DNA of 64,000 bases. Origin: Rhodosorus marinus CCMP1338 (lineage: Eukaryota; Plantae; Rhodophyta). Below the pieces are notes generated by a model. It was not told where the DNA came from. It saw only the letters and a program-made list of their open reading frames with translations, and did no database searches. Made by a program: the position numbers and the translations under genes. Shown here one piece after another: positions 1-64,000 of the stretch. Every line of letters begins with the position of its first letter. Position 1 is the stretch's first letter. Location: the NCBI GenBank assembly GCA_029953675.1, contig JAMWBK010000009.1:1550001-1614000 (forward strand). Direction: 5' to 3'.

Positions 1-927
1 GTGATGTCTTGGCAGGGCTCAGCAGCCGCTGAGACCATAATTCAGGACGGTCCACCACCGGATGTCCCAGAAGACGCTGAAGTGAGGGATATTGACGATA
101 TCGTCACTGCCGTTTCAGACGTATTGAGCCTTGACGTCCGTCAGCAGGTAGGATGTTTGGTTGTCGAGGCATGGCCCTAACTTACTTCGCCTACTATGCT
201 AAATACACTTCTTGCACGCGTGTAGGACTTGAAATCAGTTTGGAAAAGTGAACACTCTTTTGTCAGCGAGAAGTATGGGCGACGTCGGAAAAACGAGGCA
301 TTATCACCTGTTCACAGAATAGATGTAACGAACAACGTCATCAGTTCTGTTGGAGGGCACTGGTCAGACTACCGTCTTCGGGCCTGCGAGGTTGTTGATA
401 CGTTGCTGGAAATGGACGAGTCCCTTAAGAGAGGATCGGACTCCGAGTGCAGAACCGAGTTTGTGAAACTTTTAGGATCGGACGAATGGGACCCGAGTTC
501 CTTTGCGTTCATCATGCGAGACTTTGAAGAGGTTCAGATCCCAAAGACTACAGGGAGGCGTGTAGTTATGGAAACTAGTAAGATGGAAGAGAGCGTCGCC
601 AGACGCTTGGCATCGGCCTACGGAGATCAGGCCTATCGGGTGGGTCGGCTTGCTGCTCAAGGATTTGGTCGAAAGATTCTGCCCGATCATTCGGTCATGG
701 AAGCAGAGCTTGTGTATTGTGTACAGAACGAAATGGCCACGACCGTTTTGGACTTTCTTTCGAGGAGGACGAGGTTGGCGTATTTGGATCCCAAGGAGTG
801 TCTTGAGGCCCTACCTCAGATTGTACAGCTTATGGGTGAACAGCTGTCCTGGACGGCCAAAAGAAGAGAGGCGGAGCTCAAAGCCACCACCAACTTCCTC
901 AAATCAGTATCCCCTCCGGCTGAATAA
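1..927 (+). CDS. 3' part of an FAD-dependent glycerol-3-phosphate dehydrogenase-like protein (GPD2/SDP6 family), divergent; gene starts upstream of the window
   Basis: Exon 1-147, GT-AG intron 148-225, exon 226-927 in frame. The C-terminus (NEMATTVLDFLSRRTRLAYLD...ALPQIVQLMGEQLSW) matches the DAO_C domain of GlpD/GPD2. GGHWSDYR occupies the GGKWTTYR position. Confidence 0.8.
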
Positions 928-2018
928 AGCATTCACGCATGCCTGTGAATTGGACAATGGCAAATCATCCCATGTGCAGCACCATTTGTTGAAGTGTGGA
1001 AATGCAAAGGAAATCGAGCAGTTCCGATTCAAGATCAGGAACTGGCAAGATACTGCAGATCCGCCGCCAGCGTATACAGGACGGTTAGAAACCACTTTTC
1101 TACTCAGGACTAGGAACGCTCCGATCATGCACGACGTGTATAGCAGAATGAGGAGCAACACGTATGTAAAACAGCGCCTTTTGCCGATGATCAAATACAT
1201 ATGCTCGCTTCGTCAAGCGACTTTCCTTCATGGACCAGCCGTCAAGCAGCACAAGCATTCCGTGTCTCCAAAGTCACCTGTAAAATCAGAGGCCTCACTT
1301 GCCCATCAAACAAACGGGGGCGTCATCCCGAAAAGTATTGGCTGTCGGCATTCACACACGTTCATTTATGTCTTAGAACTGGGAAAGTAGATCTGTAGAG
1401 CACAATTCACCATTTCAATGATTGATCAAAAACTGATAATGGTTGTTGTTTTACAGGAAGTGCCCAAAATTCGTTCATTTCACGCTGCAAATTATTGAAT
1501 GAGCTTGCACGCAGCTCGCAACCCTCCTCCCAGACACACAGAACTTCCCAGCCCAAACCCTTCGCCATCCCCATTAAAGATGTCGTCTTTCAAACAAGCA
1601 TATATCTAACTCTAGAATAAGTCTCCTTAAAATGTCTCGCACTGAACGAAAAAAGATAACTAACGTCCTAAATGTTGTTGCTGCTCCGCATAATTTTAGA
1701 AATACGTCTTAAAATGTCCGAGTGCGGGAAAATTGTCTTCTCTGCATCAAGGGGTAACACCTTTCATAAGAATCATCTATTTATGAAATATATTCGCTCA
1801 TTTTGAGAAACTGTGCGGAAGAAACCAGGAGGGGGGACTTTGTAGGCTACCGGGTACCAGCCTTTCCGAAAAAGCATGGGAAACGTGTGGTAATACCCGC
1901 TTTAGTTGCTTTGCGTCAGAAAGCAAGGCAGAAGACGATGAAGAAAAGGTTACTTGCATATAAGATCTGATCACGAAAAACCTAACAAACAAAGAGCGCT
2001 TATGTCCAGACTTTCAAA

Positions 2019-2032
2019 TCTCTCTCTCTCTC
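2019..2032. repeat. (TC)7 microsatellite
   Basis: tctctctctctctc seen directly. Confidence 0.8.
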
Positions 2033-2600
2033 CGTCTCTCTGTCTAAATAATAAAACCGAACCCGATGCAAAGAACTGGAGGCTGAGTCACTTAGTCGAG
2101 AGGATCGAGCGTTCATCTACACATATATATAATCTGTTTTTAATTTTTTTTTTAACTACTACTCTTTCTGGTAGAGCCCCGTTTTTTTCTTTGAAGTCTC
2201 GCCCCATTCCTCATCTTTTGTTGACCACGGGGGTGTCTGTTTTTAGCTGCAGTGGAAAGAACTGGAATCGTTTTATAATTAAGTTTACAGTGGTTTTCTT
2301 GCTTTGATTGTTAAAGGCTTGGAGAAAGGCTGGGGAACAGGGTGTGCTCGTCATTGATGATGTAAAATAGATGGAAATGGGGAGGGAGCGGAGGGAAGCG
2401 GGAATGTGGACAGTCAAGCTATTTGGGAGTGTGGCGGGTTGATAGTTTGAAGTTTGGAATTGGTTTCTGGGTTTGGAAATTTGTTTTGAGGGGTGTGTGG
2501 GTCGGTTTTAGTAGGATCTAATTTGTTTTGGTACACTGGGACAGATCTGTTTGGTTTTTCTTCTTTTTTTTTGTTTGTGTTGTGTTTTCTTCTGATCGTA

Positions 2601-4329
2601 ATGGGTCAGTATCTGTCTACCCCGAGTACCGAGAAGCACTCAGAGGATGGGGCTGGGGGGATTATGGAGTATGGAGCCTCCGCGATGCAAGGGTGGAGGT
2701 TGAGCATGGAAGATGCTCATATATCTAATCCATCGGTGGCTGATGGAAGAGGGGTCTTCGCTGTGTTTGACGGTCATGGAGGCGCTGAAGTAGCCTTGTT
2801 TTGTGAAAAGCACTTGACCGAGGAATTGTTGAATTTAGCCGAGTACAAGGAGGAGCGTTTCGATGCCGCTCTGACCAGGGTGTTTCATAGGATGGATGAA
2901 ATGATTTTAAGCCCGACGTACGACAAGGAGTTGGAGAAACTAAAGAAGGAACGTCCTTACGGTGAAAAGAGGGTTCAGAACAATGACCCACCTGAAGGTA
3001 GTCGGCTTGTCCTCAAATATCAAATACTCCAGTTCGCGATTCTGCCTTTTTTAAGATTAGTGAGAGTAGCGAAAGAGGTTGTCGACGCTTCAATCTGCTC
3101 AGAATTTTCTCCTCTTGGTGACGCCCAGATCCACCAGAAGCAGACGCGGAGGAGAACGACTCGAGTCCTAAGAAGGCAGACTCTGACAAGGCTGAAAATT
3201 CAACAGGCGAGAACAACTCTGAGCAAGATGCGAGAGGAGAAGAGGCAAGAAACGTGCGGTTGCAACTTGAGGAGGGGATGCAGGCATATCTCCAAAACTT
3301 GCGGGATGCTAGGAGTAATGCACAGGCGAACAACAATGGACAGGGAACAATCATCCTGCCTTACGGGAGATCTGAGGATGATCAAAAAGCGGCTGAGTCG
3401 AAGTAAGCTTCAGCATCATCTCTAGGCTTCACTAACGGACAGTAATTTTTCCGGCTTCCCGGACAGTAATTTTTCCGGCTTCTCATCTTAGAGTCCCTCA
3501 AAATGTAATCGTGTTCCTCAGTAACGAAGGAGGTGGACAGAGCAACTTTCCACAAAATATTTCATTTTCGTATATGCTAGAGGAGCAGCAGTGCAACCTA
3601 CCTGATCACAAGATCACGGCCGGATGCACCGCTGTTGTCGCACTGGTGGTCGATAGGGAAATAATTGTCGCGAACGCTGGAGACTCGAAGGTAAGCTTGG
3701 CTCCCTAACGCGCGAATGGAGAAAGCACAACAAGAACCCCCCGTGCAAATTGAGAGGTTGGGAGTATAGGCTAGCTTGATTGCATGGAATCTCGCACCCC
3801 TGGAACCGACTCTTACAGGTTAAAAGTTGCTAAGTATTTCCTTCTCTGGATGCGCTCCGACTAGGCTGTCCTCTGCCGTGGGGGAAAGGCTATAGGGCTA
3901 TCCTTTGAGCACAAACCTTTCAACGACATAGAGAAGCGGCGAATCGAGGCGGCAGGGGGCTTCGTGTCTCCCGCAGGACGTGTAAATAATAACCTCAATT
4001 TATCCAGATCCATCGGTGACCTCAAATACAAAGGGAACAAGAGCATCCCTCCCAAGGACCAGATGATCACATCGGAGCCGGATATTTGCCGGGAAAAGAT
4101 TGAGCCGGAAGATGAGTTCATGGTCATTGCCTGCGACGGCGTATGGGATATAATGGAGAACCAGGAGTGTGTTGACTTTATTAGACAAAGAATTGGAGTG
4201 CCGGGGAAGAAACTTTCCGAAATCTGCGAGGAAATCTTCACTCTTTGCTTGGCGCAAGACCCAAAGTCGACGTCGGGATTGGGAGGCGACAACATGACCG
4301 CCGTGATCGTCCGCTTTAAGCACGAATAG
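2601..4329 (+). CDS. Protein phosphatase 2C (PPM1G/Ptc2-like) with acidic insertion, multi-exon
   Basis: MGQYLS myristoylation consensus; motifs MQGWRLSMEDAH, VFDGHGG, GCTAVV, NAGDS, RVNNNLNLSRSIGD, IACDGVWD, GGDNMT. Donors at 2998, about 3403 and about 3691. Exon structure of the central insertion is uncertain. Confidence 0.93.
3436..3482. repeat. 23-bp tandem duplication (period 24) inside the PP2C intronic region
   Basis: cggacagtaatttttccggcttc occurs at 3436 and 3460. Confidence 0.9.
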
Positions 4330-6026
4330 GGCTGTGAATTCTGTGACGTGACTATAGGATTCGGTTTTAACTGCCACCGGAACGCTGCGAGAAAGGAAAC
4401 ATGAGCCTATCCCTCGTGAAGGGTAGGACCCCGAAACGCTCGCTTGCCAATATACTTTGAGGGACACTCTCTGTGCTTATCTGTCCATGCAGGAATCATG
4501 CTTAACCACGTTGATGGGATCTAACATCAGAAGCAGTTATCGATCGCGTGGGGTGTATCTCGTGGGCCGTGGGGTTATTCCACAGTCTTAGTTGAGTTGT
4601 ATTTTCTACTTGATGCTTGAGGAAATAAAGTTTAGCTCCTCTGTGTCCAGACCAGCAAAGCCCTGCAAGCCAAGCGAGTGTAGAAGTTTTCATTTCGAAT
4701 TGAGCGACTAGGGGGGTTTCCTCGAAAGATGACAGCGTGGAGTGGAACAGATGGGAATAGTAGGAGAATGAAACAGAACAAGTGCTGCAGGATGAAAATT
4801 CGTTTCTTAGTTGGAATGAAGGGTGACCTGTTGAGACTGTACAGGATTTCTCGGTACGAAACCAAGGCATTCCTTCAAAAGGATTTCTTGCCGAGGTTTG
4901 CGGACAACCTAGCAAACTGAGGGTGGATTCCGACCTCTTAAAATTAAGTATGATACAAGATAGCTAGGCCAATTGTTTCCTTCATGAACAAGACACTGCA
5001 GAGCAGATTTCGATGTCTCTCGCTCTTATTGAGCTCTTCTGGGCCAGTCAGTCAAGAAAGGAAGCTTTGTCCATATGCCGACGGGAACAGCGTCGACAAC
5101 TCACGATCAGGTGGCGGACAAGCCAATGCTCGGATGCCTCCAGCGGCTTGTCCGCTACCCGATCATAAATTGCCAACGCTGATATAAGGCAATGCAAGGC
5201 TGACTTTCTTCACTTCAGCCATGCATTTCTCTCGTCCAAGACCATTCCAAGAGCGAGATCTGAGCACAGTCATCCTCCTCAACTACCCCCCCACCCCCAC
5301 TTCTTAATCCGCAACCCATCTATTCCAAAGAATCTTGAGCCCTCTAACACATGAACACATACACCAAAAATAATTTTTATTAAAAAGATTTTATGAACAA
5401 TTCCTCATGAACACCCCATCCGCGAACAACATCATTTCCTTCAATTATGAATATATAATCACGCCATACTCAAATTTATTTAATATAATCTATTATAATA
5501 AATTGAAAAAACAAAGTTTTGTAATGATCCATCTTCAAAAGAGATATTAGGAATTCAAAGAAAAGGAGGAGAAGTTTCCTGTCTGACGTTTGACTGTTGA
5601 AAGGCATGGTTTTTGAAATTCGGATTTTTTTGATAGGGAATTGAGGAATCCATTGTTTTTTGTGCTTTTTGAAGGGATTCGTTATGAAGATGGTGAGAGA
5701 GGGAGATAATGGAGTTTTTGGGGAGGAGGAAGGAGGGAGGAAGGAGTTATCTGGTGAACGGTGATAAGTTTCTTAGTATGAAGATGTTGTGAGACTGTTT
5801 TAGTTGAAGCAAGTTTAGAGAATTGGATAAGGATTTTTCTTTAGCCTCGTGTGTTTTATTTTTTATTTTTTTGGTCGACAAGCCTGGCGTGGTGGTTCTG
5901 TTTTTGGAAAGTGGGAGTTGGGGGAGTGAAGAGCTGGTTTCATGAAGGATCAGAAGGATTAGGGGAGGTTTTGGATATTTTTTTTGTTGTTTCTGAGGAT
6001 TTTCGGGTTTGATTAGGGAGGTAACT

Positions 6027-6769
6027 ATGTCGACTTCGAATTTTCGGTTTAGAATTCCGAGGGTCCTCGGCCCTCCACCGAAGTCTGGGCAGCTGTCGAT
6101 TGAGGCGGGGAAAACTATTATGCAGATGTTCGTTTTACTGGCGTCTATTGTTGTATGGGGTGCTCAATTGGATGCACTGGTTTATGGCCGAAGGACCGTA
6201 CCTAACTTGGTGTGAGTTGTGCATGTCGATCTGATCGGTTTGGATCTGTTTTCCTCAGTTGCCGTAGCTCTGAATCCCGCGTACGATTCTTTTTTTTCTT
6301 TTCTTTTTGCGCTACAGATGTAATGCGTCATGTATAGTAACTTTCATATTTGGTCCGTTTGCAACGCTGTTGATGATCTTGGTGCTCTTGAAATATCCTC
6401 GTTCAGTGTTCGGGCAACTTCGAAGTGAAGTATCGTCAATGGTAGCTATGTTTGCGCTTTACATAATCGTAAGCAACTTTGAAAGCACGACGGGAAAGCT
6501 TCGGAACCGATTTCGAATACTAATTCTGAATCCTCTTGTCGTATCCGATATGCTGGCAGATTGTTGCGATCGTAATGTCTAATAGTGTCCCGATTACGAA
6601 GACTGGAGTCGTCTTTTCGTGGTTGGCTCTTTTCGGTAGCATGAACGCTGTGTTTCGGGTTCTCCATACAATTCAGGAGGAAGACTGTCTCCGAAAGTAT
6701 AACGAGACCCTCGAGTCATACATTACAAATATGCCTAGAAACGAGGACGACTACATCGAGCCGGAGTAG
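6027..6769 (+). CDS. Small four-transmembrane protein, MARVEL-like, about 181 aa, 3 exons
   Basis: Exons 6027-6211, 6318-6468 and 6560-6769 join in frame across GT-AG introns and give four hydrophobic segments with a polar C-tail. The family label is inference. Confidence 0.65.
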
Positions 6770-7015
6770 CGAGTACATAGAAACCATATCATGAAATTTT
6801 CGCTCCTGCTAGTTATTATAGAGGGCCATGCCAGCCGCTTCAAACTCTCAAGTTTGCAAAGCATTTGGAAGAGCTTTTTCTTTCTGGCGCTCAACAGCGC
6901 AGGCCAACGCTGTTCTCTCGGCAGGGCTGCATAGGAAGCACCATGGAAGAAGCTTTTCTATAGCAACGAATAAAAAAGCAACACTTCTCATCACGGTACC
7001 GTTCACGAGCCCGAT

Positions 7016-8522
7016 CATGTGAAGCGGATACCAGGAGCAATGAAAGGCTGCATCCGTCGAATGATATCTCGTTCAACTTCCTCCACCTGCAAGGAAACAA
7101 ACACAGGGCACCACCGTCAACCATCAACGAAAAGGTGCCTTCGTATCGGTCCTGATTTCATGTTAACCCTTCGGGCAGAACCGTCGTACTTGCAGTTTCT
7201 CACTAGTCGGATTCTTGTCTTCGCTGGTGCCATTTCGTATCTCCTTCAATCTCTGAATCAGGTCTTTGGATATGCCCTCAACGACGTTTCTGATATCGGC
7301 GTTGAGCTTTTCGCTCTACAGGACAAGAAATTGCTAAGCTTGAAGGCGGAGTGGGTTTCGCATCACTAGCAGGCTCTCTACGGGGCACTCTACGTACCTT
7401 AATGGAGCCTAGAAAGATTGCAAGGACAGAATGATCGGCGTCCGAGTGCACGAATACTGTGATATGCTCTGTATCATCCTGTGTCATGCTCTTTGGAACA
7501 AATGGAACGGAGATTCAGAGGTCCAAAGCGCCCAACCCTATCTACGACTATCAAGTCCTCTTGGAGATGCTGATCGATGTCTTTTTCGAGCTGTTCGATT
7601 CGGTGTGTGTTCAGCTTACCATGTGTGGTGGTCTGCTGGAGATGTCATTGTGAACCTTGAACGACACTCTCTTAAGTCCTACGTCAAGGATATAAGACAT
7701 TACGTTTATACGACTGACATGATCTGTTACATGCTCAATCTGGAGGCTGTTCACTACCTCCAGCCGGAAATGACTTGGAAACTCTTGCCATTGCTTTGAG
7801 AGTCACCTGAAGGCCGGCCAAGTCTACCCCATCCGCAATGTCCATTGGCATCATCTTTTGAGTGAAAAATATTTCCATGCTATCGTTCGAAACGAGCCTG
7901 ATCTCATGCAGTTTCTGAAAAGAAGATCCACGGTGCTCAGAGGGTTAGAACAGAATCCCATTGTGAGGTAAGTAACTATTCCTCCATTATGCAGAGTTTC
8001 TTACGAGGGTCATGTCGTGTGTTGCACCCTACTGCTAGCCCTTCTACTTCAAAGTCTCGTTATTGAGATAGAGCAATTAACCGAGTTCGAGCCCCTGAAA
8101 GCTCAGGTTCTCCAGAGCATCACCTCATCCACAGATCGCAGGAGCTCAGACAATCAGATAACCTTCTCACGACGGGGTTTCTACCATCATCTTGTTCAGC
8201 CGTACAAGACAAATTTTTTTTCACTAGCAATCTTCAGTAGTCCCTTTTGTCCGTGTTCAGTTCCGTCGTGTTCTTGATGAACTTGCCCGCCGGCTACAGC
8301 TGAGATACTCTCTTCCAACGGTTCACGCACGGAACTTTTTGGTGCTGTTCTAACCGGAACTGGAAGGTCGTTAATACAATCAAGCTTGCTCAGATCTTAA
8401 TAGTGACTAAGCATCTCCTCAGCAAAGCCACGCGTCGTCTGATATACAACCAACATACGTTTCCTCCTTTCCACCCTTGCTACAAACACCTGAACATCAA
8501 AAAACATCAAAAATGGATCCAT
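7016..8522 (-). CDS. Hypothetical multi-exon protein, no recognisable family
   Basis: Several protein-like open exons on the minus strand (LSKLDCINDLPVPVR..., KLHEIRLVSNDSMEIFF..., SEKLNADIRNVVEGISKD..., VEEVERDIIRRMQPF...) flanked by GT/AG signals. The full model is not resolved. Confidence 0.45.
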
Positions 8523-8914
8523 TTCATTGGACTGTTTTGATACTAATTCTGTCTAAGAGTTTCAATTCGAAGAAATAACACTATTATAACCAATTACAAC
8601 TCCAATAAGCAATATACACTTAGTATATAACCAATCATGATATAATGTCCACTCCACTGAATTTCCCCCCGACGGATTCTTTTTTTTTTGGTAGTAAAGT
8701 GGACGCACTAGACGGTCATTGTCAGCACTTCTGATACACAAGGAGTGACTTTTTTAAAAGTTGTCACGGAGCTTTCGGAACAGGTTTAGAGGTTGAAAGT
8801 ATGAGAGACCTACGATAAGAAGGCTGGTTAAAAGCCAGGAATATAGGATTGATGCACAAGAGTTGGAAGAGTAGCAGTTTGTAACTGAGGAAGAAGTACA
8901 GTATTGGATTTGCG

Positions 8915-10107
8915 ATGAGCGGAGACTGTATTGTGGGTAGTTTTGAGGGAGCTCACGGTGTGAAGATCTGTACTTATCGATGGAATGTGAAGGGGGATCC
9001 GAAGGGAGTGATCTTCTTGCATCACGGGCTTCATGTACATACTTCGTTTGATGTTTTGGAGTTGGGAGACCAGTACAGGAATCGGTATTCTGGGTCTCTG
9101 GTTGAAGATTTCAATAGAATTGGCCTTGTTGTTTGCGGGCATGACGTAAGAGGGCATGGAAGGTCTGCAGGAAAGCGTGCTGTGGTTACCTTTGCAGAAG
9201 CTTTCGAAGATGCTGAAACTTTTATTGACAGCGTAGTCAATGAAGATGCCATTCTCTCTCGGCTTCCTGTTTTTCTTTTTGGCGTGAGCATGGGAGGGTA
9301 AGAACTCCCCGTCACCTCTTTCATATGATGCCCAGCGAGAAACTTAATCGATTTCCCGCTGATCCCAACACTGCTCCTGGGTTGTCTATAGAATGATGTG
9401 TGCGGAGCTTGGCGTGCGAAGACCTGGAAAGTACAAGGGCATCGTGCTCATAAGTGCTGCCTTGGAAGCGAACAAGGGCATTCATCCCCCCGGGGCGGAG
9501 TTCCTGAAGATGATTGCTGAACCTCTCGTATTCCTATTCCCAACTCTCCCACTTGTAACCATCCCTCCCAACAAAGCTGCAGGACTTCGCGAGCAATTCC
9601 TTGCTGATCCATTGACTTGGCACGGAAAATGCGTCGCGAAAACCAGCTACGAGTTCATAAAGGCCTTTGACAGCCTCAATATCGAGCAGCTTGAGCCTCC
9701 TTTACTCATGATGTACGGTGGAAAGGTAAGGTCGAAAGTTTCTCAATCCTTGGAACCCTCCCTAGCTGGCTTGTCTAGTACTGAAAGTGGTGCTCCATGT
9801 CTGTTCGTTTGTGTACATCAGGACCATGCGGTTGGATTAGAACAACCAAGAGAAGTTTTTAACCTCATCCAAAGTGAAGACAAGGAGCTCGTGATCTTGG
9901 ACGAGGTTTGGTGCGCCTATGAAAAAAACAACACGAACAATCTGGCAGCTTCTTTGCTTTGTGCTCGGTCTTTTGCTGTTTAAGGTAAACGCCAGCTGAG
10001 AGCAATATTTTGCTGCTGCTTTTGGAAACAGGCATGATCCGCTGCACGAACCTGGCTTTGAGGCTGTGAGAAAACAGATCCTGGGTTGGTTGTCTGACAG
10101 ATTGTAA
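8915..10107 (+). CDS. Alpha/beta hydrolase, monoacylglycerol lipase/lysophospholipase (Hydrolase_4) type, 4 exons
   Basis: PKGVIFLHHG, GHDVRGHGRS, nucleophile elbow GVSMGG, catalytic Asp (GGK|DHAV) and His (VW|HDPLHEP) restored by splicing. Confidence 0.88.
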
Positions 10108-10322
10108 GTTGAAGCTGGTAGATCAGCTGCTTCCTGCTCCACAGGCATGAAGTGATAGTTGCATTTTGGGCGGTGGCATCTACATCTCACTTCTTCTATG
10201 TGAGGGATATTCAACGATAACCTACTTCGGCTACATCCCCGGAGGGATCTCAGTGGTGTTCCGGCTGGAAGAATAGAAGTGAAAGCTGGTCTCGAAAAAG
10301 TCAAAAACTTGTCTTAGTTTAT

Positions 10323-12333
10323 CTAACCTAGATCCCGTGAAACAACAGACCCTTGTGTGTCTCCTGAATACAGCATCGTTGCAGTTCGATTCCATCCTGT
10401 ACAGGTCAACTCTTCACTTGACAAAGACACCTGTTCTCTCCACTTCTTCGCGTCGTATACCTGCGACAGAGCAGTCATAATAAGAATACACGCGCGATCG
10501 CCGGTTCTCCTATTTGCAATGTAATGACATTGGTCGTAAATTCCAAACCGTACCTTCAATCCCCTAGATCCACAAAAGGCGACGAGAGTGCCGCTCGCGT
10601 CAAAGCTAGCATTCCGTACGCTCATATCTTCGTCGAACTCGACTCCCTTCGTCGACTTGAGCTTTCTCAAGTCCCATAACTGGGCTTTCCGCTTGCCGGC
10701 GACGCTGACCAGCGAATATCCATTCTCGGAAAGAGTGAGCGTAGACACGGGCCCTGCACACGAGTCCAATTCAGCACCGCTAGTCCTCCGCCCAGCAAAA
10801 TCCCCTTTTTGGACAGAGACGAATGATCCTTACCTGACTCTGTTTCAAAACTCGCGACACTGGTAAGCGAACGGACATCCCAGACGCGAACAATTCCGTT
10901 TTCCAAGCCAGAAGCGAAAATGGCTCCATCCGGGTGGAACTCCGCGCACAAGTTGCGAGATCCTGGAACACAACGGGACGAATACGATGTGAGTCCACAC
11001 ACGTCACGCGTTGCGAGTACATATGCAACTCACTGCTTACCATCAGGATCAACAACAGATGCTAGGGTCGTCACCGTCTCTATATCATGGACAGCCCATT
11101 TCCCATCCTTTGAACAAGTCGCAAAATAATCATCTGTCGGATGGATCGAGCACCCCGTGATGCCTGATAAAAGGGAATTAAACTCCTCAGTACACTCTGA
11201 GCCGAATCGCATGTTCTTCGCGCTATGGATTGCTGATACTTACCCATTGAATGATATTTGAAGGAGGCCTTTTGGCTAAATCCGCCCTCACCGTGGCGGG
11301 CGATGCTAGATTTCTGATCGGCTCCTGTCGATATCACAACATCTGCTGCAGAGCTCAGCGACAGTGCGGTGATTCCACCTTCATGTGCTTTGAACTGACT
11401 CTGAATCTCCGTGCACTGTTCGTTAAAAACTTTACAAGACCCATCCGAGCATCCAACGAAAACATAACCATGCGATGGGTTCTCCACTTTCATCGCCGTT
11501 CGCATCACCTCGACTGATACTCCTTCCACATGGTACTCTCGGGAGTCTTTTTCGCCGAGACCGGAGGATGCGCTCGGCTTCAACAGTCCCGAAATTGCAG
11601 GTCTCTTCATTCGCCACTTCTTCAGTGCGTCTGCTTTCTTCCCAATATTCTCTATCACCTCTTCGGACAACGACTTAGGTTCATCGGCGTCGGATTTTTC
11701 CACCTCCATAGCGTCCACTTCATTCACGTTAGAACCGCCGTTCATCTTGTTCACACTCCCGTCCTGCATGTACACACCCTTCTTGCGAAGCTCCATCAGT
11801 GCTTTTCTAGCCTCATCCCGCTCATCCGTTAGTCGAGCAATGACGCGAAGGGATGCGTCATAGTAGTATAAGGAATGCGAGAGTTCCAATCGCGTCGACT
11901 TCAAAGTCTGCTTGAGCTTGAAGGACTCCAACATTACCGAATCCCACTCATTTCGCAGCTGAGTGAGAGTTCCAGGAATCGAAGTGTTTGTGATCGGGGT
12001 TGGTTTGACACTAGAGCCGGACACCTTCACACTAATGAGATCCTCCTCTGTCAGATCCTCCCCAGTTTCCGGATCCTTCCCTCCTGTCGCAAGCAGATGC
12101 TGCAAAATGAGGCGCTTCTCATATACATGCCCAGATTTCCTGCTCACCACCGGTTCCTCCGGGGTAATTCCCGATACTGAAAGACGTAGCGATTGAACCG
12201 CACGTGAGATGCTTTGTCACTCAAGGTGTGACATCCATTGCCGACAATCGAAGAAAGTAGAAACAAGAAAGGAACAGAGCATCTAGGATCTGCAAAACAA
12301 GTAGGATGGTGGATACTTACTTGCGCAGAACAT
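10323..12333 (-). CDS. PRP19: Pre-mRNA-processing factor 19 (U-box + coiled coil + WD40)
   Basis: 13-nt first exon (12321-12333) spliced to 12176 gives [28 protein letters not shown] (U-box). TSIPGTLTQLRNEWDSVMLESF...RLELSHSLY is the Prp19 coiled coil. WD40 exons follow. Confidence 0.95.
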
Positions 12334-12517
12334 CCGGGATTGACACAACGTCAGCGGCAAAAAAAAGAGAAGAAAGCCACGTACGCCAGCCTCTCAAAAC
12401 TATTCAAATTCCTCCGAAAATAGATCCGCCCGACCCCGCCCCCCGCTCACAACGTTGAACCTCTCTTCAAGAACCAAACACCTCCAGTTCGCCCACACCT
12501 CTTTCGACCATCAAGAG

Positions 12518-12535
12518 CACACACACACACACACA
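12518..12535. repeat. (CA)9 microsatellite
   Basis: seen directly. Confidence 0.85.
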
Positions 12536-13267
12536 GACAAACAGACAAACAGTCACGTCTACAACAAACTAAAACAGAACCAACGAAATTCGCTGTTTCC
12601 TAACCTATAATAAAAGATACATTCATCAAGATCAGAAAATAAATCTCCCTTGCCTAACTTCTTTACCGTCAACTTCTTCCCCTTCACCACATCCACCTCC
12701 TCCCCAACAAAGTTCCCCCCGGACAGACTCACACCAGCAAATATAAAATAAAATACCATTAGTCGGTTTTACCAAAATCCCATTCTTGCCTTTTTCATTC
12801 CCTCTAAACAATCGTCTTTCTAAACAGCAAAAAAGCTGATGTGACCTTCCCATCATCCCGCCCACGCGCCATCGGGATATAATAGTACTTTTAATATATT
12901 GTACTATGTACTAAAACTTAATACTTGAAATTGAGAATATTTTTGGTACTGTTCTTAATAATGGAAGCTATATGCTTTATTTAGAATTTCTTTATGTGTA
13001 TTTTGGATATGTTTCGAAGCCTTTGGCAATGAGAGGAGATGGGATTGGTTTACTTCAGAGAAAATTTCGGAAAAAAATCTGGCACGCTGTATTTCCTCTT
13101 GCGAAGAAAATTTGATGAGAGCCGAAAATATTTTTATGGGATGAATAAATTGTCGTAGGGGTTTTTTGTTTTTTTTGATGGAGTATTTAGGTACGATTTT
13201 TTGGGGGGCAGCAGGAATCGTCGGGCGAGCGGTTTTCTGGAGCGCATCTCTGTTTGTGAGATCGATG

Positions 13268-13307
13268 CCTTTTGCTTAACTCTCCGGCGGGAGAGTTAAG
13301 CAAAAGG
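13268..13307. repeat. Perfect 18-bp inverted repeat with 4-nt loop (hairpin/cruciform)
   Basis: ccttttgcttaactctcc-ggcg-ggagagttaagcaaaagg; the arms are exact reverse complements. Confidence 0.95.
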
Positions 13308-14199
13308 TGTTTGGGGAATAACGGGGAAGGGCGACTTCGAGGGATATGGATGAAAACGGGGTCCTACAAGAACGGTAAACGCCTTCCTCTCCCCCACCCC
13401 TCCCCCCACACATACACTTGTATGAGGATGTTCACCTAAGAAATAAAGGAGCTTTTTCCTTCCATCGCCCCCACGTTTTCTTCGGCTTTTCTCCACTCTC
13501 TCAAAACCAGCCATTCAATACCTTCCGATGGGGCTGAGAAAGACGCTCTGAAGCTTGCCATAATTTGATCATCTAGAGCACTTTTTGATCCACACATATT
13601 CTTGATTTGGAGAAATAACTCTAGATTAACTAGATATGATTATCCACTGGAAAAGCTACACTTGTCTTTACTAACTAATTAACTTGTACCACGTGTGTTT
13701 ATTGTCCAATGATAATACTATGGTTCGCGATGAGGTGGGAGTCTTTCAGGGTTTTTGAAGAGTTGGGAGCTGGGCGTTTGAAAGCTGAGGGTGGTGTTAG
13801 GGAGACATTGTTGATAAGCTTAATTTACTGGAGGTTAGTCAGAGACTCTTGTATTTCTGCAGGAAACTGAGGGTGAAGAGTAGAACAGAATCAGGATTCT
13901 TTTTTTGGTGATGGAGTGAAAGGCACTTCCGGGAGGATCAACCCTGGAGGCTTTTTTTTTTTTTTTGTTTATTGTTTGTTCGTCGCTGGTGTTGGGTTTA
14001 GGATTTGGTTTGGAGGGTCGGAGGATAGGTAGGGATGAGGTGCGGTAACATGCAACATTTCGTAATTATCTATATAAAGGATTTTGTAGATCTTTGAGCA
14101 GACGGTTGTTCCTGGATACTTGAGGTATGGCGGCATCGCTGATTACGATTTTGAACTAGTTTGGGTTGGGGGAGTTTTGAAGTTGTGTTATTGACAACA

Positions 14200-16277
14200 A
14201 TGGATCAGAGCGGGTCTAGGCAAGCTACGGGCAACTTCGGAAAGGGAGGAAGTTCTGGGCAGCCTGTCGGGAAGTTTGACAGAGAATCGTTGAGGGGAAT
14301 GCAGTGGGTCCTTCGCTGGCCCATAATATGCAGTGTTACCTTCTACTTTGGGTGTCTTCTAACCTTCTACTTCTTGGTTCGGGCGTTTGTCCTGGTTGCT
14401 GCAATCTCTTTTGACTTGTCTCGGGACCTAGCCTCTAGAACCCGGAGAGAGCTGAAGTTGAGATTGGAGAATGCTCGAACGTACGATGAATGGACAGAGG
14501 TCGCCAAGGAGCTGGACCGGTACATGGGTGCTCATGAATGGAAATCAGCCCCGGAATCGAGCCTGTATGATCATTTTACTGTGGAGAGCCTAATGGACCG
14601 GCTTGTGGTAGGAATTGGAAAGGCCCGGAGAGGTGAAGCCGGCTACGCAAGGGACATGACTGATACACTTCTGCGAGTATACAATTCAAACCTCAAGGGT
14701 TTGGGGATCGATAGTGAAGCCATTTATTCGGAGACGTACTACGGCACTAAGGACCTGATTGAAGAGTTCGTTGAGGTTATTGTTGAGGCTACGAAAGTTA
14801 TCCACGATGCACCAGAACAGGAACTCTCCGGCAAGAGCAAACTCGAGTTTTTCCTGCACGCAGAACGGTCATATGGCCGAATGGCAGTTTGCCTTTCGAG
14901 CGGGGCGATGATGGCAAATTACCACTTCGGCACGGTGAAGGGACTTGCCAGCCGTCACCTGTTACCGGAAGTTATCTCGGGAACAAGCGGAGGTACGTAG
15001 GCCGGAGAATCGAAGCGGCATTCATTCACGTCATGGTTGTTGAATGGGCTCTCTGGGCTATAACGTGACCTAGGTGCTTTTGTGGCTGCCTTTGTATGTA
15101 CAAGGAGCGATGAGGAGTTACAGGAGGCTCTCAACCCCAACCTGTGGCGTCTCGTAGACATGATGGATGGGCCACTTTGGAAAGGTCTTATTAGAGCAAT
15201 ATTCAAAGGTCACATGGTTCGAACAAGCCATGCGGCGAAGGCTCTCAGAGGTGTTTTCAGTGATATTACGTTCAAGGAAGCTCACGAGAGGACGGGCAGG
15301 ATACTGTGCATTACGGCAACAAGCAGTAAGAAGTTTGGGGATGCAATTCTTCTGAACTACATCACTGCACCTAACGTATGCCCGAAGATCCTTCCACCGA
15401 CGCATCGGATAGGTCTCTGATGTACCCTCTATGCTCACCGAAAACCTAGGTAACAGTATGGAGCGCAATTCTTGCCTCATCTGCGGTTCCACCAGTATTG
15501 GAGCCGATGCAATTGTATACAAAGAACCCGAAGACGAAGGAAGTTGAGCCGTTTCGGGACTTCGGGATCTGCTGGACTGACGGCGCTTTCCGGAAGGATG
15601 TTCCTCGGAAGCAGTTGTCAGAGACCTTCAATGTAAACTATTTGGTAGTTTCACAGGTAACCATTACCGGAGAATGCCCGCTTTTTTGTGTTTGTGGATC
15701 TTCTAGAATACGTCAATTCTGAAGAGCTTGATTCTCGGTTGGTTGGTGCTTGGTGTGGAAATTTGTAGATGAATCCGCACATTGTACCCTTCTTTTTCGA
15801 CTATCGTGGATCGAGCGGCAGTCCTCCCAAAAGGATACGAGGTAGCGGCTACCGAGGAGGTTTTATCCTCTCGTCGCTGGAGGCACTGCTGCGTTTGGAG
15901 ATGATCAAGATGCTTACTTTCATAGATCAATTTGATCTCCTGCCGGCGCTTTTCTCAGCTGATTTCTCCCGAGTTTTTCTCCAGGACTACTCAGGGGACG
16001 TAACTGTATACCCACGAAGAGGGTAAGCTGATCGTTCGAATTCGACCGCAAAGGGCGTTCATTTAAAGAGTGCTTTACGTATTCTCCGTGTTTCATGTGC
16101 AGACTTACCCTTCTGAACGATGTTTTCACAATACTGACTCCGCCGGACTACAAGAGGATGGAGAAGTACATCACCCTGGGGGAATCCTACTCATGGCCTA
16201 AGCTCCGACGAGTTCGGAACCATCTTATCCTCGAGAAGACTCTGAAGCAGTGTATATCTCAACTGTCAAAAGACTAA
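14200..16277 (+). CDS. Patatin-like triacylglycerol lipase (SDP1/TGL3-5 family), multi-exon
   Basis: N-terminal TM segment, DUF3336-like ARTYDEWTEVAKELD, GTSGG nucleophile, WTDG catalytic Asp, VVSQMNPHIVPF, GDVTVYP. Introns at about 14994, 15375, 15657 and 16023. Confidence 0.92.
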
Positions 16278-16920
16278 GGCACGGTTTTTAGGTTTTACTG
16301 TGAAACTAACGGTTTTTAGGTTTAACGTTGTCTGAACCCACCTATAACGCTTTCTATTCGTTTTTTTTTGTAAATATCTCCGCTTGTACTTGGCGTTCTG
16401 AATGGTTTGCACGCTCGCAGAGAATGCTTGACGAGCATTGCCGATCGACTCCTTCCCGCCTTGAGCTGCACCTAGAAATCGTCGTGGATAAGCCAGCAAT
16501 GTTCGCTGGGGAACTACCAGCCATCAGCAGCCACACGGGTGTTCAAGTTCTTTGGAGTTGGACAAGCTCCGGACAAGCAGAACAAGAAGAATTTGTTTAT
16601 CTTTACAAACTCCCTACGACCACCGGGTCCACCATTGTACAACTACTTTTTTCTGCTCTTGAAAACAACACGAGGGACTTTCGCTGTCTCGTGAAAGCTA
16701 CCGTTGTTGAAATTCAGGGCTCTATAAGCCGTATGGGGCTACGCAAGAGCCCCATCAACTATACTCAACAACACTGGATCTTTCCTTCCGTCCAGGGAGA
16801 AAAAAGACAAAAACTAGGAAAAATCTACTACCTCGAACAAATCCTACTGCAGTCCTCACCGTGAGACGAAACCCAGCCCGACTTGGTGTTGAGAGATATT
16901 CGTCCAGGGGCAAAAACCGT

Positions 16921-19900
16921 CTATTCGACGCCCTCTATTCTGTCTTCAACTTCCTGGTAGAGCTCGCGCAATCTATCAAGGTTTTCCTCCGTTGTCTCCC
17001 AATAACCTCTTCCGTTCGCTTCGAGAAGTGTGGTAACCATGGAACGGAACGAGTTCGGATTCATCTCCAACAGCCTCTTCTGCATCTCCGGGTCCGCCAT
17101 GAACGTAGTGTTCGCATCTTCGTACACCCAGTTGTCAACCTGGCCAGACGTTGCTGACCATCCCATGGTGTTCCTCAAGCGCTTCGAAATTTCTCGAGCA
17201 CCTTCATACCCGCTGCTTAGCATGCCCTCGTACCACTTGGGATTCAGGAGCTTGGTCCTGGTATCAAGCCGGACAGTCTCAGAAAGTGAACGAACCTGAA
17301 CAAAGTGTGGAAAAGTTGAGAGACTGGTCAGGACCTGACCTGCTTCGTCAGAAAAATCGAATTCGTGAAACTCACCTGGCCATTGGCAGTTGTGGTATCC
17401 GCAATATACGACAGAGGCTTTTTTCCATCGTCACGAAGACTTTGAACGAGATTTGTTGGATCCGAGTCAAAGTAATGACTCACATCGGTTAGCGAAATCT
17501 CCGATGAGTCGAGATTCTGGAACGTCGCATCGCACTTCTTCAGCGCCGACTGGAAGACATCTGACTGCATTTCCATGACACCCGGTCGATCAGAATTAAA
17601 CGCAAAACTCTTCCTGTTCAGATACATCTGCTGCAACTGCTGTTCATCCTCCCAGCCACCGTTCTCGACAGTCAAACTAACGTTTGATGAGTAGCTTCCG
17701 GACGAGTTTGAGAACACTCTCTGGGCGGCCTCCCGGACAGTTACGCCGAGCTCTTCAGCTTGCTCCAGCGCGTGCTTCCTCACAAAGTTCATTTCGACTG
17801 GCTCATCAGCCTCTGCCGCCATCTTGACAGCTCTGTCAATCAAAGCCATCTGGTTGATGAAAAGATCACGGAACACTCCAGAGCAATTCACCACAACATC
17901 AACTCTCGGCCTTCCGAGCTCTTCCAAAGGTATCAAACGGACCTTGTTCACTCGACCTAGGTTGTCAGGAAGGGGCTCCACGCCAACCATGGCAAGCACT
18001 TGAGCCAGCGATTCTCCATATGTCTTAATATTGTCAGTGCCCCAAAGGACCATCGCAATTGATTCCGGATAGGTGCCGTCGTTTTCAGCTTTCAGTCTCA
18101 GGAGCAGCTTCTCAACAATAGTTTGAGCTGACGAGATCGCCGCCGAAGTTGGAATACTCTGAGGGTCCAAGGCGTGCATGTTCTTACCCGTCGGAAGAAC
18201 GTCCGGGTTTCGAACTGGGTCCCCTCCTGGCCCAGGAATAATGTACCTGCCTTCCAAGGCGCTGATAAGAGCTCCTAACTCGTTATCCTGAACAACCTGC
18301 TTCAGGCACACCTCTAGATATTCTACCAAGGGAACTAAATCCTCCTCCTTGCAGTCGGGAAACCCGGCATCCGCTAGAGCTTCACCCCACGGCGATTTGA
18401 CCTTCATTATTTTGTCGATCAGCGAGCCCATGTCCATAAGAGTAACCGATTCAACTCTACCCTCTTGGTTAACGGAATTCTTTACAATGGCGGTGACTGC
18501 ATCCCGCGCTGCGAACGTAATGCGCTGCAGCAGATCAACATCCTCAAACTTGCCCATGTCCGAACTTCTGTATACGTCATCGATGTCCCTCCCAACGCTC
18601 TCGGCGACGATGCGAGGAAGAGCCTTCAGGCCACCATCCTCGGGCCTGTCCAGGCTCGCGATATTGACCAGGGTTGCCACTGCTTCTTCTGCGGTCGGAG
18701 GCTTCCCAACCGTGTGCAACCCGCATGGGAGCAAACGACTTTCGATTTCAATAAGCTTCTTGTATAGCTTTCCTACCAGGTCGTCCATTTTCTCCTGACC
18801 CATTCCCTTGCAATCGTCCTCTGGGAGCGGTACGTCCCTCTCGAAATTGCACTGGCGAGCCTTCTCCACGAGCGAGTTGCAGATCGCAGTCGCCCTGAGT
18901 TCATTATCCTTCAAACCTTGGTAAGATGCAACGAGCTCAGACATTTCCTTCAAGCCCCTGTAGAGACCAGCGTTCTCAGCGGGGGGGGTCAAGTAAGAAA
19001 TGGTTCCCGCGTAGGAACGTCTCTTGGCGATCGTCGCTTCGGACGGATTGTTCGCAGCGTAGTAGTAAATATTTGGAATGCTTGAGATCAGTTGGTCAGG
19101 GTAGCAATCTCCGCTCATTCCAACCTGCTTTCCTGGCATAAACTCGAGCGAACCATGCGTACCGAAGTGCAGGCACGCGTCAGCACCCCAGATACTCTCC
19201 AAATATGTGTAGAAAGCCGCGAACCCGTGATGAGGGCTTGCGCTCTTCGAGAAGAGCAACCTCATCGGATCTCCCTCATAGCCAAACGAGGGTTGGATAC
19301 CCACGAATACATTCCCGAACTCCTTGCCAAACACGAGCAAATTCTGACCGTCAGAATTCAAGTGGCCAGGTGGCGCTCCCCAGTTCTCGTGAAGATCCTC
19401 TTGATAACCACAATGCTCCTCGTACTCGGGCACTGACATCTTGTAAGCAATGTTCAAATTCGGTGAATTGAACCGGGCCTCCTTGTCGTGTACGACTTCT
19501 TCCAAGAGGTCCTCCGCTGTTTCGGGCAATTCCCCTACGTTGTAACCCTCACGCTGTAAGCCTTCCAATACTTTGTGCACTGATCCGAATACGTCAAGGT
19601 ACGCTGCAGTTCCAATATTGCCCTTGTCTGGAGGGAAAGAGAAGAGAGTAATTGCAATCTTCTTGTCCTGGACGGCCCTTCTCCTCAAATTCGCCCACTT
19701 CATCGCCCTCTTCGCAACCGTCTCGATTCGGTTCTGCATCGGAATGGATCTACCTGTCGGACCGTCTCTCCCGGCGAAGATCACGGGTTCAAGCGCTCCA
19801 TCAATTTCTGGAAGCGACACTTGCAGAGCAACTTGAACTGGATGCAAGCCTAAATCACTGTCTCGCCATTCCTCAAATGTTTGGAAAACAAGCGGTACAC

Positions 19901-21242
19901 AGCACATGTACGGCCTATCCAACTTCTTCAGGGTCTCAATAGCCTTGGGATGGTCCTGCTTCGCAGGTCCTCCAACGAGGGCAAATCCAGTGAGAGACAC
20001 AACGACGTCCACGTTCGCCTCGGTCGTTCCCTCGTGGTAGTAGAACTTGTTGACGGGAACTGAAAAGTCGAGTCCCCCAGCGAAAACGGGAAGCACCCTT
20101 GCACCGCTTGCTTCCAGTTCGGAAACGAGTGAAACATAGTGACAATCATCTCGCGTGATCATGTGAGATCTCTGGAGAACTAGTCCAACCGTTGGAGAAT
20201 TCATCGTCAGCCCACATTTCGGCATATGCTCCTCCTCGTACCACTTCTCATATTCCGCGAGGGATTCAAACATCTTGGGAGCAAGGGGATGCCATAACCC
20301 AACATCTGGGAACACCTCCGGGTCTGCGACGGCCTGTCCGCTTGATGGGACAGCCTCCACGTACTTGTCCGCAATCATAAGCAAGAAATTCTCGACGTTC
20401 TCCGGAGTCCCCCCTAACCAGTACTGGAACGACATCATGAAGGACCTTGCATCCTGGGCCTTCTCGACTGGGAGATACTTGAGGACCTTTGGTAGCGTCC
20501 TCAAGAGCTTCAACATGCCATCCTCGAATGAAGATCCACTTTGCTGTCGCTTCTTTTTCATGAACGACGCAATGGCCGATTTGCTTTGTCCCAGCTGCGA
20601 CATGCTGAAGCTTCCGAGCTTGTTCAGCCTCATTACTTCGGGCATAGACGGAAAGACGATGCAGGCATCAAGAGAATCACGATGGGGCGCAACGGCCTCC
20701 GCTACCTTCTCAGCAATTTCTTGCACGAAAATGAGACTGCCGATAAACACGTTCGCCTCCGCGACGTCCTTCTTAAACATTTCGAAGTTCTCCGGATTTC
20801 GAAGCTCCTCAACCAAGTAGCCACATACCTAGCGACAAAAAGAAACGAACGTCAGCAAGCGAAACGTAGAGTCCACCAACTTGGATGGAAAAAAAAGATA
20901 GCCTACCTCCATGGACAGATTCTCCGACTTCTCGTTTATCGATTTCGCAGCGGCGGTCATTGTTGACTGGTATTGCGATTCTAGGACAACGTAGACCACT
21001 TTCATACACTTCCGCTCGTCCCCTTTCTTGGGGCTAACCTTTCGAACATTTGGATTAGAATCAGTGAAAAGCCCCGTCTGGAGCATGCTCCTCACAACCA
21101 CTCGAGAAGATCTCGCCACATTCCTGTGCCCTTGCCCACATAACCTAGTCCGTTCGTTCGTCGAACGAGTCAGTCCGTTCCCCGCGAAGCTGGAGGACCC
21201 GAGCACCCCGCATCCAGGAACAAATGCTGGTCTACAATCCAT
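16921..21242 (-). CDS. chlH: Magnesium chelatase H subunit, plastid-targeted, about 1387 aa, 3 exons
   Basis: Exons 21242-20907, 20828-17376 and 17295-16921 in frame. Transit peptide [10 protein letters not shown]. Motifs [64 protein letters not shown]. Confidence 0.98.
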
Positions 21243-23977
21243 GTTTGCCAAGTTGCAGGAAAAAATCCAACGCAAACAACCAGCACACCCTCAAAAGAGA
21301 ATCGACAGATCCTCTTTCTGCTTTTGCACTCTACACCTCTGAATGCACCGCACTCCACCACTCCTTCCCCCTACTTCCTCCCTCCTCGTATGCGAAACAG
21401 GGAATGTTCTGAGCTTTCATTAGCCTCTTTTCCACTACCAAAAGCCCTCGCTTGGAAGAGGGTTATTACAACGCTGACCCCTATCGGCACCCAAAGTCCA
21501 GATCACCCCGAACCCCATTGGACAGTTCGCTTCCTACCCCTTAAAACTAGATATTAAATCTTGCGCCTACACTCATGATTTTATCTTGTCATTTAGTTTT
21601 CGAGCATTCCGAATGGAAATCGGATTATTCTTACCCCCTATCTTCCAATGTGATGATTCGCACTCCAAGTATTATGCCTACGGTCAGCATGGCATTTTTT
21701 GACCCAAAAGCACTTTCTCCCTCCACGGCAGAGTGGGTTTCTTTTGGGGGGGGGGGAGGAGGGGAGGGAGGAAGCATATTTCATGCAAATATTTTTATTT
21801 CAAGAAACATCGCGGATCTCATGTATTGTCTTTCAACTAATCCAACATCCAGAATGAATGGTTCCCCATGCGACAAATTAGCAACCCTTTTCACTGGAAT
21901 CGTCAGGATTGTAATAATTTCTTGAATTTTTGCTTGAAAATGCGTCGGTCGAGCCTAGGGACCGTTTTCCATAGTTCGTAGCCGAAAATACTATCACATA
22001 GAGCTTTAATCAATATAAACTGTTGACGAGGTGGACAGGGGGGGTTGTAAATTCCATCAACAAGCCATCGTAGCTACTTCATATTTCCAAAAAAGCTAAT
22101 TTATGAAATTGAACACTGTCTTCAAGCCCTGGACGTCTTCATCGTTTTTACGCTCTTTGTACGGATTATCTATTCATCAGTTCTTGATGGGATCCTATAT
22201 TTAAGGCGTGTTTTTGAGTGCCCTTAAGAAAAATTGTGTCCCAGTTCGCAAGAGCGCAGTTAAAAAAGCCCGATTTTTTTCGTATAGGCGTAGCAACTGT
22301 AGAATCTAATGGTTCCTGTTCACTGGATGTCGACGGTTTTTTGGGCGACAGACTCTCCCAGGGGGGGTATTGAGTTAGTCTTTAGGTTCCGTTCAGGGTC
22401 TATAGAACGTCGAAGCATTGAATAACAAACAAATGGGAAACAATCAAAAAGATGGACATCAATCCATATGAGATCGCTACATCGAATGGGGTTTTTAATT
22501 AAAAAATAGTATTCCGATCCCGCCGCTGGGAGATCGCGATTGTTTTACATCTAGAAAACTTAAACAAAATTTAGGATAAATAATTGAATTTCTTATATTC
22601 CTTTTCAGAGAAGACCCTTTTTGTCTGAGCTTGATTCGTAATGACTAGGCTTGAAGCCTTGATCATTTGAAGATCATTGCTACTTTGCATGTCCATTAGA
22701 TCTTTAGAATAATGTAACTCTATTGGTTAAGACGGATAAATATCAAAACAACTTCCCAAACCCAAGAAGGAATCTCCTCCGTAAAAAAATAGAACGCGGG
22801 ACCACGATGACCCTCTTCGACGAACTATTGTTGCGGATACTTTGACGGCTCCTATCTGTTGGACTTGATCGTAGGGGGTGGGGAGGTGGTCACGGAAACG
22901 GTATTTCAACTATTGACTGGATCTCAATTTGATTGAAGGTCGGGATTTATCGGGTCACGGTGGTCCGGCGCTAGTAAAAAAATCGGAGCAGGAAGCCCAA
23001 TACAATATAGATCAGCTCACATTCCAAACCGAATCGAGAAACCCTGGGCGGTATCACACGATGTCTCAGTTCTAGAAAAGCTGTGCGGACTGTCTGGCAC
23101 CCCAACCAGACACCGATGAATTTCAGTTTAAACGCATGTCTGTTTGAAGGAGATATTTGCTTTTGAGAGGACTTGCCTGCGAGGGCCATCTTCGGCTTGA
23201 TTACAAGAGGGCATTGATATTATTAACACTAAGACCACCATGTATATGTGATACAAGGCTCGCATTCGCAGCTGTGCGGGATCGATTGAGCTTGGAAATT
23301 AACCAGGTGACGAGATCTTATTCCTCCGACGAAAACCAAGATGTTCCAATCGATTCAGTATGCATGCACTCGGGGGAGGGTAGGGTAGGGTATATCGGCA
23401 TCCGACTGTCCTTCGTAAGACCGGCCATCAACAAGCCCACCGTTGTTTATTCGAAACTGGTGGTTGCGTGAAGCTTGCTTTGTCCCAGCAAATTGTATTG
23501 TTATTGCAATCTGGACAATCGGGCAGCTCCATAGAAAGCTCCGGACGTGCGACTGCGGTACAATCACTGACCCAGGCTTGTCTGTACCAAAGTCATCACT
23601 CCGCACAATATTCTATCTTGTAAAAATATGTTGGGCTGTCTCCCTAGACGAGCTCAAGCTGAAGCCTTGCCAGATGTTCTAGTGTTCACTCTTGCAGTTT
23701 GGGTCCCGAGCCCCCGAGCTGCGGTGAGGAGAGGGCAAGCTGAGGAATTGTGAATCTTTTTTTTCACACATTGGCATCGACCAGCGAATGGTGTCCTCCA
23801 GTGGACTTGAATGTCCTAATTATTAAGATGCGATGTTCGTGTGGGCAGGTCACTGGAGAAGTAGCGGGTAATATTTCAACTGTGTGGCGTCTTAGCCAAA
23901 TATTCAAAGGAAGCCATTTTACCCTTTGATGGAAGTTTCCAAGCATCGCAACGCCGACGTCAATTCATTTGGGAGAA

Positions 23978-24021
23978 TTGTCTCCGAGAGGAGACAAGTC
24001 TAGTGCTCATGCACTAGACTT
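23978..24021. repeat. Two abutting perfect hairpins (8-bp stem/GAGA loop; 11-bp stem/TCAT loop)
   Basis: ttgtctcc-gaga-ggagacaa overlapping aagtctagtgc-tcat-gcactagactt. Confidence 0.85.
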
Positions 24022-25989
24022 TACATACGGAGCGATCATGACAGCGATGGCGATGTGTCGCCTTTTCAGGGACATTTTTTATATGTCTATCAGAATCATC
24101 ATCACATATGGAAAGGGAGACCACACAAATCTAATGCCACACACAAGTCCCCAGTTTTAGTCCAACAAATTCGATGATCAGAACAACTTCTTAAGTCCGG
24201 AACTGATCGGAACGGTGAATGCCATTCCAATCAATTGGATCCAGTAGCCAGATTCTATGACGTACTGACACCATTACGGGTAAGTTGGGGTTGGAGGAAA
24301 CCATGTACAATGAATGTCTAATGGAGTTGTGTACTGAGGGCAGTTCCGATCGAGAAAATGCATCTGCGGATCAAATATCTATATGTCGAATGCGCAGGGA
24401 AATTGCGCATTGCGGCGATCAAAACGTAGGAATGAATTTTATGCTTATGCGCGGCAAGAAAGAGAAAGATTCCGTGACTTATTGTAATATCCCCGAAGCA
24501 AGGTTTTCGAGAACACATTACACGAGACCTCCGAACGTCGTGTCCTATCCAATGGCTGTTTCCGCGGATCACGATTTTTATCAGCGGGTCATGAGCCAGA
24601 CTGTAAAACGAAAGGAGGATCAGATAATTCGTGGCCATCTGATCATGTATCCTTGTCAACCATGAACTCTTATCGCTGTTGTTGATCAGAGAGGTTGAAG
24701 ATGTTTTCCAACCCAATGCAGTACCTTAGCTGAACAATTCACAAATCGCCTGAACGCTAGGTCAATGATTAAGTTTGTTGGGCCGGGATGCGGATAAACT
24801 GCTCCTCACCATCGAGAAATACCCCACCCTCATCAAAATACCATATACACACCCAGATTCTTTTTTCTGCGACACCTCCATATCAAAAAAGTCAAATTCA
24901 ACTGGTTGCTCGGCAGAAACCTAGGCTACGGAGTGGGCGTGAAAATTTTTTGCATGAAAAAGTGCTCATCTTGTTATGCAGGCTAGCTCATCCTCCTAAT
25001 TTGACGCGTCTGCTTTTCACTGCTTTCCAGCCCGGAAGAGTGGCTTAACAAATCTCTGATGAGGAACCTGCATAGGTCAGGGGAACGGAGGTAGTTTGCC
25101 GAGCTTGTGATAAGCACGATCGCTCACAATTTGTCCCTCTACCTTGAATCCAATTTGGTCGGGGCAAAGCACTGGAATCGAGAGACAAGATTGGAGATGG
25201 GAGTGTTATCTGTTGAACAGAGCAGAACTAACCCCATCAGCTACTGCAGAGACTGCTGTGCTCATCCACCGAGATCGATCGATACTCACGCAAGTATTCC
25301 ATACATGCGCGATTTGCGAACAATACGCATGTGGACATCATTCGCTCCCGTAGTTCAGCCAAGGAGAGTTTATCGTGATGACTTTGCAGAGTAACAACCA
25401 CACCGTTTAGGGCATCACTCGGTGACACTCCTCAACTGCGAACCAACATCAGCAGAGACCTTTTCAACCGGTGGCCTATTCAGACACTATTGACACTGAA
25501 AATAGTAAAATGGCTCATTTCACGATGTAGTGAAAATAGTTTCTCATAGTAACTTCATCCGCCTTGTCCAGTTTGTCAAAGGTGGGTCAAGTTCGTAGAC
25601 GTCGGAGAGGTTTTTCAGGAGGTGAGCGGTTGAACTTTTAACCGATGACCTCATTCAGACATCAATGAACACTCATAAATCATAAGAATCCTTCTCTCGC
25701 AAAGATTCTTCTTTACAAATCGACGGATTCCGTATTGAAACGAGTTCCTCCGCGGACATCCGGCCATCAACCTCCTCTTGTCGGTTTGGCGACGACGATC
25801 TCGTCCGTATTTGACGCACGCGTTAGTTCTTGATGAAGAGGGCGGGTTTGGAGTGGCCGGACGGGTTGGAGAACTGGCTTCTGTAGGAAATGAATTTCGT
25901 GCTCGCGTTTGAGTGAGAGGTCTTCCTTGCGTTGCTTTTGGCAACTTTCTTTAGCTTTCTTGTCCTCGCTTGGGGAGGCTGTGTGTATC

Positions 25990-28493
25990 ATGGGATGGGG
26001 TCCTGTTTCTCGAAATGGGCTTGCCAACTTTGGGTTTGTCTATAGTACGCTGCAAATTCAAAGGACTAGAAAGCTACAGGCAAGAATTCAGAGAAGAAGA
26101 GAGAAAATAACTATATTGCAGCAGGCTGAAAGAGATGGGGCTCAGATTGGTGAGGATGAAGTTAGTGCGTATGGGATGCGTACGTTGAAAGCGTTGCGGA
26201 AAGGAGGTGTGACCGCTAGTGATGCTGTTAGAGATGTCAGGGAAAGAATTGATGAATTGGATCCAGTTTTCTTTAATACACTCACGAAGGTACTCATAAG
26301 AGAGCAGCGGTATCCTGAGGCTAAATCACTTCACGTTGTTCGAATGTCGAACCCAGATTTGTATGCTTTCCGTTCGTCCAAAGTACTTCTCGATCTATCG
26401 GCTCGAAAAATGGATGTACTTTTCGCGAAGAAGGTGGCAAGAGACATCATTGATCATGAACAATTCAAGACGTCAACTAGTAAGCAGTCGCTGAATGAAT
26501 TGAAGCCATCTCCTCACCGAAATGCTCTCTCTAACACCCCTTTGCCTGCCTCGACTGTTCGTTCGCCTCTCATAGTCTCGGCTAGAGATCATTTGGACGT
26601 CACCGCCGCTATGGCCCTTACATATCAGGTGTGCCAATAGTCCCAAATTTTCTATCTCTCTTCTTTGCAAAAGGCTAACCGCCTATGGTTTGACTTTTCC
26701 ATTTGCCAAATAACTTGGTAGAGGAGACCAACTTTATCGTTTCTTAAAAGTCTTGAGAAAAGGATGCTTAGGGAGCGCAAACCTGTAGATAAAGCGTTCT
26801 CCAAAATGAGGGTAAGACCACTGAGCTAGAACTGGAGAAGCTGGCTCTTGTGAACACTGTTCTGAGCGCGAGGTTTGACAACCTGTTGATTTGAATTTTT
26901 GTGTTTGCATTGTTCCGTCCTGTTTTAGGAGGAATCCAAGGGCTTGGAGACGATTGGCGTTGAGTTTGAGCACTCCGATGACTTTTCCGAGGAGGACGAG
27001 GAAGTGACAACGTACATGAACCCTTTTGGGAGAACTGACCTTGTTCAGGAAGACGAGGAGTTTGTCGACGCCAAGGTCAAGTATTCAGTGGAGAGCTATG
27101 ATGATACAGTGGAAGAGAAGAAGGAGACAAATGCTTTGGTTGCGTTGGAACAGGGCCCTTTGAGATTCGGAGAAATGATATCTTCAGCAATGTTGGTACG
27201 TACGATCGACCACTTCCAACATCAAAACGTTTGGGTGAACTTAGACTTCCATGCATTGCACGTGATAGAACGAGGACGAAGTACGCTCGGTGAAGTTGCA
27301 GAGAAGAGAGGAAGTAGTCGAGATGTGTAAGGAAGCGCGGGAGTATATGAAATGGTCCGACTCGAAGAAGCGCACATCTCGAACAGAAGAAAAGCAAGGT
27401 GTAGATTTCTTGCGGCCCTACAACAATCTTATGGCAGCCCTAAGCAAGACGGGGATGACCGAGGCAGTCTTTAAGACTCTGGATTTAATGAAGCTCGCGG
27501 ACATTCCCCCCAACACGTTCACCTACGAGGCCGTCGGGAACGCCGTTATAAAGTCCGTCAGATTTTTGAAGGTAACCGTTTTCTCTTTCTTCCCGCTGCA
27601 ATGAATGAGAACTGCACTGTTCGATGCTCACAAGGCATTCTGATTGATCAACTCGTGTTTTAGTCTGCGGTCGACATGCAAACTCTTCCCCCCCGGTTAA
27701 TAGAAGCGGCATTTGTCGGACGGTCCAATGTTGGCAAGTCTTCGCTTATCAACATGCTTTGTGGAAAGAAACGACTGGCGCTGACCTCGAACACACCCGG
27801 AAAAACAAAAATGTTCAACTATTTTATCGCAAACGACCAAAAGGAGGCTCACGGTGCGCCGTCAGTGTTGCTACCCAGTGGCACACGCTCTTTGATGTGG
27901 CGACATATCTGCTCACAACCAGGTGCTGCATTTCGCTCTTGGTTGATATCTAGGGAGAAGGTTCTACTTGGTGGACTTGCCGGGAGTCGGCTTTGCCAGA
28001 GTTGATTCTAAAACGAAAGACCACTGGACTCAATTTACTACTGACTACTTCTGGGAGAGGCAAAGCCTGAAAATAGTTTTCCACCTAATCGATTCGAAGA
28101 TAGGCATACAAAAGCACGACCTGGAACTAATGGACCTCGTGAAGGAGACCGATATTGAGGAAAAGTAAGTGTATCTTCGATCACAGTGCGTAGGCCAAGA
28201 AATTGCTCCAAATCTGAATCAATACCGTCACCCCATTTGCGTTGCCACTCAGGTACTGCGTCGTGCTCACCAAGGTGGACAAACTGGGGAATAAACGTGT
28301 ACATAGCCAGATTATTGATGGAGTTCTTGATGCCTTGGAAGAAAAAGCACTGCCGCTCACTACGAATATCATACCGACTAGCTCAGAGTACAAGATCGGT
28401 CGCGACCATATCTGGAAACATATGTATAGACTTATGTTGTCCAAAAGGTCAACTTGGATGGAGGGTGCCGCGGACGAGCTGGATGTAGCGTAA
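25990..28493 (+). CDS. Pentatricopeptide-repeat / EngB(YihA)-type GTPase fusion, about 614 aa, 8 exons, probably organelle-targeted
   Basis: Exons 25990-26479, 26576-26628, 26722-26811, 26929-27195, 27269-27571, 27664-27853, 27954-28164 and 28253-28493 sum to 1845 nt in frame. PPR motif [35 protein letters not shown]. GTPase motifs [18 protein letters not shown] and TKVD. Confidence 0.85.
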
Positions 28494-28599
28494 AGAATCG
28501 CTATTTCCGTCGCATTTGAGCCGCGCGCTTCATGCTGTGCGGCGGCGACTGCGCTCCTCAGGAGGAGGATTTCAGACCATGCGCTATACATCTGTCGGT

Positions 28600-29140
28600 A
28601 CTGCATTCTGGCTTCTGTTAATAAGAAAAAATTGCACGGACATGCTTTCCTGATAGTTTTCAGCACGGCTAGAACCCCCTCATGCCGTGCTTGCACACTA
28701 TCTCACCACAACCTCCCAAGCCGAGAATTCTCTTCCAGCTTGTGGAGCCTTTACATCTCTTTCGCATGAAGTGGACGCATAGAACCGTTGTACCAAAACT
28801 TTGCCACCAAAATAAGAAAGGACTGAAGGGCTGGGCGTTCGACCCAAAGGTCCAGCGAAATTAGCTGGTACTCTCAAGCGGCTCAACAGCTTGAATGGCG
28901 TACCTGGATTCCGTTCACAAGTGCTCCGCTCACGTTTGACATACGCTTGCCATCCCGATGAGAAGATCCAAGTCGTTTAAAGCGCTGTTTACTGACATTC
29001 GGATCATATTTAGGAAACCAGTAGTGTACAAGAGCCATGACAGTAAGCTGAAAACTTCGGCACGGCATCGATTGAGTAAGCTCGTGTTGACCTGGTAGAA
29101 CGTGCAGGCAAGTCCGGTGGGATCGAGGTTTCCGCAGTCA
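28600..29140 (-). CDS. Possible small spliced hypothetical gene
   Basis: GT/AG-flanked minus-strand exon LTVMALVHYWFPKYDPNV...VNGIQ followed by PFSPFLFWWQSF...; start and stop not established. Confidence 0.3.
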
Positions 29141-29314
29141 TGATCGCCGTCCTCTCATTGCTTGTGGCAAAGATGTTCGAGTGTCGCTGAACAGGTAAGA
29201 AGGGAGGTGGGAGCTTTGCTGAAGTAGCATCTTCAGGTCTATGTGGGACCTGAGGATAGTCGCTGGTGTGTTGTTAGTCTCAGGTAGTTGTTGGTTGTGG
29301 ATAGATTTATAGGA

Positions 29315-30485
29315 ATGGCTATGACACCAGGAACGAGAATGTTGGGCTTGTCCGCTGCTCGGTACGCGGTTGGTATTTCGAGCAGAGGGCTAAGCAGTGG
29401 GACGACAGGAGGGAAAGGAGGATGGCTTGCAAGATCCTCCCCTTATGCTCGACTGATGCGGCTGGATAAGCCGATCGGTTCTACGCTTCTTTTCCTGCCT
29501 GCTGCTTGGGCTATAGTTATGGCCTCACCGTCACTAACAGAAGCGGTTCCTACGCTAGCACTGTTTGCGAGCGGCTCGGTGCTCCTCCGAGGCGCTGGAT
29601 GTACGATCAACGACTATTGGGACAGAGATATTGATAAACAGGTCAAAAGAACAGCCACAAGGCCAATCGCAGCCGGAGAAGTTAGCCCTCGTAATGCTCT
29701 CTTATTTTTCTCAGCTCAGTGCCTCGCTGGGCTTCCAATTCTCCTCTCTATGAACGCCACGACCATCTACCTCGGCGTCTTCTCGCTAGTCCCTGTGGTA
29801 AGCTAGATATGGAATATACTAAGTCAATATCTGTTCATAAGCAGTTATAATCTAGAATAATTTCTCATTTTATTTCTGGAATATAATTTTTTGGTCTTAA
29901 ATTATGAAGGTACTGTACCCTTTAGCAAAGAGGGTAATGCCATGGCCTCAGATCGCACTTGGCGTGTGCTTCAACTTCGGAGCGCTGATGGGCTGGACGG
30001 CAGTAACGAATCAGCTTGAGTTACCTGCTGTTCTTCTTTATCTCGGATGTTTCTGTTGGACGCAAGTTTATGATACGATCTACGCCCATGCGGATAAGGC
30101 TGATGACATATCTGTCAACATTGGATCGAGCGCTCTTGTCTTAAAGGATGGAACGAAAAAGGCCCTGACGGGCTTCTCCTTGATGAGCTACGGTCTAGTG
30201 GGCATGGCAGGCATATCTACAGGCCTTCCACCGCTGTTTTTCGTGTTTTTGGCCCCATCACAGATTGACTTGCTCAACCGAATTCAGCGGACTGATCTGG
30301 ATAATCCGGAGTCTTGCATCGCTAGTTTCCAGGCTAGTCGAAACACTGGATTTCTTGTACTCCTTGCGATCATAATTGCAAAGCAGATACTGCAGAGAGA
30401 AGCTAAAGCTGAAGCTGAAGAAAAGGAGGCCGAAGAGGCCGAGGAGACTATGGAGCAAGACTCAAACCGCATCGGATCGTGGTAA
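29315..30485 (+). CDS. COQ2: 4-hydroxybenzoate polyprenyltransferase (UbiA family), mitochondrial, 2 exons
   Basis: YARLMRLDKPIG, RGAGCTINDYWDRDIDKQVKRTATRP, YPLAKR, YDTIYAHADKADD; R/S-rich presequence; intron about 29797-29909. Confidence 0.95.
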
Positions 30486-30810
30486 GATAAACATGCCGCA
30501 TTTAATATCCGAATGGCTTGGTCCACACCCCAGCTTGAGAGGCACGGGGCCCTTTCATGCAGTCGACTCGAAGTGGATTGTCTGGGCTGCGCGAAACAAA
30601 TGTGCTCATCAATAGGATGTAGGCCAATAGATTCGTATTTATTTATAACTGGTTGATCCTTCAGGTCCTAGGACAGGTTTCGCGAAATAAAAACTACAAA
30701 AACGCCAAGCAGTCAGATGATCATTGAAGACGGCCGCTTTTACAAGACGTTGATAACTAGAGAATTGTGCTTCGCCCTTTGCTGAACTCCTTGTCTTCAA
30801 AGGGAGTATT

Positions 30811-33623
30811 TTAGTACACCCTCTTTCCCGGTGGAACTGTCTCCATTTCTTTCGGGTCTAGGGTCTGGCTATTCACTGGTCTGTATGCAATCTTCACTGT
30901 TTTGTCGTTGTCGAGGCGCTTATTATACCGAGAAACCCAGGAGATTGTGTGCTTCATCCAGTTATTGTCATCTCTCTCGGGGAAGTCATCCCTTGAATGC
31001 GCACCACGCGACTCAGTCCGATTGTGTGCAGAATGCATCGTCTGCACAGCATTTATTAAAAGGTTTTCAACCGTCAACGCATCCAGCAGGTCCAGGTTCC
31101 AAACGAGCGTTCGATCGATCACCCTCAAATCCTGATGCGCGCAAGAGAAAATTTGGCAGCATAAGAGAAGCTTAGCCCAGAGCTATGAGAAGAAACTGAG
31201 CGCATTGTGCACTTGGGTCAATCAGAGCGAGGTCCATCTCACCTCAAGCATGTCGTAGACCTCATCTATCTTCTTGACACCCTCTTTCAGAAGCGAGTCT
31301 TCTCGGAATACTCCGCAGTGCTGCTGCATGCACTTCTGCATCCGGACTCTGATGTCCGCAACCTTGGTCGATCCCTTCTTCCAGCGCATTGTATCAAAAT
31401 TCTCCAGCGCAAACTGGCCAGCATCAGGTTTCAGCGGCTTCTGCTTTTGCCCAGGCTTGTACTTCTCGCTGGCGAAAATCGGCGCCGCTCGGCCAAATAC
31501 GACGATATCCAAAAGCGAGTTCGCTCCGAGTCGGTTAGCTCCTGCATTTTCGGGAAAACAACAAAGCAGAATATTTCAGGAACAGGTCAACTACCGCATT
31601 AGTGTCCTAGCCAACAACTGTTTCGGGGACTTCGGAGGGTTCGCAATGTCTTGATCTATCCAGTGCAGCGGAAAACCAAGGAGCAAACTAACCATGTACA
31701 GAAGCGCAAGCAGCTTCGCCAGCGGCCATCAACCCTGGAACAACCGTGCTGTGTCCGTTCTCGTCAAGCGTCAAAACTTCTCCCTTGTAGTTCGTAGGGA
31801 TCCCACCCATATTGTAGTGGACCGTTGGCAGAACCGGAACGGCCTGCTTGGTCATGTCCACGCGGGCGAAGACCTTCGCAGTTTCCATGATCGATGGGAG
31901 CCTCTCCTTCAACAGACTCGGAGGGAGGTGGTCCAGGTGGAGGTGGATGTGATCCTTATCGGGTCCGCAACCTCGACCTTGCAGTATCTCCATTTGCATC
32001 GCCCTTGACACTACGTCCCTGCTGGCCAGGTCCTGACCAGTGCATTGAAAAGGAAAGAGAAGGTCAGCGAACAGGCACATATTTCATTTCCATGCTTTTG
32101 CCGACAATAACGGGGTTGGGTTTGCATCGGGATATCTTACCTTTGCTGATGGTGCGTAACGTTCCATGAACCTTTCCCCGTTTCGGTTTTTCAGAAAGCC
32201 TCCTTCACCCCTCGCACCCTCTGTAATCAAGCAACCGGCGCCGTAGATACCGGTCGGATGGAACTGGACAAACTCAAGGTCTTCCAATGGCAAGCCTGCT
32301 CTCGAAACCATAGCATTCCCATCGCCTGTGCAGCTGTGGGCAGAAGTCGCTGAGAAGTATGCCCGTCCATATCCACCAGTTGCAATAACAGTCACGTTCG
32401 CGCGGAACCTGTGGAACGTCCCGTCCTCAAGACAAAGCGCAACGCATCCACGACATTCCCCATCCTCCATGATCAAGTCGACCACGAAGTACTCTATAAA
32501 GAAAGTCGCCTGGGCATTGACCGCTGTTTTATAGAGAGTATGCAATATGGCATGTCCGGTCCGATCGGCTGCGGCAGCACATCTATGTGCCTGACCTCCT
32601 TTCCCTAATTTCCACCGAAGAAAAGACAATTGGATTTCCTGGTTTAAGTCATCACAGGTTCAATCCGTTTTCCGCAAACCCAGATCTTCGCGTTGCTGGC
32701 TGATCTTACCAAACTCTAGGGATTGTCCTCCAAACGCTCTTTGGTAGATCTTCCCGTCTTCAGTTCGAGAGAAAGGTACACCATAAGCTTCCAGTTCTTT
32801 CACGGCGTTAGGAGCTTCTTTGCACATGTAGTGAATAGCGTCCTGGTCTCCAAGCCAATCGCTCCCTTTCACTGTATCATACATATGCCATCTCCAGTCG
32901 TCTTTCTCCATGTTACCCAATGCGGCATTGATGCCTCCCTACAACAAGGAGAAAACGAGTGGAAGAGTGAGGAGCGCTCCAGTCCAGACTTCTCAGTTGT
33001 CCAAGGAAAGACTCAAGAGTTCATGGGGACAGAGGAACGAGCGGAGATCATACCTGAGCCGCAACGGTATGCGATCTCGTAGGGAATAACTTTGATATAC
33101 ACGCGACTTCGTACCCAGCTTCAGCGAATCCGATCGATGCTCGAAGACCTGCACCACCACCTCCAATAACGAGGGCTAGAGGAAGGACCGAAAATCCAAT
33201 TCGGAAGTTGGTTGTGTAAAAGTAAGTTCTTGCAGGGGGAGGGTGCTACATTTCTGAATTGAGATTTTGGTTCGTTACCATCGAAAGTGTGATCGAGCAT
33301 CGGGTAGGCCCTCACCTTGGGCTTCGGTAGATCCAGAAGATCATCTGAAGTTGGGAAGGAAACAGCGTACAAAATCTCTTCATTTTAGGTCACTGGCAGC
33401 ATTCAGGCAAGTTACAATTCGCAAAGGAGTAAACTAAGCAGCCTCTCTAACTCCAATTATTCAAATAGTAACCCCCAAAACACAGCCAAAACAACTGAAA
33501 ATGAACAGATCACTTACGGATGTCCTGCAGAGTCTTGGGCTGCTCAAACTCTTTGGACAGTCCAACCGCCGACGAACGCAGTCCACGGCTTCCAAAAATA
33601 CTTGAGAATCCTCTCCTATACAT
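30811..33623 (-). CDS. SDH1: Succinate dehydrogenase flavoprotein subunit, multi-exon
   Basis: Presequence [13 protein letters not shown]; GGGGAGLRA; RSHTVAAQ|GGINAAL (FAD-His); [34 protein letters not shown]; C-terminal RVY. Confidence 0.98.
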
Positions 33624-34001
33624 CACTGTCCTCAACATTTCTGCAAAATCACATGAACTTCAAAACAAAAAAGCCCCCCTCACCTCACCCACCCCACCCC
33701 AAAAGCTTCAGATAATTCACAAAACCTAACTAAAACAGGACTCTATTAATGAGATACCTTAGTTCCTTAAAATCATGTCCAAATCTTTCATCCTTACTCA
33801 ATGATTCATCCCCAACCTCCCCCACCCCACTCTCCATCGAACTCTACTCCTTGCAACCCTTCCCCGTTTCTCCAAATTATTTTTGGATACCGACCGATGT
33901 CCACTACCCATTAATTTTTCTTGAAAATATTAATTTCGATATGTCAATTGATGAAAATGGCGTCAAAAAAAGAGGATTTGAAAAAAGAATATTTTTGATC
34001 G

Positions 34002-34037
34002 TAGACAGTCTGTCTAAGCCGTAGGACAGACTGTCCT
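34002..34037. promoter_or_regulatory. Twin 15-bp palindromes sharing a GACAG-N-CTGTC core in the SDH1/RWDD1 divergent intergenic region
   Basis: tagacagtctgtcta (34002-34016) and aggacagactgtcct (34023-34037). The palindromes are seen directly; a regulatory role is inferred. Confidence 0.5.
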
Positions 34038-34540
34038 CTAAGTTGATCGACTGGAGCAGGATAAGTTTGTGTCTATGTGGTCTGATTTCTTCTTGTATGA
34101 AGAGACGAGAAGCTGAGCTTTGGATGAGAGTGAACGAAAATTCGTTTTCGGACCTCCTCCCTCCCCCTGCCGGCTGGCAATTAGGCAGTTGCTGAAACGT
34201 ATGGTGGCCTTTGCCCTTTTGGCCTCTTGTTGTCGATTATCCTCGGAACATTTTGCTTAGTGTGATGATTCGTCTCGTCATCGCTTTGCTTGCCGCAAGA
34301 AAGCAGATTTATCAGCGAAGAGCATCACCTTCCCAACAAACCCTGAAAGGATCTCGTTGAGGTAGGTCAGGTAGTGCCTTCCAGCATACGACGTGGAATG
34401 TGTTCGAAGAGGAAGAAGACGTTGCCGCTCTTGTTGATGTTGAAAAGGCATGCTTTCTTGGCTTTGTTGTGATGGTTCCTCAAAGGGATTAGATAATCCA
34501 GATTGTGCCGCCTTCGGTGATTTTTTGTTTCTCTTTATCG

Positions 34541-35295
34541 ATGGACTTCAAAGAGGAGCAGTCGCAGGAAGTGGAAGCTCTTGAGGCAATTTTTCCAACC
34601 GAGTTCAGCGTGTTTTCTGCTGATGAGAGTTCTGGAGGCCGTGAGAGATACCAGCTGTTAATAGAAGATGAAGAATCCGGATCTAGTTTTGTACTGGAGT
34701 TTTCCTATCCTGTGGGTTACCCGGAGGAGCCTCCGAACTTAAACTTACAAGCTGTGAATGGTTTGACTTCATCCAAGCGAGTTGCTCTTCTTGAGCACCT
34801 GAAGGAGGAAGCGCAGAATCAAGTGGGATCCGCTATGATACTCTCCCTCCATTCTATTGCAAAAGAGTGGACAGCCGACAACGCCGGAGCTGCAGGAGCA
34901 GATGAGGAAACTCCGTTCCGCAAACAAGCAGAGGAGACAGTATTTGAAACCCGGGACGAGGAAGAGGAGGCCAAAGCGGCGATGAAAGAGAAGATGATGG
35001 TAAGCAGTACTAGCGTTTACTAAGGAGATGATTCAGCCTTTTGACACACCTCTTATGTTCGTGGAAATAGTTTCACGGAACACCAGTCACCGTTGAATCG
35101 TTTCAAGTGTGGTCTGAAAAGTTTGAAGACGAGAACAGGAAAGCGAATGAAAAGCTGGTTGTGGAGCAGCGCAACGATCCCAAACGACTAACTGGGAGAC
35201 AACTGTTTGAGCGGAACGTCGCGGTCGTCACAGAAGACAGCGAATCGTTTTGGGAGATGGAGGCTGACCAATTTGACGAGGAGGAGTTTGAATAG
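34541..35295 (+). CDS. RWDD1: RWD domain-containing protein 1 / GIR2-like, 2 exons
   Basis: EQSQEVEALEAIF, YPVGYPEEPP, GSAMILSL...KEW; spliced FHGTPVTVESFQVW...KRLTGRQLFE and acidic tail. Confidence 0.9.
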
Positions 35296-36307
35296 GGATA
35301 ACTTGCTTTCTGAAATGTCTCTAGGGTAGATAGTGCTGTTCGCGCACAGATCAAGGAAAGGGCAGGTCGCATGCAGAGAATCCCAAGCGGCACCCCGGTG
35401 GTCCAATCCCAGCAGCTGGTATTGTAGGAGGGCCAAAACTTTTCCGATTGACAGTGGAGACCGCCCGTACTCATCTTGTGTGAACTGTAAATATGATCGC
35501 ATCTCCAGTTTTGACGATCTCCGAGTGGCTAGCGTGAAGAAAGGGGGAACGGCCCGTCCGGTGCTCAACCTTGGAAGATACCAAAGGCTTTTTTGTCTAC
35601 ACCAACCTCCGAGCTTGAAGGCAACCAAAAAGGAAAGAATGAAGTTGAGTTCATAGTATAATACTGAGGTGTTCTTGAGTTCAGTCCAGTTCTACTTATC
35701 GGCTGTTTCCGGGAGTATCCACCGGAGCGTGTTGGCTAACTAGCTTGATTCTTCTCCAGGGATTTGGGACAGGAAATCCTCGGGATTCAGTAAAACCTAG
35801 AATTTTTCATTCATCAGATAACCTTCCGAAAAAGTCAATAAGAGCACCACCGCGGCCTTGCCCGCGACTCCTTCCCATCCAAACGTCTTTGAAAAGTATA
35901 TGCTTATTTTCATTAAAAATCCGCACCCCCAAAAATTTCTTTACGACCATACTTCTCCTCATAATAAATACGTCTATTACAAAGGAATAACAGGAAAACC
36001 TAAGAACACCCCCAAAATATTCATAAAAACAAAAAAGCCAGAATTTTCTATATTAAATAAAATCAACATACAAAACAAAAATTATTATTTATACATGAAA
36101 ATCCATATACCGATTCTCTATAAAGAAAAAATAAATAGATGATCATTGTATTTTTATTAATAATATATAATATATTATCAGGTTTATTATGAATAATTTA
36201 GCCGGTAAGATCGCCGTTTTATACTTTTCCCTAGTAATCCTCTAATCTCGGAGTTTTCGGAGGTCGGAGCTAAACATTGTTCGGGCGGTGGTCGGTGAGG
36301 GGCCATT

Positions 36308-36336
36308 GGGATTGGGATTGGGATTGGGAATTGGGG
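36308..36336 (+). repeat. (GGGATT)n tract, G-quadruplex-capable
   Basis: GGGATTGGGATTGGGATTGGGAATTGGGG: five G3+ runs. Confidence 0.75.
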
Positions 36337-36558
36337 TTTGAGGACTTGGTAGGGTACTCAAACCCAGTGAGTAGACATTCTTTGAACTGGTCGGGGAGGA
36401 AGGTTTAAGATACAATATCATGTAGAGGGTTTGGGACTGAGAGACGGTCGTTTGTGGTAGTTCTTATGGTAGATTTTAGGTAGTGGTTTCCGTGACTTCT
36501 TGTTAGTCTTCTGGGTTACAGGAGGGGGGGGGGGAGGGAAGGCTCGGGTTTTTAAGCA

Positions 36559-37913
36559 ATGGCGAATGTGGCAGAAGGTGGACAAAAGCTGGTGAATCCA
36601 GTGGAATTTTTGGTCGAGGCGGTAAAAACGTTTCAGCGGGTGATGGTGAACTCTCAGGACCATGTCATTGCCGCAGCTGTAGCTCGTGCGGCTTCGATTG
36701 CTGCCATGTTTCCCGTTGATACGCTCAAGACTAGACTGCAGGTGCGTCTGTGATCGCGAGCTTCCATGTTAGCTCTATCCTGGCGCATTACGTCTCTCTG
36801 TTCTTTCTAGTTCTCATTCTTTTGTTATTGATTCACTGTGTATTAGGCTTCGACAGGACAGATGAAGAATCCGCTTACGGTGATTTTCTCTGAGGGAAAC
36901 CCTTACAGGGGACTGCTTCCGTCGCTAGCGGGACAGACCCCGTATGGTATGCTCGTGTTCGGCTCGTACCAAGTATATAAGGAAATGTTTCAGGACTTCT
37001 TCCCTCAGTTGGGAGATCGTACGAGAATTGTTCTCGCAGCTGTTTTCGGAGACATCACGGGATCGTTATGGCTATGCCCGAGCGAGGTAGGACTCAATCG
37101 AAAGGAACGTGTTCGTTCGTTCGTTTCGCATTGACAAGGTTCTTTTCAGAACCAGAATCTAAGCACGTTTCTGGCTTCATTCATCTTGCAGGTAATCAAG
37201 CAGCAGCAGCAGAGCGGACTGTATTCTTCCTTCATGTCCGCGATTCGCGGCACAGTCAACCAGTCAGGGGTGGCCGGACTCTACAAGGGCTATACTGGTT
37301 TAGTTGTTCGTGACGTTCCTTTCCGAGTGATACAGCTCGTTATGTACGAAGAGTGCAAGAAGTTTTGGAAGGAGAGGAAGAAGCGGGAGACGAACGACAT
37401 TGAAAACCTTGTCCTGGGTGCAGTTGCGGTAGGTTCCGGGACGAAGAACCTTGCACGTCACTGAATTAGAGAAAGTTCTCAGAAGAACGTCTGGATTCAT
37501 ATCGATGCTAACACGCAGGGTATGGTTGGAGGGGCTGCCACGACCCCGCTGGATGTGGTGAAGACCCGATTAATGACTCAGAGCTCAACTAGGACTTACA
37601 AAGGGGCGCTGGACTGTGTGAGACAGACCGTACAAGCTGAGGGTATTCCCGGACTTTTCCGAGGAGTTGGGCCGAGGGTATGCTCCTATGTGAAGACTCA
37701 GACTAGAGGCCCTTATGGAATGTGTCTGACAAGTTCCTTCACCGATTTTCATAGGTTGTGTTGATCGCGCCCAGTTGTGCCATTTTCTTCGTTGCTTATG
37801 AAGCCACGATCAGAGCTCTCAAGCGTCGAAGTGCAGCACAGAAGAATGCTTCGTTCTCCCCAGTTAATTCTGCGAGACGAAGCCGTGGCTACCAGGCTCC
37901 AGCGCCTTGTTGA
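36559..37913 (+). CDS. Mitochondrial carrier family protein, S-adenosylmethionine carrier-like, 5 exons
   Basis: Three carrier signatures PVDTLKTRLQ, PSEVIKQQQQ and PLDVVKTRLM; RDVPF..IQ..YE typical of the SAMC/SLC25A26 group. Confidence 0.88.
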
Positions 37914-38929
37914 TTGCAATGGGTTTTGAAAACTCCGTAGGCCATCGCGCTAGGACCGAGTGCGAAAAGATGCCAGGTTCGGGTCTGGACTCCGCTTGGA
38001 ACTGCCGATGCGATACCATCTCGAAGGTCTTTACATTCCAGGCGCTTTGTGGATTTCACTGCGGGACACCAGCAGCTTGTCCAGGTCATGGTCCGTCACA
38101 AATCAATGCGGTTCCATTCACGCGCATCACACAGCCTGTCTTAACCTTCTTTTCACTCTGATCCTGTTTTTGTCGGATGCTGTAGCATAAGATCTCAGCT
38201 TAGAAGAATTGAACAACAGGAACAGAACTTTTTCCCCTGCGTACCGCACGAGCTTATTGGAAACGAGTTGGTCATGGAAGCCATGGTGATGCCCTTTACC
38301 TTGGGTGCCCACCACCATTCACGCTGAGGCATATTTAAGTAGCTTCAAACTAGGACCCTATAAATTCTACAACCAATCAAACTATTTTATCTTTTGGGAC
38401 AAATTGTGTCATAATTGATCAGAGCAAGAAACATAATTATGAACATGACTATGTGGATTTTAAGACATGTCCAATCTTGATGGAGTCAAATCTAGAACTC
38501 GTATTGATATTTATTACCGAAAAAAGTTTCTATTCCGAAACTGATCCTATTCAGGACATAATTTTGTTTCTTTGTCGCAAATAGTTCTCTTCTCTTTAGT
38601 ACTTAATATTATTTCTACCTGGTACTATCACCTATGGCGGGGATGAAACGGTTCCCGGATTGTGTGAACCTTGCTTTGTCTGACTTCTAGTCCAATGTCG
38701 TCCACATCCATGCCCTCACCTACGCCCTGGTTAGATAATCTTGACCTACGTCGTTCTTTATCGCCTGGCAGCTTCTCCCGAAAGGAGAGGAAGGTGTGCA
38801 GCGTCCTCAGCGGATCATCTTGCGGGATCCTACTCAGGAGGATGAATGATTGTAGCCGACGATGGGGTTGAGGTTCTGCCTGTATTTTTTTCTATTGTGA
38901 TCTTTATGAGGTCTTTATAGGTTAATTAG

Positions 38930-41611
38930 ATGGAGACAGAAGACTTCAAGCTTGCTCCAGCTATGGATGCAGGCGAGGATGCATCGGAGGTCAAAGGCGA
39001 TGATATTGTAACAGAGTTTGAACGATTTGATCTTCCGCTTCTGGAGGTACGTAGCTTAACTTTGGTTTCCTGCAGATGTTTTTGGATTATTTCGAAGTCT
39101 CCATTTACTTTGCTGGTTTCTGTTGTCAAAGTCTATCTGGGTTTTGGATATCTGAGCTGTTTGTCGTTCTTCTCGACTGCATGGGTGTATAGATGGTGAG
39201 ATCTGAGCATCTATCGAATGACATTAAGAATGGAAGCTATGTGAGGTACCATAGGCATTGTTCTAACAAACTAAGGCGTCTGAGAAAGAACTTGAAGTTG
39301 GCACATGGCCGTGGGAAAACTTTTCAGAAGAAGCCTTTGACCGTGGAGCTAGCGCAGAAGGACCCTCGGCATCTTGTCCTTCTACTTTTCAGCGCAGAGC
39401 GGGCATGGAGCAATGCCATGGTTATTAAGGAAGACCGCAGGAGAAGGAGATACATTGGGCGTCGCTTCATGAAGGCTGCAAAGCTTGCGGAGCGACTAGC
39501 CGAGTTCTCGCGTGAACTAGGAGAAGACAAGACAACGCTGGAGGCCGATGCGTACTCATCATGGATGTCTGCTATATCGCTTCTTGAGCGTGAGCGGTTG
39601 GAGGAGTCCTTGGAGAGCTTCAAGAAGGCGCAACTTCTGTTTGAGGGTATGAAAAGCTTCCCTCGCGTCTACCTCGTCAGCAACTCACGATTTCCCTACT
39701 ACCCAGGTTTGGCGACCGCGTTCGGAGCTCAGAGTACGCTCTATAGGGAACGTTTGGAGGAACTTGAACCGTCAATCGCGTTCTGTCGGTACAGCATTGC
39801 TCGGCAGAAGGGTGAGGATCCTACGTCAATGATGAATGCAGCCTCACCTAGGTACAGAAAGATCAGCTCAGTCGATCCCCCTGAAACAGTACTCAAGTCC
39901 CATTGCACCTTGTTCTAAGCAAAACGTGTTTGTTGAATAATCCCGAACTTTGAGAGCAGGGTGGATAACTTGGTTGCAGCAAAAATCGACGCAGCTCTGT
40001 CGGAATCGCGAAAAGTGCAAGCCGAGAGCTTTGGATCCGTGGATTGGTGCGGCAGGAATATTCCTATTAGGACTGAAAAGGTAAACAGAGAGCACGCTGA
40101 GTGTTTTCTAGCGCAATGCCCGCGAGCTGATCATAAAGGGTACGTCTTGCTTCGTTGGATGCTATTCGAAACAGGTTGGAGAAGGAATACTGCTCGCGCG
40201 TGAGGCTGTTCATACAATGGAACAAGAATCTGACTTTGACAAGAAGGCGGCGCTGTACGACAAAATATTCATTGCGTACAACGATGTTTCTCGAACCGTA
40301 GGGCAAATTCTCCAGCTGCTTCCGTTGGACTTTTTTGGTCTCTAAGAGCGAATATGAGTTGCGCTCTTCACCCTGTTCCCAGGTTTCGAAGCAGAGATCG
40401 GAAATCACTGCTGCTGCGGAAAAAGAAACGCTTTCTCAAATCGCCGAGCAACACCTGCAAGAGCTGGATCTGATCTCACAGTACATCAAACACTCTCGAT
40501 TGAGGTACTAGAACATACTCGCCTCGAATTTCCTTCGCTTGTATTCCGCGACCAACGCACGCTTTGTTGTATCTTCGAACTACGTCAGGCAAACTATTGC
40601 ACGAAACTTGCTTCTTGTTGAGAAACACATTGAAGCGAACTCCAAACCCGACGACTTGGTGAGGCTATATGAGAACCTTCGACAGAATTGTCAAGAGATA
40701 CTGGACCTCGATGGGATTCTGTCAGATCCAAAATCTCGAGATATGACGCAAGCAGAGATCCGAAAGTTCGAAGCAAGTCGATGTTTTTGGCTCGCGAAGA
40801 GCTACAAGAGCCAGCACCGGTGGTCGGAGTCAATTCTGCTCTTTAAGCGAGCGGAGGTGCTTCTGAACGATGCTTATGCTGAGGGCGAGTCAGTCGGTGA
40901 TCCGAAGAAATCGGATTTGGCTGAGATGGTCAAGGAATCGATCAGGTTGAGAGCCATGGCCCACGCACAGGTGAGCCTTGTGGACGACGAGCCGGTTCCA
41001 ATCACGCCGTTCATTCTGCTTGTCTCTGCTCTTTACTAGCGACGCACTTGCCCTGCTCAAATTGCATAGGGAGTTTTGGAGAATCTCAAGCTGGACAAGA
41101 GCTTCAAGGAAGGAATGCAACTGACAGAAACTGGAAGAAAGAGGACAGTGCTATCTGGAGATGAAAGGTTTGAAAGCGTCATTAGGGTATGTCAAAGTCC
41201 CATAAGATGTTAGCCGGTTTTTCTTCCTCCTCTCTGTGGAGGACAAAAATTAAGGCACTTGGCTTGGAGGCATCCACCTGACGATCATTCCGCTCATGTC
41301 GTGATTAGGTGATTTCCGATAAGGATATAGCAGGAACGATTTGCGAGATGCCTCCGTCGCTCACATCTACGCCATGCAAACCGGTCGCGTTCGATATTGC
41401 AGTCGATGGGGTACTACAAGCACGATGATAGTTTGGACATTCTTTCTTCGGTTTTGGTTGCTTACGTTCCTATGTTGGTCGCTACTCACTTTTCTAGGTG
41501 ACGGTCTCGGACGTGAAAGGTGTGGTCAAGTATCTTTCCGAAACAGATGGAAACGATGGAAGCGCGCCAAAGCGTGAGGGCACCGGATTCTCCAGATGGT
41601 TTCGTGGATAG
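38930..41611 (+). CDS. SRP68: Signal recognition particle subunit 68, multi-exon
   Basis: NGSYVRYHRHCSNKLRRLRK, LFSAERAWSNAM, LYRERLEELEPSIAFCRY, C-terminal PCKPVAFDIA; canonical GT-AG joins. Confidence 0.93.
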
Positions 41612-41619
41612 ATCCTGCG

Positions 41620-42750
41620 TGACAAACAAGTGGGTGACCAAGTTGATTCCTGTGTAAAGAAAGCAAACGAGAAAACGGGGTTCTCTCTAGGCTGTCGAAA
41701 GCCATCAACATGACATTTTGAAGAGTAAAGAACACCAGCGAGAAACGAGCTTCTCTCCAGAAAGCCGTCGGCATGACGTACCAGGTCGTTCCCCAACAAA
41801 TCGTACCTGTCCATGGTGGAGTGCCAAATCCTCCCGATTCGAACTTCGGCTGGATATCGACGTCAAGAATGCCTTTCTGTGAACAGCTTCAGTGTAGCAT
41901 CCATTGACATTCTTGTCCATCTTCATCATCGATACACCAAATCAAGACGCCGACGAGTTCGGGAGCGCTCAAATGCATTTCCTGCTCCACTGAACTTTGT
42001 ACGATGCTCTTCGAGGGTGTGAGTAAACCAGTATTGATCTCAGCACAACCAAAGCCCAGCAGAGCGAAGAAAATGGAAAGTTAACAACCACCGCATGGGC
42101 ATGGGCACGAATGTTCTTCTCTGGAAGAGATGTCCTCTCCTGCAGCATCTGCGCTGGACATGGAAATCCACACAATCTTGAAGCGTCCTTCTCACAAGCT
42201 AAATGATCCAGCTAGCTGAGAACGTAAGCGTTTGCATTTAAACAAGTTGAAGCTTCTTGCCCAAGAGCAAGAGAGCCTTGGGGGTCTTCCTCTGCGAGGA
42301 TAAATTTGACGGACATTGTTGAAAGCGTACTCGACAAAGGGCAGTTCACATGAAAATAGGACGTCCTTGTACTACAATCGCTTACGTACAGGACAAAACT
42401 ATCGACAAGCTAAGAACAGGGCCTCACCTAGAGAGGCTAGCCCTCAGTAAAGCTAGCGACAGAATATTTTTGGTCCGTAGAGCTCGTCTTGCTTAGCCCC
42501 TTAAAAAGGAAGATGTCTTCTGTCGGATCATACACCGATCGAGCACGAACGTTATCGAGTTGGAAACTAATTGAAGATATGCTCAAGTCTTTTGCTTTGT
42601 CCTGAAGGACTACGGTCGTGCTGAGCCTCGCTCTGAAGACGTTCTTCTTGCTGAGGCGATGCCGAAGAACTCTTAACAGTGTTTGGAGACAATGGAAAAG
42701 TGTCTGTTTTTCATATCGTTTGGAGAGGGTAAAAGTCGGATGAAGAGGAT
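41620..42750 (-). CDS. Hypothetical multi-exon protein (unresolved)
   Basis: Open minus-strand exons KSSSASPQQEERLQ...YDPTEDIFLFKG...EGLASL|GT and WFTHTLEEHRTKF...RRRLDL|KGILDVDIQPKFESGGFGTPPW. Confidence 0.35.
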
Positions 42751-42880
42751 GACCAAGGCGGAATGGACTGAGATTTTCGGGGTTTTGCGTTGAGGGAAGA
42801 CTGGCGCTTTGAAGGTCAAGAGAACCTTTTTTTGGGGGCGGAGCGGTTGAGCTGGTTCCAGGAGCTGTTTTTTGTTAAGT

Positions 42881-44744
42881 ATGACAGGAGGCGTGCCCTC
42901 GAGTCAACAGGGAGGAGCGAGTAGTGGGCAGCCGGTGCGTTCTTTTGAGATGAGAATTGCTTTCGTTTTGTGAATTGCGACTCATCTGCCGTTTTCTCTT
43001 TTGGTCCATTGGAATAGACTCAGAAAGCAAAAAATCAAGGTGCTCAGGTTGTGGAAAAGTTTTACAAGTATATCTATCGGCAACTTGAGTTACTCAAGAA
43101 TGAGCCCGATCTGAAGGAGAAGCTCGGGTTGTTTGAGGCTGAGTAAGTTCGTACATGGAGTGTTCGTTTCTCCACTTGAAATCAAGATCGAGAATTTGTG
43201 GATGCCCTGGACATCCCTGTTGCTCACTATTATTCCATGTGGAATACTGTTCTGTTTTTCTGTTTTTTCTAGGAAGAACGGGTACCTTGCGAGGGCCGAT
43301 GCTGGTGAACTGAGCACAACGATCGTCAGCGATATTACGAAGAAAGCAGTGGAGGTATGTCCTCAAGCTTCAGGGAGAAATTTTCGTGAAGAGCTGAAAA
43401 CTCTGCACCGAAAAAAGACCGCAAAAGCCCAGCAGCAAGGGAAAGCAGCTGGCCAGACTGCGAAACCACCACCTCAAAAGCGAGCAGCCCCTGCAGCACC
43501 ACAGAAAGGCGCAGAGCCCGTTGCGAAGAAGGCCAAGGTCGAGGGTGCAGGACCGAAAACTGCGGTCAAGGGTGGTGCGAGCGGAAAACGAGGAGCGACT
43601 TCGGCGAAGAAGGAGGCGACTCCCTCATTACATGCGGACTCGAAAGCTAAAACTGGGGCGCAAGATCAGCAACAGCCAAATCAGGCACCTCCTGCCAAAG
43701 CCACAACACCATCGTCGAAAGCTGGTATTTCACCAGGAAAACCAGGAACAACCCAGAAACCAGGTGCCAGGCCGCCCCTGCCGGGGAATCAAAAAGCGGC
43801 AGAAGGTATCTTCAACTTTTCCCTGGCTGTAACTCGGACTGTGCATGAACTGATCATATCCTCGCCTTGCTCGAAAAACTAGCTCCGAAACGACAAGAGC
43901 AGCGCAAGCAAGCAAGTGCAAGAAAGGACGTTCTTGACGTGGTGTCATCTGCAGCGGATGTGGTAAAAGCTGCGGGAATTGATGTCGATGGAGAGGAAGA
44001 ATTGCTTGGCCTCGATGGACTGGATGAAGAAGAGAATATCGACAATACCGTATGAAGACCATAGCACACTTCTGCTGGGTTTCTTTTCTGTCTTTGTCTT
44101 GATATCAGTCCTGATGAAACGATGTGTTGCTTTTTCCACAGATCCAAGAGACTGAGCTCTTAACCCGCTCTGTACTCCAGAGTAAACTTAAGAGCATAGC
44201 TTCTCGATACTCACTGGGCTCTGTGAACCGCGACTGCATCGAGTTCCTGTCCCTAGCGGTGCGAACCAGGTTGAGCAATTTCATGGATTCGTATATTAAA
44301 GTGAAGAGGCATCAGAAACAAGGCGTAGGATTGGGCTGGACAGAAGAACAGGTTTGCGTTAGGCACAGCCGCGGCTTTTAACAAAACTTTGAGTGATTGC
44401 TGGGGCGATTGCTGGTTCTAACGTCTCTCTTGCGGTGAACAATGTCACGCAGATTGTTCCCGTTGGTAAACCAGTCCGAGATGAGCTAAAAAAGAGACGG
44501 ATTGCCGGTCCAAAGGGGGACGATGGTCACACATCAACGAGAGGAACCGAACTAAGAAACTGTCTTTTTGTTGTTGACCACAGCGAGAAGGACTCCACGC
44601 TTGTTGCCCAGGTAAGAACCGTCCAAACTCTGATAACGACGGCGTTCCTTATCCAACCCGACGCGGCTAATGAATTGCTTCCTCTCTGCGCAGTCCGTTC
44701 GGTGGTTTGCTAGGCTATATGAGGTTGACCAGATCGCTGATTAG
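42881..44744 (+). CDS. TAF4: TFIID subunit TAF4-like (low-complexity N-half + histone-fold), multi-exon
   Basis: DVVKAAGIDVDGEEELL and LQSKLKSIASRYSLGSVNRDCIEFLSLAVRTRLSNFM resemble the conserved TAF4 region; preceded by an A/K/P/Q-rich linker. Confidence 0.72.
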
Positions 44745-45550
44745 CTAATGTACCAGAATTCTGCACTGACTCGAAATACTAACAAGATCATGACATGTTT
44801 CCAAGCACGCCTTTTGACGATTTCAAATCGCGACATCCATTTCAGGGATTCAACACGAAGACCTAGTCGTGATGGCAACAGTTCATCAGCAAAGGGATCG
44901 AATCGAAACTTGTCACCGGTGACTGCTGTCCCGCTGCCCCAATGTTTTATAACACCCCTGGTTTGAGGCTCACCTTCATGAGAACTGTCAATCGAAGAAG
45001 ATTGTTCGTAGCAAACCCACAGGGACGTTTCTAGAGACGCTCTGTCTGCCAAAACCAGTTTAATGTTTTCTGTCCCTTGCTCTCGCTTCCACACGTCACA
45101 ACGGGGACGTCGTTCATCGCCGAATTGTAGAGGCTCTATACGCGTGCACTCTCGTTCTTTGCGCAGAGCACCTACGTAGTCTCAAGGCGCAAGTCGTAGT
45201 ACACATGCCACCTGCTTCTTCACAAGCTCACCGTTCAGAAACGGACTAGTGGATAGCGCTCTATTCGATACTGCGAAAAGAAAAGCAATTTTCATATGGA
45301 AATTGGTTGCCTTGAACGGAATGGATTAAGCTGAGGATAACTTGTCTTCATCAAGCTTCCCTAAGGCAGACCACAAACCTCGAACACTAGAACCTCGCGG
45401 CGGGTATTAATAGCTTCATTTCTTTCTGAAGGCATAGTGTGGAGGGAGAAAGGTAGTTCATAGTGCTCGATTCTTGTAGGAGATCTGTTGCTAAACCTTC
45501 GCGTCAGTCTCGAGCTTCTGAATGTGAAGATCGGGTTTGAACGTTGACCA
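44741..45550 (-). CDS. Hypothetical protein (terminal exon clear, 5' exons unresolved)
   Basis: About 140-codon open exon GALRKERECTRIEPLQFGD...RGVIKHWGSG...RRAWKHVMILLV after an AG acceptor. Confidence 0.4.
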
Positions 45551-45710
45551 TGGATGGTCACTCTGTCTATTCTTAAGGCAGCTGCTGCATATGAAGCTTT
45601 ACTGAACTTTTCAGAAAGCGTTAGGATGAGAGATTGAAATTGTTCGAAGCCTTCACCGGTTTGTTCGAGGAAGTGTCTTAAGTTTGTGATTCTTAGAGAG
45701 TTAAGAGGGT

Positions 45711-46120
45711 ATGGGTTGGGGGACGATGGTTTTGGTAGCTCTTGCCGTTGTGGCGGGTTTCTCTCTTCTTGAGGGACTGATTATTGCCGCGATACAGTTT
45801 CCTGGTACGAAATCTCCTTATTGGAAAGTAGTACTCGCGATTCCATTACTGTATTTGGCGTATGGTGCAGCCGTTGGTTTCTTACTAAGTGCAGTGCCAG
45901 GTAAGATGGATACCCTGATCCTTTGATTGGAGATTCTCAATGTGTTTTCCATTGACTAAGACCTTTTTGTTTTTCTTCGGTCGTCTTTCTAGCTTTGCTT
46001 GTGGAGATTATTTACACGCAGTTGGATGTGGAGCTGGTAGAGGTAACTTCAAGAATTTGGGGAGGGATTTTCGGCGCAATGGTGATAATCTTGAACCTCG
46101 GATTGTTCAGTATTGTCTGA
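45711..46120 (+). CDS. TMEM170-like three-TM membrane protein, 105 aa, 2 exons
   Basis: Exons 45711-45900 and 45993-46120 give ...PLLYLAYGAAVGFLLSAVPALLVEIIYTQL...RIWG..., matching the Tmemb_170 pattern. Confidence 0.65.
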
Positions 46121-47006
46121 TTCACGCCCAGATCTGCTGGGCCATTTGTGAAATAGGAGACTGCCTCACGCTTTGTTAATGATTCCGACATCAGCACATG
46201 TGCAGCACGTTGAGTACGCCAGCGACTGACCGGACACAAGACGTGGGAGCCTTCATTGGTTGGTACCGAACGACAGCGGGCTAGCTTCAGCAGAATTCAG
46301 CTACCGAGCAGCCTGCTGGTACCAACTCATGTTGTTGAGCGCTGCAGTTTCGACCGTAAGGTTCTCTGAAATCCGGCGGAAGCCAGAACTATGCTGTGGA
46401 ACTCGGTCTACGCCACCATTCCATACCTAAGGATCTTGAGATCCAGCTAAACACCCGCTGAAGTGCCCAGAAGGGGATCTCACCTCCTCATCTTACTTAA
46501 ACCACTAACCGAAACCCAGGCATGTCGTGTGGGGCGCAGAGTACACACACACACAAACACCACAGCAACCACTCTGGGTGGGACGTCCCACCTCTTTGCT
46601 TCCCTAACCGTCATCTACTATTCAGTCTATATAAAAGATTGATAAATGATTTATCTATTTTAAAATAAATAATACCAATCAAATACCAGTATTGACTGAT
46701 TATGTTTAATGACACTTATTCCTTACTTTATTGGACTTGGCCCTTACAAATGGGGACAATTGAAGATGGGGTTTGGGGAAGCAGGCATTGAATTGGGAAC
46801 GTCGATTGGGAATGTCGTCATCGATGAGATAGTGACGTGAGCTGCTGTTCTCTGCAACTATTTCGATCAAAGAGAGCAAAAGAGAGGGAGAAAGAGGGAG
46901 AGAGAGGGAGAGGGAGGGCGTGTGTGTGTGTATGAGTTCTTTGGTTGGTTTTTGGTTTTGTTTGTATAGATGAGTTTGCGTTTGAGGAGATTTGTTTTCT
47001 GGAAAA

Positions 47007-50000
47007 ATGGATGAAGAGGAGGAGCGTAAGGTGATTGATATCACGCAGCTGCTGCTTCTGTGGATGGTGAGGTGGTGAGTTTCTGAATTATAAGTTTGTT
47101 GCTTTTTTTGGGCTTTTGGGGGGGCCTTGGTGCCATAGGTTGGGGTGCTTGTCGGCTATGGCGTGGATCCAAAGGCTGCGAAAGTTGCGTCATCCTCAGA
47201 GAAAAAGTTTGAAGCGACAGTTAGCGGACTAAAGGAGGCCGGATTCACGGGTTCAGATGAGGCAAAAGCAGCGCTGGTGTATTCGATAGTAACAAAGTTG
47301 CCCGGTTCTGTTCCTCCAGCGCAGAGAAACTACTTGTATCACGCCGTCGGAGATGGAAGGGTAAGCTTTCTTCATCAGATCTTGAGCAGAGGATGTTCCT
47401 TTTGGTTACTGATGTCTGTTGTATGACGCGATTCTCGTTTTAGATTGCCTCGAATGGGCAGCTGGATGCGGCGATGGATTTTGTGGGGAAACTGAAGGAG
47501 GCAAGCCAGTCGTTGAAGACGAATGCGAACATGCAAGTGAAGGAGGTATACCAGGAGATCGACGATGAGGCGTTTAACAAGTACTGTGGAGTTGGCATGA
47601 CGGTAACTGATGAAGAAATCGATATGATTGTGGACGGCATCTTGCGCTCGAGAATCAGTGAAATTGAGGAGCGGCGGTATCAGTTCAAGACAGGGCCATT
47701 ACTGCAAGAAGCTCGAGAGCAGATGCGTTTCGTTGATGGCAAGATTTTTCTGCAGAAGTTTGAGGAACAGATGGCCGAAATCCTCGGGCCCAAGACAGAG
47801 GCAGATTGTGCGTATCTCCGAAATGTCCTCACGTCTATAAACGCCGCTAGTTGACGGTAGTAATTTAATCCCATCTTAGTGAAACCACCGAAAAAAGTGA
47901 AGCAGAAGAAGGAAAAAGCCAAGGCCGCGAAAAAAGCTGCCGAAAACTCCAAAGAAACGGGCCCTGCAACAGAGGCTGATCCATTGGATTCAATTCCCTC
48001 CGTCTTGGAAGCACGAGAATTAGACAGTGCGAAGAATTCTCCGGAGCTGGTCGAGAAGCAGAAGGTCGGAAGCGGCGGCAAGGTTTGCACACACGCAGGC
48101 GACGTTTGTTGACATTGTTTTGGAGTAGCTCATCTCCAGTTGTTCACGTACTTTGATAGATTGTGTGCAGATTTCCTCCGGAGCCCAATGGATACCTTCA
48201 CATAGGTCATGCAAAAGCAATGTTCCTAGATTTTGGCTACGCGAAGAAGAACGGCGGTGACTGTATTTTGCGCTTTGACGATACAAATCCCGAAGCCGAG
48301 AACGTCGAGTACATCAACGCAATAATAGTACGTGCTCATCGTCTTCCCGTGAATTTGTAAGAGATGTTCACTAGTCTGCCTCTAACCACGTGACGATCGT
48401 TGTTACGGTTTCTGCTGTCTATCCCGTTCGCCAGGAAATGGTTGAATGGTTAGGGCACAAACCCGCAAAAATCACCTTCTCCTCAGACTACTTTCAGGAG
48501 CTTTACGAGCTAGGACGAGAGTGCATCAGGCGAAACAAGGCATACGTGTGCCACCAAACACAGGAGGAGGTGAGAACAAAACCAGCGTCCAGGTTTAATC
48601 ACCTTGTCCTTTCTTCCTGGGTCATGAATAGTTTCTGGGGTTTAATACGAAAGCAATGAATTGCTTGCTTGTGCTAGGCGAGCTCGTATCGGGAAGAGAA
48701 GAAGGACAGCCCCTGGAGAGATCGACCAATTGAGGAGTCTTTAAGCCTATTCGAAGATATGAAGAAAGGCAAGTTTGGGGAAGGGGAGGCTACGTTACGG
48801 TTGAAGATTGATATGACAAGCGCAAATCCGGTCATGAGAGATCCCGTTGCGTACAGAATCAAATTTTCCTCGTGAGTATGAAACGGGAAAAGTCTGGATG
48901 CTTCAGAAGGGAAATCTAACTTAGCTCACTGTCGACATCAGGCATCCGAGAACCGGAAATCAGTGGTGCATATATCCATCGTATGACTTTACTCACTGTC
49001 TTGTTGACTCCCTCGAATGGGTAACCCATTCTCTATGTACATTGGAGTACGTAACGTCAACTGCCTGTCATGATCCTCAGCCCGGCGCGCCCACGTTGGC
49101 TTCGGAGATTCAACAATCTGTATTGGAAGCTCATTTCTGCAACGTTCCCATCCCTAGGTTTGAGGTCCGTCGTGATTCGTATTACTGGCTACTGGAAGCG
49201 CTGGACATGTATCGTCCATTCGTGTGGGAGTTTTCTCGTTTGACGTTGGAGAACACGGTCGTCTCGAAGAGAAAACTGATCCCGCTGGTAAAGGGTGGAC
49301 ACGTGCGGGGCTGGGATGATCCCCGCTTGCCTACCCTCGTTGCGTTGAGGCGACGTGGCTTCCCTCCTAAGGTATCACTCTAGCACAGGATTTTTTTTGC
49401 TTTTTTTCTGCATGTTGCAGGAAAAACTCCACTGACCAGTTCCTTCGTTCATTCTGATACTGCAGGCGGTGAACAGGTTTTGTGCCAGCATAGGGGTCAG
49501 CAGAGCAGACAGCGTTGTCGGAATGCACACTGTGGAATGGGCAGTGAGGTCCGAGCTCGATAGTACTGTGACGAGAGCCAAGGCGGTGCTAAAGCCGCTG
49601 AAAGTTACTATTACGAACTTTGAAGAGGAGCACACAGAAGTGCTGCAGATACCAAATCATCCTCAGAAAGAATCGATGGGCAAGCATGAGCAGGTGCTCT
49701 GCAAGCACGTATACGTCGACGAGACGGACTTCCGAATGGAAGATGAGAAGGGGTACTACGGCCTCGCTCCGGGAAAGACTGCGATGCTGCGGCATGCGTA
49801 TCCGATAACTGTGAAGGAGGTATGAGAATCAATAATGGCATTGGGGAACTGGATTGTCGTAGGTGGGTGGGGGTTGCGAAGATGTTAAATCCAGTTCTTC
49901 TTAACGGAATTTTGCCTACAGGTTCTGACGGACGATGAGGGAATACCTGAAGAACTGTTGGTTGTGGCTGACACAGCAAAGAGCACAAAACCAAAAGGAG

Positions 50001-50451
50001 TGCTGCACTGGGTATCAGCAGCACCGTTCTCGGCGCCGGCCGAGGTAAGTAGCAGCTCTCATCCACCAAGACTTGAAACCCGACTCTCAAACTTCGGTTT
50101 TCTCCTGGCCATTCTCAGATCCGATTGTACGATCGTCTGTTTAAGAGCGCGGAAGTCTCGGACGGTACATGGCTGGAAGACTTGAACCCTGAGAGCGAGG
50201 TATGTATAAGTGCCCCATGATATTTGTTCCCGGTACAAATGCGTGGCATCTGACAACCGCGATCACCCGTTCAGAAAATTGTGAGCTCCGCGCTGGTGGA
50301 AAAATTCGTCGCGGAGGCGAACGTAGGTGACAGGTTTCAGTTTGAGCGGGTGGGTTTCTTCGTGTGCGACAAGGACTCAACTGACGAGAAGAAGGTCTTC
50401 AATCTGACTGTAACACTCAGAGACTCGTACGGAGGGGAGAAGAAGGCATGA
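47007..50451 (+). CDS. QARS1: Glutaminyl-tRNA synthetase with eukaryotic N-terminal domain, multi-exon
   Basis: [74 protein letters not shown]. Confidence 0.97.
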
Positions 50452-51395
50452 AAATGCGCTTGTCGTTCTGCCTATCTCTGAAAGTGAATAGCAACGAAAC
50501 CATTTGTATTACAAGGCCCTGGTTGAGAATTTGCGTCTATCAACAGAAAAGCCGGGAACGAGGAAAGAGTTCGAACACATGATCAACAAATTGCGGAGAG
50601 ACGCACTCTTCCCCACTAGAAATTTCAGCTGTTTAGGTATGTCATACTACCAACCCCACTTGTCCTGCTAAACCTCAGCATCCAGCCAAGCTTTACATGA
50701 AATCACATAGCGAACACTCACAACGGACTCAAAGCGTGCTGATACCAAAACAGGAATGACCCATCCAAAAAATCCATATAAAAGTTTCTATTTTTCACAA
50801 CAATTAAGAAACCTCGAAATGGAGGTCGAATGCAAAACAATGATTGAAATACAATCATTAAATTGTACCCCATAATGACTGATATAGAGTATTCGCGCAC
50901 TTTGTACCCCAGGTACAATTCCAACTCTAGCATTCCAGAGAAGTTCTAATTTAAAGAAAAACAGTTTTTAATTCCCTGCCTCATGCCTACAAAAGCAATA
51001 AAGGGGGTAGATGGGAACTGAATGATAGTACAGTCCAGAAAATATTAATTATGTAATAATCATGTACAAAGTTGCGTACTATAACAATACTATTCATATA
51101 TTCAATCAAGAGATCTGGTCCTTTTATCGCCCCGTCGTCGTCCTGAGGTTGATATTTAAATTTTAGTTAAAATATTTTAGCTAATGTTTGGTTTGGTGGA
51201 TTAGGAAGTGGTTTTTCGGAGCTTTTCGATATTTTGGCGACGAAAGGGGACGGGGGGAAAAGGGGTAGGACGTTTTGGGATCCGATTGAGAGGAGGGGAG
51301 GAATTGGTAGTAGTGGGAAGGGGATGAAACTTTTGTAGGAGTTTGATATTAATTTAGAGTTTGGGAATTTTAACGTTTGAAGGTATTTGGTCAAT

Positions 51396-52195
51396 ATGAC
51401 GGAGGTTATGCTCTTTAATCGATGGTCGTTTGACGACGTTGAGGTAAGTAGTTTGTATTCTTGTTTGTGGAATTGTCTGGGATTGTTGAGGGGGAAACCA
51501 ACGACAGGTTGCTGGTGAAGAGGAGTTTTCGTGGGATTTTGTGATTAAGGTCGTCTTGTTTTGTTGGATGGGATTGATTAGGTTGGAGACTTTGGACTCG
51601 CTCAGTATATTGCGGTGAAGCAGTATGGAAATAAGGTATTCATCCCCCATACCTCTGGAAGATATCAGAAGAAGAGGTTTAGAAAGGCGTCATGCCCGAT
51701 CGTGGAGAGATTGGTTTGTTCCCTTATGATGCACGGCCGCAACAATGGGAAGAAGTTGATGGCCACCAGAATTGTGAAGCATACGTTTGAGATCATTCAT
51801 CTTTTGACGGACGAAAACCCAATTCAGGTAGGCACACTGCCGTCGTGTTTGGATGTAGTCATGAGAAAATGGGACAGAATTCTAACAAGCGAGTCTATGG
51901 GAAACTGTAGGTGCTTGTAAATGCTGTTGTCAACTCCGGACCGCGCGAGGATTCCACTCGTATTGGGTCAGCGGGAACTGTCCGCAGACAAGCCGTCGAT
52001 GTGTCTCCGCTCCGAAGAGTGAACGTTGCGTTGTACCTTCTCACGACGGGTGCTAGAGAGGCTGCGTTTAGATCCATCAAGACAATTGCTGAATGTCTTG
52101 CCGACGAACTCATCAATGCCGCCAAAGGAAGCTCAAACTCCTACGCTATCAAGAAGAAGGATGAAGTCGAACGTGTTGCCAAGGCAAACCGTTAG
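51396..52195 (+). CDS. RPS5: 40S ribosomal protein S5 (uS7), 3 exons
   Basis: [11 protein letters not shown]|...[65 protein letters not shown]. Confidence 0.99.
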
Positions 52196-52784
52196 AGGCG
52201 TGATAATTTTTTAAAAAGACTTGTGAGTTGCAAATTCGAGTGGAAGTAAAACGTGAAGATCGAGACTATATACATTGTCCACGATTTGGTTCATTTCAGG
52301 CAGTGCGATTCGTTGTTGTATCCCTCCAACGCTTGAGCCTAACAAGTTGATACAGTGAAATTGAAACTAGCTAAGATCACGCGAACTCACATCCCCCTCC
52401 AATATTGACATTTTTCAAGCGAACTTCTAAAAAGAGGAATCCATTCTCTTGGCACGGCCCCCCCATGGGACCTATCATTTGCATAGACTTTGAACTGCCC
52501 CAAGACGAGGTTCTTCTGCCGAGGAATCCCTTTCGAGATAGAGCTACTCTTCAGTGGATTGAGCATTCCGTTCTGAGCATAGGAGAGAGTTAACGAGGAA
52601 GGATGTGAAGCGAGCGAGCTATTATAGACTTTCGACAAGCAGAGGTGGAGTATAAGCCGCACACGGACGCCCAGGAACTAGCGTTCCGTACCGTAAAATG
52701 GATGGATTGGTTTGAAACTGTACAGCAAATATTTAATGAACGGATGTTCGAGTAAGCCATCCTCGGCGGGAATACAGTTGTGTG

Positions 52785-54644
52785 CTAGCTCTCTAATGCC
52801 TTTCTGAGCGCATCATTCTTTCTGATCAGATCGTCCACAGCATCTTTCAACTCGGCGTTGCACTGTTCAAGCTTTTCCATCTTCGCCTTCGCGGCCGTAC
52901 GAGACTTCAATGCAGCCTCACGATTTCGGACTACCTTGGGTTTTGCGTCGTTCGAGGCCATCGTTCGGCTTCGATCGTAACCTGCTGGCTCCTGACTCAG
53001 TGAACTCCGCTTTAGACCCGGGATTGCAGCCTTGCCTACAGGCGCTTGATATGGAGCCCAGGGAAGCATGTTAACCGGCGGGACCGCCATCCCGTTGGCT
53101 GGTATCCCCATCAGTGGTGCTACAGGCACCATTGGTGCTACAAGAACACTCTGGGGCGCAACATTTGAAACCGCAGGTGCAGCTTGATTCATGCCCGCAA
53201 GTGCAGCTTGACTCATGCCCGGAAGTGCAGCTTGATTCATGCCCGGAGGCGCAGCTTGATTCATGCCCGGTGGTGCAGCTTGATTAACGCCCGCATGTGC
53301 AGCGTGATCTACACCCGCAGGAGCTGGTTGATGAATCGCTGATGGAGCGGGCGGGGTTATCATCGTGGGTGTTATCACTGGTGGCGTCACTGTTGTGGGT
53401 GCTGAGACTAGCGTCGGAGTCCTTGTGGTTACCATCGACGGTGCCGCCGCGGATGCGATAGTCGGCGAGCGACCAGCGGGCATGCGGAGACCTACGCCGT
53501 TCGACGAATCGAGCGTAGGTCTCAATGTGCGGACTTCCGATGGTACGCAGGAGTTGGGACCGGTTGGCAGAGCCGAATACCCAATGTGGTCAGATGCACC
53601 ACTCCTGGGCAGGTCGACCTGCTCCCCCAGGCCCTGCTCCCGAATAGACATAGCTTCCGTCTTCTGGCGGTTCCCACTCGCTTCCCTTGTCGGCAGACCC
53701 GTTGAATGAACCTCTTGGTGGTTTCCTGCATCCATGCTCAAGTCCCCTTCATCGGGCAAGTCCTTCATGGCACTGCCACTCCCTCCATCCCCAGAAAGGG
53801 GCATGACTCGGCTACCATGTTTTTCCTCACCAGCAGCTGCCCTGTAGTCATTGATCGTTTCCGAAGTCACTTTTGATGGTATTCCGGATAGTGGCTGTGG
53901 TAAACCAGCGAGCACGGATTCCGCACTACTCCGCTTCTGTCTGCTTAACGCGTGTATACCCGGAGGGGACAGCAGGTCTCTTTGCTCATCACCTCCTATT
54001 TGTGAGTCTGACCCTCTCTGCCACGGCAGTTGACTCATCTCCCACTCTCCATCACGGATACGTTGATGGTTTCTGGATTCTGGAGGTCTAAGTGGAGTCA
54101 GCAAAGGCTCCAGTAATCTCCGATTTTTCAAGGCAGACAAATCGTTGAGTAGTGGACTGTACAGGTTGCTGTCATTCTTGAGTGGATCATCCAAAGAGTC
54201 AACCGTCATCACTGGCTCGAGATGCGAGCTCTGTCTCGGCCGTTTGAGGGGCAATGCCCTCTCAGTAGGTGTAGGGATATTTGACATTCGTTTACGACTG
54301 TCCGGTGTGAGCTGCGGGAGCGGAAAATCACTGTGCTTGCTGTAGCTTGGACTGAGGCCCACGAATCTAGAGAGAAAGGAGGTAGGCGTCCCAGCAGAAA
54401 GGGGAGTTCTGTTGAACGCTGACGGGGAAAACATTCTTAACGACGCGCTCAAGTCATCTCCCCCACGCTCGAGTGGTACCGTGATCTAAAGAAAGTACAA
54501 GTAATCAGGAACCAACATTATTTTGAGAGCGAACAGCGTTAGACGTATCGCCATCAATCCTACCTTGTCCCCAGATGACTTCCTCAGGCCAGCTTTGGGG
54601 GGAGGCAGTTTCCCCAAAGGCAGGGGTTGCAGCTCTTTTCGCAT
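52785..54644 (-). CDS. bZIP transcription factor with long disordered N-terminus, 2 exons
   Basis: C-terminal NREAALKSR (N-x7-R) plus heptads LEQCNAEL KDAVDDL IRKNDAL; first exon MRKELQPLP...GDK|GT spliced to ITVPLERGG. Confidence 0.85.
53179..53336 (-). repeat. 24-bp coding minisatellite, about 6.5 copies, encoding (AAPPGMNQ)-like octapeptides
   Basis: gcagcttgattcatgcccg units at 53179, 53203, 53227, 53251, 53275 and 53299, with a degenerate copy at 53323. Confidence 0.92.
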
Positions 54645-55524
54645 GTTCCCTTTCCTTAGGCTTCCCAACTAAGCAACAAAACGATTAAACAGACGCTCTC
54701 TTCGCAACAACGAACGGAGCAAGAGGGTCACAACTTTTTCAGGCACCAAGCCCTTCGTCCGACCCGATAATTAACCACGCCTTCGCTTATCATAATCCCC
54801 CTCCAACATATTCTCAAACCTGAAAAGGAACATAATCTAACACCCTCCTTAAGCCCCAACCGTCCACATTAAATACAAGGTTACAAAACCCCAGGAAAAC
54901 TCAAACCAGAATCTCGTTCTTATCCGTCGTACAAATTAGTAACCATCTGGTCCTTCATAGAAAACCCCCTCCAAGCAAAATACATCAACCTCACCGCCCC
55001 CCAAACATCGGGATCCGAACCTCCCAGGTTTCCCCTCTTCTCCTAACACCTTCCTCCCTACCCAAAAACCCAACAATTAAAAAAACTCACCTAACAGAAC
55101 AGAACAAAAGAACCTCTAAGAAATGAGTGCATCAGAAAACATTATTCGCCTGGGAAGCCGGAAAACCTTGTATTGATTGATAGAAGAATTACAATGTATT
55201 TTAGGTAGTTGGATCTCTTTAAATTGACTGCTCCATGGAATCCGAGATTGATTCACGATTGGCTTTTAGAGTCATATCGAAAACTTAGCCCAATGAGAGC
55301 TATTTTGATTGATTGAAGTTTAATAGACGAATTTTAAGTATGTTAGTCTTTTAAATGGATTGATTATCTAGTGACAGATATTAGTATTATTGAGATATAG
55401 GCGGTTGATGTAAGTTTTTGGGCATAATTATTTGTATATGTAACAAAACAAATTGATATTAGTCTCTGTAGTTTGTAAAATAGTATATAATAGAAAATTA
55501 ATATGTATCAATGTAGGTGACTGT

Positions 55525-56430
55525 TGATGAGAGTATTGCGTCCACTTGTAAATTGATACTTTTCGGAAGCTTACACAGGATGGCACTCTTTATCGTTAAA
55601 ATGGTGTGCGATTATAATATATACTATATATATTGGAGCGTGGTTGTCGGCGTACAGAATTTCACACCGGCAACAGCACGCGATACCGCTCTGGCGTATT
55701 CTCACTTTGATCCACTTGTTGTTTTTCCCCCAGACTTCCACTTACACAACTCTATCAATTACTACTCACGGAAGCCTATTTATACCCTAAGACTGGGTCA
55801 CCCGAGACCAAAGTATAGCTGGTTAGCCCTACTCGAACTACGATCGTGTTCCAGCATACCCCCGGAGGCCCTGTCTCACGGGTCCTCCCGAGCCAGAGTC
55901 CAGGAACTCATTCGCCTCTCAGAGCGTCCAGCTCCTCCTGAGTGGGATGATGCCAGTACGTCCGTGCCTCTCCACTGACCTGGGCACGCTGCATCCGATC
56001 GATGTGTGTACCAAGGTTTGTAAGGCCGTACCGTCCGGTTCGGCTAACTTGTAAGCGTTGAACACAGTCGGCGTTCCAGGATCCGAGGAGGAGGTCGAAG
56101 ATGCCGATATTGGCCTTTGGTCTTCGTCTCGTTGGTGAGCAGGACGGAATCGCCAGGCTTCAGCGTGTCCGCTAAGACCTTCCGATCGCAGTAACGCGCC
56201 TTTTGTTGCTTTGAGGCCTCGGCCTTCAGTGTGACCGCCTCGCGACTCCCACCGAGGTCCTCGAGCTCTTTCCCTTGCGCGTGTACCGAAACATCTTCCT
56301 CGATGGGATCAGACAGCATCGGGGCCTGCGTCAGTCCGTGCGCCCGCGGTTTCACCCCGTATAGGATCTCGAACAGCGTCATTCGACCATGCCCAGTACA
56401 CGACGCAAATGGGGTCAGGGAGGAAAAGAA
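55525..56430 (-). mobile_element. Decayed Ty3/Gypsy LTR-retrotransposon 3' fragment (integrase tail, PPT-like tract, candidate LTR)
   Basis: MTLFEILYGVKPR...KQQKARY.DRK...LKPGDSVLL and frameshifted YKLAEPDGTALQTLVH resemble the Gypsy integrase C-terminus. A G-rich tract is followed by TG at 55856, with TATAAATAG inside. The LTR end is uncertain. Confidence 0.75.
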
Positions 56431-56434
56431 AAGC

Positions 56435-57173
56435 TGAGTTCCAGCTGAGAGGTTCCTAGGGATGTTGGAGGTGCTGCCGGGAACAGATTTCTCAATATTG
56501 GTGGATTTCCGGGGTTCGAGGAGCGAGCCTCGGGAGAAATGGACCCTCGGATAGACGACGTGCCGATGGAGGAAAAACATCAACGACTCCCTGCCCAGTG
56601 GCTGCAGGTCTTCGTTAGGTGGCGTGGACTGCTCTACGGCTGCTATTAAGCTGTTAATACGGTGGCAGTTGTCGTTGGTGATCCTGTAACGCTGCTGCCA
56701 CTTGCTCCGTTGTGCGCTGCTGCAGACCTTCGCGGACCTGCTCGATGAACAGCAACGTACGATCGACGTTCGACGGCGGTGACGATGTAGTTTCTTAGAT
56801 AGCGCTGGGAGTGCTTGGTTGCTGGAGCGTTAACGCGACCGCCCTGATGCTCTTTCCCGGCTATATGCTTCTTTGAGTCTGCTCTCTGACTCGCTTTCAT
56901 GCTGCCCTAGTTTGGAGGTGCCCTCTCTACCTGTCCTAGAGTACCTCATTGGCGGACCTTAAGCCTCCGAATTAACCGATTGATAATATAGTTCTCTACA
57001 TCGGCGCTGATGAGAGTCGCTTGTCAACGTAGTCTTAGGATATACAAAGGCTTTGATTTAGCTTGTGAGACAGTTCCAAGTAGATGGAAATCTGAGAGAA
57101 AAAGACGCGCTAAGTTCTAGCTGGGGGGTTCGGGAGCCGTGTTGGAGGTATTGCCAGGAACAGATTTCTCAAT
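56435..57173. repeat. About 62-nt dispersed direct repeat (56435-56496 and 57111-57173)
   Basis: Core tgttggaggt..tgcc.ggaacagatttctcaat is 31/34 identical; upstream 21 nt are 17/21 identical. Confidence 0.85.
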
Positions 57174-57305
57174 CTATAAAAGCGTCACTGTAAACTGTGC
57201 ACGTTGAGTGTTTCCTTAAACAAGACTCTTAATCGTATGAAGCTGGGGGAAATTCACTTAATCATATTTTGATATTTTTCTTACAATCTTGGTTAAGAAT
57301 TTCGA

Positions 57306-57333
57306 ATCCATAGAAGGAATACCTTCTATGGAT
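57306..57333. repeat. Perfect 12-bp inverted repeat with 4-nt loop
   Basis: atccatagaagg-aata-ccttctatggat. Confidence 0.9.
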
Positions 57334-57827
57334 CGATAGGCAAGTGCTGGATACGGATGGGACGTCCCAATTCGATCGGGATGTTGCGGTGATGCGTGGC
57401 AGCTGTAACAATAGTGTACAGGAATGGCATAGGCTTCGCGCAAGTATGGATTTGTACGCACCACAGAGCCGTTCTAGAGAAATGTCTTTGTTCCGTCAGT
57501 TTGCTTTTAATGTAGATTCAAGCTCACTCGTATCCTCCATAGATTCTCCGCAAGGACAATGACTTTGCGATCAACCGTCTTCAACAGGACGAAAAGCGGT
57601 TCTGAGAAGCGGCTCCGCTCGATCTCACTGAATATCCGGCTCCTGAGCTAGAGGACGGTTTCGCAGCTTCCAGCTGCTCCTTTGCAGGGTAGATTGCTGT
57701 ATCTACTTAAAACTAAAAATCGAGCGTTCGAACAAAGGGGCCTTTGGGAGCTTCTTCCCGCTAAAATCGAGATCGGGCGTTGTGCGGTTCTTCGTCCGGA
57801 CTCTGTGCCTGAAGTCGGAATAACAGA

Positions 57828-59598
57828 ATGGGGACCCTCATCAGATTGTCTGTTGGTCTTGTGACGACAGGGTCGGTTGCGGCGTGGGCGGTACTAAACG
57901 ACCGCATCGATGTATATCGCTTTGGCGGTGGTAGGGTGAGTTCGGAATCTGATTCCTTTATTCGCCACGGCTCCCTGCGCGCTAAAGCTTTTATTTCCGT
58001 TAACATGCGTAGATAATTCAGCTCCTGGACCCGGAGAATGCACACAAATTTGCTATCTTCGCAGCCAAGCGGGGCTTCGCACCGCGCCAGCAGCATTCGT
58101 ACTCTGAGTGGGAGGGCCTACAAACACAAGTCTGGGGACGGTATGAACTCTCATAATTCAATACGGAACTATCCAGTTTTTCCCTGAACAAAGGTTGTCA
58201 CTCCTTAGGCACTTCGCAAACCCAATAGGATTGGCGGCGGGCTTTGACAAGCATGCAGAGGCGATTGATGGATGCTTGGCCATGGGCTTCGGTTTTGTTG
58301 AGGTCGGCTCCGTTACTCCAGAACCACAGCCAGGAAACCCCAAGCCAAGAGTGTTTAGACTCATCAAGGATCGTGCTGTTATTAACAGGTATGTGTCACC
58401 GTCTCAAAGGAGCTTGGGCAATAGGCTTCTGATCAGCATCTAACGCATCTCGGGTACTATGCCCAGGTACGGCTTTAACTCTGTGGGATTAGAAGCATTC
58501 GAAAAGAATCTCAAGGCTCGGGAATCACAGCATGAAGTAGGTGTGGCAGATAATCTCCCCATGGCGGTTCCACAAGCTAAAACGTTATTCATCTACTTCG
58601 TCCAGGTACAACCTGGAGTCGTAGGAGTCAATCTTGGAAAGAATAAGACCACACCTGAGGCGGAAGCTGGCGTAGACTACTCTAGGGGTGCTATTAAGCT
58701 CTGTGAATACGCTGATTACATCGTCGTGAATGTGTCCTCTCCGAATACGCCCGGGCTCAGGAACCTGCAGGGAAAGGTGAACAGGAACGAGAAGACGCCA
58801 TTCAGCTCTGGCGGCTTACACTGTGGACTGACTGCGTTCGCGCTTGGCGTTTTCTGCAGGATCCACTTCGGAGCTTGCTCGGCAGTGTTGTGTCCGCTCG
58901 TGACAGTGCTTTGGCGTCTCGCGCACACGATGCAAGGCCTCCTATCCTGGTAAAGATTGCGCCGGATCTCCATGAACACAATCTCAGAGATGTGGCTGAG
59001 GTAAGAGACAGAACAGATATGCTTGCTCGAGAACGCCGAATACTGATTCTGAACGGTTTCCTAGGTCGTAATGGAACTCGGCATTGACGGCATCATTGTT
59101 AGCAATACCACTGTCGGCCGACCGGACAAACTGCTTTCTTCCTCGGATGTTGTGAAAGAAGCAGGTGGCCTGAGCGGACCCCCTCTGCGAGAGCTATCCA
59201 CCAAAATTCTAGGTGACATCTACAGGTTTGCCGGTCATCCTTCGAAATCGCAGGCTTCGTTTCGGTTCTAACCGCCGTCTTGCAACATGTCACGCCAGGC
59301 TTACTGAAGGAAAGGTGCCCCTGGTTGGCTGTGGTGGCGTAAGTACAGGGGAAGATGCTTACATGAAAATACGGGCCGGTGCATCGCTTGTGGAGCTCTA
59401 CACTGCCCTGATCTACGATGGTATGCCCCAGTCGTCGGGAAACATGGAATTCTGGACAACTGCTGAGCCGAAAATTACTCTGTGCCTTTATCAGGACCAA
59501 GAGCCGTATCTCGGATAAAGGGTGAGCTAGCCGAAGCTCTTCAGCGCGACGGATTCAAGAGTGTTCAGGAAGCTGTCGGGGCAGACCACACGCAGTGA
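57828..59598 (+). CDS. DHODH: Dihydroorotate dehydrogenase (quinone), class 2, multi-exon
   Basis: [46 protein letters not shown], catalytic [30 protein letters not shown]. Confidence 0.97.
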
Positions 59599-61025
59599 GA
59601 AGCAGTAGGGGGATCTAGAAACCCGTCCTGCCCGAAAATCTTTGAATTTGACCACTAACAGAAGATCGAACTAGCAAGGAGAAGCAGTACGTCTTGCGAA
59701 AACGTGGCATTCAAGCGAAAGCGAGCTGGTGACACAACGCTGAACACAGACAACTCATTTCGTACCTGACCCCCAGAACTGCGGATCGATCCCGCCTCGG
59801 AATCGCTAAAGTTAAAAGACACTCGGAAATGACTGAAGTTTTTGCTTTGGACATGGAAACGTGTTTTCAAATCTTTTTCGCTTATATCATAGCCCGTGTT
59901 CATATGGGCACAACTACTTCAACATTCTTAAGAGCAATTGGACTCGAAAAAAACAAACACAAAACATGAACACGATGCGGGGAGATGGGATGGCGATACC
60001 CTCTTTTTTTTGTAGATACATTTTCTTTGTCCTCCATTATCGGGACTAGATAATTTAAACAAAAAATTGAAAACGTTTCGATTTCACGAAAGAACCCCAT
60101 CCTTCTCCTTCCTCCCACCTCTCCCATTGGGACCAAAATGGCCCGCGATCGATCAACATCCTATTTTTCCCATCATCTGGTGTTTTTCAGGCAAAAACTA
60201 TCATCAATCGGAAGAGATGTCGGGGGTTAGTAGACTTCTCCCCGGTCCAGATCTATGCTCTAAATATACATGAAAATAGTTTTTTGCGTGGATCTGTTTC
60301 TTGAACACAGGGGTTCAAAGGGAGACTTTTTTTGTAGTTCGGGGTTCGTTTTCTCCGTTTTGATTAATAAAAAATCGAATTGTTGGACGAAAAGGGCGAA
60401 CTATGGGTTTTTTATGAAGAAGAAAAATCGTTACTTTTAAATGCCTTTTAATACTCCAAAAAATACGGATTTTGATTCGGTCCTCAGTGCTCTATCAGAA
60501 AAATCACGGAAATCTCGGGATACTTGTCACCACTCACCTCAGGCGTCGTGAAATGGATCAGTCAAATTTATTCCTCCTAATTTGTTCTTTAAAACTGACT
60601 TCAATCATTTATGTCGCCTGCGTTTTGAGGTGATTTGAGCAAACGTTTTGGATGAGGGGGTGACGCTTAAGAATAGTGTTGATCTCTTTCATACAGATTT
60701 CTGGGGTTTCGTGGGGTTTCTTTGATTTCGGTGGGAGTATCGTCGGGTTTTGCTTTGGGTTTTCACTGGATGCGCATCCAAGTGGAAATGGGGAAATAAA
60801 GCAGCCAATTCCGTTCAGGGTTTGTTTTTGGGCGATTTGGTTTTTGGGGAAGGTGGCGATCAAGTGGGACTTGATTTGAGACAAGGAGAGGCGGGTGTTG
60901 GAGGGAGAGCGCGACGAGATAAAAGGGCTTTGGGGGATGGTGTAGTATGGGGTGGGAGCGATCTAAGATTTGATTCAGACAGGGCAAGGGGATGAATGTA
61001 GGATATATAGAATAATTAGTACATC

Positions 61026-61042
61026 TATATATATATATATAT
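61026..61042. repeat. (TA)8 microsatellite
   Basis: seen directly. Confidence 0.85.
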
Positions 61043-61616
61043 CGAGTAATCGGTTCTTTTCGTTGATTTGATTTGGTAGCATTGAGTTTTGTGCTCTACA
61101 GCTGTTGCTGTTGGTGTTTTCATTTCGGTTTGCGGAAGTGAAGTTCGACGGGACGACCTTTTCGCGCACGTTTGTCTGGGAAAGCAAGGCGGAAGCTTCC
61201 GGGTGAGCGGAACATTTTCCGTGGAAAGGAGGTTATGGGAGACCGACATGCTGGGATGGGATGATTGCGAATTGTCGGAATCCTTGTCGCGCGATGGAAA
61301 GTGCTGAGTGACAGCTGAAGAGAACGGAGAGCTGATATGTCCCAAAGTGTTCGCGGTGAAGGATCTGTTCTAGGCAGAGTTGAGTCTTGTGTTTTGTGTT
61401 GAATCAGCAACTTGGTCAGGTGCATAGGACGGTACGCATATCTGAATCGGAATCGTCTCAGTGCGGGGTTCCTTCGTCGCCCTTTCGATTCACAAGAATC
61501 TGCCGGATGGGTGGGAAGGAAAAGCCCCAGGCAACGCCGAATGAGCTTCTAATCAGGCTTACCCTTTTTTTACCCCTGTTTCGTCACCACACAGGACAGC
61601 TGGCTGTATCTACAGA

Positions 61617-64000
61617 ATGAGCAACTGCTGCAATGAGGCCGCATTTGTGACTCCTGCGCTGGGTGTTGGCCGTATTCGAGGTTCATCTTTCCGCGGACTT
61701 TTGGAACAGACGAGGAGACCGCGCCGACGGGGCCAGGCGAAGCCCTTTCAGCGAGAATCTTGCGGTCGTGTGTCCTTGGTTTCGGTTAAACGGCGATCGG
61801 TTGTGATCGCATGCAATGCTACGCAACCCGATGTATCGGAAAAAGTTGATGAAAATAAGAAAGAAATCAACGTTGTTCTACCCTCGGTGCGTTGAGTGAC
61901 TGCGTTCAAAAGAAATGGACTCGCAAGCAACGCTAGTTTCGGGCTTAGCATAGAACGTTCTCTGTCTTTGATGGGTTGAACTTCGTTTTTCCTTAGCTCA
62001 CAGCTAGTACTTGTGTTGTGCTCTTCAGGTTGTCCCGGTCACTGTCGTGTCGGGAACTGATGACAACGCCAAGCGAGCTTTTATCGATCAACTTGTGACG
62101 AGCCTGCCCAGCTTACGGATCTGCAGAGTATCATTGTCTAGCAGCAACGTTGCCCGTCAGAATGGCGAAGAAACCGCAGTGGGAGAGAGCTCCGCGGGGA
62201 GCGATGGAGAGAACGGACCGGCGGCAGAGGGAGAAGTTGATGAAGTCGCAGAAGAGAACGGACATGCAGAACAAGAATCAGAGGTATGTCGTTGTTGCTT
62301 CTGAGATATCCACGGGCTCATGTTCTTCTGTCGCTAAGTCGTGATGGTTTCATAACAGGCGCGGGTTCCCAGTGACACCGTAGTCGATTCCTGGCATCTC
62401 TGCCAGTCATTACCAAGCGCGATGCAAGTATTAGAGACCGTGTCCCAATTGGACGGTTGTGATTATGTTATCCTTGAGACAGGTAGTGACGTGTCGGAAA
62501 TGAAGGAAATTGCGTCGAAGATTACGATCCTTCAGACAGCACGAGTGGATGCGTTTGTAACTGTTGTGAACGCCGAAAACTTTCTGGATGATCTGAACAT
62601 AAGCACAGAAGGGGACACGGTAAGTGCGCATGTTCCGTTTTCTGTAGCATACGTAGAGCTATGCAGAAAAGCTAAGAACCCTACTCGAGAAATAGTTTGC
62701 AAAGACGGAGTCGCGAAGGAATTGCTAGGCACTGTGCTTGTTTCGGCTTCCTTAATTGTTTACTCACTCCCGCATGGACGCTTTGCAGGTAAATGAGACT
62801 GGGGCTGGACAGAACTTGCAAAAGGCGACGAGCTTGGTGACGTACATCGAGAGTTCGAATATTATTATCCTTACTGCTCCAAACAAGACCGCGACGAACG
62901 AGTCCTTGACCCATGTTGAAGGACTGATTCGAAGCCTGAACTCTACCGTAAACATCGTCGAACTGGTGGAGGCGAGCATACTTGCTGATGAGATTGTGAA
63001 TACGAACATGTTCGACATGGCAGCTTTTGGCACAGCCGCTTCCTGGAAACGAGTACTCGCTGTGAGTAAGGGTGCGTTTGCTTGAAAATATATTAGCTAC
63101 ACCTCAGCTGGGCTGCTTGTACACGTGCTAAAAACTACGAGTTCTTCCGAATCTGTTTTTCACGCTCGGTAGAGGCTGAAGCGGAAGAGAAAACTGTGAG
63201 ACCTCTAACCAAGGACCTCAAGGACTGCACCTTTTTGTATCAAGGCAAGAGACCTTTCCATCCGCAAAGGTTTTACGATAACATAAAAGACATGAGGACA
63301 TTTGCTGGAGTCATCAGGTCAATAGGTGAGTTGCGAAGGAATTTCAGGGGAAGGATGTTCCCTCCTTACGGATCGAGTTCAGATGAGACCTTGCAGAAAT
63401 CGCTGAGTTGCTAAGTTTTTCTCGCATTGAACAGGGCAACTGTGGCTAGCCACGCGGATGAACTATCCTCTTGCATGGAATCAGGCCGGGGGGACGATAG
63501 CACTTAAGCAAGGCGAGCGATTCTGGGCCTCCGTCCCGGAAGAGAAGTGGCCAGGTGAGATTAGGGATCTTGTACTTGCGAGATGGGACGAAAGGTACGA
63601 ATGCTGCGTTGATACTTGCGCAACACCCATGCCCCGTGTGGGTTAGGCTATGACCTTGCTGATGGATAGAATGCTCTTGACGCACGAAGGTTTGGTGACA
63701 GGGAGACGGAGATTGTGTTCGTTGGGAGAAACATAGACAAGCAGAAGCTGCAAGGACTCCTGGATAGTTGCCTTCTCCAAGATGAAGAGATGGTGTTCGA
63801 AAAGGCCTGGGAAAGCTTTGACGATCCGTTTGTGAACTTCGTACCACCGGAGGATGATATTGTTCCGATCGACGAAGAGGAACCGGAAGAATTCGACCAC
63901 ACTGCCGACTCCGAGGAAGCGGCTAAAGAAGTCCCGCAAACTAGCGATGATCCTCGTCCTGAAGTTACGGAGTCCGATCCATCTATTCAGGCGAGAGCTG
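61617..64000 (+). CDS. CobW/COG0523 (ZNG1/YciC-like) family protein with degenerate GTPase domain and intact CobW_C, plastid-targeted; runs off the window end
   Basis: Transit peptide MSNCCNEAAFVTPA. Spliced exons give VPVTVVSG..., CDYVILETG, RVDAFVTVVNA, RPFHPQRF, GVIRSIGQLWLATR, WNQAGG, FGDRETEIVFVG, LDSCLL, DDPF. Confidence 0.87.

Follow-up and report, generated by a model that had tools for sequence, protein, structure and literature searches.

The P-class PPR proteins, among them maize PPR10, PAP2/pTAC2, the plant mitoribosomal rPPRs, LRPPRC and PTCD3/mS39, share a 35-residue helix-turn-helix motif and work on organellar RNA or ribosomes; the motif occurs in long tandem arrays of roughly 5-30 repeats, with each repeat reading one base. 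PPR tracts are also found joined to enzymes, as in PRORP (PPR plus NYN nuclease), PPR-SMR and PPR-DYW deaminase proteins, in which the tract stands N-terminal to a catalytic domain acting on organellar RNA. The EngB/YihA/YsxC GTPases of bacteria (B. subtilis YsxC, E. coli YihA and T. maritima EngB; PDB 1SVI, 1PUI and 3PQC) are proteins of ~195-220 aa with nothing before the G domain. Human GTPBP8 and yeast Mrx8 are EngB-family GTPases imported into an organelle with bacterial-type ribosomes: GTPBP8 is needed for maturation of the mitoribosomal large subunit (PMC11229512, PMC10654211), and Mrx8, which belongs to the EngB/YihA family, associates with mitoribosomes, the process tied to it also depending on the PPR protein Pet309 (PMC8693954). 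No PPR module is reported for either GTPase (PMC11229512, PMC10654211, PMC8693954). In trypanosomatids, mt-EngB consists of an EngB-type G domain with lineage-specific extensions and has been captured on a pre-LSU particle (T. brucei mitoribosome intermediate, 6yxy_EQ). Arabidopsis EngB1 (At2g22870, EMB2001), EngB2 (At5g11480) and EngB3 (At5g58370) are nuclear-encoded and targeted to the chloroplast and/or the mitochondrion, as we propose below for an algal protein, and the Arabidopsis type-1 branch is related to Bacteroidetes; in the same study, Suwastika et al. placed fungal, protist and animal EngB genes outside the plant-type branch, with animal EngB in a separate cluster (PMC4263083).

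Here we describe a gene in which a PPR module and an EngB GTPase are joined in a single polypeptide, found in a window (the whole stretch of DNA analysed, 64 kb) of nuclear DNA from the red alga Rhodosorus marinus. A sequence-only reading of the window had assembled eight in-frame exons with GT-AG introns exclusively and a product of 614 aa, and this holds in full: the joined exons give an ORF identical to P0001 (hypothetical protein NDN08_006938, Rhodosorus marinus), and all seven introns are of the GT..AG type, with lengths of 73-117 nt. The features of the gene and its product are collected in the table below. Scans of the window for tRNA genes, Rfam families and tandem repeats returned nothing relevant to the PPR-EngB gene.

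Features of the PPR-EngB gene and its product (positions in the window)
Feature	Position	Strand	Remarks
Exon 1	25990-26479	+	aa 1-163; start ATG, basic presequence-like N-terminus, helical region; model P0001
Intron 1	26480-26575	+	96 nt, GTAAGC..TCATAG; in frame, no stop
Exon 2	26576-26628	+	from exon table
Exon 3	26722-26811	+	from exon table
Exon 4	26929-27195	+	includes acidic predicted-disordered linker
Acidic predicted-disordered linker	~26944-27099	+	aa 217-268, exon 4; AlphaFold pLDDT <50
Exon 5	27269-27571	+	aa 301-401; long helix, PPR module, first six EngB residues
Canonical P-type PPR motif	27410-27514	+	aa 348-382; position 5 N, position 35 N
Half PPR repeat, one helix	27515-27553	+	aa 383-395; runs directly into EngB strand
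EngB/YihA/YsxC GTPase domain	27554-28424	+	aa 396-592; end of exon 5 and exons 6-8; coordinates from exon table
First six EngB residues, SVRFLK	27554-27571	+	end of exon 5
Intron 5	27572-27663	+	92 nt, GTAACC..TTTTAG; inside first EngB strand
Exon 6	27664-27853	+	from exon table
G1 GRSNVGKS	27718-27741	+	from translation
Exon 7	27954-28164	+	from exon table
G3 DLPG	27974-27985	+	from translation
Exon 8	28253-28493	+	stop codon TAA 28491-28493
G4 TKVD	28269-28280	+	from translation

A fusion of this kind could in principle be an artefact, arising either from neighbouring PPR and EngB genes misjoined by the gene model or from a helix pair that resembles a PPR by chance, and some assembled transcripts (P0314 and P0317) do indeed end right after the PPR exon. 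These transcripts, however, are plain cases of intron-5 retention: they read on into the intron (VTVSSFLRLQ in the second strain) and end ...VRFVKVTVSSFLRLQ, and retention of intron 5 in the window's sequence stops the reading frame after 15 codons. Spliced full-length transcripts are also present. P0312 and P0316, transcript-derived proteins (MMETSP and JGI) from a second R. marinus strain, are 616 and 626 aa long and 92% identical; because they are colinear over all junctions, including the 27571/27664 junction at which the earlier reading had called for a transcript check, the locus is one gene producing one mRNA. Intron 1, which could be read through, is likewise removed, the transcript proteins reading ...FKTSTISARDH.... 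Moreover, the 92-nt intron does not separate the PPR from the G domain, as had been supposed: the EngB match starts upstream of it, at SVRFLK, with which the PPR exon closes, so that intron 5 cuts the first EngB strand, and the exon 5/6 junction sits within a conserved family block. The fusion is also seen as continuous ORFs on transcript-sized contigs from many taxa, and three libraries each give a significant PPR signal. The artefact reading is already effectively refuted, and we are close to certain that a single gene encodes both PPR and EngB and that it belongs to a conserved family.

The GTPase portion proved to be the complete domain that the sequence-only reading had recognized. It scores 170.4 bits against TIGR03598 (YsxC/YihA; cut-off 124.45) over model positions 2-185 of 186, matches EngB sequences in the PDB at E 1e-28, and retains intact nucleotide-binding motifs (G1 GRSNVGKS, switch-I PGKT, G3 DLPG and G4 TKVD), which are invariant or nearly so over 116 family members. 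AlphaFold gives pLDDT >85 for aa 348-600, a span that includes the G domain, and Foldseek comparison of the predicted G domain with EngB/YsxC crystal structures yields TM 0.86-0.90 at rmsd 2.0-2.6 A (T. maritima EngB 3PQC_A, TM(target) 0.90 and rmsd 2.0 A; YsxC, 0.87-0.90). The likeness to the bacterial proteins extends over the whole G domain (28-36% identity, G1-G4 shared), including the extra, family-specific N-terminal strand ahead of the P-loop (xVxFxxSAxxxxxLP), which is part of the predicted fold. What sets the Rhodosorus protein apart from them is its encoding by a spliced nuclear gene and some 395 additional N-terminal residues, the PPR included. The trypanosomatid mt-EngB proteins (6YXY chain EQ, 471 aa; 7AM2 chain BV, 787 aa) match it in both structure and sequence, at ~17% identity and with no PPR relationship seen; in 7AM2_BV, the G domain lies near the N-terminus (residues 77-232 of 787), making the extension C-terminal, unlike that of Rhodosorus.

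Before the GTPase lies the repeat that had been called a textbook 35-aa PPR, an assignment borne out by scores above threshold for both Pfam PPR_2 (32.5 bits, cut-off 30, E 9e-8, aa 351-388) and NCBIfam TIGR00756 (25.4 bits, cut-off 20); PF01535 and PF13812 score under their cut-offs. In a phmmer search of the PDB, designer PPR proteins are matched at aa 340-398 (E 2.5e-9), and an HMM of the family's own repeat recovers the Rhodosorus PPR at i-E 3.8e-9. The AlphaFold model places a helix pair at 348-361 and 364-376 and a further helix at 383-393 (pLDDT ~90), followed by a strand at 397-403, with no linker between the PPR module and the first EngB strand; the block ETxEFLANAxV at the half repeat is conserved across the family. 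When 35 family members were used to build a profile of the 108 aa ahead of the G domain, its PDB matches were PPR proteins exclusively, among them dPPR at 7e-70 (i-E 1e-5 to 3e-8 for individual stretches of two repeats), PPR10 at 6e-46, PAP2/pTAC2, plant mitoribosomal rPPRs and LRPPRC, and the profile aligned with two consecutive tandem repeats of such proteins. PPR_2 is matched in 26 of these 35 members; among the members scanned, only those of Rhodosorus and Ectocarpus carry a PPR above the Pfam threshold, and most fall short of it.

One full PPR and one helix are thus detectable in the Rhodosorus protein, and the upstream sequence adds no further repeat: no PPR is found before aa 348 with Pfam (E<=10), with hhalign (on aa 1-221) or with the family repeat HMM, although the last of these, being a single-repeat model built from the family's final PPR, detects only that repeat in each protein and cannot count those upstream. 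The "second degenerate PPR" proposed earlier, at aa 93-110, was rejected, having no Pfam PPR match at E<=10 and only 4% probability (a 15-residue match) in hhalign against the family PPR profile; the segment is simply a helical stretch of moderate AlphaFold confidence. In the PPR module, the AlphaFold model, which had been suggested for counting helical repeats, shows the pair at 348-376 and the helix at 383-393. The acidic linker, on the other hand, is present as described. Relative to P-class PPR proteins, then, PPR-EngB offers just 1.5-2 recognizable repeats, fused to an enzyme domain; relative to the other PPR-enzyme fusions, whose N-terminal arrangement of the PPR tract it shares, its partner is a GTPase switch where theirs is a nuclease or deaminase.

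The architecture is widespread. A profile search of 1.84 billion representatives showed both PPR and EngB in ~130 of the best 150 50%-identity clusters, counting those whose match begins in the PPR repeat or before it (mostly 450-790 aa in length). The fusion occurs in three red-algal classes, cryptophytes, ochrophytes (diatoms, brown algae and pelagophytes) and dinoflagellates, with members in Rhodosorus, Cyanidium, Timspurckia, Hemiselmis, Ascophyllum, Scytosiphon, Ectocarpus, Chrysoparadoxa, Aureoumbra, Bacillariaceae, Durinskia, Durusdinium and Symbiodinium. It is common to red algae and many algae with red-derived chloroplasts, and it is old. With a large family alignment as the query (~40 family members, then mostly bacterial YihA), the nearest bacterial sequences are Bacteroidota/Rhodothermales YihA. 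In a neighbor-joining tree built without cyanobacterial or alphaproteobacterial EngB, a eukaryote clade containing plant EngB stands apart from Bacteroidota (bootstrap 96/100); within it, the grouping of plant proteins with Rhodosorus is weak (19/100) and the eukaryote backbone is unresolved. The Rhodosorus protein belongs to the eukaryotic "type 1", Bacteroidota-like EngB branch. Plant proteins resembling At2g22870 appear among the homology matches (~360 aa, with a Pfam GTPase domain only and no PPR), and GTPBP8 and Mrx8 are absent from them. The sequence-only reading had known of no characterised protein with this combination, and our literature search, too, found none: it returned no paper on PPR-EngB or any PPR-GTPase fusion, and no experiment on any member of the family. 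The architecture is therefore widespread yet not described.

As to what such a protein does, a role in ribosome assembly seems likely. An alternative is that it acts as a translation factor for particular organellar mRNAs, the PPR tethering the GTPase to a transcript or a translational activator, for which Mrx8 offers a precedent in its association with mitoribosomes and in the shared dependence of its process on a PPR protein, Pet309 (PMC8693954). However, Mrx8 and Pet309 are not interchangeable and no direct link between them has been shown (PMC8693954), the data for bacterial YsxC and human GTPBP8 indicate large-subunit assembly (PMC11229512, PMC10654211), and the Rhodosorus gene falls in the plant-type/Bacteroidota-like branch, outside of which lie fungal, protist and animal EngB (PMC4263083); we consider this alternative improbable.

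The proposal that the PPR tract reads organellar RNA through the PPR code, steering the GTPase to one defined site, draws on a canonical repeat with code-type residues (N5 and N35), on the presence of D, N or S at position 35 in 104 of 115 members, and on the rigid attachment of the repeat to the G domain. Set against this, D35 is also a structural feature of PPR motifs in general, and N occupies position 5 in just 52 of 116 members; at this position the window's strain has N and the second R. marinus strain H, with position 35 remaining N in the latter. Above all, because only one PPR and a half repeat are detectable in Rhodosorus (two by the family profile), specificity would amount to one or two nucleotides at most. 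A long sequence-specific RNA guide is unlikely, and a code-directed choice of site of any kind appears to us a poor prospect. Of the RNA-guided organellar ribosome-assembly GTPase envisaged from the sequence, it is the organellar large-subunit assembly GTPase that stands as the best inference, whereas sequence-specific guidance does not, given a repeat and a half and a position 5 that differs between strains. Since one repeat is detectable and its position 5 varies between N and H, the PPR could be a protein-protein module rather than an RNA contact; that it serves as a docking module of some kind we regard as an even bet.

The destination of the protein must be judged from N-terminal sequences. 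In Rhodosorus, aa 1-~50 (starting MGWGPVS...NFGFVYS) are basic and presequence-like, followed by a helical region at aa 57-160 of exon 1 (AlphaFold helices 57-155, pLDDT 55-77), a part of the protein for which the alignment is essentially Rhodosorus-only and AlphaFold confidence low. The earlier comparison with a transit peptide is tenable as far as the basic character goes, but a mitochondrial presequence fits too, and the sequence cannot assign it. A mitochondrial or dual location, in which the same protein would assemble the mitoribosomal large subunit in the manner of GTPBP8, Mrx8 and Arabidopsis EngB2, would suit the Arg-rich, predicted helical N-terminus, which has no acidic residue before E38 and lacks a clean AFVP-type start. 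It would also suit the mitochondrial location of Arabidopsis type-1 EngB2 and the dual targeting of EngB1, the listing of C. merolae with a single EngB gene that would have to serve any organelle needing EngB (PMC4263083), and the many mitoribosomal rPPRs among the PPR matches of the family profile. Against it, the red-algal orthologues begin MAFV (Cyanidium) and MTSAFVS (Timspurckia), and an N-terminal Phe motif is a feature of red-lineage transit peptides (PMC2222254). In a crude scan of the 116 members, a hydrophobic signal-peptide-like start was found in 53 (versus 26 in shuffles) and a small-x-small|F/W/Y site in 20 (versus 4 in shuffles), and many of the members in complex algae have a signal peptide with a Phe after it, the ASAFAP-type signal, which routes proteins to complex red plastids (PMC4329603). 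Mitochondrial proteins encoded nearby, SDHA and COQ2 (the latter beginning MAMTPGTRMLGLSAARY), have Ser/Arg-rich starts of another style. The targeting signals of the relatives thus point to the plastid, as read from their sequences, while the Rhodosorus N-terminus is ambiguous; for Rhodosorus we lean toward the plastid over the mitochondrion and treat a mitochondrial or dual role as the minor, though appreciable, possibility. A bona fide plastid protein encoded in the window, Mg-chelatase H, was used as a reference for N-termini. A search with the N-terminal extensions alone gave 2 matches, with candidates swamped, probably by low-complexity words, and the supplements of the ASAFind paper contain no entry for EngB, YihA, YsxC or PPR. 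Several paralogous clades exist in complex algae and may go to different compartments.

On balance, we favor a GTPase that takes part in large-subunit assembly in an organelle, probably the plastid, with its short PPR module acting as a docking element. An expressed single nuclear gene encodes a probably organelle-targeted member of the EngB/YihA/YsxC family, extended by ~395 N-terminal residues that begin with a presequence, continue through a helical region and an acidic disordered stretch, and end in 1.5 PPR repeats joined without a linker to the EngB strand. Once the protein is imported, most likely by the plastid, its G domain in the GTP state would bind a late pre-50S particle and, by analogy with bacterial YsxC and mitochondrial GTPBP8, GTP hydrolysis would release it. 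The rigidly joined PPR hairpins may provide an extra docking surface for an organellar rRNA segment or a ribosomal protein, and the acidic stretch may act as a chaperone for basic ribosomal proteins. A bolder and improbable extension is that the family constitutes an RNA-binding device gated by GTP: the linker-less junction would pass on the nucleotide state of the G domain, and the PPR would accordingly bind or leave a specific organellar RNA, whether an rRNA helix or the leader of an mRNA.

EngB is among the least understood of the universal ribosome-assembly GTPases, plastid ribosome biogenesis beyond green plants is almost unexplored, and the algal groups that carry PPR-EngB account for a large share of marine primary production. 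Because the PPR part falls under Pfam thresholds in most members, the architecture is invisible to routine annotation; with a family profile, hundreds of "GTP-binding proteins" would be re-annotated. The fusion also ties PPR proteins to EngB-type GTPases in the fashion of a Rosetta stone. Were the GTP-gated device real, it would be the first case of a PPR protein with RNA binding under the control of a GTPase switch and would constitute a checkpoint, specific to the red lineage, on plastid ribosome production or translation, of which Mrx8 and Pet309 may give a hint in trans.

The window has a G+C content of about 47%, and its introns are short and of the GT-AG type. Between 25900 and 28600, the three-frame translation is a series of open segments connected by seven GT..AG introns of 73–117 nt, and the start codon, at 25990, is the earliest in-frame ATG downstream of in-frame stops. 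Joining eight GT-AG exons in frame, as the sequence-only reading had done, gives a 614-aa translation identical in every letter to the database hypothetical protein NDN08_006938 of Rhodosorus marinus; a seven-exon alternative (646 aa) differs solely by retention of the in-frame, 96-nt intron 1. As transcript evidence, we used peptides from the 90%-identity cluster of this protein that come from assembled transcripts of a second R. marinus strain (MMETSP0011, together with 1.5–2.4-kb JGI contigs). The full-length database proteins P0312 (616 aa) and P0316 (626 aa, including a translated 5' leader) are 92% identical to the window protein and colinear with it end to end, the sole indel being one residue at position 3. 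Because of this colinearity, all seven junctions, including 27571/27664 and that of the optional intron 1, are spliced as modelled, and the proposed single mRNA joining PPR (pentatricopeptide repeat) and EngB across 27571/27664 is supported by public transcript-derived peptides of the second strain that span the junction.

The second-strain assemblies also contain forms that keep intron 5 (27572-27663), intron 6 (27854-27953) or intron 7 (28165-28252), all of which truncate the protein: the related peptides P0314 and P0317 run into intron 5 and then stop (…VRFVKVTVSSFLRLQ), P0315 and P0318 retain intron 6, and P0311 ends at the TAA that opens intron 7. The form retaining intron 5 would yield a 412-aa PPR-only protein without the GTPase. 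These forms may represent pre-mRNA that had yet to be spliced, or else a regulated isoform. Elsewhere in the window, a tandem repeat sits in a long ORF that matches bZIP domains at its C-terminus, and the repeat would encode an in-frame peptide repeat; no tRNA gene or Rfam family reached threshold throughout the 64 kb.

Features of the window, in window coordinates unless marked aa
Feature	Position	Strand	Remarks
PP2C match	2493-3425	+	long ORF segment
Prp19 match	11080-12150	-	long ORF segment
DUF3336 match	14161-15000	+	long ORF segment
Mg-chelatase subunit H gene	17328-~21240	-	CobN/Mg-chelatase 1063 bits
PPR–EngB exons	25990-26479, 26576-26628, 26722-26811, 26929-27195, 27269-27571, 27664-27853, 27954-28164, 28253-28493	+	614 aa
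Canonical P-type PPR motif	aa 348-382	+	immediately ahead of EngB domain
UbiA/COQ2-like prenyltransferase	29288-30485	+	NDYWDRDIDK motif; start MAMTPGTRMLGLSAARY
Succinate dehydrogenase flavoprotein (SDHA)	30811-33659	-	by eye from translation
SRP68 match	39193-39918	+	long ORF segment
Long ORF containing tandem repeat	52785-54452	-	C-terminus matches bZIP domains
Tandem repeat	53171-53332		24-nt / 72-nt units, 5.8 / 2.2 copies, 78-87% matches

By every feature testable in our analysis, the window protein belongs to the EngB family. A complete EngB/YihA/YsxC domain makes up its C-terminal half (TIGR03598, 170.4 bits against a cut-off of 124.45, model positions 2–185 of 186), with an MMR_HSR1 match at E 4e-20 and intact nucleotide-binding motifs, including TKVD, and its top PDB sequence matches are EngB proteins (e.g., 3PQC, 1.3e-28). 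The AlphaFold2 model, computed from an alignment of 116 sequences (mean pLDDT 72, above 85 over aa 348–600), matches T. maritima EngB and B. subtilis YsxC with a target-normalised TM of 0.86–0.90 and an rmsd of 2.0–2.6 Å over about 204 columns; structure search also matched it to the EngB-like chain in a mitoribosomal assembly intermediate from T. brucei.

The protein also contains a genuine PPR motif, recognised by PPR_2 at 32.5 bits (cut-off 30; E 9e-8) and by TIGR00756 at 25.4 bits (cut-off 20). Together with the TIGR03598 score, these matches bear out the earlier description of a textbook 35-aa PPR fused to a complete G domain, and designer PPR proteins in the PDB are matched at E of about 1e-9. 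In the model, the PPR helices (348–361 and 364–376) are followed by a further helix (383–393) and then by a G-domain strand (397–403). The 92-nt intron 5 had been taken to divide the PPR from the G domain, but the EngB model match opens upstream of it, at SVRFLK, which the 3' end of the PPR exon encodes. Because the match begins within the PPR exon, the intron splits the first EngB strand rather than the modules, and a linker is absent; the split strand is an added argument against a chimeric gene model.

A second, degenerate PPR claimed further upstream is not supported: aa 1–221 give no PPR match at E<=10, hhalign of the family PPR profile against the N-terminus returns a sole match of 15 residues at 4% probability, and an HMM of the final PPR in the family recognises that single repeat and no other. 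Helices in the region concerned have AlphaFold pLDDT values of 55–77. An acidic stretch (aa 217–268) is predicted to be disordered, and two long helices (270–336) are predicted ahead of the PPR.

An initial homology search returned proteins of 460–680 aa, from brown algae and from metagenome and transcriptome contigs, that align over the G domain and about 75 residues ahead of it, with the exon-5/6 junction inside the conserved block. Searching a profile of the pre-G-domain region plus G domain against 1.84 billion representative proteins gave 3,974 proteins at E<=1e-30, mostly ordinary EngB; nearly all of the best 150 are long, and in about 130 of them the match already begins by profile position 65, inside the PPR repeat or upstream of it. 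A Met start together with at least 150 residues ahead of the P-loop is seen in 110 of 147 sequences. The top-scoring protein, P0056 (756 aa), has the first ~55 EngB-domain residues seven times in tandem, the product of either misassembly or an unusual exon amplification. When a profile of the 108 residues ahead of the G domain (35 members) was searched PDB-wide, matches at E<0.1 were exclusively PPR or PPR-like solenoid proteins: designer PPRs (7e-70 summed; individual two-repeat stretches at i-E 1e-5 to 3e-8), PPR10 (6e-46), PAP2/pTAC2, plant mitoribosomal rPPRs, LRPPRC, PTCD3/mS39, KRIPPs and CCM1. Profile positions 19–94 align with two consecutive PPR repeats, and PPR_2 is found at E<0.1 in 26 of the 35 members individually. 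Among eleven full-length proteins scanned, only those of Rhodosorus and Ectocarpus exceed the Pfam threshold for PPR; since the repeat is below it in most, precomputed annotation gives the GTPase domain alone for nearly all, and public databases label members "EngB-type G domain-containing protein" or "hypothetical protein".

By the names of members or clusters, the architecture occurs in three classes of red algae (Rhodosorus marinus, Timspurckia oligopyrenoides, Cyanidium caldarium), a cryptophyte (Hemiselmis), brown algae (Ascophyllum, Scytosiphon, Ectocarpus), other ochrophytes (Chrysoparadoxa, the pelagophyte Aureoumbra, a Bacillariaceae diatom) and dinoflagellates (Durinskia, Durusdinium, Symbiodinium). 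The next-best scorers are YihA proteins of Bacteroidota and Rhodothermales, in line with the "type 1, Bacteroides-like" class of plant EngB described by Suwastika et al. (PMC4263083). We built a neighbour-joining tree (199 columns) from 116 family members, 9 plant-type EngB and 40 short homology-search sequences, without cyanobacterial or alphaproteobacterial EngB; in it, all eukaryote sequences and one of the 40 short ones (126) stand apart from the other 39 in 96 of 100 bootstraps. The backbone within this group is poorly supported (Rhodosorus plus the plant-type group, 19/100). The subclades with support include one of dinoflagellates (100) and three or more resembling ochrophyte paralogues (62–92). 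Since at least two of these separate ochrophyte-like subclades have signal peptide plus Phe starts, ochrophyte-type algae may keep more than one plastid-directed paralogue. Dinoflagellate-type members (P0005, P0066, P0076, P0079, P0081, P0088, P0092, P0097 and P0100; clade support 100%) have, ahead of the helical repeats, an extra N-terminal block that is conserved among them, …KWTPKRE.W.G.VTDD…FG.L.PGHEVEV…, and an altered junction motif (VWDLP.APEE, versus AVSM.TLP).

The Rhodosorus N-terminus, previously likened to a transit peptide, is basic and partly helical, which is compatible with that reading and also with a mitochondrial presequence. As yardsticks within the window, we considered the N-termini of Mg-chelatase H (plastid) and of SDHA and COQ2 (mitochondrial). 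The upstream in-frame segment of Mg-chelatase H has a start of the textbook red-lineage plastid transit-peptide type; the downstream neighbours of PPR–EngB are the two mitochondrial-type genes, identified by eye from translations only, and both their starts are Ser/Arg-rich and presequence-like. Orthologues from Cyanidium (MAFVRSL…) and Timspurckia (MTSAFVSIS…) have an early Phe, as needed for plastid import in the red lineage and glaucophytes (PMC2222254). Many complex-algal members have a signal peptide at the start and then Phe or Trp (…MLASA-F, …SRLA-F, …SVS-F, …GDA-F, …GLA-F), and a signal peptide with an F/W/Y site constitutes an ASAFAP-type plastid signal (PMC4329603). In a crude scan of the 116 members, a hydrophobic h-region occurs in 53, versus 26 in shuffled N-termini, and a small-x-small site followed by F/W/Y in 20, versus 4. 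The early Phe of the orthologues and the signal peptide/Phe starts of complex-algal members favour the plastid as the probable destination of the Rhodosorus protein; targeting to the mitochondrion or to both organelles is a live rival, given that Arabidopsis EngB1 is dual-targeted and EngB2 mitochondrial (PMC4263083).

Any functional proposal starts from an intact EngB switch domain with PPR hairpins held rigidly ahead of it, conserved in the red lineage and expressed as a single mRNA. This conservation spans about a billion years of red-lineage evolution, and bacterial YsxC/YihA works on late pre-50S particles. Human GTPBP8 is required for mitoribosomal large-subunit maturation (PMC11229512, PMC10654211), and yeast Mrx8 associates with mitoribosomes and promotes Cox1 translation (PMC8693954). 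PPR–EngB would be imported into an organelle and bind organellar pre-50S in its GTP form; the PPR hairpins could supply an extra contact with rRNA or a ribosomal protein, and the acidic stretch may handle basic ribosomal proteins. PPR position 35 is well kept across the family (D, N or S in 104 of 115 members). It is unlikely that the PPR acts as a long, sequence-specific RNA "guide", and the RNA guidance suggested by the sequence-only reading is not supported: recognisable repeats number only 1.5–2, and the residue at position 5, which is N in 52 of 116 members, differs even between the two R. marinus strains (YNNL versus YHNL).

Set against characterised EngB proteins (bacterial, Arabidopsis, human, yeast and trypanosomatid), the window protein alone has a PPR-containing N-terminal extension. 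Within the full-text literature searched (EngB/YsxC/YihA plus pentatricopeptide; subscription journals outside scope), we found no description of the fusion, in keeping with the earlier remark that no characterised protein with this architecture was known to the reader. PPR–EngB is a real, conserved and unstudied architecture, not confined to the Rhodosorus genome, and for organellar biology it holds no mechanistic surprise.
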